In this document: one piece after another, positions 1 through 64,000 of the stretch
Position numbering within the stretch: the stretch's first letter is position 1
Layout: every line of letters starts with the position of its first letter
Origin: an uncultured Gemmatimonadales bacterium
GTDB lineage: Bacteria > Gemmatimonadota > Gemmatimonadetes > Longimicrobiales > Longimicrobiaceae
Assembly: GCA_963716255.1 (NCBI GenBank)
Contig: OY970303.1
Location: forward strand, 128,001-192,000
Length of the DNA stretch: 64,000 nt
Direction: 5' to 3'
Position numbers and translations under genes: made by a program
The notes under the pieces: generated by a model
Database searches by the model: none
The model's input: only the letters and a program-made list of their open reading frames with translations
Told to the model about the DNA's origin: nothing

Positions 1-1536
1 GAGCTGGACTACCCCCCGCGCCTCAACTGCGCCGCCGAGCTGCTGGACCGCCAGTTGCGGGCCGGGCACGGCGACCGCGCCGCCATCCTCGCGGCGGGGA
101 CCCGCTGGACGTACCAGGAGCTGCTGGAAATCACCAGCCGCATCGCCGGCGTCCTCCGGGACGAGCTCGGGCTGGTCCCCGGCAACCGCGTCCTCCTCCG
201 CGGCCCCAACAACCCCATGATGGCCGCGTGCTGGCTCGCCGTGCTCCGGGCCGGCGGCATCTGCGTCGCCACCATGCCGCTGCTGCGCCAGCGGGAGCTC
301 GCGTACGCCGCGCAGAAGGCCCGCGCGCGCTTCGCGCTCACCGACGCGCGCCTCGCCGACGACCTGGAGGCCGCCGCCGCCTCCGCGCCAACGCTGGAGC
401 GCATCGTCCGCTTCGGCGCCCCCGAGGAAGCCGGCTCGCTGGAAGCCCTGATGCGCGGCCGGCCGGCGGAGTTCCCCGCCGTGGACACCGCCGCCGACGA
501 CGTCGCGATGATCGCCTTCACCTCGGGGACCACCGGCCAGCCCAAGGGCGCCGTGCACACCCACCGCGACGTGCTCGCCGCCTCCGACTGCTTCCCCGGG
601 CACGTGCTGCGCCCCACCGCCGACGACGTCTTCTGCGGCTCGCCGCCGCTGGCCTTCACCTTCGGGCTCGGCGGGCTGCTCCTGTTCCCGCTGCGCGCCG
701 GCGCGGCCACGCTGCTGCTGGAGCAGCCCACCCCGCCCAACCTCCTCCAGGCCATCCAGGAGCACCGCGCCACCCTCTGCTTCACCGCGCCCATCGCCTA
801 CCGGGCCATGGCCGAGCAGGCCGCCGGCTACGACCTGCGGTCGCTGCGCAGCTGCGTGTCCGCGGGGGAGACCCTTCCCCTCCCCACCTGGGAAGCGTTC
901 CGCGAGGCCACCGGCATCTCCATCATCGACGGCATCGGCTCCACCGAGATGCTCCACATCTTCATCGCCTCGCCCGTGGAGGAGATCCGCCCCGGCTCCA
1001 CCGGCCGCGTCGTGCCCGGCTACCGGGCGCGCGTCATCGACCCCGAGGGAAACCCCGTTCCCCCGGGGACGCTGGGCCGCCTGGCCGTACAGGGCCCCAC
1101 CGGGTGCCGCTACCTGGACGACCCCGAGCGCCAGCGCGTGTACGTGCACGACGGTTGGAACCTGACGGGCGACACCTACGTGATGGACGAGGACGGGTAC
1201 TTCTGGTACCAGGCGCGCAACGACGACATGATCATCTCCGCCGGCTACAACATCGCCGGCCCCGAGGTGGAGAGCGCGCTCCTGGACCACCCGGCGGTGG
1301 CCGAGTGCGGCGTGGTGGGCGCCCCGGACCCGGAGCGCGGGCAGGTGGTCAAGGCGTTCGTGGTGCTCCGCGAGGGGCACGTGCCCGGCCCGGAGATGGT
1401 CAAGGAGCTCCAGGACTTCGTCAAGCGCGAGATCGCCCCCTACAAGTACCCGCGGCAGGTGGAATTCGTGGACGCCCTTCCCCGCACGCAGACCGGCAAG
1501 CTCCAGCGGTTCCGGTTGCGCGAACAGGAAGCGTGA
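1..1536 (+). CDS. AMP-binding acyl-CoA ligase, benzoate/2-aminobenzoate-CoA ligase-like (5' partial)
   Basis: Frame open from base 1 (ELDYPPRLNCAAELLD...). AMP-binding motifs FTSGTTGQPKG, GIGSTEM and TGD, plus C-terminal PRTQTGKLQR. Confidence 0.9.
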   Translation, partial: ELDYPPRLNCAAELLDRQLRAGHGDRAAILAAGTRWTYQELLEITSRIAGVLRDELGLVPGNRVLLRGPNNPMMAACWLAVLRAGGICVATMPLLRQRELAYAAQKARARFALTDARLADDLEAAAASAPTLERIVRFGAPEEAGSLEALMRGRPAEFPAVDTAADDVAMIAFTSGTTGQPKGAVHTHRDVLAASDCFPGHVLRPTADDVFCGSPPLAFTFGLGGLLLFPLRAGAATLLLEQPTPPNLLQAIQEHRATLCFTAPIAYRAMAEQAAGYDLRSLRSCVSAGETLPLPTWEAFREATGISIIDGIGSTEMLHIFIASPVEEIRPGSTGRVVPGYRARVIDPEGNPVPPGTLGRLAVQGPTGCRYLDDPERQRVYVHDGWNLTGDTYVMDEDGYFWYQARNDDMIISAGYNIAGPEVESALLDHPAVAECGVVGAPDPERGQVVKAFVVLREGHVPGPEMVKELQDFVKREIAPYKYPRQVEFVDALPRTQTGKLQRFRLREQEA

Positions 1537-1557
1537 TGAGGACGGATGGGTACGCCC

Positions 1558-1692
1558 GGTTCGGGCGTGCCCCCGGCTGGCGCCGGGGTCGGGCTTCGGC
1601 TCCGTAACGCACGATAAAACTGTGCGTAACGGAGTCGAGCCCCGGCAAACTGCCGCCGGGTCTCGCCCCTTCGGGCCGTAATCCCTCACGCG
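1558..1692 (+). repeat. ~135-bp structured interspersed repeat, copy 1
   Basis: GGTTCGGGCGTGCCCCCGGCTGGCGCCGGGGTCGGGCTTCGGCTCCGTA...AACGGAGTCGAGCCCC...GGTCTCGCCCCTTCGGGCCG(A/T)AATCCCTCACGC, recurring 9 times in the window. Confidence 0.95.
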
Positions 1693-1741
1693 AGGCATCG
1701 CACTGGCGTCCGCAGCGATGCCCGACTTACAAGGATTCCGC

Positions 1742-2149
1742 ATGACGCAGGGAATGCAGCTCCTCCAGCCCGACGGCTGGGCCGCGCCGAAGGGCTACGC
1801 CAACGGCGTCGCCGCCAGCGGGCGCATCGTCGTCACCGCTGGCCAGATCGGCTGGGACCCGGCCACCGGCGAGTTCGCCAGCGACGACTTCGCCGCGCAG
1901 ACCGGGCAGGCGCTCCGCAACGTCGCCGCCGTCCTCGCCGAGGCCGGCGCCGCACCGGAGCACCTGGTGCGCCTCACCTGGTACGTCACCGACCGCGACG
2001 CCTACCTGGCCGCCACCCGCGAGATCGGCCGCGCCTACCGCGACATCTTCGGCCGCCACTTCCCGGCGATGGCCGTGGTGGTGGTCGCCGGCCTGCTGGA
2101 GGCCCGGGCCCGGGTGGAGATCGAGGCCACGGCGGTGATCCCCGGCTGA
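1742..2149 (+). CDS. RidA/YjgF/UK114 family protein
   Basis: Motifs GYANG, AGQIGWD, FPAMAVVVVAGL and VEIEATA. Start ATG 1742 chosen over 1718. Confidence 0.88.
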   Translation: MTQGMQLLQPDGWAAPKGYANGVAASGRIVVTAGQIGWDPATGEFASDDFAAQTGQALRNVAAVLAEAGAAPEHLVRLTWYVTDRDAYLAATREIGRAYRDIFGRHFPAMAVVVVAGLLEARARVEIEATAVIPG

Positions 2150-2230
2150 GCCCTGGCGCCCCGCCGCGCCCCGCACGATCTTGCCGCCGCGCCGCACGCG
2201 ATCCGTCCACGCACCCTCACCGGGACCACG

Positions 2231-2635
2231 ATGATCTTCCTTTACCACGCGCACTCCGGGCTCCGCTACCTCGTCCTCCTCGTCGGCTTCCTGGCCGTCC
2301 TCTACCTGGCGTTCGGGCTGCTGACCCGCCGCCCCTTCGACGGTCCCGCGCGCGGCCTCGCCGCCGCCTTCACGGGAATGCTCGACCTGCAGATGGTCTT
2401 CGGCATCCTGCTGCTCTTCTTCCGGCCGTTCTACCCGGCGCTCATCGGGCACGTCGTGACCATGCTGCTCGCCATCGCCGCGGCGCACGGCTTCGCGGTC
2501 GCCGCGAAGAAGGCCGCCGACCCGCGGCGCAGGTACGGGCTGGCGCTCACCGGCGTCGCGCTCGCGCTGCTGCTCATCGCGGGCGGTATCATGTCCATCG
2601 GCCGCGGCCTGTTCCAGACGACCGTGGGGTCTTGA
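2231..2635 (+). CDS. Four-TM membrane protein of unknown function (His-containing)
   Basis: 134 aa with four hydrophobic segments; HSGLRY, DLQ and HVVTM motifs; typical codon usage. Confidence 0.75.
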   Translation: MIFLYHAHSGLRYLVLLVGFLAVLYLAFGLLTRRPFDGPARGLAAAFTGMLDLQMVFGILLLFFRPFYPALIGHVVTMLLAIAAAHGFAVAAKKAADPRRRYGLALTGVALALLLIAGGIMSIGRGLFQTTVGS

Positions 2636-2898
2636 CGGGACCGGACGCTCCGGGAAGCGGCGCCGCCACGGCGGGGGACTCCGCGCCGGCGCGGCCCGTC
2701 CTGCGCACCGCCGACCTCTCGGGCCGCGAGCGCTACCAGCTCCTCACCTCCCTGGGGGTGCGGCTCTCGGAGGCGGTGCGGCGGGTGGAGGGGACGCAAT
2801 TCGCCGACACCGAGTCGCTGCGGCCGGTCGCGCGGCTCTGGGGCGACCTGTACTCGCTCGTCGGCGAGATGCCGGCTTTGTCGCGTCCGAAAGTGTAG
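2632..2898 (+). pseudogene. Internally deleted flavin reductase-like (DIM6/NTAB family) remnant
   Basis: N-terminal motif DLSGRERYQLLTSL is fused directly to C-terminal motif DTESLRPVARLWGDLY...RP; the central PRPI/FMN-binding core is absent. Confidence 0.6.
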
Positions 2899-2913
2899 CG
2901 GACTGCGACCGCG

Positions 2914-3050
2914 GGTTCGGGCGTGCCCCCGGCGGGCGCCGGGGTCGGGCTTCGGCTCCGTAAGCGAGCAAACAACGCTCGCTAACGGAGTCGAGCCCCC
3001 GCGAAACTGCCCGCGCGGTCTCGCCCCTTCGGGCCGAAATCCCTCACGCG
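2914..3050 (+). repeat. ~135-bp structured repeat, copy 2
   Basis: Same consensus as 1558-1692; variable stem AGCGAGC-AAACAAC-GCTCGCT. Confidence 0.95.
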
Positions 3051-3177
3051 GGTCTCGCGCTGGCGTCCGCGGCCAGGGGGGCTCGTACCCCTGTCTCCGC
3101 CGCAGCGACATTCCCGCGTAACCTCCGCTCCAACCTCTGCCCGGAGACCTTCCGCTTTGCAAGCGGACGTGCTTCGG

Positions 3178-4170
3178 TCAAAACCCCGCCACCTCCCGCA
3201 GGTAGCGCGCGTACCCCGTCGAACCCTCCCCCTCCGCCTCCTGCCACCCGCGGAAGCGGACGCGCTCGTCCCAGAAACACTCCCGCGTCCCCGCCTTCGC
3301 CGCGGCGCTCCCCCACCCCGCCTCGTCCGCCCCGATGCAGTCCGCACCCCGGCCGTGCGGAAACGGACGCGCGCGGCTCCCGGCGTTCTGCCGGAGCGAC
3401 GCCACCGGGAAGCGGCGCGCCGCGTGGTTTCCGCCGCAGCCGTCGTAGCTCCAGTGGCCGCCGGCGCACGCCCCCGCGGTGGGGTAGCCGCCGTGCTTGC
3501 CGTGCGCCACCCACACCACCGGCGCGCCCCGCGTCTGTCCGCCCGCCCAGGCGAACCGCTCCAGCTCGGCCCCCTCGAACCACCGGCACCGCCCGTCCGA
3601 GCGGCCGTGGCAGTGCGCCGACAGGAACACGCGCTCCGCCGCCCAGCGCCCCGCCCCCGGGTCGAACGCCGCGTCCACCACCACCAGCTCGGAGTCGCCC
3701 GGGTGGCCGCGGCACAGCCACCCCGTCACGCGGCAGACGGGGAGCCGCCACCCGCAGTCGCGGTAGTACGCCGGCATGTACGCGATCCTCATCCCCGCGC
3801 CCGCCGGCACGCGCTGTACCGCGTACAGGTACTCGCCGCCCAGCCGTCCCTCCCCCACGCTCGCGTCCCACCCGCACTCCCGCGCGTCCACCCGCAGCTC
3901 GGGCGCGAAAGCCTCCGCCAGCGCGTGCTCGCAGCCGTCCGCCACCCCGTCCAGGTCGCGGTCGGCGGCGCGTGGGCCCTCCGCCGTGCAATCCGCCTCC
4001 GGCCAACCCACGGCCAGCCCGGCCGCCGCCTCCGCGCCCGCGGGCGACCCGCGGTCGGAGTCCGGCGAAACCGCCGTCCCACCACCCGCGCACGCGGCCA
4101 CGACGCTCGCGAGGAGCACCCTCGCCAGGAAACGCACCGCCTCTTTCCAAGCCCCAGCTCCAGGATCCAT
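3178..4170 (-). CDS. Hypothetical Cys-rich lipoprotein
   Basis: Lipobox-like LLASVVAAC (likely GTG start 4137); DRDLDGVADGCE motif; many Cys; FLSAH and HGKHGGY motifs. Confidence 0.65.
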   Translation of the reverse strand: MDPGAGAWKEAVRFLARVLLASVVAACAGGGTAVSPDSDRGSPAGAEAAAGLAVGWPEADCTAEGPRAADRDLDGVADGCEHALAEAFAPELRVDARECGWDASVGEGRLGGEYLYAVQRVPAGAGMRIAYMPAYYRDCGWRLPVCRVTGWLCRGHPGDSELVVVDAAFDPGAGRWAAERVFLSAHCHGRSDGRCRWFEGAELERFAWAGGQTRGAPVVWVAHGKHGGYPTAGACAGGHWSYDGCGGNHAARRFPVASLRQNAGSRARPFPHGRGADCIGADEAGWGSAAAKAGTRECFWDERVRFRGWQEAEGEGSTGYARYLREVAGF

Positions 4171-4610
4171 ACGGATTCACATCGTTCCCTGGTGTGACTC
4201 GCCCGCGCCGCCCGCCACATGCACCATTGGGGCGACATTGACACGACCCTCAATGGAACTGTACCACCGCCGCCCCGATCCGGTGGCGATCCGGTGTCCC
4301 ACCCGTGGCGCCGGGCGAGGATTCCACCGCCCGGGAGCGAAGCCGTAACCTCCGCTCCAGGAGGCATCTTGCCGTGTAAACAGATACTGGAGCGACAATC
4401 CGGGCCCGGCGCTTGCCGCGCCGTCCACCCGCGTGTGCCGCCCGGCACGCGCATCTCGCCGCCGCACCCGGCACGTGCAGAAGCCGCCCGCGACATGACC
4501 GGAGCGGGCATGCCTGCTCCCATGAGGCATGGCCCGTTCCACACCCTTTGCGGGGCCCCTGCACCGGGCGCGGCAACCCTCTCCTTCCCACCCGGGACCC
4601 GAGGTGCTCC

Positions 4611-7073
4611 ATGAGCAAGAACGACGACGAAGCCGCCGCCAAGCCGCCCACCGGCTTCAAGGCCGCAGCCGCGCAGCCGGACGACGGCTTCGCGGAGTTC
4701 CTGAAGGCGTTCGCGCCCGCGCTGCGGAGCGGCCTGGACGATCCGGCGTCCGCCGACCCGGCGGGCGGCCTGCCGCCCACCGACGACGTCGCGCTGGCCA
4801 CGCATCTCTCCGAGCGGCTGTTCACCGAGGAGCTGGCGCGCCGCTTCTTTCCCCGCGAGGCCGCGGAGATCCTGGGCCCCGGCGGCGAGTGGCGCTGGTG
4901 CCTTCCCCTGGTGCGCTGCTGCTGGATGTTCGGGTGGCTGGTGTGCCGCGGCTGCCGCGACTACCAGGCGCTCAACTACTACCTGTACCGCTACTGGCTG
5001 TGCGTGCGCGCGGCCCTGGGGCGCGACCCGCGCACCCAGGTGTCCGGCCGGGAAAGGGAAGAGTTCCGCGCGCTGGCCGCGCTGCTGGGCAAAACCTACT
5101 CCGCGTGGCTCAAGGAAGAGGAGATGAAGGTGGCGCTGGACGCCGGCGCGGTGGACGACGTGCTCGCCGGCCGCACCGACTGCTGCCGCGACAACGCCTT
5201 CACCGCGGCGCTCTTCGACCGCCTGGCCACCCAGGAGGCCGCCGAGGCGCTGCTGGGGCGCGAGGCGTTCGCCCAGCACGCAAAGCACCCGTGGTTCTGG
5301 CTCTGCCGCTGCTGGTGCCGCGCCGCCATCCGCTTCGGGTGCTGCCTGGCCTGCGCGCGCTCGCACGAGGACATGCGGCGCTGCCTGGCCGAGTACCAGC
5401 GCAGCCTGGCGGACTGCGTGGGGCCGCTGCGCTGCGAGCTGACCCGCCCCACCGGGTGCTTCGAGGAGCAGCCCATCCTGGAGATCGAGGACCTGGGCGT
5501 GCCCGTCACCGGCACCGCCATGGGCGCGTTCTTCGGCGGCTACACGCTGGAATGGCGCTTCGTGGAGGGCGAGGAGTGCGGCGGGCCGAGCGGGTGGAGC
5601 TCGGTGGGGGTGGTGTACCCCGGCGGCGGGGCCGCGGGCTCCGCGCCGGTGCTCAACGGCACGCTGGGGTGGATCAAGACCCGGCTCCTCCCCGCCCGCT
5701 CGTACGAGGTGCGCGTCTGCCTGAGGACGTCCCGGCCCGGCACCGCGCCGCCGTGCTGCTGCATCATCTTCAACCTGTTCAAGCGCTTCGTGTGGATCAA
5801 CCGGGTGGGCGCCGGCTGGGTGGGCGACAGCGGCGTCTTCGACCCCGACGCGCCGCTGGTGCACCCGCCCGTCCCCGATCCCGCGTCGCACCTGGTGCCG
5901 GTGGGGTGCTGCGTCAACGTGCACGGCGCCGCCTGGGTGGGCGAGTGCAACGACCGCCGCATCCGCTGCTTCTCGCTGCGCTACGCGCCCAACTTCCTCC
6001 CCGGCTCCACTCAGCCGGGGTTCAACCCCGCGGTCTACGTCCCGCTCCCCGGCCAGCCCCCGGTGTGCTACACGCCCCCCGACGAGGCCGAGAAGCGCGC
6101 CCAGCCCAACGAGCTGACCGCCAACGACAGCATCCTGACCACGCAGTGGCAGCAGGTGACCGTCGACCTGTCCTCGTGGTTCGGGCTTCCGCCGCACACC
6201 ATCGAGCACAAGGAGTGGCACCTGCAGCCGCACTGCTTCGAATCCGGGAGCCTGCCGGCGTGCCTGGACGACGAGCACACCTGCGGCAGCGGGCGGTACA
6301 CCCTGCTGCTGGACGTGGAGGACACGCTGGGGAACCACTACTACGACACCCAGCACGTGTGGTTCGACAACAAGCGGCTGCACCTCCTGCTGGGCGGGCT
6401 GGAGGGGCTGCAGTCGTGCCAGACGCTGTCGATGAGGAGGTTCACGGGGAGCCGGCCCTGCGCGTCGCCGTGGCCGCTGCCGGTGATGGGCACCGCGTAC
6501 GACGAGTACATCATCCCCAAGGACCACAGCTACCCCAGCGACAACTTCGACTTCTACACCCTCACCATCACCCGCAACTGCGGCGGGCCCACCTACCAGG
6601 TGCCCATCACGCGCGACCTGGTGAACTTCGACAAGGACATCCTCACGGGCGCGGTGGACCCGCTCAAGGGGACGGCACACGTGGGCGTCCCCGCGCCGGT
6701 GTGCGCGTGCGACCCCAGCCTGGGGCCGGCGATGCACGGCGTGCTCACGCTGCTCGACATGCGCATCTTCGACGCCACCTGCGCGCCCCTGCTGCCGGCC
6801 CCGTTCCGTCCGCCGCCGGGGTTCGCGCTGCAGCGCGGCGAGTGCTGCGCGTACGCCATCCAGCTCTGCGGCCAGGACAAGACGGTGAACGACCTGGGCC
6901 CCGGGCAATGCCATTATGGGTGCACGCCCTGCTGCGCCATCACCGTCTGCAACGACCTGCAGCGCGAGGAGGCCGTGATCGCCGCCGGGGCGTACGACGT
7001 GGGCGACATGCTCGTGCGGGGCTCCCAGACCGCCGAGCCGGGCTCCGGCGCCGCGGCCGAGCCGGCCGGCTGA
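4611..7073 (+). CDS. Large cysteine-rich hypothetical protein (~820 aa)
   Basis: ATG 4611 with GAGG upstream; strong GC3 bias; about 45 Cys by hand count; no signal peptide evident. Confidence 0.85.
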   Translation: MSKNDDEAAAKPPTGFKAAAAQPDDGFAEFLKAFAPALRSGLDDPASADPAGGLPPTDDVALATHLSERLFTEELARRFFPREAAEILGPGGEWRWCLPLVRCCWMFGWLVCRGCRDYQALNYYLYRYWLCVRAALGRDPRTQVSGREREEFRALAALLGKTYSAWLKEEEMKVALDAGAVDDVLAGRTDCCRDNAFTAALFDRLATQEAAEALLGREAFAQHAKHPWFWLCRCWCRAAIRFGCCLACARSHEDMRRCLAEYQRSLADCVGPLRCELTRPTGCFEEQPILEIEDLGVPVTGTAMGAFFGGYTLEWRFVEGEECGGPSGWSSVGVVYPGGGAAGSAPVLNGTLGWIKTRLLPARSYEVRVCLRTSRPGTAPPCCCIIFNLFKRFVWINRVGAGWVGDSGVFDPDAPLVHPPVPDPASHLVPVGCCVNVHGAAWVGECNDRRIRCFSLRYAPNFLPGSTQPGFNPAVYVPLPGQPPVCYTPPDEAEKRAQPNELTANDSILTTQWQQVTVDLSSWFGLPPHTIEHKEWHLQPHCFESGSLPACLDDEHTCGSGRYTLLLDVEDTLGNHYYDTQHVWFDNKRLHLLLGGLEGLQSCQTLSMRRFTGSRPCASPWPLPVMGTAYDEYIIPKDHSYPSDNFDFYTLTITRNCGGPTYQVPITRDLVNFDKDILTGAVDPLKGTAHVGVPAPVCACDPSLGPAMHGVLTLLDMRIFDATCAPLLPAPFRPPPGFALQRGECCAYAIQLCGQDKTVNDLGPGQCHYGCTPCCAITVCNDLQREEAVIAAGAYDVGDMLVRGSQTAEPGSGAAAEPAG

Positions 7074-7074
7074 G

Positions 7075-7383
7075 GTGGACGCCTGGCTGCGGCTGGTGCT
7101 GGCCGTGCTCGCGTGCTGGCGGGTGACGCACCTGCTGGCGCGCGAGGACGGCCCGTGGGACGTGGTGGCCCGCCTCCGCGCCGCCCTGGGCGGCGGGATG
7201 CTGGGCCGGATGATGGACTGCTTCTACTGCCTGAGCGTATGGGTGGCGCTTCCGCTGGCCCTGTTCGTCACCCCCGCTGCGGCGGAGCGGGTGGTGGCGT
7301 GGCTCGCGGTCTCGGGCGGCGCCTGCCTGCTGGAGCGGATCGGACGCGAGCCGGTGGCGTTCACGCGGCTCGACGAACCCTGA
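7075..7383 (+). CDS. DUF1360-like small membrane protein
   Basis: LACWRVTHLLAREDGPW...CFYCLSVW pattern with a CxxC; starts 1 nt after the upstream stop. Confidence 0.75.
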   Translation: MDAWLRLVLAVLACWRVTHLLAREDGPWDVVARLRAALGGGMLGRMMDCFYCLSVWVALPLALFVTPAAAERVVAWLAVSGGACLLERIGREPVAFTRLDEP

Positions 7384-7400
7384 GCGACGGAGGTGGACCG

Positions 7401-7688
7401 ATGGGATGCTGTGGACAGAGCCGCGCCGCGTACGGCGGCCATGACGAGGCGCGCTACCCGCAGGCGCAGCCCGCCCCCGCCCCCATGCCGTGGACGGCGG
7501 AGCCCGCGGCGGCGGCTCCCCCGGCGGGGGGGGTGCGCCTGCACTTCACCCGGCAGGCGCGGGTGCGGGTGCGGGGGCCGGTGTCGGGCACGGACTACGT
7601 GTTCTCCGGAAGCGACCCGGTGCAGAGCGTGGCCGCCGTGGACGCGGACGGGCTGCTTCGCACGGGCTACTTTCGCCGCGCGTACTGA
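7401..7688 (+). CDS. Small hypothetical protein with N-terminal MGCCG motif
   Basis: GGAGG RBS at 7389-7393, ATG 7401; 95 aa; C-terminal VRGPVSGTDYVF...VDADGLLRTGYFRR. Confidence 0.75.
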   Translation: MGCCGQSRAAYGGHDEARYPQAQPAPAPMPWTAEPAAAAPPAGGVRLHFTRQARVRVRGPVSGTDYVFSGSDPVQSVAAVDADGLLRTGYFRRAY

Positions 7689-7709
7689 TTTGAACGGCTT
7701 TTGACGACG

Positions 7710-7848
7710 GATTCGGGCGTGCCCCCGGCTGGCGCCGGGGTCGGGCTTCGGCTCCGTAAGGCAGCAAACAACGCTGCCTAACGGAGTCGAGCCCCGGCGC
7801 AAACAGCCCCGCCGGGTCTCGCCCCTTCGGGCCGAAATCCCTCACGCG
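7710..7848 (+). repeat. ~135-bp structured repeat, copy 3
   Basis: Consensus match; variable stem AGGCAGC-AAACAAC-GCTGCCT. Confidence 0.95.
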
Positions 7849-7927
7849 GGGATCACGCTGACGCCCGCAGATCCGGCGGGCGAACGGCGCCGGCCCCGCC
7901 ATCACGGATGCACCTGGCGTCTGGCAA

Positions 7928-8246
7928 CTACCCCGCCGCCCCCACCAGCGCGTCCAGCCGCTTCGCCGAGAACCCGGCCGTCGCGCGGTCCCCTGCGACC
8001 ACCACGGGCCGCGTGATGAAGGTGTACTCCTCCTCCATCAGCCGCAGCATCTCGTCCTCGGACACCTCGTGCTCGTGCAGCCCCATGGCGCGGTACTTCA
8101 TGGCGCGCCGCGAGAACAGCTTGTCGGGCCCGCCGACGAAGTCCGCCAGCCGCCGCACTTCGTCGGCCGGGAGGCGGTCGGTCTTGAGCGGTCGACGGCC
8201 ACGCCCCTGCCCTCCAGGTACGCGACGGCCTTCTGGCAGGGGGTGC
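7928..8246 (-). pseudogene. Truncated, frameshifted duplicate of ArsC/Spx-family gene (left island boundary)
   Basis: 7947-8246 is near-identical to 18229-18538, but lacks the 5' end and has a 10-bp deletion (GTCGTGGAAG). Confidence 0.9.
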
Positions 8247-8618
8247 GCTCTGCATTTCCGCGTAACCACGGCATGATCTACATCCATCTCGCCACCTGAA
8301 CCGACCCCGGCCCACCAAGATTACGTCTGGTGGGCTTACGCATATGCCGACAATCCGTCGTGTGGACTGCCGATGCGTCGACGCGAACCATCCCACCAGC
8401 GCGCTCACCACTTCGCCGAAGAAAGCCAGTGGGAATCCGGGAGACCGTGGCCGACAGAACTAACGTGCCATGAGAACCCGCCGTCCATCACGGTGCGCGA
8501 GGGTTCGCCTGAACACACCTCATACACAATGCCGAAAGCGGGGAGCGCGCTTGGCCGGCCGTGACCGCGCGGAACACAGGCGGATTGCCCCGGCTATCGC
8601 GCAGAGAACCGCTACGCC

Positions 8619-9389
8619 ATGCATCGGGATGACACGATGACAAACCAGATCAAGGTCCTCTTGCTGGCTGCCAACCCGGACAATACTACCAAACTGCACC
8701 TAGACGAGGAGGCAAGAGCCATCGCTGAAGCCATTCAATACGGGCGCGATCGCGATTCGCTCGATTTCGAGACGGCGTGGGCGGTGCGAGCCAGCGACCT
8801 GCAGCGGGTAATCCTGCACCACGAGCCCCAGATCCTGCACTTCAGCGGGCACGGCAGCAAGTCGCCGGGACTCATGATGGGAGGCGAGAACGGCGACACG
8901 CTCCCCGTCAGCGGAGAGGCGATCGCCGCCATTGTGAAGGCGGCGGCGCCCCGCATCCGGATGGTGGTCCTGAATGCCTGCCTGTCGCTCCACGTCACCC
9001 GCCGCTTCCGGAACGCCGTCGACTACACGATCGGCATGAACCAGCCGATCAGCGACCCCTCAGCGATCTGGTTCTCAGCGGCTTTCTACGGTGCGCTCGC
9101 GGCCGGTACCACGGTGGAGAAGGCATTCGAGTGGGGCATCGCCCGCCTGCTCACCCAGGGATCGAGCGAGGCCGGGGTACCCAGGCTGCTCAAGCGCAGG
9201 GGCCTTCGGACCCCGGCGGCGCTGCTTCCCGCGCCCGTACCCGAGCCAATACCCGAACCCGGACCCGCGCCCGAGCGCCTTTCGGCGCCCGCGCCGCACT
9301 ACGGCCCGAGGATCACCGCGAACGAAGTCGGAGACGTCATAACCCTCAACGGCGACAACGCCACCGTCAACACATCCCGCAAGCGATAA
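8619..9389 (+). CDS. CHAT domain (caspase-like) protease with C-terminal putative amyloid-type motif
   Basis: KVLLLAANP...LHLDEEARAI start; catalytic His in ILHFSGHG and Cys in VVLNAC; Pro-rich linker; tail ITANEVGDVITLNGDNATVN. Confidence 0.9.
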   Translation: MHRDDTMTNQIKVLLLAANPDNTTKLHLDEEARAIAEAIQYGRDRDSLDFETAWAVRASDLQRVILHHEPQILHFSGHGSKSPGLMMGGENGDTLPVSGEAIAAIVKAAAPRIRMVVLNACLSLHVTRRFRNAVDYTIGMNQPISDPSAIWFSAAFYGALAAGTTVEKAFEWGIARLLTQGSSEAGVPRLLKRRGLRTPAALLPAPVPEPIPEPGPAPERLSAPAPHYGPRITANEVGDVITLNGDNATVNTSRKR

Positions 9390-9421
9390 CCCGGAGCCCG
9401 ACCACTCAGGGAGCGGAGATC

Positions 9422-12037
9422 ATGGAGTGTCCCCGTTGCAGCATGCCAATCCCAGAAGGCGAGAATTGTCCGGTGTGCTCACTGGAGGTGCAGCCCCCCG
9501 GCGTAGAGCCACAGGCCGAGCAATGGCAGGACTCCGTTGATGAGGTCGAAGCAGCGGCAAATGCCGCCACAGCGGCCGAAGCAGCTGCGACAGCGGCCAC
9601 CGGGACGACCGCGACGACCGACGGCACGGCGTACTCGCCTTCCGACGTGGCACCGGAAGAGAGCAAGTCTGGCCCCGGCGATGTGAACGAGAATGATCCA
9701 CCGCCCGTTCCGGGATCCACCGAGATCGATGCGAACGAAGTCGGCGACGTCATCACGGTCAATGGCAACCGCGCGGCGTTCGTCGGCGCGGTGAACAATT
9801 ACAATTACTACGGCGCCACATCCGAAGTGGAAGAGGAGACGGTCGCGGCGCTGCTGGAGAAGACCACGGAGTTCGAGCTGGACAGCCTCCCCTGGGCGGC
9901 GCTGGACGCGGAGGAGGTCGCCCGCCATGCACGCGTGCTCGCGGAGGAAGGGCTCCTGCTCGTCAGCTGCGTGGACCGCTCGCTGGCCCGCGCCGCCGTT
10001 CAGGCCGTGGTCGCCGCGCTGGAGCTGGAGCCCGCGCGTGTGCGGCTCCTCGGCTTCGGCCGGTTGGGGACCGACCAGGCGTCGCTCACAATTCACGACC
10101 TGCTGAAGTGGAAAGTCGACACGGACACCCGGACGATCGTGGTGGCCGACGCCGACAGCGTGCACGCGCAGCCGTTCCTCGACTCCCTCCTGGGCAGGGA
10201 TGGCGCCTTCCTGGCCACCTACGTCCGCCGTTCGCTGGCCCAGCGCAAGCTCCGGCTGGTCTGCCTGGCCGAGCCCTCGCGGTACGCCGCGCTGACCCGC
10301 GCGGGCGAAGAGTCCGGGTTCACCCACTGGACGGTCCCGTTCCTGGAGCCGTTTCTACGGCGCGAGTTCGCCGGCGACCACGAGGCGCTGCACTCCGCGA
10401 TCCTGCGGCAACGGGACGAGGGGCGGTGGAGCCGCGACGACGCGGAGCTGTGGCACCAGGTCCGGACTTTCTGGGGCCAGGGGCGCCTGCGCGAGGTGGT
10501 GGTTGACGGCGGCATCCGCGTGCAGCCGATGGTGGTGGACGAGCAGCGACCCATGCACCAGATCGTGCTGTTCACGGCCGCGTTCTTCACGGCACTCAGC
10601 TCCACGGACTTCGATCGGGTGGTCACCGCCCTGCTGGGAGACGCCACCATCCCTATGGCCGTCCCGACGGCGCCGGGCGCGAGCGAGACCGCCGCCCCCG
10701 CCGCGCACCGCGACAAGCCGCTCGCTCAGCTGTGGCGCGAGTGTGCCGACCGCATCAGGGACGAGTGCGGGCTGGTGGTGATGCGCGACCCCGCCGCCCG
10801 CCAGGTCGTGGAGTTTCGGGAGCCCGGGGCCCGCGACGCGCTTCGGCGGCGACTGGAAGAGGAATACCCGTTCCACCTGCACACCACCTTCGACCGGCTG
10901 CACGGCACCGGCCTCCTGTTCGCCGGCTCCGACGCCGTGGCGGCCAACGTGGTCCGCGTCACCGCGCACATGGCGGAGGGCCACCCCGAGACCTACGGCC
11001 GGGACTGGGTGGTGGGGATGCTGGTGGTGAGCCGCGTCCGCACGGCGGACACCCTCCCGCTGCACCACGTGATGCGGCGGTTCGGGGAGCTGCTCCGCGA
11101 GCTCTCCGCGCGCCCGGCGGTGCGCCCCCTGGTGGAACAGGTGCTGAACTGGCTGCTGGGGGTGCCCGACTTCCATGCCACCGTGTTTGCGCTGGCCGGG
11201 CAGCTCCGGTTCGCGCCCGAGTTCGACGTGCTCCGCTGGCTGCGCCAGCTCATCGACCGTGGTGATGCGAACGCTCGCGCGGCGGCCTTCACCTTCCTGT
11301 ATCGGGAGCTCCTCGCCGTCGGCGGGCAGGTGTACCCCACCCTGCACACCCTGGCGGACTGGCTCCCGCCCGAGGACGCCAGGACCGGCCGATACTCGCT
11401 CTCCCAGCGGTACGCCTTGCGCCTGCTGGTGGAGTACGCCGCGACCACCGCCGCCCGCTTCGACCCGGAGTGCTACGGCGAGCGGCCCGTCCGATACCCC
11501 CTGCTGGCCGTGGGCGCAGAGACCGGTCGGCGCGACCTGGGACTGCTCGTCCGCTGGCTCCTGCACCCCGGGATCTCCGAGGCCGTCCGTGACGGCATCG
11601 CCCGGCGGGGAATCCCGCGCCTGGTGGCGGCGCTGGTGGCGGAGTGGACGTTCATTCTGTTCGGCCCCCACGAGATCCCCACCCCGCCCCGCCCCGACAC
11701 CGCCCGGCCGGGCGCACCGGTCGCCCTCTCCGAAGCCGCGGAACCGGGGGATGCGCAGCCTAGGGCCGACGGGGACGACGGGGCGGCGTCTCCCGAATAC
11801 GTCTTCGAGGTCCTGCTGGAAGAGCTCACGGCGCGAACCCGGACTCGCGAGGGCCGCGAGGCCGGCCGGGAGATGCTGTCCTACTGGCAGGAGATGACCC
11901 GGCTGCACCTCCCGTCTCCGAAGACGAGCCGCGCGGCGCGCAAAGAGCTGGAGTGGAAGCGGGGCCTGTTCCGCGCCCTTCTCCTCCGGTACCGCGCCCT
12001 GCAGACCGCTCCGGCCCCATCGGCCCCCACCCCGTGA
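9422..12037 (+). CDS. Zn-ribbon + shared motif + degenerate STAND-like NTPase + helical-repeat protein (871 aa)
   Basis: ATG 9422 after GGAG. CPRC...CPVC, acidic/Ala linker, then IDANEVGDVITVNGN. LLLVSC strand without GKT and IVVAD Walker-B-like strand; amphipathic helical C-terminal half. The domain call is inference. Confidence 0.75.
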   Translation: MECPRCSMPIPEGENCPVCSLEVQPPGVEPQAEQWQDSVDEVEAAANAATAAEAAATAATGTTATTDGTAYSPSDVAPEESKSGPGDVNENDPPPVPGSTEIDANEVGDVITVNGNRAAFVGAVNNYNYYGATSEVEEETVAALLEKTTEFELDSLPWAALDAEEVARHARVLAEEGLLLVSCVDRSLARAAVQAVVAALELEPARVRLLGFGRLGTDQASLTIHDLLKWKVDTDTRTIVVADADSVHAQPFLDSLLGRDGAFLATYVRRSLAQRKLRLVCLAEPSRYAALTRAGEESGFTHWTVPFLEPFLRREFAGDHEALHSAILRQRDEGRWSRDDAELWHQVRTFWGQGRLREVVVDGGIRVQPMVVDEQRPMHQIVLFTAAFFTALSSTDFDRVVTALLGDATIPMAVPTAPGASETAAPAAHRDKPLAQLWRECADRIRDECGLVVMRDPAARQVVEFREPGARDALRRRLEEEYPFHLHTTFDRLHGTGLLFAGSDAVAANVVRVTAHMAEGHPETYGRDWVVGMLVVSRVRTADTLPLHHVMRRFGELLRELSARPAVRPLVEQVLNWLLGVPDFHATVFALAGQLRFAPEFDVLRWLRQLIDRGDANARAAAFTFLYRELLAVGGQVYPTLHTLADWLPPEDARTGRYSLSQRYALRLLVEYAATTAARFDPECYGERPVRYPLLAVGAETGRRDLGLLVRWLLHPGISEAVRDGIARRGIPRLVAALVAEWTFILFGPHEIPTPPRPDTARPGAPVALSEAAEPGDAQPRADGDDGAASPEYVFEVLLEELTARTRTREGREAGREMLSYWQEMTRLHLPSPKTSRAARKELEWKRGLFRALLLRYRALQTAPAPSAPTP

Positions 12038-12052
12038 ACACACGAGGCTGAC

Positions 12053-15000
12053 ATGGCACAGACGTACCCTCTGGATCGGGTGATCCGCAAGGTCCCGCCG
12101 GGCGGCGCCACGGCGGACGCGCAGCGGATCGTGACCGTGCTCGTCGGAGAGCGGACGGTGGTGCCTCGCAGGCCGTTCCCGTGGAGTGACGTGCAGTACT
12201 TCCTCGTCTCCCACCACGGCGACCCCACCCACCAGTGCCGGGTGGAGATCCCGGCCGTCGCCCTGGCGGACCTGGACGAGCAGGTGGAAGTGTCCGTGAA
12301 CCTGCTGGTCAACTGCCCGCCGGGTGACGAGGCGCGGGTGACCCTGGCGCTGTTCGACCCGGTGGACGCCCCGCACGCGATGCTGGAGCGGCACGTGGTC
12401 CGCTGCCTCCGCGACCTGGGCCAGGCCGACGTGGGCGCGTTCACGCGGCGATTCTTCGCCGATCCGGCTGCCGTCCAGCAGGACCTCGCCGAGGCGCTAG
12501 CGCGCGGTACGGGGCTGCGCGTCCACGCCCGGCTCTCGCTGGACCAGGGTCCCGACCGCGACGTGGTGCGCGTGGAGGTGGCCCACCTCGCCGTCCTGGC
12601 CGCCGACTGGGACGAGGAGCAGGACCTGGCGATCCGGGTCGACCTCGAGGTGGACGACGCTGGCTTGGCCGACGCCGTCCTGAGCCGGGCGCGGATGCCG
12701 GAGCTGAACGTCATCGTGCCCCGGGAGATCCGCGCCTTCGTGCGGCGGCGGATCTCGCTCGCGGAGCTCCCGAGGATCGGCGCCGGGGCGGCCAGGCAGG
12801 CGCTGGTGAGCCACCTCGACGACGTGCTGCGCCCGCTCGGACGGCGCGTGGGCGCCCTGGTGCTGCAGCCCGCGAACGTGCAGGGAGCTCCCCCGGACCA
12901 GCTTGCCGTCCTGGAAGTGGTGGACGTGCCCTGCACCGTGCGGGAGTATCCCAGGCCCGTCACGATCGCGAACCGGGTGCTCCTGCGGGTGGTGGACCTG
13001 GTGAGGTATCGCGGCGAGGCGTCGCCCGAGCTGCGCACGTGGCTGCGCGATACGCTGAACCGGCTGGTCCCGGAGACCCTGTTCGAGGCGCGCTACACGG
13101 ACCTGCTGCTGCGATTCGATCGCTGGGAGGAGCGGATCAAGCAGGCCGTACGCGCGGCGGCGGAGGGAATCGGGTGCGAGATCAGCCAGTTCATCACCGA
13201 TCCCGACCTCCCCGAGAAGATTCTCGTCAAGCCGTTCGTCATCCGCACCGAGGGGGCCTTCGAGACCCGGCTGCACGGCGTGGACGCGAAGCTGGAGGTG
13301 GTGGTCACGGCGCGCATCCCCCGCCTGGAAGACATCGCCTCGCTCCTCGCCCGGGAGCCCGACATCCCCCGCGCCATGGAAGAAGCCGTCCGCACCGCCC
13401 TGGAGGCGCGGATGCACGCGCTGCACCCCGAGCGCTTCTACATGCGGTTCGGCTTCGCCGACCCGGTGCGCCACGCCGAGGAGACGCAGTCGGTGGAAGC
13501 GGAGCTGATGGAGCACGTGGAACGCCGGCTCACGGAGGGCGAGTTCCACGCCGAGGTCGTCGGAACCGTCATCAAGATCGTGGAAACGGACCTCATCCGC
13601 CGCTTCCGCGAGCTGCAGGAGGCTACCCCCGACTTCGTCCTGCGCGTGGAGTCGCTCGACGCGGAGGTGGTGGATTTCGCCGCCAACCTCCGGGTGGGAG
13701 CCGTGCACTACGACGGCTGGCAGCGGTTCCGCGTCCTGACCGGCGGAATCGAGCAGATCACCGCTAGGGTGCGGGACCAGGTGGACACCGTGCTCCACAC
13801 CCTCCCCGCCGCGGAGCTGCTCTATCAGGGCGAGGCGGAGCGGAGCGCGCTGGAGGCCCGGGTGTCCGCGGCCGTACTGCAGTACGCCGCCGAGCAGTTC
13901 GGCCTCGTGGTGCACCTGGCCAATTTCCGCCGCACCCGCACGGAGAGCGAAACCGCGTACCACGCCACCCTGCGCGGCGAGTGGCAGCGCGAGGCAGAGG
14001 CCCGCGCGCGGCTCCAGGAAACCGCCGTCGGCGCCAGGCTCAACGAGTACGCTGGCATGGCCGCGGCCATTGAGCGGCTGACGGAGCGGTGCACTGAGCT
14101 GTACGGGGTGGAGGGTGAAGAGAAGGAGCTGGCGCGGGTGGAGCGCGAGATCGCCGCGCTCTCGTCGCGCCTGCGCGAACACTCCCGGCTCCCGCTGGAC
14201 GCGGGTCCAGACCGCGACGTGGTGCGGGTGGAGATGGCCCACCTTGCCGTCTTCGCCTCCGACTGGGACGAGGAGCAGGGCCTGGCGATCCGGATCGACC
14301 TCGAGTTGGGCGACACCGGACGGGCCGACGTCGTCCTGAGCCGCGCGCGGCTGCCGGACCTGCACGCCATCGTGCCCCGGGAGATCCGCGCCTTCGTGCG
14401 GCGGCAAATCTCGCTCGCGGAGTTCCCCAAGATCGGAGCGGGGGAGGCCAGGCAGGCGCTGGTGAGCCACCTGGACGAAGTGCTGCGCCCCCTCGGACGG
14501 CGCGTGGGCGCCCTTGTGCTGCAGCCCGGGAACGTGCTGGCGGCGCCTCAAGACCAGCCGTCCGTCCTGGAAGTGGTGGACGTGCCCTGCACCGTGCGGG
14601 AGTATCCCAGGCCCGTCACGATCGCGAACCGGGTGCTCCTGCGGGTGGTGGACCTCGTGAAGTATCGCGGCGAGGCGTCGCCCGAGCTGCGCACGTGGCT
14701 GCGCGATACGCTGAACCGGCTGGTCCCGGAGACCCTGTTCGATGCGTGCTACACGGACCTGCTGCTGCGATTCGATCGCTGGGAGGAGCGGATCAAGCAG
14801 GCCGTTCACGCCGCGGCGGAGAGAATCGGGTGCGAGATCAGCCAGTTCATCACCGATCCCGACCTCCCCGAGAAGATTCTCGTCAAGCCGTTCGTCATCC
14901 GCACCGAGGGGGCCTTCGAGACCCGGCTGCACGGCGTGGAGGCGAAGCTGGAGGTGGTGGTCACGGCGCGCATCCCCCGCCTGGAAGACATCGCCTCGCT

Positions 15001-15982
15001 CCTCGCCCGGGAGCCCGACATCCCTCGCGCCATGGAAGTGGCCGTCCGCACCGCGATCGAGGTGGGGATGCACACGCTGCACCCCGAGCGCTTCTACATT
15101 CGGTTCGGCTTTGCCGACCCGCTGCGCCACGCCGAGGAGACGCAGTCGGTGGAAGCGGAGCTGATGGAGCTCGTGGAACGCCGGCTCACGGAGGGCGAGT
15201 TCCACGCCGAGGTCGTCGGCACCGTCATCAAGATCGTGGAACCGGACCTCATCCGCGGCTTCCGCGAGCTGCAGGAGGCTACCCCCGACTTCGTCCTGCG
15301 CGTGGAGTCGCTCGACGCGGAGGTGGTGGATTTCGCCGCCAGCCTCCGGGTGGTGGCCGTGCACAACGACGGCTGGCAGCGGTTCCGCGTCCTGACCGGC
15401 GGTATCGAGCAGATCACCGCCAATGTGCGGGACCAGGTGGACACCGTGCTCCACACCCTCCCCGCGGCGGAACTGCTCTACCAGGGCGAGGCGGAGCGGA
15501 GCGCGCTGGAGGCCCGGGTGTCCACGGCCGTGCTGCAGTACGCCACCGAGCAGTTCGGCCTCGTGGTGCGGCTGTCCAATTTCCGCCGCACTCGCACGGA
15601 GAGCGAAACCGCGTACCACGCCACCCTGCGCGGCGAGTGGCAGCGCGAGGTGAAGACCCACGCACGACTCCAGGAAGCCGCCGCTGGCGCCCGGCTCAAC
15701 GAGTACGTCGGCATGGCCGCGGCCATCGAGCGGCTGACGGAGCGGCGCACCGAACTGTACGGAGTGGAGGGCGAGGAGGAGGAACTGGAGCGGGTGGAGC
15801 GCGACATCGCCGCGCTCGAGTCGCGCATGGGAACGGTGCCCGCTGCCTCCGCCGCGCAACTGCGCAGGCGGGCCAGCGGGACGGCCGCGGTGGACCGGGC
15901 GTTCCCCGCCGGGGCGGCCGTGGACGCGGTGGATCTAGTGTACGAAGGCGAGCCGGAGGCCGCGCCGACGGTCGAGTCATGA
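12053..15982 (+). CDS. Giant protein with tandem SPFH/Band-7-like modules and coiled coils (1309 aa)
   Basis: Repeated beta-beta/helix/helix/G-x-x-V units, e.g. VTIANRVLLRVVD...IKQAVRAAAEGIGCEISQF; internal 552-aa duplication. Confidence 0.75.
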   Translation: MAQTYPLDRVIRKVPPGGATADAQRIVTVLVGERTVVPRRPFPWSDVQYFLVSHHGDPTHQCRVEIPAVALADLDEQVEVSVNLLVNCPPGDEARVTLALFDPVDAPHAMLERHVVRCLRDLGQADVGAFTRRFFADPAAVQQDLAEALARGTGLRVHARLSLDQGPDRDVVRVEVAHLAVLAADWDEEQDLAIRVDLEVDDAGLADAVLSRARMPELNVIVPREIRAFVRRRISLAELPRIGAGAARQALVSHLDDVLRPLGRRVGALVLQPANVQGAPPDQLAVLEVVDVPCTVREYPRPVTIANRVLLRVVDLVRYRGEASPELRTWLRDTLNRLVPETLFEARYTDLLLRFDRWEERIKQAVRAAAEGIGCEISQFITDPDLPEKILVKPFVIRTEGAFETRLHGVDAKLEVVVTARIPRLEDIASLLAREPDIPRAMEEAVRTALEARMHALHPERFYMRFGFADPVRHAEETQSVEAELMEHVERRLTEGEFHAEVVGTVIKIVETDLIRRFRELQEATPDFVLRVESLDAEVVDFAANLRVGAVHYDGWQRFRVLTGGIEQITARVRDQVDTVLHTLPAAELLYQGEAERSALEARVSAAVLQYAAEQFGLVVHLANFRRTRTESETAYHATLRGEWQREAEARARLQETAVGARLNEYAGMAAAIERLTERCTELYGVEGEEKELARVEREIAALSSRLREHSRLPLDAGPDRDVVRVEMAHLAVFASDWDEEQGLAIRIDLELGDTGRADVVLSRARLPDLHAIVPREIRAFVRRQISLAEFPKIGAGEARQALVSHLDEVLRPLGRRVGALVLQPGNVLAAPQDQPSVLEVVDVPCTVREYPRPVTIANRVLLRVVDLVKYRGEASPELRTWLRDTLNRLVPETLFDACYTDLLLRFDRWEERIKQAVHAAAERIGCEISQFITDPDLPEKILVKPFVIRTEGAFETRLHGVEAKLEVVVTARIPRLEDIASLLAREPDIPRAMEVAVRTAIEVGMHTLHPERFYIRFGFADPLRHAEETQSVEAELMELVERRLTEGEFHAEVVGTVIKIVEPDLIRGFRELQEATPDFVLRVESLDAEVVDFAASLRVVAVHNDGWQRFRVLTGGIEQITANVRDQVDTVLHTLPAAELLYQGEAERSALEARVSTAVLQYATEQFGLVVRLSNFRRTRTESETAYHATLRGEWQREVKTHARLQEAAAGARLNEYVGMAAAIERLTERRTELYGVEGEEEELERVERDIAALESRMGTVPAASAAQLRRRASGTAAVDRAFPAGAAVDAVDLVYEGEPEAAPTVES
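12537..15826 (+). repeat. In-frame tandem duplication, period 1656 bp
   Basis: GACGTGCCCTGCACC occurs at 12923 and 14579. Shadow ORFs with identical starts begin at 13039 and 14695. The copies differ by scattered substitutions. Confidence 0.95.
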
Positions 15983-17481
15983 GCACGCGCGCGCTCGCCG
16001 ACCCGGGCGTTCGCCGCCGGGTCGCCGGCACCGACCCCGCGCGGTGGGCGCTGCAGCCGGAGTTCTGGCGAGGCCAGCCGGCGCTCCTCGTCACCCTGGG
16101 AGGAAGCCTGCTCGGGATCATCCTCCTGGCCCCGTTCACCTACAGCGGCGCCACCTCCATTCTGTCGCTGCTCGTGCAGGCGCTCGCGGTGTGGGGAGTC
16201 GTGATCGCGGCGCGCGGGCTAGCCGCGGCAGACGTGGACCTGGCCCTGATCCACGAGCTGGACGAGCGCAGCTCCGGCTACCTAGCCGGGCTGGCGGCCC
16301 AGGGCGAGAGCCGAATGGACTTGGACAGGCTGGAGCGTACCCTGGTTCCCAACAACCCGGCGGCCCCCGTGCCCGGCCCCATCCGCATCTTCCAGCAGGT
16401 CTGCAAGGAAGCGCGGGACCGCCGGTTCGAGTCGGCGAGCACACTGGTGCAGCCGTATCGGGACGAGGCCACGGAAGACCTCTTCCGCCTGCAGAACCTG
16501 CAGAAGATCGCGCTCTGGATGGGCATCCTGGGCACCTTCGTGGGACTGCTGATCGCCCTGCGGGAAAGCGGCGGGACCGTGGTGAGCGACGGCGCGCTCA
16601 CCGCGCTGGTGGAGGAGATGTACGGCGGCCTCTTCGTATCGTTCACGGCCAGCGTCGCCGGCCTGGAGGTGGCGATCATCCTGAGCTTCGTCCTGCTGCT
16701 GCTGCGCAAGCGCCAGGAGCTGTGCTTCGCCCGGATGGAGAGCGTGGCCGTGACGTTGCTGTCGGCCGCGCGGCACGCCATCAACCACGACGACTTCATC
16801 CACGAGTTCGCGCAGGTGAACACCACCGTCCGCGACCTCGCCAACCGGGTCCACGAGCAGACCCGGGGCATCGTCGACCGGCTGAACGGGGTGGAGTCGC
16901 GACTGTGGGATCAGAACGAGCGGATCGACGCCGGGCTAGAGCGGCTGGCCGGAGCGCGGAGCGAGTTCGAGCGCTTCCTGCAGAACGTGAGCGACGCCGA
17001 ACACCAGTTCCTCGGCGAGCTGGCCAGGCTCTTCGAGGCCGCGTCGTTCCGGGACCTGGCCCAGACCCTCCATGATGGCACACGCGAGGTGGGGGATCGA
17101 CTGACCGGGCGGCTGGACGACATGACGTCACGCAACGCCGCGCAGCTGGAGGCGTTCGACGCGTCCGTGCAAGCACTCACGGCCGCCGTGCAGGCCCAAT
17201 CGGCCGGGTTCGCGGCCAGTGTGGACCGCCTGGAGAGGGAGGTCACCGCGACCTCCGCGCGCAACGCCGAGGCGGTCCTGGCCGCATGTGCACGGTTAGC
17301 GTCGGTGGCAGAGCGGCTCCAGGGCGGCCCGAGATCGAGCGCGGCCGTGCTGGAACTGCTCGCGTCTCGTCTGGCGGAGCTGGACCGCACGCTCCGCCGG
17401 CAGACGTCGCCCAGGCTGCGCAACCTCCTGGTCTCCATCGTCCCCAGCGGGTGGAGGAACGGCGCCGGCAGCCACCGGTGA
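15979..17481 (+). CDS. ZorA/MotA/TolQ/ExbB-like proton-channel subunit with long coiled-coil tail
   Basis: ATG 15979 overlaps the upstream TGA (ATGA). Two N-terminal TMs; channel helices ALWMGILGTFVGLLIAL and GGLFVSFTASVAGLEVAIIL; about 250-aa helical tail. Confidence 0.85.
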   Translation: MSTRALADPGVRRRVAGTDPARWALQPEFWRGQPALLVTLGGSLLGIILLAPFTYSGATSILSLLVQALAVWGVVIAARGLAAADVDLALIHELDERSSGYLAGLAAQGESRMDLDRLERTLVPNNPAAPVPGPIRIFQQVCKEARDRRFESASTLVQPYRDEATEDLFRLQNLQKIALWMGILGTFVGLLIALRESGGTVVSDGALTALVEEMYGGLFVSFTASVAGLEVAIILSFVLLLLRKRQELCFARMESVAVTLLSAARHAINHDDFIHEFAQVNTTVRDLANRVHEQTRGIVDRLNGVESRLWDQNERIDAGLERLAGARSEFERFLQNVSDAEHQFLGELARLFEAASFRDLAQTLHDGTREVGDRLTGRLDDMTSRNAAQLEAFDASVQALTAAVQAQSAGFAASVDRLEREVTATSARNAEAVLAACARLASVAERLQGGPRSSAAVLELLASRLAELDRTLRRQTSPRLRNLLVSIVPSGWRNGAGSHR

Positions 17482-17511
17482 GGCGCCGACCCACCAAAGT
17501 GGAAGGGTACC

Positions 17512-18183
17512 ATGCGATCCTCGCTCCACCTGAACGACGACACCAACCAGTTCGGTCCCGGCTCCGACCTGATGATCTCACTGGCCGCCGTGCTGCTGAT
17601 GCTGACGGTGATCGTCTCGCACCTGTATGGACGAGAGCGGCTGCGGGCGGAGGAAGACAGGGCGAAGTACGAGACCTTGCGAACGGACTACGTGCGGGAC
17701 AGCACGCGCTTCGAGGAGCAGAGGGCGAGGTTTGCGCGGGATGTCGCCGCGGGGGGCTCGTTCCGCGTGGCAACGGCGTCCGTCCCCGCCGCCGATTTCC
17801 ATCCCTACCCCGTCACCCGGCTGGTCAGGCCCGAGCAGACGGAGCTGCGCGTGCAGCAGATCGTGGCGGAGTACCGGCGGCAGGACTACCCGTACATCTT
17901 CGTGATCGGCCACTCCAGCGCCACCGACGATCCCGCGGCCGCGGATCGCAGCCACCGCGCGCGGCTCCAGCGGAACTGGGAGTACGCGGGGCGCCGTGCC
18001 GCGCTCGTCGCCGCGCTTGTCGAGCCGCACCTAACGGAGGCGGAGCGCGGCGGGCTCGTGGTGATGACCATGGGCGAGCTCGACATGCGCGATCCCGCCA
18101 ACCCGCTGTCACAGGAGAATGCATGGGTCGAGGTCGTCTTCGGAAAGGAGTGGAAGCCCCCGTCGCGGGCTGCCGGGAGGTGA
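17512..18183 (+). CDS. ZorB/MotB-like subunit with OmpA-like peptidoglycan-binding domain
   Basis: Single TM with conserved Asp (SDLMISLAAVLLML), then IFVIGHS, NWEYAGRRAALV, MGE...P and VEVVF motifs. Confidence 0.82.
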   Translation: MRSSLHLNDDTNQFGPGSDLMISLAAVLLMLTVIVSHLYGRERLRAEEDRAKYETLRTDYVRDSTRFEEQRARFARDVAAGGSFRVATASVPAADFHPYPVTRLVRPEQTELRVQQIVAEYRRQDYPYIFVIGHSSATDDPAAADRSHRARLQRNWEYAGRRAALVAALVEPHLTEAERGGLVVMTMGELDMRDPANPLSQENAWVEVVFGKEWKPPSRAAGR

Positions 18184-18212
18184 CCCGGTCACGGGGCCGG
18201 GGAAGCTCCGGC

Positions 18213-18569
18213 TCACCTCCCGGCCAGGAGCGCGTCCAGCCGCTTCGTGGAGAACCCGGCCGTCGCGCGGTCCCCTGCGACCACCACGGGCCGCGTGATG
18301 AAGGTGTACTCCTCCTCCATCAGCCGCAGCATCTCGTCCTCGGACACTTCGCGCTCGTGCAGCCCCATGGCGCGGTACTTCATGGCGCGCCGCGAGAACA
18401 GCTTGTCGGGCCCGCCGACGAGGTCCGCCAGCCGCCGCACCTCGTCGGCCGGGAGGCGGTCGGTCTTGAGGTCGTGGAAGCGGTCGACGGCCACGCCCCT
18501 GCCCTCCAGGTATGCGACGGCCTTCTGGCAGGTGGTGCAGTACGGCAGCCCGTAGACGGTTACGCCCAT
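18213..18569 (-). CDS. ArsC/Spx/MgsR family thioredoxin-fold protein (intact copy)
   Basis: MGVTVYGLPYCTTCQKA (CxxC) and FITRPVV...GFS motifs. Confidence 0.9.
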   Translation of the reverse strand: MGVTVYGLPYCTTCQKAVAYLEGRGVAVDRFHDLKTDRLPADEVRRLADLVGGPDKLFSRRAMKYRAMGLHEREVSEDEMLRLMEEEYTFITRPVVVAGDRATAGFSTKRLDALLAGR

Positions 18570-18639
18570 TGTGTCATCCAGAGGTGAGTGTGTGTGTAGT
18601 TGACGTTCGCCGTTCCGCAGTACCCCCATGGTCCGTTGC

Positions 18640-18757
18640 GGAGGGAGACTCGCCGGCTGTTTGGCGAGGCTCCCTCCGGCGCAGGGAGACCCGGAGGCAG
18701 TTTTCCGGGGCTCCCGGAGCCCGCGTAGGAAACAGGCCGGCAGTTTGGCCTGGTTCC
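18640..18757. repeat. Three tandem REP-like hairpins
   Basis: GGAG-, GCAG- and GTAG-led imperfect hairpins with loops GGCTGTTT or GGCAGTTT (reverse complement AAACWGCC), the same loop as hairpin 2 of the 135-bp repeat. Confidence 0.75.
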
Positions 18758-18845
18758 GGAGCGGCCCCGGCGCGCCCAAAGCAGAAGGCCGCCCCAAACA
18801 ATAGAGCGGCCCCCGATCTTCCAGGTACGAGCTCGCGACAAAAAA

Positions 18846-20099
18846 CTACGCCGCCGAGTGCGCCGTCGCCTGGAACTCCGCGCACAGCGCGTGCACCTCG
18901 TCGTCCGAAAACGTGTGGTCGCAGCGCTTTGCCGCCTCGAACACGTGGCTGCTGAGCCGGTCGTCCGACACGTCGTACCCGTGCTGCACCAGCCAGTAGC
19001 GCACGTTGCTGATGCCGCTCATGTGCGACACCTCGATGCGCTGCCGCAGCCCGAACAGCCCCGCCGGCACCCCCGAGTACACCCGGTCCGCCAGCCAGGC
19101 GTCGCCCTTGGACTCGGCCTTGATGATGGCGGCGGCGTGCACCCCCGTGGCCGTGCGGAAGGCGTCCGACCCGAAGACGGGCCAGTTGTACGGCAGCGGC
19201 ACCTGGCAGGCCTCCGCCACCAGCTCCACGTACTCGCCCAGGCGCGACAGGTCGGGGGCGTGCAGCCCCATCAGCTTGAGGTTCACCAGCAGCAGGTCCA
19301 TCTCGGTGTTGCCGCAGCGCTCGCCCACGCCCAGGCCGGTCGCGTGAACGCGGTGCGCGCCCTCGTCGATGGCGGCCAGCGTGTTGGGGATGGCGAGGCC
19401 GCGGTCCCGGTGCCCGTGCCAGTCGATCTTCACGTCCTCGCCGCTGGGCTCCACGATCTCCTCGCGGACGAAGCGCACCAGCCGGCGCACCCCCTGGGGC
19501 GTGGCGTGGCCCACCGTGTCCGCCAGGCACAGGCGGCGCGCGCCGCAGCGGATGGCCGTGCCGTACAGCGCCCGGAGCGTCTCGGGGTCGGCGCGGGTCG
19601 TGTCCTCGGTGACGTACATCACCGGCAGCCCCTCGCGCACCGCGAAGCTCACCGCCTCCTCGGTCGCGCGGAGCATGCGGTCCAGCGTCCAGTCCTCGGC
19701 GTACTGGCGGATGGGCGAGGAGCCGATGAAGGTGGCCACCTCGATGGGGATCCCCACCCGCTGCGACACCTCCACGATGGGGCGCACGTCGGCGATCACC
19801 GTGCGCGCGGCGCAGTTGGCGGAGATGGGGAGGCGGGCTTCGGCGATCTCGCGCGCCAGCACCTCCACGTCCTGCACGGCGCGCGGGCCGGCGCCCGGGA
19901 GCCCGATGTCCGCCGCCTGGATCCCCAGCCCAGCCATGAGGTGGAGGAGCTGTACCTTGTCCTCGATGCGGGGATCGGTGACGGACGGGGACTGGAGCCC
20001 GTCGCGCAGCGTCTCGTCGTCCAGCTCGACCGTGCGGATACTCGTGGAGTCCTGGCCCGGTGCGGTGTTCCAATCGAAGATCAGGTCGCGCTCGAGCAT
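18846..20099 (-). CDS. LeuA/homocitrate synthase family (DRE-TIM) protein without regulatory domain
   Basis: Motifs DETLRDGLQ, LADTVG, HGHRDRG and GVGERCGN; ATG 20099 after GAGG. Confidence 0.88.
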   Translation of the reverse strand: MLERDLIFDWNTAPGQDSTSIRTVELDDETLRDGLQSPSVTDPRIEDKVQLLHLMAGLGIQAADIGLPGAGPRAVQDVEVLAREIAEARLPISANCAARTVIADVRPIVEVSQRVGIPIEVATFIGSSPIRQYAEDWTLDRMLRATEEAVSFAVREGLPVMYVTEDTTRADPETLRALYGTAIRCGARRLCLADTVGHATPQGVRRLVRFVREEIVEPSGEDVKIDWHGHRDRGLAIPNTLAAIDEGAHRVHATGLGVGERCGNTEMDLLLVNLKLMGLHAPDLSRLGEYVELVAEACQVPLPYNWPVFGSDAFRTATGVHAAAIIKAESKGDAWLADRVYSGVPAGLFGLRQRIEVSHMSGISNVRYWLVQHGYDVSDDRLSSHVFEAAKRCDHTFSDDEVHALCAEFQATAHSAA

Positions 20100-20380
20100 T
20101 CGATCCTCATAGGCTCGTGGAGGCAGGCACGGGCGCGCACCGGAGGCGACACGCAGTGCCGGGAGTGGCCGTGGAGCGGAGGCGGGGATGGGCCCCACGG
20201 GATCGCGCGCCCGTAACATACCATTCCCCCAGCGTTTGTGAAACCCGATACTTGACGACGCGGAACGCACGTTTCCCGCTCCGGGACTTGCCGGGGCGCG
20301 TCTTCCGCGGCCACCTGATTGACAGGCGGCGGGGCCGCGAGCATGATTCCGCACCCCGGAACGTTCCCGAAGCGGAGCCC

Positions 20381-21592
20381 ATGCAGCTGAACGTCCTGCT
20401 CGCCCACCGCGCCGTCGGCCACGCGCGCGCACGCATCCACGAGACCGACGCCGAGACGCTGCGCGAGCAGGTGGAGCTGGTGCGCGTTCCCGCGCCCTCG
20501 TTCGCGGAGGAGGAGCGCGGCGCCCGGGTCCGCGCCCGCTTCGCGGAGCTTGGGCTGGAAGAGGTGCGCACGGACGAGGTGGGCAACGTGCTCGCCGTGC
20601 TCCCGGGCGCCGCCGACCCCGCCGCGCCGCCGGTGGTCCTGTCGGCGCACCTGGACACCGTGTTCCCCGCGGGGACGGATCTCACGCCGCGGCAAGAGGG
20701 CGACCGGGTGTACGCGCCGGGGATCACCGACAACACCCGTGGGCTGGCCGCGATGCTGGCGGTGGCGCGGGTGCTGGCGGAGGCGCGCATCCGCACCGTG
20801 CGCCCGCTGCTTTTCGCCGCCACCGTGGGCGAGGAGGGGATCGGCGACCTGCGGGGGGTGAAGCACCTGTTCCGCGACGGCTCGCCGCTGCGCGCGGCGG
20901 CGGCCTTCCTGTCGCTGGACGGCTCGGGGACCGGCCGCATCGTGCACCGCGCCATCGGCTCGCGGCGGCTGCGGGCCACGGTGCGCGGCCCCGGCGGCCA
21001 TTCCTGGGCCGACCGCGGCGCGCCCAACCCGGTGCAGGCGCTCTCGGCGGCGGTGGTGGCCATCGGCGCGGTGCAGCCGCCCCCGGCGGCGCGCTCGGCG
21101 GTGACGGTGGCGCGCATCGGCGGGGGGACCAGCATCAACTCCATCCCCGCGGAGGCCTGGGCCGAGATCGACCTGCGCAGCGACACGCCGCAGCCGCTGG
21201 CGCGCCTGGAGCTGGAGGTCCGCGCGGCGGTGCAGTCCGCGGTGGACGCCGAGAACCGCGCCCGCGGCCGCGCCCGCCGCGCCCCCCCGCTCGCGGCCGC
21301 CATCGAGACCATCGGCGACCGCCCCTCCGGCCAGACCGACCCCGACTCCGCCCTGGTGCGCGCGGCCGTCGACGTGACCCGCGCCCTGGGCGACCCCCCG
21401 GAGCTCGCCGCTTCCTCCACCGACGCCAACGTCGCCATCTCCCTGGGGATCCCCGCCGTCACCATCGGCGCCGGCGGCGAATCGGGCGGCGTGCACACGC
21501 TGGGCGAGTGGTACTCCAACCGCGGCGGCGCGCGAGGCATCGAGCGCGCCCTCCTGATCGCCCTCGCCGTGGCCGGCGTGGCGGACGACTAG
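20381..21592 (+). CDS. M20/M25/M40 family metallohydrolase
   Basis: Motifs SAHLDTVF, GITDN, GEEG, GGHSW, STDAN and VHTLGE. Confidence 0.9.
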   Translation: MQLNVLLAHRAVGHARARIHETDAETLREQVELVRVPAPSFAEEERGARVRARFAELGLEEVRTDEVGNVLAVLPGAADPAAPPVVLSAHLDTVFPAGTDLTPRQEGDRVYAPGITDNTRGLAAMLAVARVLAEARIRTVRPLLFAATVGEEGIGDLRGVKHLFRDGSPLRAAAAFLSLDGSGTGRIVHRAIGSRRLRATVRGPGGHSWADRGAPNPVQALSAAVVAIGAVQPPPAARSAVTVARIGGGTSINSIPAEAWAEIDLRSDTPQPLARLELEVRAAVQSAVDAENRARGRARRAPPLAAAIETIGDRPSGQTDPDSALVRAAVDVTRALGDPPELAASSTDANVAISLGIPAVTIGAGGESGGVHTLGEWYSNRGGARGIERALLIALAVAGVADD

Positions 21593-21594
21593 GC

Positions 21595-21785
21595 CGACGG
21601 CGGGCCCTCCCCCGGCTCGCTCGAGGCTCGAACCATGAGCCGACCCCTTTCAGCGGCAAGGCGAGATCTCCCCGGGCAACAACTGGAATCGTCCCCGCGA
21701 CTCAGCACCTCGCCGTTCGCCCGGGTCGCCACGGCCGACTTCCCCGAGGACTTTCACCTCCAGGCTCCGCCCATGCCGGGCACAC
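21595..21785 (-). mobile_element. Group IIC intron 5' fragment (domain I remnant); no DV/DVI or RT gene
   Basis: Minus strand reads GTGTGCCCGGCATGGG...GGTGAAAGTCC...CCGTGGCGAC...TTGCCCGGGGAGATCT, starting 6 nt after a 13-bp stem-loop. The 3' extent is uncertain. Confidence 0.75.
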
Positions 21786-21791
21786 AAGCCG

Positions 21792-21822
21792 AGCCCCGGC
21801 AGCGATTTCCGCTGCCGGGGCT
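21792..21822. terminator. 13-bp stem-loop (terminator-like; intron target site)
   Basis: AGCCCCGGCAGCG-ATTTC-CGCTGCCGGGGCT between convergent genes. Confidence 0.7.
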
Positions 21823-21936
21823 TCGTCGTCCTACGCCGGTTGGGAGTACCTCGTGGTAGGTTCACGCCGCGAGGCGATCCAGCGAATCGAGCAGGACGAG
21901 GATGGCCGGGCTGCGGCCCTGCCGGGGGACTACCGG

Positions 21937-23337
21937 TCACTCCCGGCGTGCCAGCGGCGGCGGGCGGTGCAGCCATACCTCGTAGATCTTGTCGCTGGCG
22001 AAGGTGGGGTCGAACTCGCTGGACTGGTCGGCCGTGGCGAAGATCCCGCCGTACATCCACCCCACCCGTACGCTGTCACCCGGCGGCAGCTGGCTGTAGT
22101 CGATCACTTCGTGCGTGCCCGCCACCATGGTCCGGGCCTCGTCGGGCACGAAGGCCGCGTTCGCGCCGCGCCGCCCGGGGAGCCCCTGGCCGGCCGGCTG
22201 CACGACCTCCCGGGTTGAGCCGTCGGCGGCGCGCGCCAGCGTGGTGATCGTCCCCGTCCAGGGCAGGGAATTGTTGATCCCGCCGGGGACCAGGGTCCCG
22301 TTCGCATCGTAGTACCAGCCGCTGATTCCGCCCAGCAGAGTGGTGTACATCGTCTCCGTGCCGGGGTCGTACATCACCACGTGCGCACACTCGTACTGGC
22401 TCATCCGCATGCTGAACGCGGTGTCCAACGCGAACACCGGTGTCCCGCCGCCCGGCGGCACCGTCATGTACATGGGGTTCACCCACGCACCCGAGGTGGG
22501 AGTGAACACGCCGCCGTAGATCGCCAGCCCATGGACGCCGCCGGGCTGCACCGTCGTAACCACGTTCAGGTCGCGCCGGTGCCACTGCGAGTTGGGACCG
22601 CTGCCCGACGGGTCGCCATACGCCTGGTAGTCACGGATCTCGGGCGTGTACGGGGCCGGGAGCGTGAACGTGCGCACCTGCTCGGTATAGATGCCCGTGA
22701 CCCCACCCTTGTAGATCGAGTTGTAGTTGTGCCCCATCACAAGGTAGAAGGTGTCGCCAATCTTCTCGAGCGCGCCGCCCGTCACGCGCATCCGTTCGTC
22801 CGCCCGGGTGGAGATGACGCCGCCAATGCCGCCGAACTCCTGCCGCTTCACGAAGTAGACAAGGGAGGGAAGGGTGATGATGGTGAGGTTCGGATACGTC
22901 TGATAGCACGAAGGCTCGTCGTTGTCACAGGTGCTGCCGTAGCCGCCCACGACGTAGAGAAAGCTGCCGTCCTGGACGTACTGGGTGTTGCTCACCCGCA
23001 GGATCGAGCGGAACTGCGCCGGGAGCGGTGCGCTGTAGGTGCGGCCGGCCGCCATGTCCACTACGTAGATGCTGTCGTTCGCGGTGGAGGTGGGGAAGGT
23101 GCTTTCCCGTGTGCTGGTGCGGTGGAAGCCGTTGCGGCGCCCGCCGATCAGCACCCAGTCGTTGCCGCTCCGCCCCAGGGCGAACGACTGCAGCTTGGGG
23201 GTGCCCGGGGGCGCCGTGATCTCGCGCACGGTGAAGGTGAAGGGGAGCGCGGGGTCCGTCTGCGCGGCCGCGGGGAGCGCCGCCGCCGCGGCCAGCACGG
23301 CGGCCGCCAGCGTGCCGCGGAAGAGGTGGGCGCTCAT
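21937..23337 (-). CDS. Secreted Kelch/beta-propeller-like hypothetical protein
   Basis: Signal peptide MSAHLFRGTLAAAVLAAAAALPAAAQ; repeated hhhGG motifs (VLIGG, YVVGG, AIYGG, LLGG, MYGG); ATGA overlap with the upstream gene. Confidence 0.8.
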   Translation of the reverse strand: MSAHLFRGTLAAAVLAAAAALPAAAQTDPALPFTFTVREITAPPGTPKLQSFALGRSGNDWVLIGGRRNGFHRTSTRESTFPTSTANDSIYVVDMAAGRTYSAPLPAQFRSILRVSNTQYVQDGSFLYVVGGYGSTCDNDEPSCYQTYPNLTIITLPSLVYFVKRQEFGGIGGVISTRADERMRVTGGALEKIGDTFYLVMGHNYNSIYKGGVTGIYTEQVRTFTLPAPYTPEIRDYQAYGDPSGSGPNSQWHRRDLNVVTTVQPGGVHGLAIYGGVFTPTSGAWVNPMYMTVPPGGGTPVFALDTAFSMRMSQYECAHVVMYDPGTETMYTTLLGGISGWYYDANGTLVPGGINNSLPWTGTITTLARAADGSTREVVQPAGQGLPGRRGANAAFVPDEARTMVAGTHEVIDYSQLPPGDSVRVGWMYGGIFATADQSSEFDPTFASDKIYEVWLHRPPPLARRE

Positions 23338-25649
23338 CGGAGATCCTCCGGAGAAGACGGGCCTGCCGGCTGCGGCGGCGCGAGGGTGAGCGAGGTGGTG
23401 TCCAGGCCGATCTGGCCGCCGGGGAAGAACTTGCGCGCCCAGGCGTGCAGCAGCTCGCGGCGCGAGGCCGACAGGTCGCGGGTGCGCGGCATGTACTCGG
23501 CCCGGGGCCACCAGCTGAGCTGCGTGCGCTCGTACAGCCGGCGGGCCATTTCCGGATCGTTCCAGTACTCCGGATCATTCAGCGGGATGCGCTGGTTCAT
23601 GGCCGGGTAGAGGAGGTAGTAGTTGCGCAGCACCTCGTTGTACATGGCCTCGAAGGTCAGGTCCGCGTTCCCCACCGGCGGATCGCTGCCGGGCACGTAG
23701 TAGCGGCTATAGTCCACGTTGTTGGGGAGGATGCGCAGGTTGATCATGGGCGCGAACCCCAGCGGCAGGCCACCGTACGCGAGGGGGGGATACAGCCCGT
23801 CGCCGTCGGTCCCCGCGGCCGTGAGGCGGATGCCGCCGAAGCCCGGAGGCGCCGCCTGCCCCTCCACGGTGAAGGTGTAGAGCCGGTTCCCGTTGGCCCC
23901 CGCGTTCACCACCAGGTCCTGCCCGGGACCGAACCCGGAGGCGATCAGGGCGAGCGGGCCGGGGTCCTGGTTGGGGGTGGTGTCGTACTCCCACACCTTC
24001 ACCGGCGGGCAGTCTTCCGCGGCCAGCTCCGCGCCCTTGCGGAACACGCGGATCCGCGAAGGCACCGGGGTCCCGTCGTCGTCGGTGAAGCGGTCGAGCG
24101 TTCCGCCGCCGGGGAGTTGCTCGCCGAAGATGCAGGCCTGGTCGGAGACGACCAGGTACTCCTGCTCCACCAGCAGCTCCGCGTCGCGCGTGACGCCATC
24201 GGCACCCGTCAGCCGGCCCCACAGCGCGAAGGTGCCGGTGTCCAGCAGCGCCTGGGCATCCGCGGAAAGGCCGGAGATGGGAAAGTCGAAGATCCACCCG
24301 GCCAGGTTTCCTGCCCCCGTATCGGTGTAGTTCACCACCCCCACGTCGTGGCGCGTGGCGCCGTCGCCGATGGTGAGGGCGACGGGGCCGAAGGGCCACT
24401 TGACGCAGGTGGTGGTGACCAGCGGGTCGAAGGCGGTGTCGGTCAACTGGTCGGGGAAGGTGCCCGAGAAATCGGCGGAGACCACCCCGGCCACGCGGTT
24501 CACGGTCACCACCGCGGGGCCCAGCTTGTACTGCGGGTCGGCGGGGTTGGCGTTGCCGGTGGCGCCCGGCGCCGGGATGCTTTCCACGGGCACCAGCATC
24601 CGCCCCGCGGGGCACGAGTCCACCTCGTCGCCGTAGGCCGGGGCGATCGTCCCCACCACCTGGATGTAGTCGGGGTTGCGCCCGTTCACCCGCATCAGCT
24701 CCGCCACCTCCGGCAGCGGCATCCCCGGGGTGGGCTGCCCGCCGGGCGCGCTGGGACCGTTCTCGTACAGCTCCTCCATCTTCCCGAACCACGGGCTGTC
24801 CGGGCTCTCCCGGTCGTCGGAGTACTTGAAGGTGTTGATCACCTGCAGCGGCCGGTACAGGTAGTAGTGGAAGACCACGCCGGTGAGCGGCACGCCGCCG
24901 CGCTCGGAGGGAAAGCGCGCGAGCAGCGGGGTGCCGGGCGGCAGCGCCGAGAGAGGGACGATGCTCTGGAACAGGCACCCCGCGCCGTTGGGCCCGCCCA
25001 GGGTGTAGCTGCGCTGGAAGTTGATGAACCGCGTGACCGCCTTGGTGGGAAGGCCGCTCAGCAGCGCCTGGCCGTCCTTCGCCACGGTCAGGAACTGGGT
25101 CATCACCATGCTGGCGGGCACGTCCTCGGCGTTGATGTCCACCAGGACGCCGGTGCTGCGGCCGGTGTCGTCGGGCCGGTTGTTATACGAGACCAGCGCG
25201 CCGATCACCGGGTCCTGCGCCGGGTCGGTGATGGTCTCCCCTGCCCTGGGCACCACGCTCGCCACAGTCACGTCAAGCATGGTCAGTCCCATGTCGCCGT
25301 AGTAGTTCCATTCGCCGGGGATGTACCACACCGCGGCCCCGTCGGTGCGCCGGGCGTCGCCTCCCTCGGCCTTGTTCACCCCGGGAATCCCGGCCTTGAG
25401 CGCCCGCGCGCGGGTCTCGGCTCGGAACTCGCCGCGGCGCCGCGCCCACGCCACCCACTGGTCGTCCGTCATCCCGTAGGTCATCGGCTGCACGTTGGGC
25501 GAGTCGGCCTGGCGCAGCGGGTACATCTCGTAGCCGGGATAGTCCGGCCCCATCACCGCCGAGAAGCTGTAGTCGTCGTTGTTCCCGGTGCCCACGTCCA
25601 CCAGCAGCAGGCCCTGGAAGTGGAACCGGGGGAAGTCGAAGACGCTCAT
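23334..25649 (-). CDS. VioB/RebD/StaD N-terminal-like protein lacking the ferritin-like C-terminal domain
   Basis: Begins MSVFDFPRFHFQG (VioB begins MSILDFPRIHFRG). Ends with VLRNYYLLYPAM...YMPRTRDLS, resembling VioB YMPSTRELS. Confidence 0.7.
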   Translation of the reverse strand: MSVFDFPRFHFQGLLLVDVGTGNNDDYSFSAVMGPDYPGYEMYPLRQADSPNVQPMTYGMTDDQWVAWARRRGEFRAETRARALKAGIPGVNKAEGGDARRTDGAAVWYIPGEWNYYGDMGLTMLDVTVASVVPRAGETITDPAQDPVIGALVSYNNRPDDTGRSTGVLVDINAEDVPASMVMTQFLTVAKDGQALLSGLPTKAVTRFINFQRSYTLGGPNGAGCLFQSIVPLSALPPGTPLLARFPSERGGVPLTGVVFHYYLYRPLQVINTFKYSDDRESPDSPWFGKMEELYENGPSAPGGQPTPGMPLPEVAELMRVNGRNPDYIQVVGTIAPAYGDEVDSCPAGRMLVPVESIPAPGATGNANPADPQYKLGPAVVTVNRVAGVVSADFSGTFPDQLTDTAFDPLVTTTCVKWPFGPVALTIGDGATRHDVGVVNYTDTGAGNLAGWIFDFPISGLSADAQALLDTGTFALWGRLTGADGVTRDAELLVEQEYLVVSDQACIFGEQLPGGGTLDRFTDDDGTPVPSRIRVFRKGAELAAEDCPPVKVWEYDTTPNQDPGPLALIASGFGPGQDLVVNAGANGNRLYTFTVEGQAAPPGFGGIRLTAAGTDGDGLYPPLAYGGLPLGFAPMINLRILPNNVDYSRYYVPGSDPPVGNADLTFEAMYNEVLRNYYLLYPAMNQRIPLNDPEYWNDPEMARRLYERTQLSWWPRAEYMPRTRDLSASRRELLHAWARKFFPGGQIGLDTTSLTLAPPQPAGPSSPEDLR

Positions 25650-25943
25650 GGTGCACCGAGCCGGGTCCGGAGGAGAGGGAGGGATGCCGGAGGCCGCGAC
25701 CGGCAGCGGGTGCCGTTGCGGCTTCGGGGGGGCACCGCACTTCTTTTCCGAAGCATCTGCTACATGATCGGTACGCCGATCCTTTCCGGCAAGAAAACTT
25801 TTGTCTCGAAATCATCTTCCGGCAGACACTTAGGGGAACTGGCGTTTGAAACACCGCTCTTGATCGGACACTCCTCGGTGCCTATCATCGTCCAGCAGCA
25901 GCTCCATCGTCCATCCCCGTCCCCGTCCCCGCGAGGTTCCCCC

Positions 25944-28061
25944 GTGCGCCTCATCCCCGCTCCCCCCGCCCTGGCCGTGCTCGCCGCCCTGGCCGCCGCC
26001 CCGCTCGCCGGGCAGGCCGCGGGCGACACGGCCCGGGCCGACACCGTCCGGACCCATGCGCTGGAGGCGGTGGTGGTGACGGCCGCGCGGGTGCCGGCGC
26101 CGCTTGCCACCTCCACGGCGGCGGTCGCCGTGCTGCCGGGTCCTGCGCTGCGGCGGCTCCCCGCGCGCGGCCTGGGAGACGCCCTGCGCTTCGCGCCGGG
26201 CGTCTCGGTCATCGACGTGGACGGGGCGGGGGGCGACACGCGGATGACCGTGCGCGGCTTCTACGGCGGGGGAGAGGCCGACTACGTGACCCTGCTGGTG
26301 GACGGCAAGCCCGCCGCGGCGCCGCACACCGGCGTGGCCGACTGGGAGCTACTGCCGCTGGCGGCGGTGCGGCAGGTGGAGGTGCTGCGCGGCGGGGCGT
26401 CGTCGCTCTACGGCAACGCCGCGGTGGCGGGCGTGGTGAACGTGATCACCGAGACGAGTCCGGGATCGCGCAGCCTGCGCGCCACGGCGGGCGGTGACGG
26501 CGCGCTGCAGCTTTCCACGGCGGCGGCGGTGCGGGCGGCCGGGAAACCCGTGCGGGGATGGACCAACTTCCTCCGCGCCGACGGATTCCGCGACCACGCG
26601 CGGCGGGAATCGCTGGGCGCGGGGCTCACGGCGGGGGTACTGGAGCGCCCGGAAGCGTCGCTCTCGCTTTCGGCCGTGCACCGGCGCCGGGAGCTGCGCG
26701 ACCCCGGTCCGCTTACCGAGCCCGCGCTGGCCCTCTCACGCACCGGCGCGTCGCCGCTCTACCGCTTCGACCGCACGTCCGAGGCGCTCTCCCGCGTGTC
26801 GCTCGACGCCCGGCGCGAGGCGGGCCGGGCGCGCCTCTCGGGGTACGTGGCGGGTGAGACGCGCGGTGCCGGCGTGACCCGCACCGTGGTGCTCGCGCCA
26901 GACTTCGCCGACACCAAGCGCCGCAACCTGCACGCGCGACGCCTGCTGGCCTCGGTCCAGGCCGACGTGCCCGGGCCGCGTGCCCTGGGGGAGAGCAGGG
27001 TGACGGCGGGGCTCGATGGCGGGGCCGAGTGGATGTCCTCGGACTACTGGGCCCTGCTGGCCGGCAACGCGGATACGTACCGCGCCGCCGCCGCGCCCGG
27101 CGCGGGAACGCGCGACGAGGGAGGCCGCGCCGTGCGGACCGGGGCGGCGGGGTTCGTTCGGTGGGAGCTGCAGCCGGTGGAGCGGGTGCGGGTGTCGCTG
27201 GGAGGACGGCTCGACGGGCTTCGTGACGCGTGGACTCCGCGCGCGCCCTCCACGGCGGAGGCGTCGGAGGCGCGGCACACGGCGTTCAGCCCACGCGGGG
27301 GGGTCAACGCGCAGTATGCACGCACACCGGGGCGCGAGGGGTGGGTGTTCGCCGGCGTGGGGCGCTCGTTCAAGGCGGCCACTCCCGACCAGCTCTTCGA
27401 CCGGCGCACGCTGCCGGTGCCCTTCCCGCCCTTCCGGGTCACCCTCAGCAACCCGGAGCTCCGGCCGCAGCACGGGACGGGGTGGGAGGGCGGCGTGTAC
27501 CAGCGCGCCGCGCTGCCGCGGGCGCTGGAGGCGTGGCTGTCGGTGGCGGCGTACCAGATGGACATGCGCGACGAGCTGGACTTCGACCTGGCCACCCTCC
27601 GCTACGTGAACCTGGGCCGCAGCCGCCACCGCGGCGTGGAGGCGGCGGTGAACCTGGCCGGAGCGGGGGGATGGAGCGCCTTCGCCAACTACACGCTGCA
27701 GCACGCAGTCTCGCGGCTGGGCGAGAGCCGCGGACTGCAGCTCAAGGCGGTCCCGCGGCACACGCTGGTCGCCGGCGTGGACGCGCCGGTGGCGCTGGGC
27801 GCGGCGGGCGCGCTGACGGCGACCCGCGTGCGCGGCGCGTGGCTCGACGACGCCAACACCCGGCGCCTGCCCCCCTGGACGCGGGTGGACGCTCGGCTCA
27901 CCGTTCCCGTGGCCGGGATGCGGCTGTGGGTGGAGGGCTTCAACCTGCTGGACCGCGAGTACAGCACCACGGGCTTCCCTGACTCCGCGGTACCGTCCGT
28001 CTTCTACTACTACCCGGCCGCGGGCCGGTCGCTGCAGCTCGGCCTGGAGGTGGGGCGGTGA
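25944..28061 (+). CDS. TonB-dependent receptor
   Basis: Signal peptide; LEAVVVTA TonB box; plug motif VEVLRGGASSLYG...AGVVNVIT; NLLDREY and GRSLQLGL ending. GTG start 25944. Confidence 0.9.
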   Translation: MRLIPAPPALAVLAALAAAPLAGQAAGDTARADTVRTHALEAVVVTAARVPAPLATSTAAVAVLPGPALRRLPARGLGDALRFAPGVSVIDVDGAGGDTRMTVRGFYGGGEADYVTLLVDGKPAAAPHTGVADWELLPLAAVRQVEVLRGGASSLYGNAAVAGVVNVITETSPGSRSLRATAGGDGALQLSTAAAVRAAGKPVRGWTNFLRADGFRDHARRESLGAGLTAGVLERPEASLSLSAVHRRRELRDPGPLTEPALALSRTGASPLYRFDRTSEALSRVSLDARREAGRARLSGYVAGETRGAGVTRTVVLAPDFADTKRRNLHARRLLASVQADVPGPRALGESRVTAGLDGGAEWMSSDYWALLAGNADTYRAAAAPGAGTRDEGGRAVRTGAAGFVRWELQPVERVRVSLGGRLDGLRDAWTPRAPSTAEASEARHTAFSPRGGVNAQYARTPGREGWVFAGVGRSFKAATPDQLFDRRTLPVPFPPFRVTLSNPELRPQHGTGWEGGVYQRAALPRALEAWLSVAAYQMDMRDELDFDLATLRYVNLGRSRHRGVEAAVNLAGAGGWSAFANYTLQHAVSRLGESRGLQLKAVPRHTLVAGVDAPVALGAAGALTATRVRGAWLDDANTRRLPPWTRVDARLTVPVAGMRLWVEGFNLLDREYSTTGFPDSAVPSVFYYYPAAGRSLQLGLEVGR

Positions 28062-28131
28062 CCGGCGGGGAGGGGGGCGGGCCTTCGATCCGCCCCGGCC
28101 CCTCGCGTCCATCCCGCCGCGGAGCGCGCAA

Positions 28132-28860
28132 ATGAGGCGCTGCCTCGTGGTCTTCCTGCTGGTCTGCGCCGCCCCGCTGGTGATGTTCGCGGCGGCATCG
28201 GCACTGGGCGTCTCCGTGCTGGACGACCCATCGGCGCTGCCGGGCGGCGGCGGAGCGGGTACCGCGCTGGTCACCACGGGGCTGCTCGTGGCGGACGTGC
28301 TCATCCCCGTTCCCTCCAGCCTGCTGATGATCGCCAACGGGGCGTTCTTCGGCGTCACGGGCGGGACGGCGCTATCGCTGGCCGGAGGGGTGGGCGCGGC
28401 GGCGCTGGGCTGGGCGCTGGGGCGCCGGGGCACGCGCTCGGCGGAGCGCTTCGTCCACGCCGGGGAGAGGGCGCGGGCCGTCGCGCTGGTGGAGCGCTGG
28501 GGCGCGCTGGCGGTGATCGCTTCGCGCCCGGTGCCGATCCTGGCGGAGGCGGTGGCGATCGCCGCCGGGCTGGCCGGGATGCGCTTCGGGCGCCTGGTGG
28601 GCTCCTCGCTCGCGGGAAGCGTTCCCGCGGCCCTCCTGTACGCGCTGACGGGCGCCCACGCCGCGCGGCTGGACAGCGTCCCGCTCGTCTTCGGCCTGGT
28701 GCTGGCGACGGCCGGAGGGGCGTGGTGGATCGGCAGCCGCGCTGGCTCCGGCGAGCGTGCAGGCACGATGTCGACACCGACGTCGCAGCCCAGCGCGGCA
28801 CCGGCCGCACCCGTTCCGGCTCTCCCTCCGCCGGCGCCGGGGCCTTTGCGCAGGCGGTGA
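28132..28860 (+). CDS. DedA/VTT (TVP38/TMEM64, SNARE-associated) membrane protein
   Basis: Motifs DVLIPVPSS, GxFFG and SRPVPILAE. Confidence 0.85.
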   Translation: MRRCLVVFLLVCAAPLVMFAAASALGVSVLDDPSALPGGGGAGTALVTTGLLVADVLIPVPSSLLMIANGAFFGVTGGTALSLAGGVGAAALGWALGRRGTRSAERFVHAGERARAVALVERWGALAVIASRPVPILAEAVAIAAGLAGMRFGRLVGSSLAGSVPAALLYALTGAHAARLDSVPLVFGLVLATAGGAWWIGSRAGSGERAGTMSTPTSQPSAAPAAPVPALPPPAPGPLRRR

Positions 28861-28913
28861 GGATCCGTGCGAGTGAGGCTGCGGGGAGGGGACCGGGGGA
28901 GGGGGCCCGCCGT

Positions 28914-29047
28914 CGCGTGAGGGATTCCGGCCCGGAGGGGCGAGACCGCGCGGCTGTTTGCGCGGGCTCGACTCCGTTACGCACGGTCGTTTCGTGCGTT
29001 ACGGAGCCGAAGCCCGACCCCGGCGCCAGCCGGGGGCACGCCCGACC
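28914..29047 (-). repeat. ~135-bp structured repeat, copy 4
   Basis: Reverse complement of the consensus, 6 nt downstream of the stop at 29054. Confidence 0.95.
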
Positions 29048-29053
29048 CTGCCG

Positions 29054-30055
29054 TCAATCAGACCCGGAAATCTCGACGACGGAATGGTCGCCGACGTCCA
29101 CCTTCCCCTTCACACCCCTGAGGACGACGTTGCTGCCGACCAGCGAGTGGGACAGCTCGCTCCCCTCGATGGTGCTCTTCTCGCCCACGATGGTGTGGCT
29201 GAGGCGCGAGCGGCGCACCACGCTCCCGGCCGACAGGGTCACGTTGGGCCCGATCTCGGCGTCCTCCAGCTCCACCCCGTCGGCCACGTGCACCGGCTCG
29301 TGCACCGTGACGTTCCTGCCGCCCACGGGAAGCTTGCCGCGCGTGGTGGACAGCACGTGCTGGTTGGTCTCCAGCAGCGTTTCCGGCTTGCCGGCGTCGT
29401 ACCACCCCTCGATGGCGATGGTCTTGATCTTCGCCCCGTGGTCCACCATGTACTGGAAGGCGTCCGTCAGGTAGTACTCGCCGGTCCCGCCCGGGGGCGA
29501 GTCCATGACGTGGCGGATCCCCTCGAACAGGAGCTTCCAGTCGCGCATGTAGTACAGGCCGATGTTGGCGAGCCTGGAGATGGGCTCGGTGGGCTTCTCG
29601 ATGATGCGCTGCATGAAGCCCTGCTCGTCGGTGACGATGACGCCGAAGCGCTGGTAGTCCTCCACCTCCTTGGCCCAGATCACCCCGGCCACGTCCGCGG
29701 GGAGCGTCTTCACCACGGACAGGTCGGCGTCGAAGAGCGTGTCCACGAAGATGATGAGCAGCTCGTCGTCGGCGTACGGCTCGGCCAGCCGCACGGCGTC
29801 GGCGGTCCCCAGCTGCTCGGTCTGCTCCACGTACACGGCCTTGAAGTCCGGGTACTCCCGCTCCATGTACTCCTGGACCCTGTCCTTGAGGTGGCCGGTG
29901 ATCACCACCGCCTCGTCGACCCCCAGCTCGCGCAGGTCGTCCAGGATGTAGCTCATCACCGGCTTGTCCCCCACCCTGAGCAGGGGCTTGGGGGTGACGT
30001 GCGTGTGCGGGCGCAGGCGGGTGCCCTTGCCGGCGAGCGGGATGACGACTTTCAC
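29054..30055 (-). CDS. Sugar-phosphate nucleotidyltransferase with C-terminal left-handed beta-helix
   Basis: Motifs LAGKGTRLRPHT...PKPLL, QLGTADA and EKP; hexapeptide-like tail. Confidence 0.9.
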   Translation of the reverse strand: MKVVIPLAGKGTRLRPHTHVTPKPLLRVGDKPVMSYILDDLRELGVDEAVVITGHLKDRVQEYMEREYPDFKAVYVEQTEQLGTADAVRLAEPYADDELLIIFVDTLFDADLSVVKTLPADVAGVIWAKEVEDYQRFGVIVTDEQGFMQRIIEKPTEPISRLANIGLYYMRDWKLLFEGIRHVMDSPPGGTGEYYLTDAFQYMVDHGAKIKTIAIEGWYDAGKPETLLETNQHVLSTTRGKLPVGGRNVTVHEPVHVADGVELEDAEIGPNVTLSAGSVVRRSRLSHTIVGEKSTIEGSELSHSLVGSNVVLRGVKGKVDVGDHSVVEISGSD

Positions 30056-30155
30056 GCTGGCTCCTCCGTCGGGTGTGCGGTCGGGTGTCGGCGCCGGGTC
30101 GCGGCGTGCCGTGCCGGGCGAGCAGGTTCCGTACCCGGCCCGGCGCGGGCGGCGT

Positions 30156-30185
30156 AGGATACCACGCCCCGCGCGGGGCCGTCAA
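30156..30185 (-). promoter_or_regulatory. Putative sigma70 promoter for the nucleotidyltransferase
   Basis: Minus strand TTGACG-N18-TATCCT with a TG extension. Confidence 0.4.
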
Positions 30186-30274
30186 ATCCGCCGCGCCGCG
30201 CTGTCGCGCGCCCTCCCGCGGCGGTACATTGGGCCCATCCACGTTCCCGTCGTTCCGCCCGTGCCGAGCCGCCC

Positions 30275-30646
30275 ATGCGCCTGCTCCGCGCCCTGACCAC
30301 GAACCGTGCCTGGACCGACCCGGAGTCCGACGACCCGCGGCTCCGGGGGCGGACGTACGGCGTCCCCTTCGCGGCGGTGTGGAGCGCGGCGCTGGCGGAG
30401 GCGGCGGCGAGCGGCTGGACGGTGCTGGAATCGCAGCCGGTGGCCGGCGAGATCCACGCCGAGGCGCGCACCCGCATGTGGAAGTTCGTGGACGACGTGT
30501 GGATCCGGCTGTCGCTGGACGGCAACGGCCAGACCCGGGTGGACCTGGTGTCGGCATCGCGGGTGGGGCGGGGCGACCTGGGGACCAACGCGAGAAGGAT
30601 TGCCCGGTTCTTGCGGGGGGTCGACCGCCGCCTGAACGGCAAGTGA
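30275..30646 (+). CDS. DUF1499-like protein
   Basis: IHAEARTRMWKFVDDVWIR...SASRVGRGDLGTNARRI. Confidence 0.8.
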   Translation: MRLLRALTTNRAWTDPESDDPRLRGRTYGVPFAAVWSAALAEAAASGWTVLESQPVAGEIHAEARTRMWKFVDDVWIRLSLDGNGQTRVDLVSASRVGRGDLGTNARRIARFLRGVDRRLNGK

Positions 30647-30677
30647 TGGACTGACAACCGCATAGACCGGACCGACG

Positions 30678-33164
30678 ATGCCAGCCAAGACAGGTACCCA
30701 GGCCCAGGAGCGGGTGCTTCTCCTCCCGGTGCGCAGCACGGTGGTGTTTCCGCAGGGGGCGACGGCGCTCCAGATCGGCTTCGAGCCCAACGTGGCGGGG
30801 CTGAACGCGCACCCGGCGGCGGACCTGATCGTGGGCATCGTCTCCATCGCGGACGAGACCTCGGCCGCGGACGCGCCGCTGGAGCCCGAGTCCATGCAGA
30901 AGGTCGCCGTGCTGGGGCGCCTCCTGGACCGGCTCAACCTCCCCGGCGGCACCATCCAGACCACGCTTCAGGGGCTGCGGCGGGTGCGCCTGGAGGACGT
31001 GCGGATGGAGGAGGGCGGCTTCTACACGGCGGCGTACCGGCGCGTGGAGGAGGTCCCGGCGGAGGAGGCGGAGGCGGAGCGCCTGATCGAGAAGATCCTG
31101 AGCACCGTGGTGGGGGTGGCGGCCAAGGTGGAGCGCATCCCCAACGAGGTGCCGCGCATCCTGCGCATGAACCTGAGCGACCCCTCGCGCTTCGCGGACC
31201 TGGCGGCCTCGCTCTGCCACTTCAACGTCCCCGACCGCGACGCGGTGCTCCAGCGGCTGGACGTCGCGGACCGCCTGCGCTTCGTGCTGGAGCGGCTGGA
31301 GGACACCTGGGAGCGGGTGCAGACCATCGAGGAGGAGGACCGCCTGGTGGGGAACCAGGCGGCGGAGAACACCTCGCCCAAGAGCCCCGCCGACCGCCGC
31401 TCGCAGATCCGCAAGCGCATCCAGGCGCTCCAGACCGAGCTGGGGGAGATCGACCCGGCGGAGCGCGAGGCGGACGAGATCCTGCGCCGCGTGGAGCGCG
31501 CCGGGGTCCCGGCGCGGGTGGCCGCCGTGGCCCGCCGCGAGACGGAGCGCCTGCGCGCCCCCGGCACCAGCGTCGCCGACGCCACCGAGATCCGCAACTA
31601 CCTGGAGCTGCTCCTCGCCGTCCCCTGGACCGCGACCTCCGGGAACCGCGAGATCGACCTGGACGCGGTGGAGCAGGCCATGACGGACGAGCACCTGGGG
31701 CTGGAGGAGGCCAAGCGGCGGGTGCTGGAGGTGCTGGCGGTGGCGCGGCTGCGCGGCGAGCTGAACGGGCTGATCCCCTGCATCGTGGGCCCGCCGGGGG
31801 TGGGCAAGGCCACGCTCGCGTCGGCGATCGCCCGCGGGCTGGGGCGGCCGCTGGCGCGCCTGGAGCTGGGCGGCCGCGGCGAGGCGCAGCTCATGGGCTC
31901 GCGGCGCACCCGCGCCGGCGCGCAGCCCGGCAAGCTGCTCACCACCATCCGCGACGCGGGGGTGCGCGACCCGGTGTTCCTGCTGGAGGAGGTGGACGAG
32001 CTGGGGCTGGGGAACGTGGAGGGCGACCCGGTGGAGGCCATGGAGGAGTTCCTGGACACCGAGGCGCGCGACGGCTTCACCGACCGCTACCTGGACGTGC
32101 CGCTGGACCTTTCGGACGTGTTCTTCATCGCCACGGCCAACGACTTCTTCCGCATCCCGCGCGACCTGCGCGAGTACTTCATCGAGATCCGCATCGCCGG
32201 CTACACGCCGGAGGACAAGGTGCAGATCGCCCGCAAGCGGCTCTTCCCGCGCATGGCGGAGGAGCACGGCTTCGCCGCGGACGAGGTCGCCATCCCGGAC
32301 GAGGTGCTCCTCTTCCTCACCCGGGGCTACGCGCGCGACGCCGGGCTGGGGAACCTGCGCCGCTCGCTGGCCGCCATCTTCCGCTGGCTGGCGCGCGCCA
32401 AGGCGGAGGGCGAGGGCGAGCAGTGGGAGGTGACGCGGGAGATGATCGAGGAGGTCCTGGGCTATCCGCGCTACACGGCCACGGCGGCGGAGAGCGCGCC
32501 GGAGGTGGGGGTGGTGACGGGGCTGGCGTGGACGGCCTCGGGCGGGGAATTGATGTTCATCGAGGCGCTGAAGATGCCCGGGACGGGCCGCCTGATCATC
32601 ACCGGGCTGCTGGGCGACGTGATGCGCGAGTCGGTGAACGCGGCGTACTCGTACGTCCGCTCCCGCGCGCAGGCCCTGGGGATCGCCACCAGCGCCTTCA
32701 ACGACAACGACATCCACGTCCACTTCCCCCTGGGCGCGACGCCCAAGGACGGTCCCTCCGCGGGCGTGGCGGTGACGCTGGCGATCGCCTCGTCGCTTTC
32801 CGACCGGGCGGTGACGCACGACATCGCCATGACGGGCGAGGTGACGCTGCGCGGCAAGGTCCTGGAGATCGGCGGGGTCAAGGAAAAGACGCTGGCGGCG
32901 TACCGCGCCGGGCTGCGCCAGGTGGTCCTCCCCACCGGCAACCGCCGCGACCTCCGCGACGTGCCGGAGGACGTCAAGGAAGGGATGACCTTCCACTTCG
33001 TGGACCGCATGGACGAGGTGTTCGACCTGTGCCTGCTGGAAAAGGAGGCGCGCGGGGGGCGGCGGCGGGGCGGGATGGGCCGCGGCGGCGTGGGGCCGCA
33101 GGCCACCGCGGACGGGGAGCCGGAGGGCGCGGGCGCGGAGGAGATGGCGGCGGACGGGGACTGA
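30678..33164 (+). CDS. lon: Lon (LonA-type) protease with degenerate AAA+ motifs
   Basis: LON N-domain; GPPGVGKAT; protease PKDGPSAG and GGVKEK (Ser-Lys dyad). Confidence 0.9.
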   Translation: MPAKTGTQAQERVLLLPVRSTVVFPQGATALQIGFEPNVAGLNAHPAADLIVGIVSIADETSAADAPLEPESMQKVAVLGRLLDRLNLPGGTIQTTLQGLRRVRLEDVRMEEGGFYTAAYRRVEEVPAEEAEAERLIEKILSTVVGVAAKVERIPNEVPRILRMNLSDPSRFADLAASLCHFNVPDRDAVLQRLDVADRLRFVLERLEDTWERVQTIEEEDRLVGNQAAENTSPKSPADRRSQIRKRIQALQTELGEIDPAEREADEILRRVERAGVPARVAAVARRETERLRAPGTSVADATEIRNYLELLLAVPWTATSGNREIDLDAVEQAMTDEHLGLEEAKRRVLEVLAVARLRGELNGLIPCIVGPPGVGKATLASAIARGLGRPLARLELGGRGEAQLMGSRRTRAGAQPGKLLTTIRDAGVRDPVFLLEEVDELGLGNVEGDPVEAMEEFLDTEARDGFTDRYLDVPLDLSDVFFIATANDFFRIPRDLREYFIEIRIAGYTPEDKVQIARKRLFPRMAEEHGFAADEVAIPDEVLLFLTRGYARDAGLGNLRRSLAAIFRWLARAKAEGEGEQWEVTREMIEEVLGYPRYTATAAESAPEVGVVTGLAWTASGGELMFIEALKMPGTGRLIITGLLGDVMRESVNAAYSYVRSRAQALGIATSAFNDNDIHVHFPLGATPKDGPSAGVAVTLAIASSLSDRAVTHDIAMTGEVTLRGKVLEIGGVKEKTLAAYRAGLRQVVLPTGNRRDLRDVPEDVKEGMTFHFVDRMDEVFDLCLLEKEARGGRRRGGMGRGGVGPQATADGEPEGAGAEEMAADGD

Positions 33165-33182
33165 AATTGCTGGATGATCGAC

Positions 33183-33216
33183 AGCGGGGGCGGCCGGTGA
33201 TCCGGCCGCCCCCGCT
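33183..33216. terminator. GC-rich hairpin between convergent lon and M23 genes
   Basis: AGCGGGGGCGGCCGG-TGAT-CCGGCCGCCCCCGCT. Confidence 0.7.
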
Positions 33217-33239
33217 TCGTTCGTCGCCGCGAGGCGGGA

Positions 33240-34424
33240 TCAGTGGCTGTTCAGGAATGCGATGGGATCGTGGTACCTCGCCGTGACGTAGCTCTGCGAC
33301 TGCCCGCAGGGGAACGCGTTGGCGGCCATGCTCACCTTGCGGATCTCGAAGTGAAGGTGAGCGTCGAGGCTGCCATCGCCCTTGCCCACCGTCCCGATCT
33401 GCTGCCGGCGGGCTACGTTCGAGCCCGTCCCTACAAGCCGGGTGTCGAGGTGGCCATACTGCGACCAGACCTTGCTCCCGTCCGGCAGCGTGTGCTCCAG
33501 CAGGATGACGTTGCCCCAGGTTCCTCCGTACGTCCCCGATGCGACGACCACCCCGTCCGCCGTCGCGTATACGGGCTGCCCGCGGTCCTGATCACTCGAC
33601 GTCCCGTCCTTGTTCATGTCCACTGCCGGGTGGTACACCAGACCGCAGGTCCCACCGTAATTGTACGGTTGCAGCCACCAGAGCCCGTTCCGGTTGTTGA
33701 GCCAGCCGGCCCCGTCCGCCGCACCGACCGGGTAGTCGAACGCCGCGGTGGACCCGCAGGACGTGGTGGCCGCCTGGAGCGTGGCCTGCGGAAGGTAGGA
33801 GGTGAACTCCGCGTCGGTGACGCTCACCACCTCGGCCGACGACCGGCAGTGCGACGTCAGCACGGCCTCGCTGGAAATCCCGAGCGCTCCGCCGTGGTAG
33901 GTGACCCACCGGACTTCCGGGCCGGTCCCCCGGATCAGCGTCCCCGCCTTGCGGAGCCGGAACGCGCGCGCCGCCGGTCCGTCCGGGAGCGACTTCAGCA
34001 CGGCGTCGGGGACGGTCACCAGCCGGCCCCAGTTCTGGTCCCCGAACAGCGCCTCGTAGGTCGAAGGGTCCGGGATCCCGGACCGGACGCATCCCACCAC
34101 GATGTAGGACGTGGGATCCGCGGAATTGTCGGACTTGAGGGGGGCGTCGCCCCTCAGCCAGGCGTTCGCGTTGACCGACGGGAGGACCCGGCGCTCCCCG
34201 GCCGGCAGCGATGCGACCTGGCGCACGACGCTGCGGCGGGACCCGGTGCATGCGTCGAGGGTGGCCTGGTCCGGGTACTCGTACAGCCGGCCGCCGTAGA
34301 CGAGGAACACGGCGGGCTGGCCCTGGACCTGGATGTGCTCTCCGTCGGCCTGGGCCGCAGCCGCTCCCGACGCGGCGCAGACCGCGGTCAGAACGCCCAG
34401 CAGAGTAGATGAGATCCTTCTCAT
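33240..34424 (-). CDS. Secreted M23 family peptidase with N-terminal repeat domain
   Basis: Signal peptide; HPAVD (HxxxD), YGHL and HLHFEIR motifs. Confidence 0.9.
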   Translation of the reverse strand: MRRISSTLLGVLTAVCAASGAAAAQADGEHIQVQGQPAVFLVYGGRLYEYPDQATLDACTGSRRSVVRQVASLPAGERRVLPSVNANAWLRGDAPLKSDNSADPTSYIVVGCVRSGIPDPSTYEALFGDQNWGRLVTVPDAVLKSLPDGPAARAFRLRKAGTLIRGTGPEVRWVTYHGGALGISSEAVLTSHCRSSAEVVSVTDAEFTSYLPQATLQAATTSCGSTAAFDYPVGAADGAGWLNNRNGLWWLQPYNYGGTCGLVYHPAVDMNKDGTSSDQDRGQPVYATADGVVVASGTYGGTWGNVILLEHTLPDGSKVWSQYGHLDTRLVGTGSNVARRQQIGTVGKGDGSLDAHLHFEIRKVSMAANAFPCGQSQSYVTARYHDPIAFLNSH

Positions 34425-34700
34425 GACTTCCTTCCTGGTTGAATGCCGTTGAAGCGGGGTTCGACTCCCGACAAGCCGCTCTCCCGGGGGATGCCTCCTG
34501 GTTCTGGAACCGGAGGCCGGCCGATCCGGGCCTGATTCTCATCCTGTCATGGGTTCCTCCCGTGGCGATGGTGCGCAGGGCACCGGTTTGCGTGCCGACG
34601 GGAGAAGCATAATTTTTGACTCGCACGGATCTCGCACACATTCCGCACTTCGCTCGCACCTTCACCGCACCCCATAAAGCCCCCGGGTTTTCACGCGCCG

Positions 34701-36362
34701 ATGGCCCGCCCGACGCCCGCTCCACGGCTCTTTCTGCGAACTCTAGGCGCACCTGCGCTCCTCGCCGATGCCTCCGAGTCCACGCTGCGGCGCAAGGATC
34801 TCGCACTCCTCGTCTACCTGCGCGTCGAGTCCGCGAGCCCGCACTCCCGCAGCACCCTCGCGTCACTGCTGTGGGCGGAGAACACCGAGCGCGAGGCCAG
34901 GCACTCACTTTCGCAGACGCTGGGGCGGCTGCGGGGAATCGTGGGGAACGACGCTTTCGCGACGTCGCGGGAGCTCGTCGGCTGGGCGGGCAGGCTGTCG
35001 TGCGACGCGGTACGCCTGGAGGAGATCGCGGGGAGCGAGTCCGTGGGCGACGAGATGCTCCGCCTTTACGGGGGCGACTTCATGGCGGGGTTCAGCCCCG
35101 GGACCGGTGGGGGCGACTTCGAGCGGTGGCTGGAGCAGCGCAGGACGGGATGCCGGGACGTGGCCGTACGGCTGCTCGAGCGCTGCGGCGAGGAAGCCGA
35201 GGAGAAGGAGGAGTGGGACGCCGCCCTGCGGCTGGGTGGGCGGCTGGTGGAGATCGACCCGTTCCGGGAGTCGGGGCACCGGCGCATCATGCGCGCCCTG
35301 CACCGAACCGGCGAGCGGGCGCGCGCGCTTCTACACCTGGAGGCGTACGAGAAGCTGCTGGCGGACGAGATCGGGCTGCACCCTCATGGGGACACGCAGC
35401 GGCTCGCACAGGAGATCCGCGAGTCGGCCGCCGCGGACGATCCCGCCCGGGAGCCGCCCTCCAGGAACCTCCCGGTCCCGCCGCTCCTCCCCGAGCCCAC
35501 GCCGCCCGCGCCGCCATCCGCGCCCGACCCGCCGGCCTCGCGTCCGGAGCGATCTCCGCCCGTGATCCCCCTCTCCGAGCCGCCGTCGCTTCCTGCCGAC
35601 GCTCCGGAGTCCGCCCGGCCACACCCACGCCGCCGCCGAGCGCCCACTGTCCTGCTGGGAGCGGCCGCGATCGCCGGGCTGATCGCGCTGGCCTGGTGGC
35701 GCAATTCGGGAACACCGGACGACGGCTTCGAGCTCCCGGCGGTGTTGCCGGAGCCGCACAACGGCGAGAGCATCCGGCCACGAGGGGAGGACAGGACGTT
35801 CCTGGTCTTCGGCCGCACGCTCTACGAGTACCCGGACCGGCCGACCCGGGAGGCGTGCACGGGCTCCGGTCCGGGCGTGGTGCGGGACGTCGACGGAGTC
35901 CCGGGGTGGCCCCACGCACGCCTTCCCTCCATCAGGGAGTATCCGTGGCTCAGCGGACGCGTGCCCCTGGTCTCCGACAACCGGGCGGACATCACCGCGC
36001 ACGTGCTCGTGGGGTGCGTACTCGCGGCGATCCCCAGCCGTGAGGTGTTCACCCGGATCTTCGGAGACGCGGGATGGGAGCGGATGGAGATGGTCTCCGA
36101 CTCGGTGCTGAGGTCCCTCCCCAGGATGACGGTGCTGGCGGCGTATCCCCGTCGCCCCGCGGGGACCCTCATCCGCGGCAGCGGGGGCAAGCTGAAGTGG
36201 GTCGTCTTCTACGAGGGCGCGCTGAGCGTGAGCGGCCCGCGGGTGCTCGAGTCCCACTGCCGGTCGGCGGCCCAGGCGATCCGCGTATCGGACGCGGAGT
36301 TCAGCGCGTACCGGGTCCAGGCGCCGCTGCACCGGGCCGCGTCCGCCTGTGCCCCACGCTGA
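34701..36362 (+). CDS. Membrane-anchored SARP/BTAD transcriptional regulator with extracellular domain
   Basis: LRTLG...LALLVYL...LASLLW winged HTH; BTAD motif DPFRESGHRRIMRAL; Pro-rich linker; TM VLLGAAAIAGLIALAWW; about 200-aa outer domain. Confidence 0.88.
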   Translation: MARPTPAPRLFLRTLGAPALLADASESTLRRKDLALLVYLRVESASPHSRSTLASLLWAENTEREARHSLSQTLGRLRGIVGNDAFATSRELVGWAGRLSCDAVRLEEIAGSESVGDEMLRLYGGDFMAGFSPGTGGGDFERWLEQRRTGCRDVAVRLLERCGEEAEEKEEWDAALRLGGRLVEIDPFRESGHRRIMRALHRTGERARALLHLEAYEKLLADEIGLHPHGDTQRLAQEIRESAAADDPAREPPSRNLPVPPLLPEPTPPAPPSAPDPPASRPERSPPVIPLSEPPSLPADAPESARPHPRRRRAPTVLLGAAAIAGLIALAWWRNSGTPDDGFELPAVLPEPHNGESIRPRGEDRTFLVFGRTLYEYPDRPTREACTGSGPGVVRDVDGVPGWPHARLPSIREYPWLSGRVPLVSDNRADITAHVLVGCVLAAIPSREVFTRIFGDAGWERMEMVSDSVLRSLPRMTVLAAYPRRPAGTLIRGSGGKLKWVVFYEGALSVSGPRVLESHCRSAAQAIRVSDAEFSAYRVQAPLHRAASACAPR

Positions 36363-36463
36363 GCAGGGCGGTGCAAGCGGAGCACGCCGGGCGAACCGGT
36401 TCCCCGGGGCGGGGTACGGGAGGCGGAGATTCTCCTCGCCCGCGCCCATTTGGGCGGCACGGC

Positions 36464-36491
36464 TTGACTTGCGGCCGGGGTCGTTTAGTTT
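36464..36491 (+). promoter_or_regulatory. Putative sigma70 promoter of rpsU
   Basis: TTGACT-N16-TAGTTT in an AT-richer patch upstream of rpsU. Confidence 0.45.
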
Positions 36492-36578
36492 TAAGGGCTG
36501 GAGATTTCCGCACGCGCTCGCCGCGGAGGACCTGTACGCGAACGGCAGGTCTCCTCTTTTATTTACTCTACGAAAGGG

Positions 36579-36797
36579 ATGGACGTGGTCGAGATTCAGC
36601 TCGCCGAGACCGATCGCCTTGACTGGGCGCTCAAGCAGTTCCGCCGCCGGATGATCCGCTCGGGCCTCTTCAAGGACATGCGCCGCAAGCGCTTCTACGA
36701 GAAGCCGAGCGAGGCCCGCAAGGCCAAGGAAAAGGCCGCCGAGCGCCGCCGCCACAAGGACCGGAAGCGCGCCGCGCGCCGCTACGACATCGGTTGA
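36579..36797 (+). CDS. rpsU: 30S ribosomal protein S21
   Basis: ALKQFRR...MRRKRFYEKPSE. Confidence 0.92.
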   Translation: MDVVEIQLAETDRLDWALKQFRRRMIRSGLFKDMRRKRFYEKPSEARKAKEKAAERRRHKDRKRAARRYDIG

Positions 36798-36878
36798 GGC
36801 AAGCCGCGGAAACGAAGAGGCCCGGGCCAATGGCTCGGGCCGTTTCGTGCTGCAGGGCTGAACGGTTTTGTAAATGCG

Positions 36879-37012
36879 GGTTCGGGCGTGCCCCCGGCTG
36901 GCGCCGGGGTCGAGCTTCGGCTCCGTAGGGCTGCAAACAACGCAGCCCAACGGAGTCGAGCCCCCGCAGACTGCGCGGGGTCTCGCCCCTTCGGGCCGAA
37001 ATCCCTCACGCG
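36879..37012 (+). repeat. ~135-bp structured repeat, copy 5
   Basis: Variable stem GGGCTGC-AAACAAC-GCAGCCC. Confidence 0.95.
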
Positions 37013-37030
37013 AGGCCGCCTCCCTCCTGC

Positions 37031-37264
37031 CTACTCCCCGTCCTCCGCGCCCTCCTCCACCTCCCCCGCCCCGCCGGCGTCCCCGCGGTCCGCGAGCCGC
37101 AGCGCCAGCCCCGCCACCAGCACGGCCACCGCCACCAGCACCGCCCAGTCCCGGCCCGTCAGCACGCCCCCGACGAAGAAGCCCGCGCCCAGGAAGAACG
37201 CCGCCATCTTGGCGTACAGGAAGCGGTCCGGGCCGGAGCGCCGGCGGCGGGAGGCGCCCAGCAC
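37031..37264 (-). CDS. Small two-TM membrane protein
   Basis: Abuts the upstream stop; two hydrophobic helices and an acidic tail. Confidence 0.55.
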   Translation of the reverse strand: MLGASRRRRSGPDRFLYAKMAAFFLGAGFFVGGVLTGRDWAVLVAVAVLVAGLALRLADRGDAGGAGEVEEGAEDGE

Positions 37265-38038
37265 CTAGCGCGCTCCTTCCAGGAAGCGGCGCACGCCCGC
37301 CTGCATGTCGTCGGTCATGCGCGCGAGCACGTTGAGGTCGGCGCCGGCGCGGACGGCGGCCTCAAAGCCCATGGCGTCCGAGTGGTACAGGAGCCGCTTG
37401 GTGAGCTGCACCGCGGAGGGGCTGCGCTCCGCCAGCTCGGCCAGCAGGGCGTCGGCCTCGGCGGCGAAGGCGTCGTCCGCGACCACGCGGTTGACCAGCC
37501 CGATCCGCTCCGCCTCCGCCGCGGCGATGGGCTGGGCGCGCACGAGGAGATCGAAGGCGCGCTTCTCGGACACGTTGCGGCGCAGGATGGCCATCACCAT
37601 CGCCGGCACGAAGCCGATGCGCACCTCCGGGTAGCCGAACTGCGCGCCCTCGGCCGCGAGCACCAGGTCGCAGGCGGTCGCCAGGCCGCACCCGCCGGCC
37701 AGCGCGCGCCCGCGCACCAGCGCCACCACGGGCTTGCGCATGCGCCGCGGCAGGAGGAACAGCTCCGCCAGCCCCTCCACGTCGTCCAGGTTCTCCATCA
37801 CCCCGCCCTCGGCGATGGTGCGGAGCGCGGAAAGGTCCGCGCCGGAGCAGAAGTCCCTGCCCGCCCCTTCCACCGCCACCACCCGCACCTCGGGGTCGTC
37901 GTCCGCCGCGCGCAGCTCCGCCTTGAGCGCGGCGATCAGCGCGGCGTCCAGCGCGTTGCGCTTGTCCGGCCGGTTCAGCGTGAGCCGCGCGACGCCGCCC
38001 TCGCGCCGGACGAGAAGGACCTCCCCCCCGGCCGTCAC
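37265..38038 (-). CDS. Enoyl-CoA hydratase/isomerase (methylglutaconyl-CoA hydratase-like)
   Basis: Motifs LNRPDKRNAL, FCSGADL, ALAGGCGL and YPEVRIG; GTGA overlap. Confidence 0.9.
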   Translation of the reverse strand: MTAGGEVLLVRREGGVARLTLNRPDKRNALDAALIAALKAELRAADDDPEVRVVAVEGAGRDFCSGADLSALRTIAEGGVMENLDDVEGLAELFLLPRRMRKPVVALVRGRALAGGCGLATACDLVLAAEGAQFGYPEVRIGFVPAMVMAILRRNVSEKRAFDLLVRAQPIAAAEAERIGLVNRVVADDAFAAEADALLAELAERSPSAVQLTKRLLYHSDAMGFEAAVRAGADLNVLARMTDDMQAGVRRFLEGAR

Positions 38039-38397
38039 GCCACCGCCCCGGCCTCGCGGAGCGCCCGCTCCGCCAGCTCGTCCGGCACCTCCACCTCCAT
38101 GCGCAGGATGGCGGTGGAAAGCACCTTTCCCTGCGCGTCGGTCTTCAGCGACACGGTGCCGCCGCCGCCCAGCGCGTTGTGAAGGAGGAAGTTGAGCGCC
38201 TCCAGGTTGGGCAGCTCGAAGCGCTCCACGTCGCCGTGGACGATCCCCGCGAAGTGCTGCTTGACCCGCTCGGTGGTCAGCTGCTCCACCAGCACCGGGT
38301 AGTACTCCGGCCGCAGGGCGATCACCCCCACGTTGGCAGTGTCGCCCTTGTCTCCGGAGCGCGCGTGCGCGAGGTGCAGCAGAAGGACTCGTGCCAT
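38035..38397 (-). CDS. AtuA-related small protein
   Basis: LAHARSGDKGD...LGGGGTVSLKTDAQGK. Confidence 0.8.
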   Translation of the reverse strand: MARVLLLHLAHARSGDKGDTANVGVIALRPEYYPVLVEQLTTERVKQHFAGIVHGDVERFELPNLEALNFLLHNALGGGGTVSLKTDAQGKVLSTAILRMEVEVPDELAERALREAGAVA

Positions 38398-38408
38398 GAA
38401 AGACCTGG

Positions 38409-38460
38409 AGGGAACAGGGAACAGGGTTTATCGGTTCACGCGAAGCGTGAAGCGCCACAG
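38409..38460. repeat. (CAGGGAA)n plus GCGAAGC hairpin module, copy A
   Basis: AGGGAACAGGGAACAGGG followed by CGGTTCACGCGAAGCGTGAAGCGCCACAG, also present at 57562-57590. Confidence 0.8.
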
Positions 38461-38689
38461 GAAACAGCCTGCCACGACGGTGCGTTCCGGCGGGCTCCGT
38501 GTTCAGGGTCGGCCGGGGAAGGCTCCTCCGCCGGTGCGACACCCGAAGGGACTCGCAGAGCACTCGCCCACCGCCCGAGCAAGGGCAGGATCACGCTGGC
38601 TTCGAACAAACGCACCCCCCGCGGACCCTCCCCCGACCTCCCGGCGCAGTTCCCAGAACGGAAACGGCCACGGCCGTGTCGTCGCTGTT

Positions 38690-38735
38690 CTCCCCCTCTC
38701 CCGCTTGCGGGGGAGGGGGCCGGGGGGAGGGGGCC
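38690..38735. repeat. CCCCTCTCCC-type palindromic repeat, copy A
   Basis: CTCCCCCTCTCCCGCTTGCGGGGGAGGGGGCCGGGGGGAGGGGGCC, identical at 57793-57838. Confidence 0.8.
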
Positions 38736-38738
38736 TCC

Positions 38739-38872
38739 CGCGTGAGGGATTCCGGCCCGAAGGGGCGAGACCCCGCGCAGTTTGCGGGGGCTCGACTCCG
38801 TTGGGCTGCGTTGTTTGCAGCCCTACGGAGCCGAAGCCCGACCCCGGCGCCAGCCGGGGGCACGCCCGAACC
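38739..38872 (-). repeat. ~135-bp structured repeat, copy 6
   Basis: Reverse complement of the consensus, just downstream of guaB. Confidence 0.95.
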
Positions 38873-38900
38873 CGCAGTTAATAAGCCGTTCAAGAAGCCG

Positions 38901-40527
<1,627 letters not shown>

Positions 40528-40555
40528 CGCCGCGCCCCCGCCGCCCTCCCGCCTC

Positions 40556-41083
40556 CTATCCGCGCTGCCCCAGCAGGCTGCGGATCCCCGCCGGGAGGAA
40601 GGAGCCGGCGCGGTCCAGCGCCGCCAGCGCGGCCTCCAGGCTTTCCGGGTCGCCGTCCCAGTGGTCCAGCAGGACGTCGATGCCGGCGTTGTTGAGCAGC
40701 CGGTCCAGCGCCAGCGCGATCAGGTACACGTCGTCCACCTGCCCGATGACCGGGAGGTCCGGGAGCAGGTCCACCGGCAAGATCATGTAGCCCAGCGCGG
40801 CCAGGACGATGGCCTTGTCCAGCCGGGACACCCGCGGGTCCACGGCGAGCCTCCCCAGCAGCTTGGCGAAGCTGGGCAGGTCGCGCAGCACCTGCCGCAG
40901 GGTGTCGCCGCGGCCGCCTCCGCCGCCGCTGCTCCCCGCCTCGCGGTCCCGGCGGAAGCGGCGCAGCCGCGGGGCCGGCACGGGCGGGGTCTCCTCCTGC
41001 TCCTGCGGCTCGTCGCCGTCCTCGTCGTCATCGTCGTCGAGGTCGAAGCGGGAGCGGGGGACGTCGTCTCTGTACCTGGCCAT
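40556..41083 (-). CDS. YkvA/DUF1232 family protein
   Basis: YMILPVDLLPDLPVIGQVDD. Confidence 0.85.
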   Translation of the reverse strand: MARYRDDVPRSRFDLDDDDDEDGDEPQEQEETPPVPAPRLRRFRRDREAGSSGGGGGRGDTLRQVLRDLPSFAKLLGRLAVDPRVSRLDKAIVLAALGYMILPVDLLPDLPVIGQVDDVYLIALALDRLLNNAGIDVLLDHWDGDPESLEAALAALDRAGSFLPAGIRSLLGQRG

Positions 41084-41089
41084 GAACCG

Positions 41090-41521
41090 TCAGGGGTTGC
41101 GGGGATCCGGCGCGGCCCCGCCCTCGGCGGGGCGGGGTCCGGAGGTGTCGCGGGGGAGGGCGGGCCGGCTCCCCGCCGGGTCCGCGCCCGTGCTGCCGGG
41201 CGCGGCCGGGGCGGCGACGCTCTTCACCCCTTCCTCCACCTCGCGCATCAGCGAGCGTCCCGCCTCCGCCAGCCCGGAGAAGACCCGGTCCGCGGTCCCC
41301 ACGGCGCCCAGGGTGCCGCGGATGGTGCGGATGGTCAGCCCCTGCCCGCGCATCTTGTCCTCCAGCAGCTCGCCGAACTTCTGCAGCGAGGAGGGGGACC
41401 GCGCGGTCTCGCGGGCGTACTTGGAGGCGAGGAACTCCACGTAGTCGAGCGCGTGGTACAGCTGCTCCTCGGGAAGCGCCTCGATGTGGCGCATGAGGCG
41501 TTGGCGGAGCACGTCGTGCAT
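41090..41521 (-). CDS. Hypothetical protein (DUF2281-like N-terminus)
   Basis: ATG 41521 after a GGAGG RBS; IEALPEEQLYHALDYVEFL. Confidence 0.7.
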   Translation of the reverse strand: MHDVLRQRLMRHIEALPEEQLYHALDYVEFLASKYARETARSPSSLQKFGELLEDKMRGQGLTIRTIRGTLGAVGTADRVFSGLAEAGRSLMREVEEGVKSVAAPAAPGSTGADPAGSRPALPRDTSGPRPAEGGAAPDPRNP

Positions 41522-41782
41522 CGGTGTATCCTCCGTGAAGCGGGACCCGGGACGCGCAGAAACCATGCCGGGCACGGGCGCGCGGGTCCCCGGTGCAATC
41601 TGGACGCCGGGGGCGCCCCCCGCAACGTGCGGGCGCGGCGCACCCCCTGGTACGCGCGCCGGCGCCGCGTTGTTTCCCGGGCGGCCGGCGCATCCGCTCC
41701 GCGATTGACGCCGCCGTGCCGCGGGGCCAAGTTTCCCCCCTGGAGAGCGGTTCCGACGTCCACCCCGGTCCGGACTACGCAC

Positions 41783-42607
41783 GTGCCCTACCTTCCCCTT
41801 CGCCCCCTGGAGCCCGCGGCCGGGTCCGTGGAGCTGTACGACGCCTGGCTCGAGGAGCTGGGCGAAGCGCTGGAGCGCGGCGACGACCGGTGGGAGCTGT
41901 GCCGGCGCACGCTCACGGAGATCTTTCACCCACACCTCGTGGGCGCCGACCCGGCGAGCCTCCCCGTGGGCGCGCGCGCGGCGCTGGCGCAGATGGACGC
42001 GCGAAACGTCACGCTGGAGCCCGAATACTACGCCGAGTGCGACGACGCGCTCTTCCAGCCGCGCAAGCCGCTGATCTGGATGTGGCAGATGTTCGACCGC
42101 TCCCCGCTGGGCGGCAACGTCCACCTGGGGGTGCGCTTCCGCCGCCTGCTCGCGCCGCACATCTTCCGGCGGGTGGGGCGCAACTTCAAGGCCTTCCACT
42201 TCGTGGAGTTCTCCTTCGGGTACAACCTGGAGGTGGGCGACGACGTGGTGGTGCACCGCAACGTGCTGCTGGACGACCGCGGCGGGATCGTGCTGGGCGA
42301 CCGCGTGTCCATCTCGGACTACGCCAACATCTACTCGCACACGCACGACATCGTGGACCAGGCCAACGTGACCAACGCCGTCACCACCATCGGTGAGGGG
42401 GTGCGGATCACCTACCACGCCACGGTGCTGGCGGGGACCACGGTGGGGGAGAACGGGATGGTGGGGGCCATGGCGCTGGCGACCAAGGACGTGCGCCCCT
42501 ACCACGTCAACGTGGGCATCCCCGCCAAGTCGGTGCGGGTCAAGCCGAACGCGCCCCCCGAGGCGTACAAGACCACCCTCTGCGGCCCCGGCGCGGGAGA
42601 GGGGTGA
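41783..42607 (+). CDS. Hexapeptide-repeat (LbH) acyltransferase
   Basis: VGDDVVVHRNVLLD, LGDRVSISDYANIYSHTH and VGIPAK motifs; GTG start. Confidence 0.85.
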   Translation: MPYLPLRPLEPAAGSVELYDAWLEELGEALERGDDRWELCRRTLTEIFHPHLVGADPASLPVGARAALAQMDARNVTLEPEYYAECDDALFQPRKPLIWMWQMFDRSPLGGNVHLGVRFRRLLAPHIFRRVGRNFKAFHFVEFSFGYNLEVGDDVVVHRNVLLDDRGGIVLGDRVSISDYANIYSHTHDIVDQANVTNAVTTIGEGVRITYHATVLAGTTVGENGMVGAMALATKDVRPYHVNVGIPAKSVRVKPNAPPEAYKTTLCGPGAGEG

Positions 42608-42679
42608 CGGCGGGGCCCGCGCGTGCGCGGGCCCCGCTCTTCTTTTTCACGGCAACGAGCTAACTGAAGGGATAGAAAG

Positions 42680-43846
42680 ATGGAGACCAGCGTGCTCGCC
42701 GGCGTCCCCGTGGAGGTGACCGACCCCGTCAACTCCCGGATCCTGGAGGTGTCCGAGGACCGGGTCCAGGGCTTCGTCGCGGAGCCCTTCGCGGAGATCG
42801 CCCGCCTGTCCGGCGTGGAGCTCGCCACGGTGCTGGAGCGGATCCGCGCCATGCTCGCCGCGGGGACCATCCGCCGCGTCCGCCAGACGCTGCTCGCCAC
42901 CAACCTGGCGCCCGGCGCGCTGGTGGCGTGGCAGGTGCCGCAGGAGCGGCTGGACGACGCCTTCACCTACATGTTCCGCGAGGACCCCTTCTCCGGGCAC
43001 GTGGTGATCCGCTCCACCGACGCGGAGACGCGCGGCAGCAAGTACCGCCTGTGGACCACCGTCAAGGTGCCGCAGGGCTTCTCGCTGGCGCGGCACTGCG
43101 AGGTGCTCGGGGCCAGGGTGGGGGCGGAATCGTTCAAGCTGCTCCCGGCGAAGGCGCTCTTCACGCTGGGCGTGGGGCACGTGCGCCGCCGCGGCATGGA
43201 GCCGGGGAGCCGCACCGACGCCCCCGGCGACGTGGTGGACACGCGCATCGTGGAGCTGGACGACCTCGAGTGGCAGGTGCTGGTGCCGCTGAAGCGCGAG
43301 TTCCGGGTGGAGGAGATCCACGAGAACCCCTGGGCGGCGCGGGCGGCGGAGGCCGGCGTGCCGCTGGACGAGTTCCTGCGCGTGGCGCGCTCCCTGAACG
43401 AGCGCGGCGTCATCGGCCGCTTCTCCACCTTCCTGGAGCACGTGAAGCCCTCCGCCACCGGGCACCGGGTGACGCGCTACAACGCGCTCTTCCACTGGCG
43501 CGTGCCGGCCGGGCGCGAGATGGAGGCGGGGATGGAGGTGGCGCGGCACCACGTGATGACGCACGCCTACTGGCGCGAGGGCGGGCCGGAGTTCGCCGGG
43601 GTCAACATCATGGGCGTGGCGCACGGCACCGAGAAGGAGATGGTGCTCGCCCACAAGGAGGCCATCGACCGGCACCTGGAAGAGGCGGGGATCCCGGTGG
43701 ACTACACCAACGTCTTCTGGGGCGGGCGCAGCGAGATCAAGCCGTCCGAGATCGCGCCCTCCGAATACCTGAAGTGGTGTGAGCGGGTGGAGGTGGACCC
43801 GGAGTCCATGCGGGTGCGTGCCGACGAGACGATCGCGAGTGCGTGA
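42680..43846 (+). CDS. Lrp/AsnC-fold fusion, siroheme decarboxylase AhbA/AhbB (NirDL)-like
   Basis: Two HTH+ferredoxin-like units: EPFAEIARLSG...GTIRR...LVAWQVP and NPWAARAAEAG...GVIGRF...THAYWR. Confidence 0.75.
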   Translation: METSVLAGVPVEVTDPVNSRILEVSEDRVQGFVAEPFAEIARLSGVELATVLERIRAMLAAGTIRRVRQTLLATNLAPGALVAWQVPQERLDDAFTYMFREDPFSGHVVIRSTDAETRGSKYRLWTTVKVPQGFSLARHCEVLGARVGAESFKLLPAKALFTLGVGHVRRRGMEPGSRTDAPGDVVDTRIVELDDLEWQVLVPLKREFRVEEIHENPWAARAAEAGVPLDEFLRVARSLNERGVIGRFSTFLEHVKPSATGHRVTRYNALFHWRVPAGREMEAGMEVARHHVMTHAYWREGGPEFAGVNIMGVAHGTEKEMVLAHKEAIDRHLEEAGIPVDYTNVFWGGRSEIKPSEIAPSEYLKWCERVEVDPESMRVRADETIASA

Positions 43847-43858
43847 ATTTTGACTGCG

Positions 43859-43992
43859 GGGCTGGGCGTGCCCCCGGCTGGCGCCGGGGTCGGGCTTCGG
43901 CTCCGTAACGCACGAAACAACCGTGCGTAACGGAGTCGAGCCCCGGCAAACTGCCGCCGGGTCTCGCCCCTTCGGGCCGTAATCCCTCACGC
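43859..43992 (+). repeat. ~135-bp structured repeat, copy 7
   Basis: Variable stem ACGCACG-AAACAAC-CGTGCGT. Confidence 0.95.
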
Positions 43993-44107
43993 TGGGCTCG
44001 CGCTGACGTCCTCGGGGTCCCCGCCGTCGTATCTACGCCGCCTCCGGCGGCTTGCCGCGCCGGGCCTCGGGGTCCGGAGCTTCCCACACCCCTGCCTTCC
44101 CGCCGCC

Positions 44108-44860
44108 ATGCGCCGTGCTGCTCTCTCCCTGGTCCTGCTGCTGGGGTGCGCCGCCTGCGCTCCGGCTGCCGTCGCCCCCTCCGCGGCGCTGGACGCGCCG
44201 GAGCGCGTACTGGCGCGCGCCATCGAGCAGGCGGGGGGCGCGGCGGCGCTGGAGCGCGCCACCGCGCTGCTCTGGGAGGGCGACGCCACGGTGCACGCGG
44301 GCGGGCGCACGGTATCCATCACCGGGCGGTGGGCCGTACAGCCGCCCGACACCGCGGTGGTCTCCACCTGGGAGGCGAGCCGCGGGCCGGAAGCGGTGCG
44401 GCACCTGGTGGTAGCGCAGCCGCGCGGGTGGACGGTCCGGGGAAGCGCGTTCACGCCCATGCCCGCCCCCCTGCTCGCCAGCGAGCGCGAGGAATTCTAC
44501 CTGTACTCGGTGATGCGCCTGGTCCCGCTGCGCGATCCGGGTGTCACGCTCACCGCGGTCCCCGCCGACTCGCTGGGGCAGCGGGGGATCCGCGCGAGCC
44601 GCGCCGGACGGCCGGACGCCGAGCTGTTCGTGGACGGCGCCGGCCGGCTGGCGCACGTACGGATGGTGCTCCCCGACGGGGAAGCCGGCGCGCCCGTGCG
44701 GCAGGACGTGTGGCTGGAAGGCAGCATCGAGGCGGAGGGCGTGCGCTGGCCCCGCAGCATCCGCATCACGCAGGACGGCGCGCCCTTCTTCGACCTTGCG
44801 CTGCGCTCCCTGCGCGTGCAGCGGACCGTGAGCGACCCGCTGCTCGCCGGGCCGCGCTGA
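44108..44860 (+). CDS. Hypothetical exported protein/lipoprotein
   Basis: Signal/lipobox LLLGCAAC; VLARAIEQAGGAAAL motif; beta-rich body. Confidence 0.7.
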   Translation: MRRAALSLVLLLGCAACAPAAVAPSAALDAPERVLARAIEQAGGAAALERATALLWEGDATVHAGGRTVSITGRWAVQPPDTAVVSTWEASRGPEAVRHLVVAQPRGWTVRGSAFTPMPAPLLASEREEFYLYSVMRLVPLRDPGVTLTAVPADSLGQRGIRASRAGRPDAELFVDGAGRLAHVRMVLPDGEAGAPVRQDVWLEGSIEAEGVRWPRSIRITQDGAPFFDLALRSLRVQRTVSDPLLAGPR

Positions 44861-44895
44861 CCGGACGCCGGGAAAGCGACCTGCGGACGCAAAGC

Positions 44896-44927
44896 GGGGC
44901 GGCACCCTCACCGGGCGCCGCCCCTTT
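44896..44927. terminator. Terminator-like hairpin between convergent genes
   Basis: GGGGCGGC...GCCGCCCC followed by TTT, with AAA on the other side. Confidence 0.55.
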
Positions 44928-44931
44928 CGTT

Positions 44932-45330
44932 CTACGTCCCCGGCCCGCTCCGCTCCCCCACCCCGGGCGGCCACCGGCCGGACGGGATGCGGCGCTCCGG
45001 CATCAGCCGGCTCGCGAGCAGCGGGCCGGCCACGTACGTCCAGCACGGCACGCCCTCCACGTCGACCTCCACCCGCTCGAACAGTCCCTCCGCCACGCCC
45101 TCGTACTCGTCCAGCCGGGTGAGCGCGTCCGCCGGGCAGCGCCACACCTCCCCTTCCACGGGCCCGCGGCCGTCCAGCACGAGCGCCGGGTAGCGGCCCA
45201 GGTCGTACAGCGTCCCCGCGACCGTGCCCGGGCCCACCCGCCGGCCATCGCGCAGCAGCCCCGCCGCGCCTCCGCCGCTGCGCAGCGTACCGTAGACGAA
45301 CAGGCGGACCGCGGGCGGGTCGCCCGTCAT
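44932..45330 (-). CDS. Gamma-glutamylcyclotransferase family protein
   Basis: Motifs LFVYGTLR, LYDLGRYPAL and LDEYEG. Confidence 0.88.
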   Translation of the reverse strand: MTGDPPAVRLFVYGTLRSGGGAAGLLRDGRRVGPGTVAGTLYDLGRYPALVLDGRGPVEGEVWRCPADALTRLDEYEGVAEGLFERVEVDVEGVPCWTYVAGPLLASRLMPERRIPSGRWPPGVGERSGPGT

Positions 45331-45382
45331 CGCCGTGGTCCGTCCGCGACCGTGAGCGGTCGCCCTTCCGGGACCGGGCGCC

Positions 45383-47044
45383 TCAGCGGGAAGCCGGCCG
45401 GCGGAACTCGGCATCGGGGTTCCACGCCGGCAGCGTCGCCGCGTTCGCCAGCCACGTCCCGAAGTCCAGCACGATCTCGGAGAGCTGCACCGCGCCGGAC
45501 AGGTCCCAGTCGGGCCGGTACTCGTCGCCGGGCTGGTGGTAGCGGCGCGTGGTGTACTCCTCCTGCTGCTGCGCCCCCCACCCCGCCGGCCTCCCCACGA
45601 AGTCGTTTCCCGCCCCGATGGACACGGCCGGGATCCCCGCCTTGGCGAAGGAGAAATGGTCGGAGCGGTAGAAGCCGCCGCGCTCCGGGTGCTCGTCCGG
45701 CGAGATCTTCATCCCCGCGGAGCGGATGCGCGCGGCGAGCATGGGCCCCAGGGTGCTCTTGACGTCGCCCAGCACGCGCAGGTCGCTGGAGCGCCCGTTG
45801 AGGTTGCCGCCGTCCACGTTGAGGTTGGCGACGATGCTCGCGACGGGCACCGTGGGGTGCTGCGCGAAGAACTCGGAGCCCAGCAGCCCGGACTCCTCGG
45901 CGGTGACGAAGACGAACAGCTGGGAGCGCCTGGGCTTCTGCGGCGCGGCGGCGGCGACCCGCGCGACGGCCAGCATGTCGGCCACGCCGGAGGCGTTGTC
46001 CAGCGCGCCGTTGTAGATGGAGTCGCCGTTCGCCGCCGGGCCAATGCCCAGGTGGTCCCAGTGCGCGCTGAGGGCCACGTACTCGTCGCGGAGCCGCGGG
46101 TCGCTCCCGCGCACCACGCCCACCACGTTCTCGGACTTGAGGTTCTGCACGGCGCTGCGGAAGCCCACGTCCAGCGTGATGCCGGTGGGCACCGGGCGGA
46201 AGTCGCGCGAGGCGGCGCGCCTCACCAGGTCGTCCAGGCTCAGCCCCGCCTGGCCGAGGAGACCCTTCGCCGCGGTGTCGGTGATCCAGCCGCGGAACTG
46301 GAGCGGCGCGGGGAGCCCGGCGGCGCGCGGCACCATGCGCTGCTCCTTGGCCCACGAGCCCACCACCGTGGGCCAGCCGTAGCCGGCCTGCTCGGTGGTG
46401 TGGACGATGAGCATGCCGGCGGCGCCGCGGCGCTCGGCCTCCTCGAACTTGTAGGTCCAGCGGCCGTAGTAGGTCATCGCCCGGCCGCCGAACAGGTTGG
46501 GCTCGCCCGCGGGGGCGGGCGGGTCGTTGACCAGCACCATCAGGATCTTGCCCCTGAGGTCCACGCCCTTGAAGTCGTCCCAGCGAAACTCGGGGGCGGC
46601 GGCGCCGTAGCCCACGAACACCACCTCGGCGTTTGCCGCGGCGGCCGGCGATGCGGAGCCGGCCCACATCACCACGTCGTCCGGGTAGCGGAGCGCGCCG
46701 CTCGCCTTTCCGCCGGCGCTCACGCGGATGGTGGACGGGTCGGCGCCCACCACGTCGATGGGCACCTCCTGGAAGTAGCTGCCGCTCACGCCGGGCTCCA
46801 CGCCGGACGCGCGCAGCTGCGTGGCGATGTACTCCGCGGCGAGGCGGCCGCCGCGGGTGGCGGGGGCGCGGCCCTCCAGCAGGTCGGAGGAGAGGAAGCG
46901 GATGTGCGCGTCGATCTCCAGCGGCGTGATGCCGGTGCTGCTCGCGGCGGACGAGGCGGCGGCGCGCGGCGTGGCCTGCTGCGCGGCGAGCGGAGCCGCG
47001 CACAGCGCGAGGAGCCCGACGGAGCGGACGAGTGCTTGCTTCAT
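45383..47044 (-). CDS. Secreted M28 family peptidase with PA domain
   Basis: Signal peptide; motifs SAHWDHLG, GALDNASG, AEESGLLGS, RSDHFSF and YHQPGD. Confidence 0.92.
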   Translation of the reverse strand: MKQALVRSVGLLALCAAPLAAQQATPRAAASSAASSTGITPLEIDAHIRFLSSDLLEGRAPATRGGRLAAEYIATQLRASGVEPGVSGSYFQEVPIDVVGADPSTIRVSAGGKASGALRYPDDVVMWAGSASPAAAANAEVVFVGYGAAAPEFRWDDFKGVDLRGKILMVLVNDPPAPAGEPNLFGGRAMTYYGRWTYKFEEAERRGAAGMLIVHTTEQAGYGWPTVVGSWAKEQRMVPRAAGLPAPLQFRGWITDTAAKGLLGQAGLSLDDLVRRAASRDFRPVPTGITLDVGFRSAVQNLKSENVVGVVRGSDPRLRDEYVALSAHWDHLGIGPAANGDSIYNGALDNASGVADMLAVARVAAAAPQKPRRSQLFVFVTAEESGLLGSEFFAQHPTVPVASIVANLNVDGGNLNGRSSDLRVLGDVKSTLGPMLAARIRSAGMKISPDEHPERGGFYRSDHFSFAKAGIPAVSIGAGNDFVGRPAGWGAQQQEEYTTRRYHQPGDEYRPDWDLSGAVQLSEIVLDFGTWLANAATLPAWNPDAEFRRPASR

Positions 47045-47121
47045 GGCGTGGGTGTTCCGGCGTGGTGGGTGGGAACGAATGAGGAGCAAGCTAGGCTGCG
47101 GAAGCGCGCCGCGGAAGCACT

Positions 47122-48243
47122 CTATCTTTTCCACGAGAAGCGCGGCCGCACCCCCCACACCGCCATCGCCGTGAGGTACACCGGCTGGAGCACGAACCAG
47201 AACGGCAGGTACCGCAGCAGCTCCTTCCGCCCGAACCGCCGGCACGCGTGCCCATACAGCAGCACGTCCACCCCCAGCTTCCCCGCCACGGCAGCAGCCC
47301 ACGTCCCCGCCGTCATCCACCCCGCCGCCACCCACAGCAGCCCCAGCGGCAGGTGCAGGTTCGCGTTCAGCGACGCCGCCCCGTACAGCAGCACCCGCCA
47401 GTCCTGCCGGAACGAGCGCATCCCGCTGGACGCCCACCGCGCCCGCTGGTTGCGGAACGCCCGCAGCGTCGGCTCCGGAAAGGTGCTCGCCCGCGCCGCC
47501 GGATCGTCCGCGTAGGCGATGCGCCCCGCGGCAGGCGCGGCGCGCACCAGCTGGAGCATCAGCATGTTGTCGCCGGCGGGGAGGCGCAGCCCCGGCCCGT
47601 AGCCGCCCACCCGCTCGAACGCCTCGCGCCGGTACGCCAGGTTGTGCCCGGTCGCGCCCAGCGGAAAGCCCAGGTTCGCGCTCCCCGCCATGGCCGTGAC
47701 CAGCGTCAGGAACTCGAACGCCTGCACCCGCTCGAAGAGCGTGCTGTCCGGCCCCGCGTGCAGCTCCGAGTAGCCCAGCACCATCGCCACGTCCGGCGCG
47801 AAGGCCCGCGCCATCCCCTCCACCCAGGCGGGGCCCACCCGGCAGTCCGCGTCCGTGAGCAGCACCAGCTCGCCGCGGCCCGCCTCCACCCCCCGCTGGA
47901 GCGCCAGCTTCTTGGGCGCCACGCCGGGCGGGACGCGCTCCTGCCGCACCAGCCGGAAGCGCCCGGGGTGCGCCGCCGCCGCGTCCCGCACCAGCGCCAC
48001 CGTGCCGTCCGTCGAGCGGTCGTCCACCACCACCACCTCGAAGCTCCGGTACGTCTGCGCGGCCAGGTCGCCGAGGAGGCCGGGGAGGCGCGCCTCCTCG
48101 TTGCGCGCCGCCACCACCACCGTGACGAACGGATCGTGCGCAGGCGCGGCCCCGCGCCGGCCGCGCAGTGCCCAGGCGAAGGCGAGCGCGACCCCCGCGT
48201 ACACGGCCAGGTTGGCCCAGGTGAAGACGAGCAGCGAGAGCAA
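47122..48243 (-). CDS. Family 2 glycosyltransferase (membrane)
   Basis: Motifs VVAARNE, DDRSTD, TDAD and QRARW. Start uncertain (TTG 48243). Confidence 0.85.
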   Translation of the reverse strand: MLSLLVFTWANLAVYAGVALAFAWALRGRRGAAPAHDPFVTVVVAARNEEARLPGLLGDLAAQTYRSFEVVVVDDRSTDGTVALVRDAAAAHPGRFRLVRQERVPPGVAPKKLALQRGVEAGRGELVLLTDADCRVGPAWVEGMARAFAPDVAMVLGYSELHAGPDSTLFERVQAFEFLTLVTAMAGSANLGFPLGATGHNLAYRREAFERVGGYGPGLRLPAGDNMLMLQLVRAAPAAGRIAYADDPAARASTFPEPTLRAFRNQRARWASSGMRSFRQDWRVLLYGAASLNANLHLPLGLLWVAAGWMTAGTWAAAVAGKLGVDVLLYGHACRRFGRKELLRYLPFWFVLQPVYLTAMAVWGVRPRFSWKR

Positions 48244-48541
48244 GCGGAGCGCGGTGCGGGTGCGGCGTTCCGGCCGGAGAGGGCGCCTCCGGACGGCGGT
48301 CCGGTGGCGCCGGAAATGCAGCGCCGGAACTGACGTTCCGGGGCGTTGCGAGTCCCGTGCCCGCGGGGTGCACGAAATGGACGGAGGGCCGTGACATCTC
48401 CCCGGTGTGGTGCTACCTTTGCAGCGCACGCAAGGGCGCCTTGTCGCCGCCCCCCGGCAGCGGGGAACCGACACCGAAGCGCCACCCTCCCCCAGCGGGG
48501 ACATGGGCGACCCAACCCGAACGGACGAGCGGACGAACCAC

Positions 48542-49900
48542 ATGGCCGTCACCGAATATTTGAAGACCCATCGCGAGCGACACCTCGCCGAGCTCTTCGA
48601 CTGGCTTCGCATTCCGAGCATCAGCGCGAAGTCCGAGCACCGCGACGACACCCGGCGCGCCGCCGAGTGGCTGGTGGAGCGCATGCTGGAGGCCGGGCTG
48701 CAGACCGCCGAGGCGATCCCCACCGCGGGGCACCCCATCGTGATCGGCGAGTGGCGCGGCGCCCCCGAGGGCGCGCCCACGCTGCTGGTGTACGGCCACT
48801 ACGACGTGCAGCCCCCCGAGCCGCTGGACGAGTGGCTTTCCCCGCCCTTCCAGCCGGAGCTGCGCGACGGCAGGATCTTCGCGCGCGGGTCGGTGGACGA
48901 CAAGGGGCAGGTGTACCTTCACCTCAAGGCGGTGGAGGCCCACATCGCCACCAACGGCTCGCTCCCCGTGAACCTGGTGTTCGTGGTGGAGGGCGAGGAG
49001 GAAGTGGGCTCCCCCAACCTGGAGCTGTTCCTGGTGGAGAACCGCGAGCGCCTGCGCTGCGACTCGGTGATGATCTCCGACACCACCATGTTCGCCGAAG
49101 GGCTCCCCTCGGTGACGGTGGGGCTGCGCGGGCTGGCGTACATGGAGATCCACGTGCAGGGCCCCGCCACCGACCTGCACTCCGGCTCGTACGGCGGCGC
49201 GGTGGTGAACCCCGCCAACGCGCTGGCCAGGATCGTCGCGCGGCTGCACGACGAGCAGGGGCGCGTCACCGTGCCCGGCTTCTACGACGACGTGCGCGAC
49301 CTGGGCGAGGAGGAGCGCGCCGCCGGCCGGCAGCTCCCCTTCGACGAGGAGGAGCTCCGCGTCGAGGTGGGAGCCCCCGCGCTGGGCGGCGAGGCGGGGT
49401 GGACCGCGCTGGAGCGCAAGAGCGCCCGCCCCACCTGCGACGTCAACGGCCTCCTGTCCGGCTACACGGGCGAGGGAGCGAAGACGGTGCTCCCGGCGCG
49501 CGCCATGGCCAAGGTGTCCATGCGGCTGGTGCCCGACCAGGACTTCCACGACATCGAGGAGAAGTTCTCGCGCTACGTCAAGGAGATCGCCCCGCCGGGG
49601 GTGACGGTGAAGGTGGAGGCGCTGCACGGCGGAATGCCGTGGCGCGCCGATCCCAAGGAGCCCATCTTCCAGTCGGCCGCGCGCGCCCTCGAGCGCGCCT
49701 TCGGCCGGGCCCCCGTGTTCTCGCGCGAGGGCGGCTCCATCCCCATCGTGCAGGCCTTCCAGCAGACCTTCGGTGCGCCGGTCGTCCTCCTCGGCTTCGG
49801 GCTGCCGGGGGAGAACGCCCACGCCCCCAACGAGTGGATGTCCGAGGACAACTTCTACCGCGGTGCCGAAGCCATCGCGATCCTCTACGATGAGCTATAA
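48542..49900 (+). CDS. M20 family dipeptidase
   Basis: Motifs YGHYDVQP, RGSVDDKG, EGEEE, DLHSG and HAPNE. Confidence 0.92.
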   Translation: MAVTEYLKTHRERHLAELFDWLRIPSISAKSEHRDDTRRAAEWLVERMLEAGLQTAEAIPTAGHPIVIGEWRGAPEGAPTLLVYGHYDVQPPEPLDEWLSPPFQPELRDGRIFARGSVDDKGQVYLHLKAVEAHIATNGSLPVNLVFVVEGEEEVGSPNLELFLVENRERLRCDSVMISDTTMFAEGLPSVTVGLRGLAYMEIHVQGPATDLHSGSYGGAVVNPANALARIVARLHDEQGRVTVPGFYDDVRDLGEEERAAGRQLPFDEEELRVEVGAPALGGEAGWTALERKSARPTCDVNGLLSGYTGEGAKTVLPARAMAKVSMRLVPDQDFHDIEEKFSRYVKEIAPPGVTVKVEALHGGMPWRADPKEPIFQSAARALERAFGRAPVFSREGGSIPIVQAFQQTFGAPVVLLGFGLPGENAHAPNEWMSEDNFYRGAEAIAILYDEL

Positions 49901-51542
49901 CGAGCACGCCGTCCGCGAGCGCCCGGCACCCTACGTGGGCTCCCCCGAGCAGGAGGCGCGGACGTTCGTCGAGGAGCACACCGCCGTGCTCGCCCCGCTC
50001 CTGCGCGAGTCGCACGTGGCCTCTTGGAACGCGGCGGTGGGCGAGGGCGACGATTCCGAGGAGCGCTCCGCGCGCGCCCGGGCCGCCGTCAAGCACCTGT
50101 ACTCGGACCCGGAGCGGGCGGCGCTGGTGCGCGAATGGCTTGCCTCCGGCGCCGTCCGCGACCCGCTGCTGCGCCGCCAGCTGGTGCTGCTGGACCTGGA
50201 GTACACCGGGAGCCAGCTCCCCGAGGAGACCATCGAGGACCTGGTTCGCCGCAGCGCCTCGCTGGAGCAGACCTTCTACACCTTCCGCGCCTCGCTGGAC
50301 GGGGAGCGCGTGACCAACAACGTGCTGCTGGACGTGCTGCGCGACGAGCGCGACTCCGCCCGGCGGCGCGAGGCGTGGGAGGCAAGCAAGCAGGTGGGGC
50401 GCGAGGTGGCCGAGCCGCTGTGCGAGCTGGTCCGCCGCCGCAACGACGCCGCCCGCTCGCTGGGGTTCGACAACTACTACGTGATGGAGCTGGAGCTGCA
50501 GGAGCTGGACGAGGAGCGCCTCTTCCGCATCCTGGAGGACCTGCGCGAGGAGAGCGACCCCGCCTTCCGCCGGCTCCGCGACGAGATGGACGCTTCCCTC
50601 GCGGAGCGCTACGGCGTCGCGCCGGAGGAGCTGCGCCCCTGGCACTGGGGCGACTTCTTCGGGCAGGAGGTGCCTTCCGTCTCCACGGTGGACCTGGACG
50701 ACATGTTCGGCGGCGTGGACCTGGAGAAGACCGCGGCGGAGTTCTTCCACGGCATCGGCCTGCCGGTGGAGGACGTGCTGCAGCGCAGCGACCTGTACGA
50801 GCGGGAGGGCAAGGACCAGCACGCCTTCTGCATCGACGTGGACCGCGAGGGCGACGTGCGGACGCTGTGCAACCTGCGCCCCAACGAGAAATGGGCGTCC
50901 ACGCTCCTCCACGAGCTGGGGCACGCGGCGTACGACAAGTTTATCCCCCGCACCCTTCCCTTCCTGCTGCGCACCCCCGCCCACACGCTCTCCACCGAGT
51001 CCATCGCCATGTACATGGGGCGGCTCACGCGCAAGCCGGAGTGGCTGCGCGAGGTGGTGGGGGCGGAGCTGGGCGAGGGCGGCGCGGCGGAGATCCGGCG
51101 GCAGCTGCGCGCTGCGATGCTGGTGTCGGCGCGCTGGATCCTGGTGATGGTGCACTTCGAGCGCGAGCTGTACCGCGACCCGGACCGCGCCGACCTGAAC
51201 ACGCTCTGGTGGGACCTGGTGGAGCGGATCCAGTTCATCCGCCGCCCGGAGGGGCGCGACGAGCCGGACTGGGCGGCGAAGATCCACTTCTCCACCGCGC
51301 CGGTCTACTACCACAACTACCTGCTGGGCGAGCTGATGGCGTCGCAGCTCACCGCGTTCCTGGCGCGCGAGGTGCTGCATGGGCGCCGCGGGAGCATCCG
51401 CGGGGTGGAGGCGGTGGGCCGCTTCCTGCGCGAGCGGATCTTCGCTCCGGGGGCGTCGCTGGACTGGAACGAGCTCCTGGTGCAGGCCACCGGCGAGGGG
51501 CTGAACCCGCACTACTTCGTGGAGGAGTTCGTGTCGGCGTAG
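49890..51542 (+). CDS. M2/M3 family zinc metallopeptidase
   Basis: HELGH (HExxH), HAFCID and YYHNY motifs; overlaps the upstream stop. Confidence 0.88.
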   Translation: MSYNEHAVRERPAPYVGSPEQEARTFVEEHTAVLAPLLRESHVASWNAAVGEGDDSEERSARARAAVKHLYSDPERAALVREWLASGAVRDPLLRRQLVLLDLEYTGSQLPEETIEDLVRRSASLEQTFYTFRASLDGERVTNNVLLDVLRDERDSARRREAWEASKQVGREVAEPLCELVRRRNDAARSLGFDNYYVMELELQELDEERLFRILEDLREESDPAFRRLRDEMDASLAERYGVAPEELRPWHWGDFFGQEVPSVSTVDLDDMFGGVDLEKTAAEFFHGIGLPVEDVLQRSDLYEREGKDQHAFCIDVDREGDVRTLCNLRPNEKWASTLLHELGHAAYDKFIPRTLPFLLRTPAHTLSTESIAMYMGRLTRKPEWLREVVGAELGEGGAAEIRRQLRAAMLVSARWILVMVHFERELYRDPDRADLNTLWWDLVERIQFIRRPEGRDEPDWAAKIHFSTAPVYYHNYLLGELMASQLTAFLAREVLHGRRGSIRGVEAVGRFLRERIFAPGASLDWNELLVQATGEGLNPHYFVEEFVSA

Positions 51543-51554
51543 CCGGGTACGGCC

Positions 51555-51689
51555 GGTTCGGGCGTGCCCCCGGCTGGCGCCGGGGTCGGGCTTCGGCTCC
51601 GTAACGCACGAAACAACCGTGCGTAACGGAGTCGAGCCCCGACGATACTGCTGTCGGGTCTCGCCCCTTCGGGCCGAAATCCCTCACGC
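51555..51689 (+). repeat. ~135-bp structured repeat, copy 8
   Basis: Consensus match; hairpin 2 is CCCGAC-GATACTGCT-GTCGGG. Confidence 0.95.
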
Positions 51690-52025
51690 AGCTGCGTGAC
51701 AGAGCCGCCGGGGGCGGCTCGCTGCGCTGCAGCACATCGCCGCCTGCCGGGCAGCCCCGGCATGCGGACGCCTCGCCCGCGTTCCGTCTCCGTAATCCGC
51801 TCGCGCGCAACCGCTTCGGCAGGCCCTGTCTGGTTTCGCGCTCCGGGCGCTGAATCCTGCTCACCGGTCGCGCCGTAGTGGCCCCACCGGACGCACGGAG
51901 CGGTGTATCGCCCGCCGCGCGCCGGTACGCCCCGCACGGGGCTCCTCCCATTCGAGCTACCATCAGAACGGCTGCCGGCAGCAGGTGAAGGCCGCGGCTC
52001 GCCACTTCGACCCGAAGGTCACACG

Positions 52026-54500
52026 ATGAAGCGCATCCTCGTCGCCATGCTGGCGCTCTCCCTGGTGGGGAGCGCCGCGTCCATGCAGGCGCAGACGCCC
52101 GGGCCGGGCGCGCCCGGCGCCCGCCCACCCACGCCCGCCGCCGGGGAGATCCGCGGCACCGTCGTGGACGCCGAGAGCAGCACCCCCGTCGCCGCAGCCT
52201 CGGTGGAGGTGCGCAGCGCGGCCGACTCGTCGCTGGTCACCGGGGCCGTGGCCCGCCCGGACGGCTCCTTCCGGGTGGAGGGGCTGCGCCCGGGGCGCTA
52301 CTTCCTGCGGGTGAGCGCCATCGGCTACACGCCGCTGAGGACGGCGGGGCTCGCGATCGACCCGGCCGCCCCCCGCGCGAGCGCGGGCAGCATCCGCCTG
52401 GCCCGCAGCGCCGTTGCGCTGGAGGGGCTGGTGGTGACCGGGGAGCGCAGCTCGGTCGCGATCGCGCCGGACCGCAACACCTACCGCGCGAGGGACGTGG
52501 CGCCCGCAGGCGGGACCGCCTCCGACGTGCTCCAGGCGGTGCCCTCGGTGGAGGTGGACGGCGACGGCAAGGTGAGCCTTCGCGGCAACGAGAACGTGGC
52601 CGTGCAGATCAACGGGCGCCCGGCCCCCCTCGGGGGCTCGCAGCTCGCCGCCTACCTCAAGCAGCTCCCCGCCGGCATGCTGGACCGCGTGGAGGTGGTG
52701 CCCAACCCGTCGGCCAAGTACGACCCGGAGGGAATGGCGGGGATCATCAACATCGTCCTGAAGCAGAACGTGGACCTGGGCATGAGCGGCGGCCTGCTCC
52801 TGGGCGCGGCCACGGCGGACCGCTACACCGTCTCCGGCAACCTGGGCTACCAGGCCGGGCCGCTCACCGCCTTCCTGACCTACGGCTTCAACTCGGACCA
52901 GCGGGAGTTCCAGGGCGTCAATGACCGGGAGCGCCTGGGCGCGGGCCGCTCGCCGCTCTCCTTCACGGAGCAGGACATCGCGGGCGACAACGGAAACGCC
53001 GGCCACAACCTGACCACCAGCGTGGACTACCGCCTGGGCGAGCGCGACGTGCTCTCCTCGTCGCTCCTCCTCAACCTGCGCGGCGCCACCGACGCCTCCA
53101 CCAGCGAATACAGCGAGTGGAACGCCACGCGCGCCCTGCTGTCGCAGTACGACCGGATCCGCGACTCGGAGACGGACGGCACCATGGTGGACTACACGCT
53201 GGCCTTCAAGCGCACGATGGAGCCGCAGCGCCACGAGCTCGCCACGGAGGTGCGCCTGAACCGCGCCCGGGACGAGGACCGCACGGAGCTGTGGCGGAAC
53301 CCGCTGGACGCCTCCGGCCCGCTGGAGGCGCAGACGGACGCGCTGGACGCCCTCACCTACCAGCTCACGGCCCAGGCCGACTACACGCGCGCCTTCGGGG
53401 AGCGGAGCAAGCTGGAGACGGGATACAAGGGGACGGCGCGGTGGCTGGACCGCGACTTCCGCGTCCTCACGGACTCGCTGGGAACGGGCGCCTGGACGGC
53501 GAGCACCCTGAGCAACGACCTGGAGTTCGACGAGAAGGTGAACGCGGTGTACGGGGTGCTGAGCCACGGGGTGGGCAAGGTGGAGATGCAGGCGGGTCTG
53601 CGGGCGGAGCGCGCCAGCCGCGACTTCTCGCTGTCCGGCGGGGCGAGCTACCCGCACAGCTACACCAGCTTCTTCCCCAGCGCGCTGGCGGCGTACAACC
53701 TGGACGACGCCACGCAGGTGAAGCTCAGCTACTCGCGCCGCATCCGCAGGCCGGGGACGCAGGAGCTGAACCCCTTCCCGGTGTTCATGGACGTGCAGAA
53801 CGTGTTCCTGGGCAACCCCGGGTTGAACCCGGAGTACACGGACGCGGTGGAGCTTGGCTTCCAGCGCTCGGGGCGGCTGGGCTCGGTGCAGGTGTCGCCC
53901 TTCTACCGCCGCACCACGGACGTCATCCGCATCATCGTAAACACGGCGGACTCGGTGGCCGGGCGCGAGGTGACGTCGGTGAGCTTCAAGAACCTGGACA
54001 CGGGGAGCTCCTGGGGCTCGGACGTGAACGGCTCGCTGCGGCTGGGCAAGGCGTTCAGCGGCCTGGCGGGGTTCAACGTGTTCAAGATGGTGACCGAGGG
54101 CACCAGCGGCGTGGCCAGCCTGTCGTCGGACGCGGTCACCTGGTCGGCGCGGGTCAACGGCACCTACAACCTGTCGCCGCGCACTTCGTTCCAGGGGTCG
54201 TACTTCTACCGCGCGCCAATGAACATCGAGGGGGGCCGCTTTGCCAGCTCGTCCATGGCCAACGTCTCCGTCCGGCAGAAGCTGATGGGCGAGAAGGCGA
54301 GCGTCAGCCTGCGCGTGTCGGACCCGTTCGATACCAACCGCTTCCGCGTGGAGGCCGGGAACGACCAGATCTTCCAGCTCACGGAGCGCCGGTTCAACTC
54401 GCGGGCGGTGCACCTCACCTTCCAGTACAACTTCGGGCAGGCACCCAAGATCAGGCAGCGGCCGCAGGAGCAACCGGCGACGCCGGGGTTCCCGGGGTAG
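52026..54500 (+). CDS. TonB-dependent receptor (outer-membrane beta-barrel)
   Basis: Signal peptide; carboxypeptidase-like N-domain; plug motif NPSAKYDPEGMAGIINI; GNPGLNPE; TFQYNFG. Confidence 0.9.
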   Translation: MKRILVAMLALSLVGSAASMQAQTPGPGAPGARPPTPAAGEIRGTVVDAESSTPVAAASVEVRSAADSSLVTGAVARPDGSFRVEGLRPGRYFLRVSAIGYTPLRTAGLAIDPAAPRASAGSIRLARSAVALEGLVVTGERSSVAIAPDRNTYRARDVAPAGGTASDVLQAVPSVEVDGDGKVSLRGNENVAVQINGRPAPLGGSQLAAYLKQLPAGMLDRVEVVPNPSAKYDPEGMAGIINIVLKQNVDLGMSGGLLLGAATADRYTVSGNLGYQAGPLTAFLTYGFNSDQREFQGVNDRERLGAGRSPLSFTEQDIAGDNGNAGHNLTTSVDYRLGERDVLSSSLLLNLRGATDASTSEYSEWNATRALLSQYDRIRDSETDGTMVDYTLAFKRTMEPQRHELATEVRLNRARDEDRTELWRNPLDASGPLEAQTDALDALTYQLTAQADYTRAFGERSKLETGYKGTARWLDRDFRVLTDSLGTGAWTASTLSNDLEFDEKVNAVYGVLSHGVGKVEMQAGLRAERASRDFSLSGGASYPHSYTSFFPSALAAYNLDDATQVKLSYSRRIRRPGTQELNPFPVFMDVQNVFLGNPGLNPEYTDAVELGFQRSGRLGSVQVSPFYRRTTDVIRIIVNTADSVAGREVTSVSFKNLDTGSSWGSDVNGSLRLGKAFSGLAGFNVFKMVTEGTSGVASLSSDAVTWSARVNGTYNLSPRTSFQGSYFYRAPMNIEGGRFASSSMANVSVRQKLMGEKASVSLRVSDPFDTNRFRVEAGNDQIFQLTERRFNSRAVHLTFQYNFGQAPKIRQRPQEQPATPGFPG

Positions 54501-54530
54501 GCGGCGCGGCGGCACCGGCGTAGACGAAGC

Positions 54531-54558
54531 GAGGGGCTCCCGGATCCGGGAGCCCCTC
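54531..54558. terminator. Perfect 28-bp palindrome between convergent genes
   Basis: GAGGGGCTCCCGGATCCGGGAGCCCCTC. Confidence 0.7.
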
Positions 54559-54579
54559 TGCATTAATTGAAGAGGCAAA

Positions 54580-56511
54580 TCAATTATCTAAGGGGCTCCC
54601 ATCTTCAGGGATTTTAGCAAGCCAGCCCCGGACCTGCTCTGCGTTTTCGGTAGCCCCTTCGCGCTCGAGTAGCTTGATTGCTCTCTCCAGAACGTTTCGG
54701 GCGCCCACCTGATCACCCTGTGCGCTGAGAACCCTACCCAGATTACCATACGCCTTCGCCGCTTCCCTCACCCGGCCAAGGCGCCAATTGAGCTGAACCG
54801 ATTTCCGGTGCATCTGCTCTGCACCGTCTAAATCACCGCGCTTCAAGAGTAGAAGACCAAAATTGCGATAGGCATCTGGATTACCGTTCTGAAGGCCGAG
54901 GTGCTCGTTGATCTCCAGTGATTTCCGGTGCATCTGTTCCGCACCGTCAAAATCCCCGCGTGCGTCGAGCACTATCCCAAGATTACCGTAAGCAATTGAC
55001 ATTCCCTCCAGGCCGCCCAGACGTTCATTGATCTCCAAGGACCTACAATACATTTGCTCAGCTGCATCCAGATCCCCGCGAGCGTATAGCACGTTCCCGA
55101 GGCTACCAAAAGTACCTGCCATCCCCTCCTGATCCCCAAGGCGTTCGTTAATCTCCATCGATTTGCGGTGCATTTGCTCTGCCAGGTCTAGGTCTCCTCG
55201 CGAGAGGAGCACAATTCCTAGGTTATCGTAAGCACGCGCTACCCCCTCCATCCAGCCGACGCGTTCATGGAACTCTAGTGCTTTGCGTTGCATCTGCTCC
55301 GCTACCTCCAGATCCCCTCGCGAGAAGAGCACATTCCCTAGATTACCGTAATCGTTCGCCAGCCCGTCAAGGCGGTTTAGGCGCTCATTTATTTCGGTGG
55401 CCTTTCGGTATATCTGCTCCGCCGCGCCCAAATCCCCTCGTATGAAGGCAATGTTACCGAGGTTGGTGTATGCATTCGCCATTCCCGCGACCTCACCTAA
55501 GCGCTCGTTGATCTCCAGGGCGGTACGATACAACTGCTCGGCTGCATCCAGTTCCCCTCGGATTTGGAAAACGTTGCCAAGAGCCATGTTACCCTTCGCC
55601 TGGATGGCTTTTTCGCCCCTCTCCTCCGACAGTTCAATCGCACGGCGGTACAGTTCGGTGGCTTGTGCCAGGCGCCCGTCGCGCTTCAGGAAGAGTCCAT
55701 ATGAGATCAGAACGTCGGGGCCGGCACCACGGACTACGGCTCGCGCAAACAAAGCCTCCGCATCAGTGCGCTTTCCGTTTTCAGCGAGTTGGAGGGCATC
55801 GGCTACAAGATCAGCGTCCGCAATCCTCGGCACCGGCGCCGCAACCTCCCGCGCGCGATCAGTTGCGGAACCAATCTCGGTTGACGGAGTGATTGCGACT
55901 GGCGCTCGGTATGGCTGCTGCCCCTTTTCGTGTACACGCAACCATCTAGCAAGATGCCGCGTCACCTGATCCTCGAACGAACGGAGTTCGTCGAAGTTCT
56001 GGTAAAGATGTTGCTTCGATCCCTCAAGGCTCTTCTTGAATGTCAGCACACCTTGTAGCTGTGGCCCAGGATCACTGAGCTTGTCTGTGGTCACAGCCTT
56101 AAAAAATACAACGATCTGCTGCATTGGCAGATCGGGATCGCGCAGACAATCGAGAGCGAGGTGAAACTCTTCCTCGACACCTGAACTGAAGTGCCCTTCA
56201 GTGTCGGTTGAGCTTCCCCATCGGTCCCACAGCACCAGAACAAAGAAATCACATTCACGGAGTTCCTCGTTGATGAGGTACTGAGGCCGGCCCACCCCTC
56301 CAAGCGTCTCTTCCCATCCGACCGCGTGAAAAATGACGCCGCGGGCGATGGCATCCATCTCGTTGTAACGGCGGAGGGTCTCCCGGAAGGCGTCGCGCTC
56401 CTCATCCAGCCCACCGGGAGAAGCGATGAAGACACGGTAGGCTTTCAGATCAATGGGCAAGGAACACCGGATCCAAGTGAAAGGGAGCGTGCCACGCCGG
56501 CCTTCAGCCAC
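54580..56511 (-). CDS. DUF4062 (TIR-like) + tetratricopeptide-repeat protein
   Basis: VFIASPGGLDEER...GWE...CDFFVLVLWDRWG...SGVEEEF, followed by about 40-aa repeats (YGNLG...RGDL..AEQM.RK.LEINERLG). Visibly more AT-rich. Probable start TTG 56460. Confidence 0.85.
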   Translation of the reverse strand: MAEGRRGTLPFTWIRCSLPIDLKAYRVFIASPGGLDEERDAFRETLRRYNEMDAIARGVIFHAVGWEETLGGVGRPQYLINEELRECDFFVLVLWDRWGSSTDTEGHFSSGVEEEFHLALDCLRDPDLPMQQIVVFFKAVTTDKLSDPGPQLQGVLTFKKSLEGSKQHLYQNFDELRSFEDQVTRHLARWLRVHEKGQQPYRAPVAITPSTEIGSATDRAREVAAPVPRIADADLVADALQLAENGKRTDAEALFARAVVRGAGPDVLISYGLFLKRDGRLAQATELYRRAIELSEERGEKAIQAKGNMALGNVFQIRGELDAAEQLYRTALEINERLGEVAGMANAYTNLGNIAFIRGDLGAAEQIYRKATEINERLNRLDGLANDYGNLGNVLFSRGDLEVAEQMQRKALEFHERVGWMEGVARAYDNLGIVLLSRGDLDLAEQMHRKSMEINERLGDQEGMAGTFGSLGNVLYARGDLDAAEQMYCRSLEINERLGGLEGMSIAYGNLGIVLDARGDFDGAEQMHRKSLEINEHLGLQNGNPDAYRNFGLLLLKRGDLDGAEQMHRKSVQLNWRLGRVREAAKAYGNLGRVLSAQGDQVGARNVLERAIKLLEREGATENAEQVRGWLAKIPEDGSPLDN

Positions 56512-56549
56512 ACCACGTGAGGCTCGTCACAGCCGGACCAGATTCGTAC

Positions 56550-57470
56550 CTAGCGAACTTCCCCCCGCCCCAGCGCCATCCCCAGCCGCACCGGAATCTC
56601 CGGGCGCACCCCGGGCTCCAGCGCCACCCGCCCCGCCTCGAACAGCAGCACCACCGTGGACCCCAGGTGGAAGGTCATGATCTCGTCGCCCTGGCGGACG
56701 CGCACCGGCGGATCGTACCGCCGGGTCTCGCCCTCCGAGACGCCGCGGCGGTTGGTGACCCACGCGCTCCTCCCCGGCGGCGCGTTCCACGCCGGGTCGA
56801 ACGCGGCGGAGATGCGCCCCACGTTGTACGCGCCCACCGCGACCACGGCCACCCGCCCCAGCGGCCCGTCCAGGTAGCACACCAGCCGCTCGTTGCGCGC
56901 AAACAGCTCCGGCAGGTGCGCCACCGCCGGCGCGTTCACCGGCAGCAGCGCCCCCGGGACGTGCCGCGCCAGCCCGATCCGCCCGTCGCACGGGGCGTGG
57001 ATGCGGTGGTAGTCGCGCGGGCTCAGGTAGAGGGTGGCGAACGCCCCGCCGTCGAAGCGCGCCCCCTCCGCCGCGTCGTCCAGCAGTTCCGCCACCGAGT
57101 ACCAGCGCCCCTTGGCCTGGATCGCCCGCCCCTCGCGCACCGTCCCCACCTGCCCCGTCGCGCCGTCCACCGGGGACGCGGCGACGCCCGGGTCGCGCGG
57201 CCACTCGCGCGCGCCTTCCCGGAGCCTGCGCGTGAAGAAGCGGTTCAGCGAGGCGTACTCCTCCAGCCCCAGCTCCGCCTCGGCCGGGTCCGCGCCCACG
57301 GCGCGCGCGAACGCCCCAAGCACAGGCCGCCGCAGCGGCCGCGGCAACGGCACGTCCGCCACCCGCCCGAAGACGCGGCTGAAGGCGCCCTGCGGAACGC
57401 GCTTCAGCACGGACAGCATGGCGCGGCTCCGCCAGGGCGGCGGCGTGGGGAAGTCTTCGTCTCGGTTCAT
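56550..57470 (-). CDS. psd: Phosphatidylserine decarboxylase proenzyme
   Basis: Motifs FFTRRL, SPVDG, YLSPRDYHRIH, NER and the LGST self-cleavage site. Confidence 0.93.
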   Translation of the reverse strand: MNRDEDFPTPPPWRSRAMLSVLKRVPQGAFSRVFGRVADVPLPRPLRRPVLGAFARAVGADPAEAELGLEEYASLNRFFTRRLREGAREWPRDPGVAASPVDGATGQVGTVREGRAIQAKGRWYSVAELLDDAAEGARFDGGAFATLYLSPRDYHRIHAPCDGRIGLARHVPGALLPVNAPAVAHLPELFARNERLVCYLDGPLGRVAVVAVGAYNVGRISAAFDPAWNAPPGRSAWVTNRRGVSEGETRRYDPPVRVRQGDEIMTFHLGSTVVLLFEAGRVALEPGVRPEIPVRLGMALGRGEVR

Positions 57471-57480
57471 CCGGAACTGC

Positions 57481-57590
57481 CAGGGAACAGGGAACAGGGA
57501 ACAGGGAACAGGGAACAGGGAACAGGGAACAGGGAACAGGGAACAGGGAACAGGGTTCGTCCGGTTCACGCGAAGCGTGAAGCGCCACAG
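57481..57590. repeat. (CAGGGAA)x10 tandem repeat plus GCGAAGC hairpin module, copy B
   Basis: Ten full heptamers at 57481-57550 plus CAGGG, then the 29-bp hairpin module shared with 38432-38460. Confidence 0.9.
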
Positions 57591-57792
57591 CCGGCAACGG
57601 CGGTCCTCACCCGGCTCGCTTGAGGCTCGCCACCCTCTCCCAAATCCTGGGAGAGGGGGCAACGGCGGTGCCATGCGCAGACGCCGAGCTGGCGCCCGCG
57701 GGCCCCCACCCGGCGGCCCGAGAGCCGCCACCCTCCCCCGTGCCGGGGGAGGGGAATCTCCATGCTTCGATTCCTACCTTCAACGTGTCGTG

Positions 57793-57838
57793 CTCCCCCT
57801 CTCCCGCTTGCGGGGGAGGGGGCCGGGGGGAGGGGGCC
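57793..57838. repeat. CCCCTCTCCC-type palindromic repeat, copy B
   Basis: Identical to 38690-38735; related hairpins at about 57632-57658 and 57732-57753. Confidence 0.8.
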
Positions 57839-57862
57839 CTCGCGGACGCCAGCGCGGCGCCT

Positions 57863-57997
57863 GCGTGAGGGATTTCGGCCCGAAGGGGCGAGACCCCACG
57901 GCAGTATCGTGGGGGCTCGACTCCGTTGAGCAGCGTTGTTTGCTGCTCTACGGAGCCGAAGCCCGACCCCGGCGCCAGCCGGGGGCACGCCCGAACC
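57863..57997 (-). repeat. ~135-bp structured repeat, copy 9
   Basis: Reverse complement; variable stem GAGCAGC-AAACAAC-GCTGCTC. Confidence 0.95.
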
Positions 57998-58141
57998 TTT
58001 CGTAAGACGTCGCCGTTTCTCCATGCGCCCCGCGATGTGTTACATTCGCCGCTGCACGAACCGCCGGGCGCGCCGCTTGCACGCCCGCCCCGGCATCGCC
58101 GAACCGTGGAACGCACACCCGAGACCGGCTGGCACCGACAC

Positions 58142-59443
58142 GTGACCCGTTCATCCATACCGTCCATCCGCATCCCCTTCCGCCAGCACATGCTGGCCAA
58201 CGGCATGCGCGTCGTCGCCCACGAGGACCGCGGCGCCCCCATCGTCGCCGTGCACCTCATGTACCACGCCGGCTCGCGGCACGAGGTGCCCGGGCGCACG
58301 GGGCTGGCGCACCTGCTGGAGCACCTCATGTTCGAGGGCTCCCAGAACGCGCCCAAGGGCGCCTTCGACGACCTGCTGGAGCGCGCCGGCGGCACCAACA
58401 ACGGCTCCACCTGGCTGGACCGCACCGAGTACCACGAGGTGGTCCCCTCGCACGCCGTGGAGCTGGCGCTCTGGCTGGAGCGCGACCGCATGGCGCACTT
58501 CCTCCCGGTCCTCGGCGAGGAGATGCTGGAGCTGCAGCGCGGCGTGGTCATCAACGAGCGCAAGCAGCACTACGAGAACCGCCCCTACGGGCTGGCCGAC
58601 GAGCGGCTGGGGCAGCTCCTCTTCCCGGGCGAGCACCCCTACGGGTGGCCCACCATCGGGTACATTCCCGACCTGGAGGCCATCACCCTGGACGACGCGC
58701 GCACATTCTACGGGACGTACTACACCCCCAGCAACTCGGTGCTGGTGTTCGCGGGCGACGTGGCGGCGGACGACGCCTTCGAGCTGGCGGAGCGCTACTA
58801 CGGCGACCTCCCCGCCGGCCCCGCTCTCCCGGAGCTCGCCGCCGTGCCCGCCCCCGCCGCGGGGCACCGCCGCGAGACGCTGCCGGACCGGGTGACCTTT
58901 CCGCGCGTGTACCGCGCCTGGGACGTTCCCGCCTACGGCTCGCCGGACTGGGTCGCGCTGGACGTGCTGGCGTACCTGCTGGCCGACGGGGACAGCTCGC
59001 GCATGCAGCGGGCGCTGGTGCGCGACGGGCGAATCGCGCAGGAGACGGACACGTACCTGTATCCCACCGAGCTGCGCGGGGTGTTCGGGGCGGTGGCGAC
59101 CTCGCGCACCGGCGTGGCGCCGGAGGCGCTGGAGGAGGCCATCCACCGGACGGTCGCGGAGGTGGCGGCCGGCGCGGCCACGGAGGCGGAGGTGACGGCC
59201 GCGCTGCGCCGCGTGCGGCGCGACCAGGTGGCCGAGCTGGCGACGGCGGAGGGGCGCGCCGAGGCGCTGGCCTACGCGGCCACCACGCTGGGCGGGCCGG
59301 AGCGGCTGGACGAGCTGATGGATGCGTACGCCCGCGTCACCCCGGAGGACGTGGCCCGGGTGGCGGGCGAGCACCTGCGCGCCGACACGGGCGCCACCGT
59401 CGTCGTGGTTCCCTCCGGCGAGGAGGCCCGCGATGCAGCGTGA
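58142..59443 (+). CDS. M16 family (pitrilysin-like) peptidase, catalytic subunit
   Basis: HLLEH (HxxEH) and NGST...TEY motifs. Confidence 0.92.
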   Translation: MTRSSIPSIRIPFRQHMLANGMRVVAHEDRGAPIVAVHLMYHAGSRHEVPGRTGLAHLLEHLMFEGSQNAPKGAFDDLLERAGGTNNGSTWLDRTEYHEVVPSHAVELALWLERDRMAHFLPVLGEEMLELQRGVVINERKQHYENRPYGLADERLGQLLFPGEHPYGWPTIGYIPDLEAITLDDARTFYGTYYTPSNSVLVFAGDVAADDAFELAERYYGDLPAGPALPELAAVPAPAAGHRRETLPDRVTFPRVYRAWDVPAYGSPDWVALDVLAYLLADGDSSRMQRALVRDGRIAQETDTYLYPTELRGVFGAVATSRTGVAPEALEEAIHRTVAEVAAGAATEAEVTAALRRVRRDQVAELATAEGRAEALAYAATTLGGPERLDELMDAYARVTPEDVARVAGEHLRADTGATVVVVPSGEEARDAA

Positions 59444-60761
59444 CGCCGGCCTCCCCCGGGTGATGGAGGCGCCCGTGCTGGGCGCCCCCCCGGTCCCCAC
59501 CGTCCCGCGCCCCGAGCGCTGGACGCTCGACAACGGGCTGCGGGTGGTGGCGGTGCCCCGCGCCGGGATCCCGCAGGTGGCGCTGCGGCTGGTGGTCCCC
59601 GCCGGCTCCGCGGGGGACCCGCGCGAGTACCCGGGCACCGCGTCGCTGGTGGCGGCGCTCCTCACGGAGGGGACCACGTCGCTGGACGCCGACGCGCTCA
59701 ACGAGCGCATCGACGCGCTGGGGGCCTCGGTGAGCGCGCACGCCGGGCACGACTACGCCGAGGTCGAGGTGACGCTGCTGGGGGGAACGCTGGACGAGGG
59801 GCTCCCGCTCCTCGCCGAGCTGGCGACCCGCCCGGCCTTCCCGGAGGACGAGACGGAGCGCGTCCGCGAGGAGGCGCTGGACGCCCTCGCCTCGCGCGGC
59901 GACGAGCCGGCCAACGTGGCCGACGACCGGGCGCTGCTGGAGGTGTTCGGGCCGGAGCACCCGTACGGGCGCCCGTCCTTCGGGACCGAGGCGGGGGTCG
60001 CGGCGGTGCCGCGCGAGGCGCTGGCCGCCTTCCACGCGGATCGCTACCGCCCGCGCGGGTCGTACCTGGTGGCCGCGGGCGACTTCGACCTGGCCGAGCT
60101 GCGCGCGGCGCTGGAGCGCGCCTTCGGCGCCTGGACGGGGGAGGCCGCGCCGGTGGCTTATCCGCCGGCGCCGGAGCGCCCGGCGCGAGCGGGGGAGCGG
60201 GTGGCGCTCCCCTGGGAGGACTCGGCGCAGGGGGAGATCCGCATCGGGGGGGTGGGGCTGGTGCGCGGCGCCCCGGACTGGGTCGCCGCGTCGGTGGCCA
60301 ACTACGTCCTGGGGGGGAGCACCATCCTGGGGCGGCTGGGCGCCAACCTGCGCGAGGAGAAGGGGTGGACGTACGGCGTGCGCTCCGCCTTCTCGGCGGG
60401 GGTGGTGCCGGGCGGGTGGTCGGCGGAAACGGCGGTGGGGGCGGAGGTCACCGAGGACGCCGTGCGGGAGATGCTGGCGGAGATGCGCCGCATGGCCGCC
60501 GAGCCGATCCCGGAGGAGGAGCTGCGCAGGGCGAAGGACGCGCTGATCCTGTCGCTCCCCCGCGCCTTCGAGACCCCGTCGCGTGTGGCCAGCCGCTTTT
60601 CCACGCTGGAGGCGTACGGGCTGCCGGCGGACTACTGGGACCGCTTCCCGGAGCGGGTGGAGGCGGTCACCGCGGAGGAGGTGCTGCGGGTGTCGCGGGA
60701 GCACTTCGACCCAGCGCGCCTGGTGACGGTCACCGTGGGCGGCGGCGGGGCCGCGGAGTAG
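59433..60761 (+). CDS. M16 family peptidase, non-catalytic partner subunit
   Basis: LDNGLRV and LREEKGWTYG motifs; lacks HxxEH. Confidence 0.88.
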   Translation: MQRDAGLPRVMEAPVLGAPPVPTVPRPERWTLDNGLRVVAVPRAGIPQVALRLVVPAGSAGDPREYPGTASLVAALLTEGTTSLDADALNERIDALGASVSAHAGHDYAEVEVTLLGGTLDEGLPLLAELATRPAFPEDETERVREEALDALASRGDEPANVADDRALLEVFGPEHPYGRPSFGTEAGVAAVPREALAAFHADRYRPRGSYLVAAGDFDLAELRAALERAFGAWTGEAAPVAYPPAPERPARAGERVALPWEDSAQGEIRIGGVGLVRGAPDWVAASVANYVLGGSTILGRLGANLREEKGWTYGVRSAFSAGVVPGGWSAETAVGAEVTEDAVREMLAEMRRMAAEPIPEEELRRAKDALILSLPRAFETPSRVASRFSTLEAYGLPADYWDRFPERVEAVTAEEVLRVSREHFDPARLVTVTVGGGGAAE

Positions 60762-60843
60762 GATCCCGCAGAGCAGAGCGCCCCCGCCCCCGGGATGGTC
60801 CGGGGACGGGGGCGCCGCCGTCGGGGAGGCCCGACCCCGGAAG

Positions 60844-61146
60844 CTACGCTTCCTTGCCCCCCCGCCACGCCGCGTCGTCGTCCGCCTCGAAGGCGGCGTC
60901 CACCGTCTCGGGCGCGGGCGCGGGGTGCGCCCAGGGCGCCTGCCGCATGACGCCGTCCCAGCCGCACGACATGCACCAGCGCAGGTGCAGGAACCTGCCG
61001 AGCGGGCGGAGCAGGCGGTTGCGGATGGGGATGGTCTCCGACCCGCAGCGGGGGCAGTCGCGCCCCGGGGGGAGGAAGGCGACCAGGAGGGCGATCGGCG
61101 ACACGAGCATCGCGATCCAGAGGGCGACGATGAACATCCAGAACAT
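60844..61146 (-). CDS. Small membrane-anchored Zn-ribbon protein
   Basis: AAGGAGG RBS; N-terminal TM; CPRC...CMSC. Confidence 0.7.
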   Translation of the reverse strand: MFWMFIVALWIAMLVSPIALLVAFLPPGRDCPRCGSETIPIRNRLLRPLGRFLHLRWCMSCGWDGVMRQAPWAHPAPAPETVDAAFEADDDAAWRGGKEA

Positions 61147-61436
61147 GGGGACCTCCTTGCGGCGGCGCGGCTTCGGCCTCCCGAGACCCTCTCGGGTGAA
61201 CGGCGTCCTGTGGTGAGGGATCGACGGTTCCCGGAACTGCCCCGCCCCTGCGTCGACGGGTCGTCCTGCACCGCGCTCGCCGGTTACGCCTTCCGTGCGG
61301 ATCGAGCAAGTTTCGCACCGGTTCTCGCCCTGCCGCGCGGGGGCCCGGAGGCCCGCGGACCGGCCGTCCCCGACCGTCGATTTTCCCCATGCCATGTCCG
61401 TGCCAGACAACCGCTTGAGCGCACACCCCTCCGGCC

Positions 61437-62420
61437 GTGCCCACGCTCGTCGTAGATCCCCGTAGCCCCGAGCCCGGGGCGATCCGCCGCGCCGCCGCCG
61501 TCCTGCTGCGGGGCGGCCTCGTCGCGTTCCCCACCGAGACCGTGTACGGGCTGGGGGCGAGCGCCCTGGACCCGGATGCCGTGGCGCGGATCTTCGCGGC
61601 CAAGGGGCGCCCCTCGTACAACCCGCTCATCGTGCACGTGGCGGACGCGGACGCGGCCCGCGCGCTCGCCGCGGAGTGGAGCGCCGCGGCGGAGCGCCTG
61701 GCGGAGCGCTTCTGGCCGGGACCGCTGACGCTGGTGGTCCCCCGCCGCGCGGAGGTGCCGGACGCGGTCACGGCGGGGCTCCCCGCCGTGGCGCTGCGCG
61801 TCCCCGCCCACCCGGTGGCGCACGCGCTGCTGCGCGAGGCCGGCATCCCCGTCGCCGCCCCCAGCGCCAACCGCTCCACCGAGGTGTCGCCCACCACCGC
61901 CGCGCACGTGGAGCGCAGCCTGGGCGGGCGCGTGGAGCTGATCCTGGACGGCGGCCCCACCCCGGTGGGGATCGAGTCCACCGTGGTCAGCCTCGCCGGC
62001 CGGCTTCCCACGCTGCTGCGCCCCGGGACCGTGTCCATCGAGGAATTGCGCGACGCGGTGGGCGAGGTGGTCCTCCCCACGGCAGGGCACGGGGGAGCGG
62101 CGGCGCGCCCGTCGCCGGGGATGCTGGACCGTCACTACGCCCCGCGGGCGGAGGTGCGGCTCTTCGACGCCGACGGCGCCGCGCTCCCGGGCGCGGTGGG
62201 CGGCCGGACGGCCGTGCTCCTGATCCGGGCCGGGGCGCACCCGCCGGGCGAGACCGTGCGCATGCCCGCCGACGCGCGGGAGTACGCGGCCCGGCTCTAC
62301 GCCACCCTGCACCGCCTGGACGACGAGGGGTTCGAGCGCATCCTCGTGGAGCTGCCCCCCGACACCCCGGAGTGGGCCGGCGTCCGCGACCGGCTGCGGC
62401 GCGCCGCGCACCCGGGGTAG
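61437..62420 (+). CDS. tsaC: L-threonylcarbamoyladenylate synthase (Sua5-type)
   Basis: Motifs FPTETVYGL, KGRPSYNPLIVH and APSAN, plus SUA5 domain (PGMLDRHYAP). Confidence 0.93.
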   Translation: MPTLVVDPRSPEPGAIRRAAAVLLRGGLVAFPTETVYGLGASALDPDAVARIFAAKGRPSYNPLIVHVADADAARALAAEWSAAAERLAERFWPGPLTLVVPRRAEVPDAVTAGLPAVALRVPAHPVAHALLREAGIPVAAPSANRSTEVSPTTAAHVERSLGGRVELILDGGPTPVGIESTVVSLAGRLPTLLRPGTVSIEELRDAVGEVVLPTAGHGGAAARPSPGMLDRHYAPRAEVRLFDADGAALPGAVGGRTAVLLIRAGAHPPGETVRMPADAREYAARLYATLHRLDDEGFERILVELPPDTPEWAGVRDRLRRAAHPG

Positions 62421-62457
62421 CCGCGCCGGAGGCCGTCCACGATTCAACGCGCGCGGC

Positions 62458-62486
62458 TTGACACCCGGCCCGCCGCGCCGTAGCTC
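62458..62486 (+). promoter_or_regulatory. Putative sigma70 promoter of the SusC-like gene
   Basis: TTGACA-N17-TAGCTC. Confidence 0.45.
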
Positions 62487-62654
62487 TTTGTCCCTCGCCG
62501 GAACCATTCCGCTCCATCCCCGGATCGTGTCCTCGCCGTCCCCGTCGCCGGACACGCCGCGGCCGTACGCACCCCCATCCACCGCGCGGAGGCCACCCGA
62601 CCCGATTCCTCTGTAGGTCGCTGCACAGTCATTCCCCCCCACCCAGGAGGACGT

Positions 62655-64000
62655 GTGTCCTTGCGAAGGAACCTTGTCGGAACACTGAGCGCATTCGCGC
62701 TCCTCGCCGCCGCGGCGTCCCCGGCGCGCGCGCAGCAGGCGACGATCGCCGGGACCGTGACCGCGGAATCCACCGGACGGCCGGTCCCCGGCGTGCGCGT
62801 CGCCGCGGAGGGCTCCCGCGCCTCCGCCCAGACCGACAGCGCCGGCCGCTACACGCTCGCCGGGCTCTCGGGCGGCACCTACACGCTCGTCGCGCAGGCC
62901 GCCGGGTACGCCCCCGCGAGCCGCGGCGGCGTGCGCCTGGCCCCGGGCGGCTCGGCCACGGTGGACTTCCGGCTGCGCACGTCCGTGCTGGAGATCGAGG
63001 GGCTGGTGGTCACCGGCGTCACGGCGCCCACCGCGGGGACCAAGGTGCCCTTCGCGGTGGGCCGGGTGAGCGCCGCCAACCTGCCGGTTCCCACCACCGG
63101 CTCCGCGGCGACGGCGCTGCAGGGCAAGGTGTCCGGGGTGCAGGTGCTGCGCGGCAGCGGGCAGCCCGGCGGCGGCGAGGCGCGGGTGGTCCTGCGCAGC
63201 CCCACCAGCATCCGCAAGACGGTCGCCCCGCTGTACGTGGTGGATGGCGTGATCCTGGGCTCCAACCCCGCCGACATCGCCTCGCTGGACATCGAGAGCA
63301 TCGAGGTGGTCAAGGGAGCCGCCGCCGCATCGCTGTACGGCTCGCGCGCGGCGAACGGGGTGATCCAGATCCGCACCGCGCGCGGCAGCAACATCGAGAT
63401 GGGGAAGACGCGCATCACCGCCCGCACCGAGTTCGGGCAGAGCGAGATCGCGCGCATGATCCCGCTCAACCGGCACCACCACTACAACGTGGACCCGGTC
63501 ACGGGGCAGTACGTGGACGCCGCGGGCAGGGTGGTACCGCGCTCGCTGCGCTTCGCGCCCACGGTGGCCTTCGCGGACAAGGCGTTCCCGGACACGCTCC
63601 GCGACCCGGTGAACAGCTTCTTCCGCCCCGGCTCGCTGGTCAACAACACGGTGACGCTGGGGCAGAACACCGCCAGCACCAACTTCTTCTTGTCGTTCAA
63701 CTCCACCAACGAGACGGGCGTGCTCCGCGAGCACGACGGGTACGAGCGCTTCAGCGGCAAGCTCAACCTGGACCACCGGCTCCGCTCCGACCTGCAGCTG
63801 GGGGTGAGCGCGTACCACATGCGCTCCACGCGCGACGAGCTGACCGCGGGGACCTTCGAGGCGCTGGTGCAGATGTCCCCCGACGTGGACCTGCTGGCGC
63901 CCAACGCCAACGGGCAGCCGTACATCGTCCGGCCCGACCCGCTCACCACCCAGACCAACCCGCTGTACCTGAACCTCACCCGCGAGGAGGAGAACCGCCG
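62655..64000 (+). CDS. SusC/RagA family TonB-dependent receptor (3' partial; absent from ORF track)
   Basis: AGGAGG RBS, GTG 62655, signal peptide; PLYVVDGV and DIESIEVVKGAAAASLYGSRAANGVIQI. Frame runs off the window. Confidence 0.92.
   Translation, partial: MSLRRNLVGTLSAFALLAAAASPARAQQATIAGTVTAESTGRPVPGVRVAAEGSRASAQTDSAGRYTLAGLSGGTYTLVAQAAGYAPASRGGVRLAPGGSATVDFRLRTSVLEIEGLVVTGVTAPTAGTKVPFAVGRVSAANLPVPTTGSAATALQGKVSGVQVLRGSGQPGGGEARVVLRSPTSIRKTVAPLYVVDGVILGSNPADIASLDIESIEVVKGAAAASLYGSRAANGVIQIRTARGSNIEMGKTRITARTEFGQSEIARMIPLNRHHHYNVDPVTGQYVDAAGRVVPRSLRFAPTVAFADKAFPDTLRDPVNSFFRPGSLVNNTVTLGQNTASTNFFLSFNSTNETGVLREHDGYERFSGKLNLDHRLRSDLQLGVSAYHMRSTRDELTAGTFEALVQMSPDVDLLAPNANGQPYIVRPDPLTTQTNPLYLNLTREEENR

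Follow-up and report, generated by a model that had tools for sequence, protein, structure and literature searches.

Why do a CHAT protease and the product of the adjoining gene have a short peptide in common, and could that peptide couple the two? The locus lies in the window, which is the whole stretch of 64,000 nucleotides analysed here, and its initial annotation had reported nine identical residues common to the CHAT tail and the next ORF, reading them as an amyloid-signalling motif that joins an effector to an adjacent NLR. Both segments were found where they had been placed (Table 1).

Table 1 Features of the five-gene operon and of its borders (positions in the window)
Feature	Position	Strand	Evidence or location
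Left direct repeat and left island border: ArsC/Spx-like gene copy, 5'-truncated and carrying a 10-bp deletion	7928-8246	-
Stand-alone CHAT (caspase-HetF) protease, 256 aa	8619-9389	+	Pfam PF12770 E=2.3e-9
Effector-side motif ITANEVGDVITLNGDNATVN	9312-9371	+	aa 232-251 of 256-aa CHAT
Predicted STAND-fold protein without Walker A, 871 aa	9422-12037	+	AF2 pLDDT 77.7, Foldseek
Sensor-side motif IDANEVGDVITVNGNRAAFVGAVNNYNYY	9725-9811	+	aa 102-130 of 871-aa STAND-fold protein
Tandem-SPFH (Band 7) and coiled-coil protein, 1309 aa	12053-15982	+	PF01145 E=2e-8
ZorA/MotA-like membrane protein of 500 aa, coiled-coil tail at the C-terminus	15979-17481	+	PADLOC ZorA models E 5e-7
ZorB/MotB-like protein, 223 aa	17512-18183	+	Predicted N-terminal membrane helix bearing a conserved Asp, and probable OmpA-like domain
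Intact ArsC/Spx-like gene	18213-18569	-	TIGR01617 E=3.5e-17, below cut-off

The shared peptide and the two proteins that carry it

The two copies have ANEVGDVIT in common as nine contiguous identical residues, and 13 of their first 17 motif positions are identical. This 9-mer is confined to these 2 of the 82,479 six-frame ORFs of the whole genome, BLASTP of the pair gave E=8e-5, and the pair's score of 66 was reached by 0 of 300 tail shuffles; among 4,525 approximate adjacent gene pairs of the genome, a tail shared at least nine identical residues with the next gene in 6. When effector and STAND families were compared as profiles, the motif was the sole match, a weak one (probability 13%). The synonymous codon differences described earlier (gga/ggc, ata/atc and acc/acg) were all seen, and with two further ones (aac/aat and gcc/gcg) they affect 5 of the 13 identical positions. 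The same codon is used at 8 of 13, versus 7.8 expected from codon bias, so the shared peptide is not a fresh DNA copy; recent DNA duplication is thereby ruled out as its source, and the proposal that selection acts at the protein level is supported.

The CHAT protein consists of a protease domain, a Pro-rich linker and the motif at its C-terminal end. Its PF12770 match exceeds the cut-off (37.6 bits versus 24), and the catalytic dyad is intact, with His74 (8838-8840) and Cys121 (8979-8981) both invariant in 13 aligned homologues; translation possibly starts at the second ATG, at 8637. No gene for a protease substrate was identified among the operon genes. The partner begins with a CxxC-CxxC zinc ribbon (aa 3-19) and a disordered linker, continues with the motif directly before an NTPase-fold core, an AAA+/STAND-like domain (aa ~140-366), and ends in a winged-helix-like region and a helical C-terminal part. 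Pro-rich or disordered linkers thus precede both copies, as had been noted (model pLDDT <50 for STAND aa 26-114), and the shared segment is indeed present in the partner, but it lies about 100 residues in and not at the N-terminus. The motif itself has a pLDDT near or below 50 in the monomer AF2 model, a value that says nothing on amyloid.

The partner had been taken for an NLR, which it is not in the canonical sense. Its predicted structure is STAND-like, with SAMD9, Avs5, Avs3, CED-4 and NOD2 as the best Foldseek matches and VIA Z scores of 8-9.7 against AAA+/STAND domains. The protein of the window has no Pfam or NCBIfam match, NB-ARC and NACHT included; Pfam gave nothing informative and no iSTAND match on 28 family members, and searching PDB sequences with the STAND, SPFH and ZorB-like profiles returned no match. 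A Walker A motif (GxxxxGK[ST]) was found in 0 of 138 core matches of the family, which rules out a canonical NLR or active STAND NTPase and makes an NLR-like, ATP-driven switch unlikely.

Matching of the two motif copies across loci

A single-sequence search of genome contigs with the STAND-fold protein yielded nothing and word-based homology yielded 3 proteins; homologous loci were reached via the ZorA-like gene, and additional ones via a STAND profile. The STAND family comprises 569 representatives at 50% identity, without a Pfam or NCBIfam model. Near-duplicates were dropped before statistics (L028 of L005, L045 of L035, L072 of L071, L073 of L012 and L074 of L009), as were L014 (fragmented STAND gene), L064 (fused TIR, hence no pair) and L070 (truncated by the contig end), and loci on contigs that stop short of the effector were left out.

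Per-locus co-variation of the two copies, a check proposed beforehand, was found in 24 loci and again in 7 new ones. In the 24 loci, effector tails scored 39.6 against their own partner's motif versus 23.3 against those of others. The effect persisted when loci were grouped at 45% core identity into 13 clusters (p=0.0005 in every one of 200 draws) and at 36% into 5 clusters (median p=0.0095), and control windows were flat (17.8 versus 16.6 and 20.0 versus 18.3), the flanking linkers not co-varying. Among the 7 new loci, which came from the STAND profile search, cognate pairs scored 33.6 versus 22.4 for non-cognate ones (2/5040 permutations). In a quickly built STAND tree, L042 branches as sister to the L019 group (support 100); the two have different effector types, and each carries a matched motif of its own (71 and 50 versus 20 and 21). 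Matching is not universal, as about a third of pairs are unmatched by score. Eight of 21 cognate pairs (L003, L006, L013, L031, L033, L036, L040 and L043) did not win over 99% of tail shuffles, three divergent-CHAT loci scored 16-21, the new loci L071 and L075 ranked 29 and 19 of 31, and of 12 overlapping, manually chosen contrasts between loci, only 6 were clean.

BASS motifs are enriched in N, G, V and I (Q) and depleted in P and L (K) (10.1101/2020.01.06.895854), and the annotation's comparison with their N/G/V-rich make-up holds: motif zones are N/G/V/I-rich and P/L-poor, with more I, V and G, less P and L, hardly more Q and no depletion of K. The N fraction is 0.095 in the motif zone versus 0.039 and 0.032 in comparison windows, and the best 20-mer is at least half N/Q/G/V/I in 79 of 123 motif zones, compared with 7 of 50 windows from the linker and 12 of 123 from the core. 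An identity with RHIM or HET-s motifs was not supported: the Pfam models of these known amyloid-motif families matched 0 of 38 motif windows, and the core of the window's motif is G-D-V-I-T, without the G-hydrophobic-Q-hydrophobic-G core of RHIM, BASS3 and PP, which together rule out RHIM membership.

We consider it very probable that the peptide couples CHAT and STAND homotypically at the protein level. Granted such coupling, an amyloid form is a good probability by analogy with BASS. A small, stoichiometric beta-strand or beta-helix contact, EAD- or death-domain-like and without self-propagating amyloid, is an unlikely form for it: all co-variation results are compatible with such a contact, the same N-terminal slot can hold EAD8 in place of the motif (P0157, E=5e-21; in P0178 and L064 it holds a fused TIR_2), and beta-helical proteins share BASS-like composition (10.1101/2020.01.06.895854), but near-identical segments of 15-25 residues in a disordered context are what in-register stacking requires, and BASS pairs of like arrangement and make-up gave fibrils on testing.

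Operon, island and a proposed route to protease activation

The CHAT and STAND genes are followed by the tandem-SPFH, ZorA/MotA-like and ZorB/MotB-like genes, in that order, an operon context that the initial annotation of the pair had overlooked. The SPFH fold is supported by a predicted structure of aa 1-713 (AF2, pLDDT 88.9), in which three successive units match prohibitin (Z 12.5), stomatin (Z 11.9) and FliL (Z 9.2). Relatives of the gene have about 720-830 codons; the 1309 aa seen here result from an in-frame 1656-bp tandem duplication (12515-14170 and 14171-15826, 92.8% identical). ZorA is the closest membrane-domain match of the ZorA/MotA-like protein, the family profile of which matched PDB 8vvn_C (E=5e-4) and 8qyd_A (ZorA; E=2.6e-3); the NCBIfam ZorA model gave 21.4 bits on the window gene against a cut-off of 100, and in L016 a curated ZorA model gave 18.9 against 190. 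Among 33 homologues of the ZorB-like protein, 22 match Pfam OmpA and 9 PADLOC ZorB1, in both cases weakly; Atlas assigned the protein to an OmpA cluster (0.92), and sequence conservation comprises a nearly invariant Asp and invariant Gly-His, Asn and Arg-Ala. A PADLOC scan of the five operon genes revealed no nuclease-type Zorya partner (ZorC/D, ZorE or type III); together with the ZorA and ZorB matches far below their curated cut-offs, this rules out canonical Zorya of types I-III.

Gene order is conserved. Of the ZorA-like loci, 34 have sufficient sequence upstream, and the STAND gene is present in 33 of these; the ZorB-like gene is present in 43 of 45, the remaining two ending before that point. 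An adjacent effector occurs in each of the 25 examined loci whose sequence extends further upstream (CHAT in 22, TIR in 2, unannotated in 1), and across loci the effector may be either of two CHAT types, a TIR or a C14 caspase; no Bell effector was seen among the loci examined. DO-GTPase2 operons (L065, L067, L068 and L069) are headed by STAND and a motif-paired CHAT with no SPFH or ZorAB match nearby, and in L071/L072 an SPFH gene occurs without a ZorAB-like match within the ~5 kb read downstream, indicating that the motor is not an obligatory partner.

In the window, the operon occupies a ~10-kb island with lower GC3, flanked by direct repeats of 310 bp. The right repeat (18229-18538) is the 3' part of the intact ArsC/Spx-like gene; the left is 94.2% identical to it, and only these 2 copies occur in the genome. 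No sigma-70 promoter or intrinsic terminator was called within 7700-18900. Homologues were found in 0/60 host relatives, 0/400 phylum samples and 0/300 class samples, each count giving the number of genomes with a match.

Taking amyloid-style coupling of CHAT and STAND as the preferred reading, a signal would cause the STAND protein to cluster, the gathered motifs would seed a cross-beta stack, and the matching tail of CHAT would be drawn into it, bringing protease domains together and switching them on. Such activation by proximity is likely, by analogy with Bab-Agp and BASS; as a whole, a BASS-type homotypic motif that would activate the protease through an amyloid-style stack is the account that we favour with moderate confidence. 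The most speculative parts are the two ends of the route: a ZorAB-like motor might sense phage breach of the envelope and a tandem-SPFH scaffold relay this to the STAND protein, with abortive cell death or arrest as the end point. A motor acting as upstream sensor is an almost even call that falls slightly short. More tentative still is the composite picture of an undescribed Zorya-like immunity, in which a ZorAB-type ion motor and tandem-SPFH scaffold would feed an inactive STAND hub whose amyloid polymer recruits CHAT, C14 caspase or TIR, in effect a bacterial membrane-sensing inflammasome, the hub being portable to DO-GTPase2 systems.

A role in defence is predicted with fair confidence. 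Real coupling in an operon for envelope-stress or developmental signalling, in which SPFH and a MotAB-like stator would work as they do in stress or motor-scaffold systems, is distinctly improbable; SPFH proteins are known from envelope-stress operons (PMC11237479), FliL, one of the SPFH unit matches, is reported to scaffold stators (PMC8794807), and no curated defence model exceeded its cut-off, but effector exchange among CHAT, C14 caspase and TIR, the patchy distribution, the repeat-flanked island of lower GC3 and ZorA as nearest membrane-domain match all speak against it. There is very little chance that the protease cleaves or recognises the STAND-side copy and is itself held off by the CHAT tail as a pseudo-substrate: the effector in this operon is a protease whose dyad is intact, and the motif offers an Asp in an exposed linker, but the non-protease TIR effectors of L021 and L025 also bear matched motifs, and motif sequence varies widely among loci with no common scissile residue. 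Neutral local duplication or gene conversion that moved a few codons between neighbours is largely refuted and almost certainly wrong, for despite a 14-nt exact DNA match and the tandem duplication in the SPFH gene, codon identity is at background, flanking linkers do not co-vary and matched pairs with different sequences recur across many lineages.

Relation to known systems

BASS motifs linked to CHAT and TIR2 have been published (10.1101/2020.01.06.895854), and amyloid templating has been demonstrated for Bab/Agp (10.1101/2024.11.07.622273). We did not find this operon described in the literature searched, supplements included, in which subscription papers were thinly covered; the same search turned up neither the partner family, nor the internal motif position, nor a link to an SPFH/ZorAB-like motor or DO-GTPase2 operon. 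If the proposed route is true, sensing of the envelope through ZorAB motors and signalling by amyloid, which have been studied separately, would be united in one operon, and the system would offer a natural test of amyloid stacking that activates a caspase-like protease or TIR instead of a membrane-damaging Bell/HeLo effector. The STAND family supplies dozens of natural matched and mismatched motif pairs for studying the coding of amyloid specificity, and suggests that internal motifs on inactive STAND proteins escape BASS screens restricted to Bell domains and NB-ARC/NACHT N-termini.

The BASS1-10 pairs (10.1101/2020.01.06.895854) are alike in having an N/G/V/I-rich motif at the effector C-terminus and in the N-terminal region of an adjacent STAND-fold gene, mostly collinear genes, CHAT and TIR effectors and all-in-one fusions. 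Their partners are NB-ARC/NACHT proteins with TPR/WD repeats, whereas the family described here is unannotated and lacks Walker A; in addition, the motif here lies ~100 residues in, behind a zinc ribbon, the pair belongs to a five-gene membrane-motor operon, and the named hosts are Acidobacteriota. Bab/Agp (BASS11; 10.1101/2024.11.07.622273) likewise joins a non-NLR sensor and an effector by a shared motif of ~20 residues, and TIR and CHAT have also been reported with BASS11. Its sensor is TPR-GreA/B-PIN and its effector a Bell membrane protein, unlike the present pair, and amyloid and defence, both predicted for the present system, were demonstrated there.

In Zorya I-III (PMC11890865), ZorAB is encoded alongside soluble effectors, and a MotA-like protein that has a cytoplasmic tail precedes a MotB-like protein bearing a membrane Asp and an OmpA-like domain, an arrangement that the ZorA-like and ZorB-like genes here may share; unlike Zorya, the present operon has no detected nuclease or helicase partner, and has a tandem SPFH, an inactive STAND and a protease or TIR. 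The iSTAND/iSTAND2 MoxR-vWA and DO-GTPase ternary systems (PMC7159879, PMC8195603) differ in that MoxR and vWA are absent among the window's five operon genes, and in that the conserved downstream protein of the DO-GTPase2 variant has no GAP1 match. They share with the present system an inactive STAND as third component, with an N-terminal EAD, TIR or caspase, and EAD-type coupling to a neighbouring effector, and some relatives lie beside DO-GTPase2.

Motif shared by the CHAT protease and its STAND-fold neighbour

The initial annotation had claimed that the CHAT tail and the next ORF share nine identical residues under protein-level selection, and both points held. Six-frame translation of the 8.42-Mb genome gave 82,479 ORFs, and the peptide, ANEVGDVIT, was restricted to these 2. 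Among roughly 4,525 approximate pairs of neighbouring genes in the genome, there were 6 in which a tail and the gene that follows it have at least nine identical residues. Over the first 17 aligned positions, the CHAT tail and STAND segment have 13 identities, 8 of them with a shared codon, where genome codon bias alone predicts 7.8; there is therefore no sign of a recent DNA copy, and the protein sequence has been maintained. Across 123 representatives, the motif zone was enriched in N, G, V and I and depleted of P and L.

Coordinates of features in the window and in related loci (L0xx)
Feature	Position	Remark
CHAT gene	8619-9389	ends in ITANEVGDVITLNGDNATVN at 9312-9371
STAND-fold protein gene	9422-12037	871 aa; carries IDANEVGDVITVNGNRAAFVGAVNNYNYY at 9725-9811
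Tandem duplication in SPFH gene	12515-14170 / 14171-15826	1656 bp, in frame, 92.8% identical
ArsC/Spx-like direct repeats	7947-8246 and 18229-18538	310 bp; left copy truncated, 10-bp deletion
Intergenic repeat, ~160 bp	1557-1715, 2912-3070, 7708-7868	about 807 genome matches of at least 120 bp
Cys-rich protein gene	4611-7073 (+)	820 aa, no Pfam match; directly left of island
DUF1360 gene	7075-7383	next after Cys-rich gene
STAND gene with tandem motifs	L016:4942-7686	
Opposite-strand CHAT effectors	L015:3539-4729, L035:3775-4899, L038:3653-4774	head to head with STAND gene
Unannotated gene in effector slot	L043:765-1376	204 aa, matched-looking tail; no Pfam or NCBIfam match
Second protein with C-terminal CHAT domain	L005:10863-13103, L006:12071-14320, L033:12069-14327	after ZorB-like gene; two ORFs in L006
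Second operon type	L064:3663-8303, L067:2256-7280, L068:1750-6483, L069:3441-7988	
Second operon type	L065:5508-6656, L070:5264-6415 (minus strand)	
C14 caspase gene and neighbour	L065:1941-4657, L070:1727-4452, L071:11430-13955	

Co-variation of motif pairs across loci

Effector tails and STAND-side segments were paired as KGSKVGQVNRVNGDGAMII with QHSTVGQITAVQGNDAII (L016), GDNNKNIGKVEI with GDRNKNIGKVEI (L042) and VEGSGNIIAQHYNVY with VHGTENIIAQVYNAY (TIR loci), and the L019 group carried a VGDGN-type motif on both sides. Per-locus co-variation of the two copies, proposed earlier as a check, was evident: fixed windows at 24 loci gave 39.6 for cognate and 23.3 for non-cognate pairs, and the mean cognate score in 21 loci was 44.4 versus 27.6 (0 of 100,000 permutations). 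Because related loci are not independent, the clustered figures are those to trust: when one locus was drawn from each of 13 clusters, every one of the 200 draws reached p = 0.0005 and the cognate ranked first in about 7 of 13, and 5 coarser clusters gave a median p of 0.0095. Control windows in the effector domain and upstream linker showed almost no cognate effect. Shuffling at the 21 loci left 11 pairs above all 300 shuffles and 13 above 99%; 8 fell short. Seven further loci from a STAND-profile search scored 33.6 versus 22.4 (2 of 5040 permutations) and added new motif types (VNNRDVRQQYN with VNNGDVRNQYN; QQQFVAS with QQQFIAS), L071 and L075 being unmatched by score. L042 falls with the L019 clade in a quick STAND-core tree; the two differ in effector type and motif, yet each matches itself. 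The motif pair is real, conserved and co-evolving.

Two or three tandem motif copies occur in the L016 STAND protein and in the STAND proteins P0054 and P0082; of the L016 copies, one is similar to the L018 type, and the other is a match to the CHAT of that locus. Motif-less cases carry other couplers: P0157 has EAD8, and both P0178 and L064 have a fused TIR_2.

Operon composition and settings

CHAT matched PF12770 (E = 2.3e-9), with His74 and Cys121 invariant across 13 homologues. The STAND-fold protein, whose family counts 569 representatives with an E-value of at most 0.001, had no Pfam or NCBIfam match; its AF2 model (pLDDT 77.7) contains a zinc ribbon, the motif-bearing disordered linker and a core. 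The best Foldseek matches of that core were the STAND proteins SAMD9, Avs5, Avs3, CED-4 and NOD2 (E 2e-5 to 9e-4, with low whole-chain TM-scores), and VIA (aa 140-366) gave Z 8-9.7 to AAA+/STAND nucleotide-binding domains. Since 0 of 138 core matches carry a Walker A motif, we read the modelled protein as a putative inactive STAND. Three successive units of the tandem-SPFH protein, the product of the third gene, resembled prohibitin (Z 12.5), stomatin (Z 11.9) and FliL (Z 9.2), and its secondary-structure pattern suggests five units; the duplication lengthens it to 1309 aa, versus about 720-830 codons in relatives. The fourth gene encodes a ZorA/MotA-like and the fifth a ZorB/MotB-like product, both scoring under curated cut-offs.

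A search with an alignment of 42 ZorA-like proteins yielded 45 loci, 15 from genomes, every one titled Acidobacteriota, and 30 from metagenomes. Of the 34 loci with sufficient upstream DNA, all but L010 carried the STAND gene (33). A ZorB-like gene was seen at 43 of 45 loci, and an adjacent effector in all 25 examined loci reaching further upstream: short CHAT (14), long CHAT (5), opposite-strand long CHAT (3), TIR (2) and unannotated (1), leaving out the near-duplicate L045. Opposite-strand CHAT tails were N/G/I-rich and like the partner segment by eye, with low scores. The second CHAT-domain protein occurred in three related loci.

At L064, L067 and L068, a DO-GTPase2 gene (PF19993) follows the STAND gene; these loci share with L065, L069 and L070 a further conserved unannotated gene, whose product starts with a YDNRT motif and had no Pfam or NCBIfam match in members scanned. 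Because the STAND gene also heads these operons, with no SPFH or ZorAB-like match in the DNA read around the six loci, the effector-motif-STAND unit is a portable hub and the motor one of at least two partners. The STAND, DO-GTPase2 and YDNRT-protein operon is possibly a new DO-GTPase system variant. Both operon types have, downstream, a gene for a C14 caspase whose start resembles a signal peptide, along with an unannotated neighbouring gene.

The window's block is likely a horizontally acquired island, given its flanking direct repeats, its lower GC3 (0.82-0.92 versus 0.97 in two host genes) and searches of 60 relatives and of samples of 400 host-phylum and 300 host-class genomes that did not find it. 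No integrase gene was recognised among its five genes. The ~160-bp intergenic repeat is possibly a REP-like or MITE-like element.

Candidate mechanism and known systems

The proposed activation route follows BASS and Bab/Agp by analogy: once STAND proteins cluster, they would nucleate a cross-beta stack, which would take up the protease tail and activate the protease by proximity. More speculatively, the ZorAB-like pair might sense phage-inflicted damage to the envelope and signal through the SPFH scaffold. The main rival is a stoichiometric beta contact between motifs instead of amyloid. A motif mimicking a protease substrate is weakened as an explanation, because TIR effectors carry a matched motif too. 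Neutral duplication is largely ruled out by co-variation with flat control windows and a codon count at expectation.

No description of the five-gene operon was found in the literature covered, which mostly excludes subscription papers. iSTAND, EAD and DO-GTPase systems are described in PMC7159879 and PMC8195603, whose searched passages and supplements yielded no SPFH/MotA operon like the window's; ZorAB features are given in PMC11890865. BASS motifs with CHAT and TIR2 were reported in a screen that started from Bell C-termini and NB-ARC/NACHT N-termini (10.1101/2020.01.06.895854); the motif logos in its figures and supplements could place the window motif in a named BASS family. A phage-defence system in which a non-NLR sensor signals through amyloid has also been shown (10.1101/2024.11.07.622273). 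The coupling principle is already known; what appears undescribed in the literature covered is the family of the sensor, the position of the motif inside it and the association with SPFH and ZorAB-like genes.

Follow-up and report, generated by a model that had tools for sequence, protein, structure and literature searches.

A two-gene cassette between lon and rpsU pairs a predicted single-pass membrane activator of the SARP type with a divergent M23 peptidase, and the two proteins carry the same domain (Table 1). In our reading, the activator switches on the neighbouring peptidase and the common domain binds wall material, with a class of ligand shared between sensor and enzyme; taken as a whole, we give this account about an even chance of being right. 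Positions are those of the window, the whole stretch of 64,000 nucleotides that was analysed. No sigma gene lies inside the cassette. A GC-rich hairpin between the convergent ends of lon and the peptidase gene, which was not reported by a terminator scan that requires a T run, is likely a terminator common to both.

Table 1 Features of the lon/rpsU interval in the window.
Feature	Position	Strand	Basis
Accessory cassette, about 3.27 kb, lon/rpsU interval	33163..36427	.	Empty-site contigs in metagenome runs
GC-rich hairpin between convergent lon and peptidase ends	33184..33215	.	Read in sequence
Predicted secreted M23 peptidase, 394 aa (signal peptide, three-repeat domain, M23)	33240..34424	-	
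M23 catalytic region, HPAVD (265-269) and HLH (356-358)	33324..33632	-	Pfam and motifs
Shared three-repeat domain of peptidase, aa 27-223, EccB/PlyCB-like repeat fold predicted	33756..34346	-	
Signal peptide of peptidase, cleaved type by eye, without canonical lipobox	34353..34424	-	Sequence
Predicted -10 element TATGCT of peptidase promoter, 10 nt past last GTGCG core	34606..34611	-	
Predicted SARP operator, five GTGCG/CGCAC cores, 11-bp period	34622..34670	-	
Predicted single-pass transmembrane SARP-type activator, 553 aa	34701..36362	+	
Putative wHTH plus BTAD (SARP domain)	34722..35429	+	
Predicted transmembrane helix, aa 314-333, after Pro-rich linker	35640..35699	+	Hydropathy
Shared three-repeat domain of regulator, aa 354-550, predicted extracytoplasmic sensor	35760..36350	+	

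The domains of peptidase and regulator align without gaps, with 92 of 197 positions identical (47%; BLASTP E 7e-57). This bears out the end-to-end alignment of about 200 aa claimed in the sequence-only reading, whose quoted segments all fall within it, and the four cysteines described there as conserved all pair up in register (peptidase/regulator C59/C386, C112/C439, C193/C520 and C223/C550). These are the only two copies of the domain that tblastn found in the 8.4-Mb genome, and no Pfam or NCBIfam family matched it.

An AlphaFold model of the domain, built from a 15-row alignment, has a pLDDT of 94.7 and contains three similar strand-helix units. Aligning the repeats by sequence gives a borderline result (21-39 of 500 shuffles), and it is the model that supports a division into three. 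The best 11 Foldseek rows were all EccB, with a best E value of 5.6e-4 and low TM-scores. Using VIA-align, the second unit matched the EccB1 repeat with a Z of 6.8 (rmsd 2.2, 58 aligned), followed by LysIME-EF1 (4.6), a Streptococcus mutans domain (4.1), PlyCB (3.9), a MACPF protein (3.6) and the Lys170 CBD (3.2); these values are middling, all being under 8, though that of EccB1 is well above unrelated rows. The structural check proposed earlier from the letters of the DNA therefore predicts an EccB/PlyCB-like fold of the wall-binding type, but with middling scores. PF05108 matched neither window protein at E values up to 1 and gave weak matches in 19 of 128 domain relatives. EccB repeats, whose likeness to PlyCB has been reported and whose wall binding is without experimental support (PMC4769845), resemble the domain in predicted repeat fold and frequent fusion to wall hydrolases, as do PlyCB and the CBDs of LysIME-EF1 and Lys170 (PMC4769845, PMC7098653). 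Here, by contrast, three repeats form one Cys-containing domain with no EccB core and no Pfam match, and the domain is used in a transcription factor.

Searching 1.84 billion representatives returned 132 matches to the domain, 42 of them with the full domain (Pfam families come from a scan of 128 of the 132 and, for the rest, from an earlier search). The full-domain relatives comprise 14 BTAD, 10 M23, 2 CHAP, 3 Amidase_6 and 1 weak NAGPA protein, plus 12 without a family, several of which look like regulator fragments by eye. The architecture survey suggested in the sequence-only reading thus recovers both BTAD regulators (14/42) and M23, CHAP or amidase proteins (15/42), and the latter make up 15 of the 16 full-domain relatives with a catalytic Pfam match. 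Repeat-level relatives add Amidase_2, SpoIID, NlpC/P60 and glucosaminidase; the repeat also occurs on cytolysin, Cyt-toxin, RHS and patatin proteins, so its ligand need not be peptidoglycan. From these associations we infer a surface-targeting module that is used mostly by wall hydrolases and, from these partners and the predicted fold together, we lean slightly towards the outer domain of the regulator binding wall material. Of 400 other genomes drawn from across the phylum, with at most seven candidates scored per genome, none yielded the domain; a separate search for longer fused forms came up empty, a null result of little weight; and a viral fold search and the ESM Atlas yielded unnamed proteins only.

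The BTAD domain of the regulator (PF03704) is matched at aa 117-240 with 72 bits (cut-off 22.1), and family scoring returned SARP/BTAD families only. The wHTH (Trans_reg_C, PF00486) has an E value of 0.013, under its cut-off; it reaches up to E 7e-6 in homologues, about at the cut-off, and the AfsR model covers aa 35-259 at E 8.7e-5. The regulator has one hydrophobic helix (mean Kyte-Doolittle 1.95), its homologues have a hydrophobic stretch at the same place, and the sensor domain lies about 20 residues away. This helix is predicted to separate the DNA-binding head from the outer domain; a single-sequence model of the whole regulator (pLDDT 41) was unusable. The M23 match of the peptidase (aa 273-367) scores 74.3 bits (cut-off 28.7) and its zinc motifs are intact, HPAVD corresponding to HxxxD and HLH to HxH. 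The enzyme is predicted to be secreted and to cut the cell wall.

CGCAC recurs in the 276-nt intergenic region at 34622, 34633, 34644, 34655 and 34666. Chains of at least three CGCAC cores with an 11-bp period occur nowhere else in the whole genome, nor does a five-fold 11-bp-periodic 5-mer of any sequence, and chains longer than two arose in 0 of 2,000 dinucleotide shuffles of the intergenic region. Among related loci, which are kin so that the counts overstate independence, YAnnnT stands 10 nt past the last core on the strand of the divergent gene in 15 of 24, window included, and in 0 of 24 at any of the 13 remaining offsets between 4 and 17, and at least three in-phase cores precede 23 of 26 other related regulators. 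The first set is 32 non-redundant loci minus four with short upstream DNA and four without a chain; the second required at least 700 nt upstream, which excluded four regulators. Direct repeats of SARP promoters are 11 or 22 bp apart and end 8 bp from the -10 (PMC10936776), a rule that the peptidase promoter fits at the sequence level if one counts the core and 2 nt together as a heptamer. A sigma-70 consensus scan found no promoter. The repeats and the -10-like hexamer lie on the divergent strand and the promoter therefore faces the peptidase. Control of the peptidase by the regulator, as first proposed from sequence, is well supported at that level by this conserved promoter of SARP geometry, and the regulator very probably drives it, presumably as an activator. 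A relaxed promoter pattern has one match in the genome, at this locus, which speaks against a wider regulon in this genome.

Elsewhere in the family, the regulator keeps different company. Of 70 other family genomes, 19 encode the domain, for the most part in a regulator that occupies the same position after lon; named Longimicrobium records likewise have a domain-bearing regulator there. Wherever another locus with a domain-bearing regulator had enough DNA (13 of 13), the divergent gene encodes a lipopeptide of 57-74 aa ending in G-x-x-GSGT/S, and no enzyme, which rules out the pair as a family-wide design. Of 13 related regulators that lack the full domain, 10 also keep the lipopeptide; the sensor domain thus needs no matched enzyme. 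Most lipopeptides listed start 293-330 nt from the reference point, and the peptidase starts at 307 nt. The window cassette holds no GSGT lipopeptide, and the sole lipopeptide gene of the genome (C1:4497204) is far from the cassette and has no operator. Conversely, the operator is missing upstream of all ten enzyme-form loci found elsewhere, the flanking DNA examined contains no related BTAD gene, and each of the ten has a lipobox by eye. Among family genomes with a domain-bearing regulator, only three others also show the enzyme form; G067, G068 and G079 hold both forms on different contigs, with enzymes that lack an operator. G085 was considered as a second pair, as its first BTAD groups with that of the window (96/94), but it has no peptidase, and its regulator ends after the membrane helix. 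The older and more general unit is probably that of regulator and promoter, with the matched enzyme confined to one sub-lineage. The literature searched contains no description of a membrane SARP with a CGCAC operator and GSGT lipopeptide at lon, nor of the cassette.

The cassette is an accessory, optional two-gene unit. It was not found after lon in any of the six assessable same-genus genomes (eight in all; in G002 the contig ends there, and G007 is 61% complete with lon not found). Eight metagenome runs were examined; the pair was found in two and the empty site in four. In run X1, one contig spans lon to the peptidase (77 differences in 840) and a second runs from the start of the peptidase gene across the promoter into the start of the regulator gene (45 in 794). 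In run X9, a single 2,472-nt contig holds the 3' part of the peptidase (114 differences in 681) and the promoter with the regulator (125 in 909), separated by a more diverged stretch. Contigs from X3, X4, X5 and X8 join 33162 to 36428-36464, and for X2 and X7 neither the pair nor the empty site was among the matches listed. A first metagenome scan with a single sequence found nothing, and no RNA holder was among the matches listed. Two further proteins, P0001 (domain 71% identical) and P0146 (88%), come with the same contig count and the same longest contig (8206) and are taken as a second protein pair, their adjacency not being seen directly; 20 more proteins matched by assembly figures gave no further candidate pair. 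Conservation of the pair, on which the sequence-only reading had staked its case, thus extends to two diverged relatives (X1 and X9), within a sub-lineage, but not to the family.

In a 47-row tree of the domain, the 28 regulator domains lie on one side of a branch (100/98), which rules out a recent local duplication; the window regulator branches first among regulators (96/83), and the window peptidase with P0001 is sister to the regulators (87/83). Two trees agree in placing the lineage of the peptidase as sister to the main clade of regulators (87/83 and 94/86, unstarred). In a 58-row tree, made from the 47-row set by removing 18 near-redundant rows and adding 29, a further three regulator rows group with the enzymes; an AU test of 36 rows nevertheless does not reject one clade of regulators (p 0.065), and all roots are midpoint only. 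Regulators lost the domain repeatedly: a BTAD tree forces seven changes of domain presence, and L052 and L058 contain domain remnants. Identity of the peptidase domain is 46.2% to its own regulator and 40.7-47.5% to other regulators. Cross identities (window peptidase to its own regulator 92/197 and to P0146 99/197; P0001 to P0146 88/197 and to the window regulator 85/197) show no partner preference and rule out pair-specific co-evolution. Between the two protein pairs, 139 of 195 positions are identical in the enzyme domain, 145 of 167 in M23 and 176 of 197 in the sensor; the domain of the enzyme drifts faster than that of the sensor, and window-type sensor domains are as conserved as their BTAD. 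The two domains thus look like old paralogues without partner-specific co-variation. A more speculative history, which we think unlikely, is that the sensor of membrane SARPs was acquired, perhaps repeatedly, from wall hydrolases, where it had served as targeting module, and that soil bacteria thereby gained a one-protein detector of the walls of other bacteria that fires a matched lysin. The cassette would then preserve the founding pair, given the sister position of its peptidase and the early branching of its regulator.

In the mechanism that we favour, the outer domain would bind a wall polymer or fragment in the periplasm, as its fold and domain partners suggest. SARPs are monomeric in solution and dimerise on DNA (PMC10936776), and the heads of the regulator would accordingly cluster side by side on the repeats and, by analogy with SARP biology, recruit RNA polymerase; ligand binding may be what brings the clustering about. 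The induced enzyme would dock on and cut wall of the sensed kind, and that wall is more likely foreign than own because the cassette is accessory and the enzyme is lysin-like in build. Gemmatimonadota have an outer membrane. In such a diderm envelope the sensor would be periplasmic and meet fragments or the cell's own wall, not intact prey, so predation, one of the roles first suggested for the pair, is not established.

The outer membrane also fits a reading in which the regulator monitors its own periplasmic wall or envelope and drives any gene in the divergent slot, the peptidase remodels the cell's own wall, and the shared domain reflects ancestry and not a matched foreign target. That slot is exchangeable, as the lipopeptide at 13 of 13 other domain-bearing loci shows, and the sensor sits close to the membrane helix; judged by eye, the homologous enzymes are lipoproteins, as would suit a role at the envelope of the cell itself. 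We nevertheless consider this explanation improbable, if a serious competitor, given that most close relatives do without the cassette and that the nearest characterized folds are phage lysin targeting domains.

Alternatively, the sensor could bind the same domain on an enzyme, either the cell's own (feedback) or that of a rival (danger signal). Relatives in fold do oligomerise, PlyCB forming an octamer ring (PMC4769845) and the LysIME-EF1 CBD a tetramer that is required for activity (PMC7098653), but homotypic contact is made distinctly unlikely by the lack of partner-specific co-variation and by the scarcity of the enzyme form in family genomes with a domain-bearing regulator. About as unlikely is that the GSGT lipopeptide is the true signal of the regulator family, in a feedback or autoinduction loop with a dispensable accessory repeat domain: lipopeptide and operator do persist where the domain is lost or a remnant, and presence of the domain changes often on the BTAD tree, but the window cassette has no lipopeptide, the single one in the genome is remote and operator-free, and the sensor domain is as conserved as the BTAD.

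Sensing through a domain related to that of an enzyme has precedents. The polysaccharide-binding modules of SigI/RsgI systems also occur on the enzymes themselves, and in BlaR1/BlaZ and PASTA-domain kinases the sensor is kin to a domain of an enzyme that acts on the wall or on beta-lactams; folds and signalling differ in the latter two (protease or kinase), whereas here the sensor itself would be the activator. In Clostridium thermocellum, an outer polysaccharide-binding module of RsgI similarly controls genes for enzymes that degrade the polymer, but through an anti-sigma/sigma pair with an unrelated module and large regulons (PMC6852018), in place of a one-component activator with one adjacent gene. 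ToxR/CadC-type transmembrane one-component regulators likewise use a single polypeptide in which one helix links the head that binds DNA to a predicted extracytoplasmic sensor (PMC10269533); the window regulator differs in its BTAD activation domain, and the words BTAD and SARP are absent from the main text of that survey, whose supplements may list such proteins. The SARP activators AfsR and EmbR have the wHTH plus BTAD head that is predicted here and share the 11-bp-spaced direct repeats abutting the -10 of the adjacent gene (PMC10936776), but in the window regulator a membrane helix and an outer domain replace NOD/TPR or FHA, the repeats number five, the host is of Gemmatimonadota type and the probable target is a wall hydrolase. 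By analogy, the cassette would resemble SARPs in promoter geometry, ToxR/CadC in topology and RsgI in logic; new at this locus are a sensor domain related to that of the matching enzyme next to it, and the genome-unique operator. If the favoured reading is true, the cassette would be a minimal circuit of one sensor-activator, one genome-unique promoter and one enzyme, with which members of a poorly studied soil lineage perceive cell walls and attack them. It would open a way to the ligand of EccB/PlyCB-like repeats, whose binding is unproven in the case of EccB, and would represent a receptor built by copying the targeting domain of an enzyme.

A lipopeptide of 57-74 aa is conserved at about 20 related loci besides two homologous loci, L008 and L009, and is encoded under the same CGCAC-core operator as the window's peptidase-regulator cassette. 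Each copy is built of a lipobox, a Pro-rich middle and a G-x-x-GSGT/S end, and neither of the two lipopeptides tested matched an NCBIfam family above cut-off. We regard the GSGT lipopeptide as a candidate signalling peptide. By pattern search, the window's own genome carries a single copy, outside the window, with a divergent AraC-like and an adjoining TPR-like open reading frame (ORF; labels by eye), and the CGCAC operator was not found there.

The position following lon is a hot spot for insertions. It holds a small, Cys-rich, secreted-looking ORF in genome G008 and another secreted-looking ORF in genome G005. In several same-genus genomes rpsU is found there; it was not seen at the other family loci, using a query that was weak and off-frame. 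In G069, a lipoprotein of 877 aa is encoded between lon and the regulator, on the downstream side of the lipopeptide gene with respect to the regulated direction; by eye, it has parts that resemble Ig domains and a lipase.

Elsewhere in the window, a REP-like repeat had very high depth in each of the four metagenome runs compared, and repeats of similar kind occur at further places in the window. A 771-aa protein, weakly VioB-like (TIGR04492, E 5.8e-6, far below cut-off), is encoded divergently from a TonB-receptor-like ORF (by eye), and a fused AhbA/AhbB-like siroheme decarboxylase scored below cut-offs.

Coordinates of the features discussed
Feature	Location	Strand	Remark
Lipopeptide gene	L008:3514-3720	-	same CGCAC operator
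Lipopeptide gene	L009:4386-4610	-	same CGCAC operator
Lipopeptide gene, window's genome (G000)	C1:4497204	-	
Two related regulators, two near-identical lipopeptide genes	L077:3200-8500 (G085)		after lon
Lipoprotein, 877 aa	L070 (G069)		
Site after lon	window 33165-36578; L089:2830-3600; L091:3000-4340		
REP-like repeat	window 36876-37012		
771-aa protein	window 23334-25649	-	
AhbA/AhbB-like fusion	window 42680-43846	+	

Among the related regulators, one of the G085 pair stops after its membrane helix and the other before it. At loci L060 and L061, where no CGCAC chain was found, the paralogous membrane SARPs carry different domains on the outer side, and in one of them two Ig-like repeats can be recognised by eye; the outer domain is thus exchangeable.
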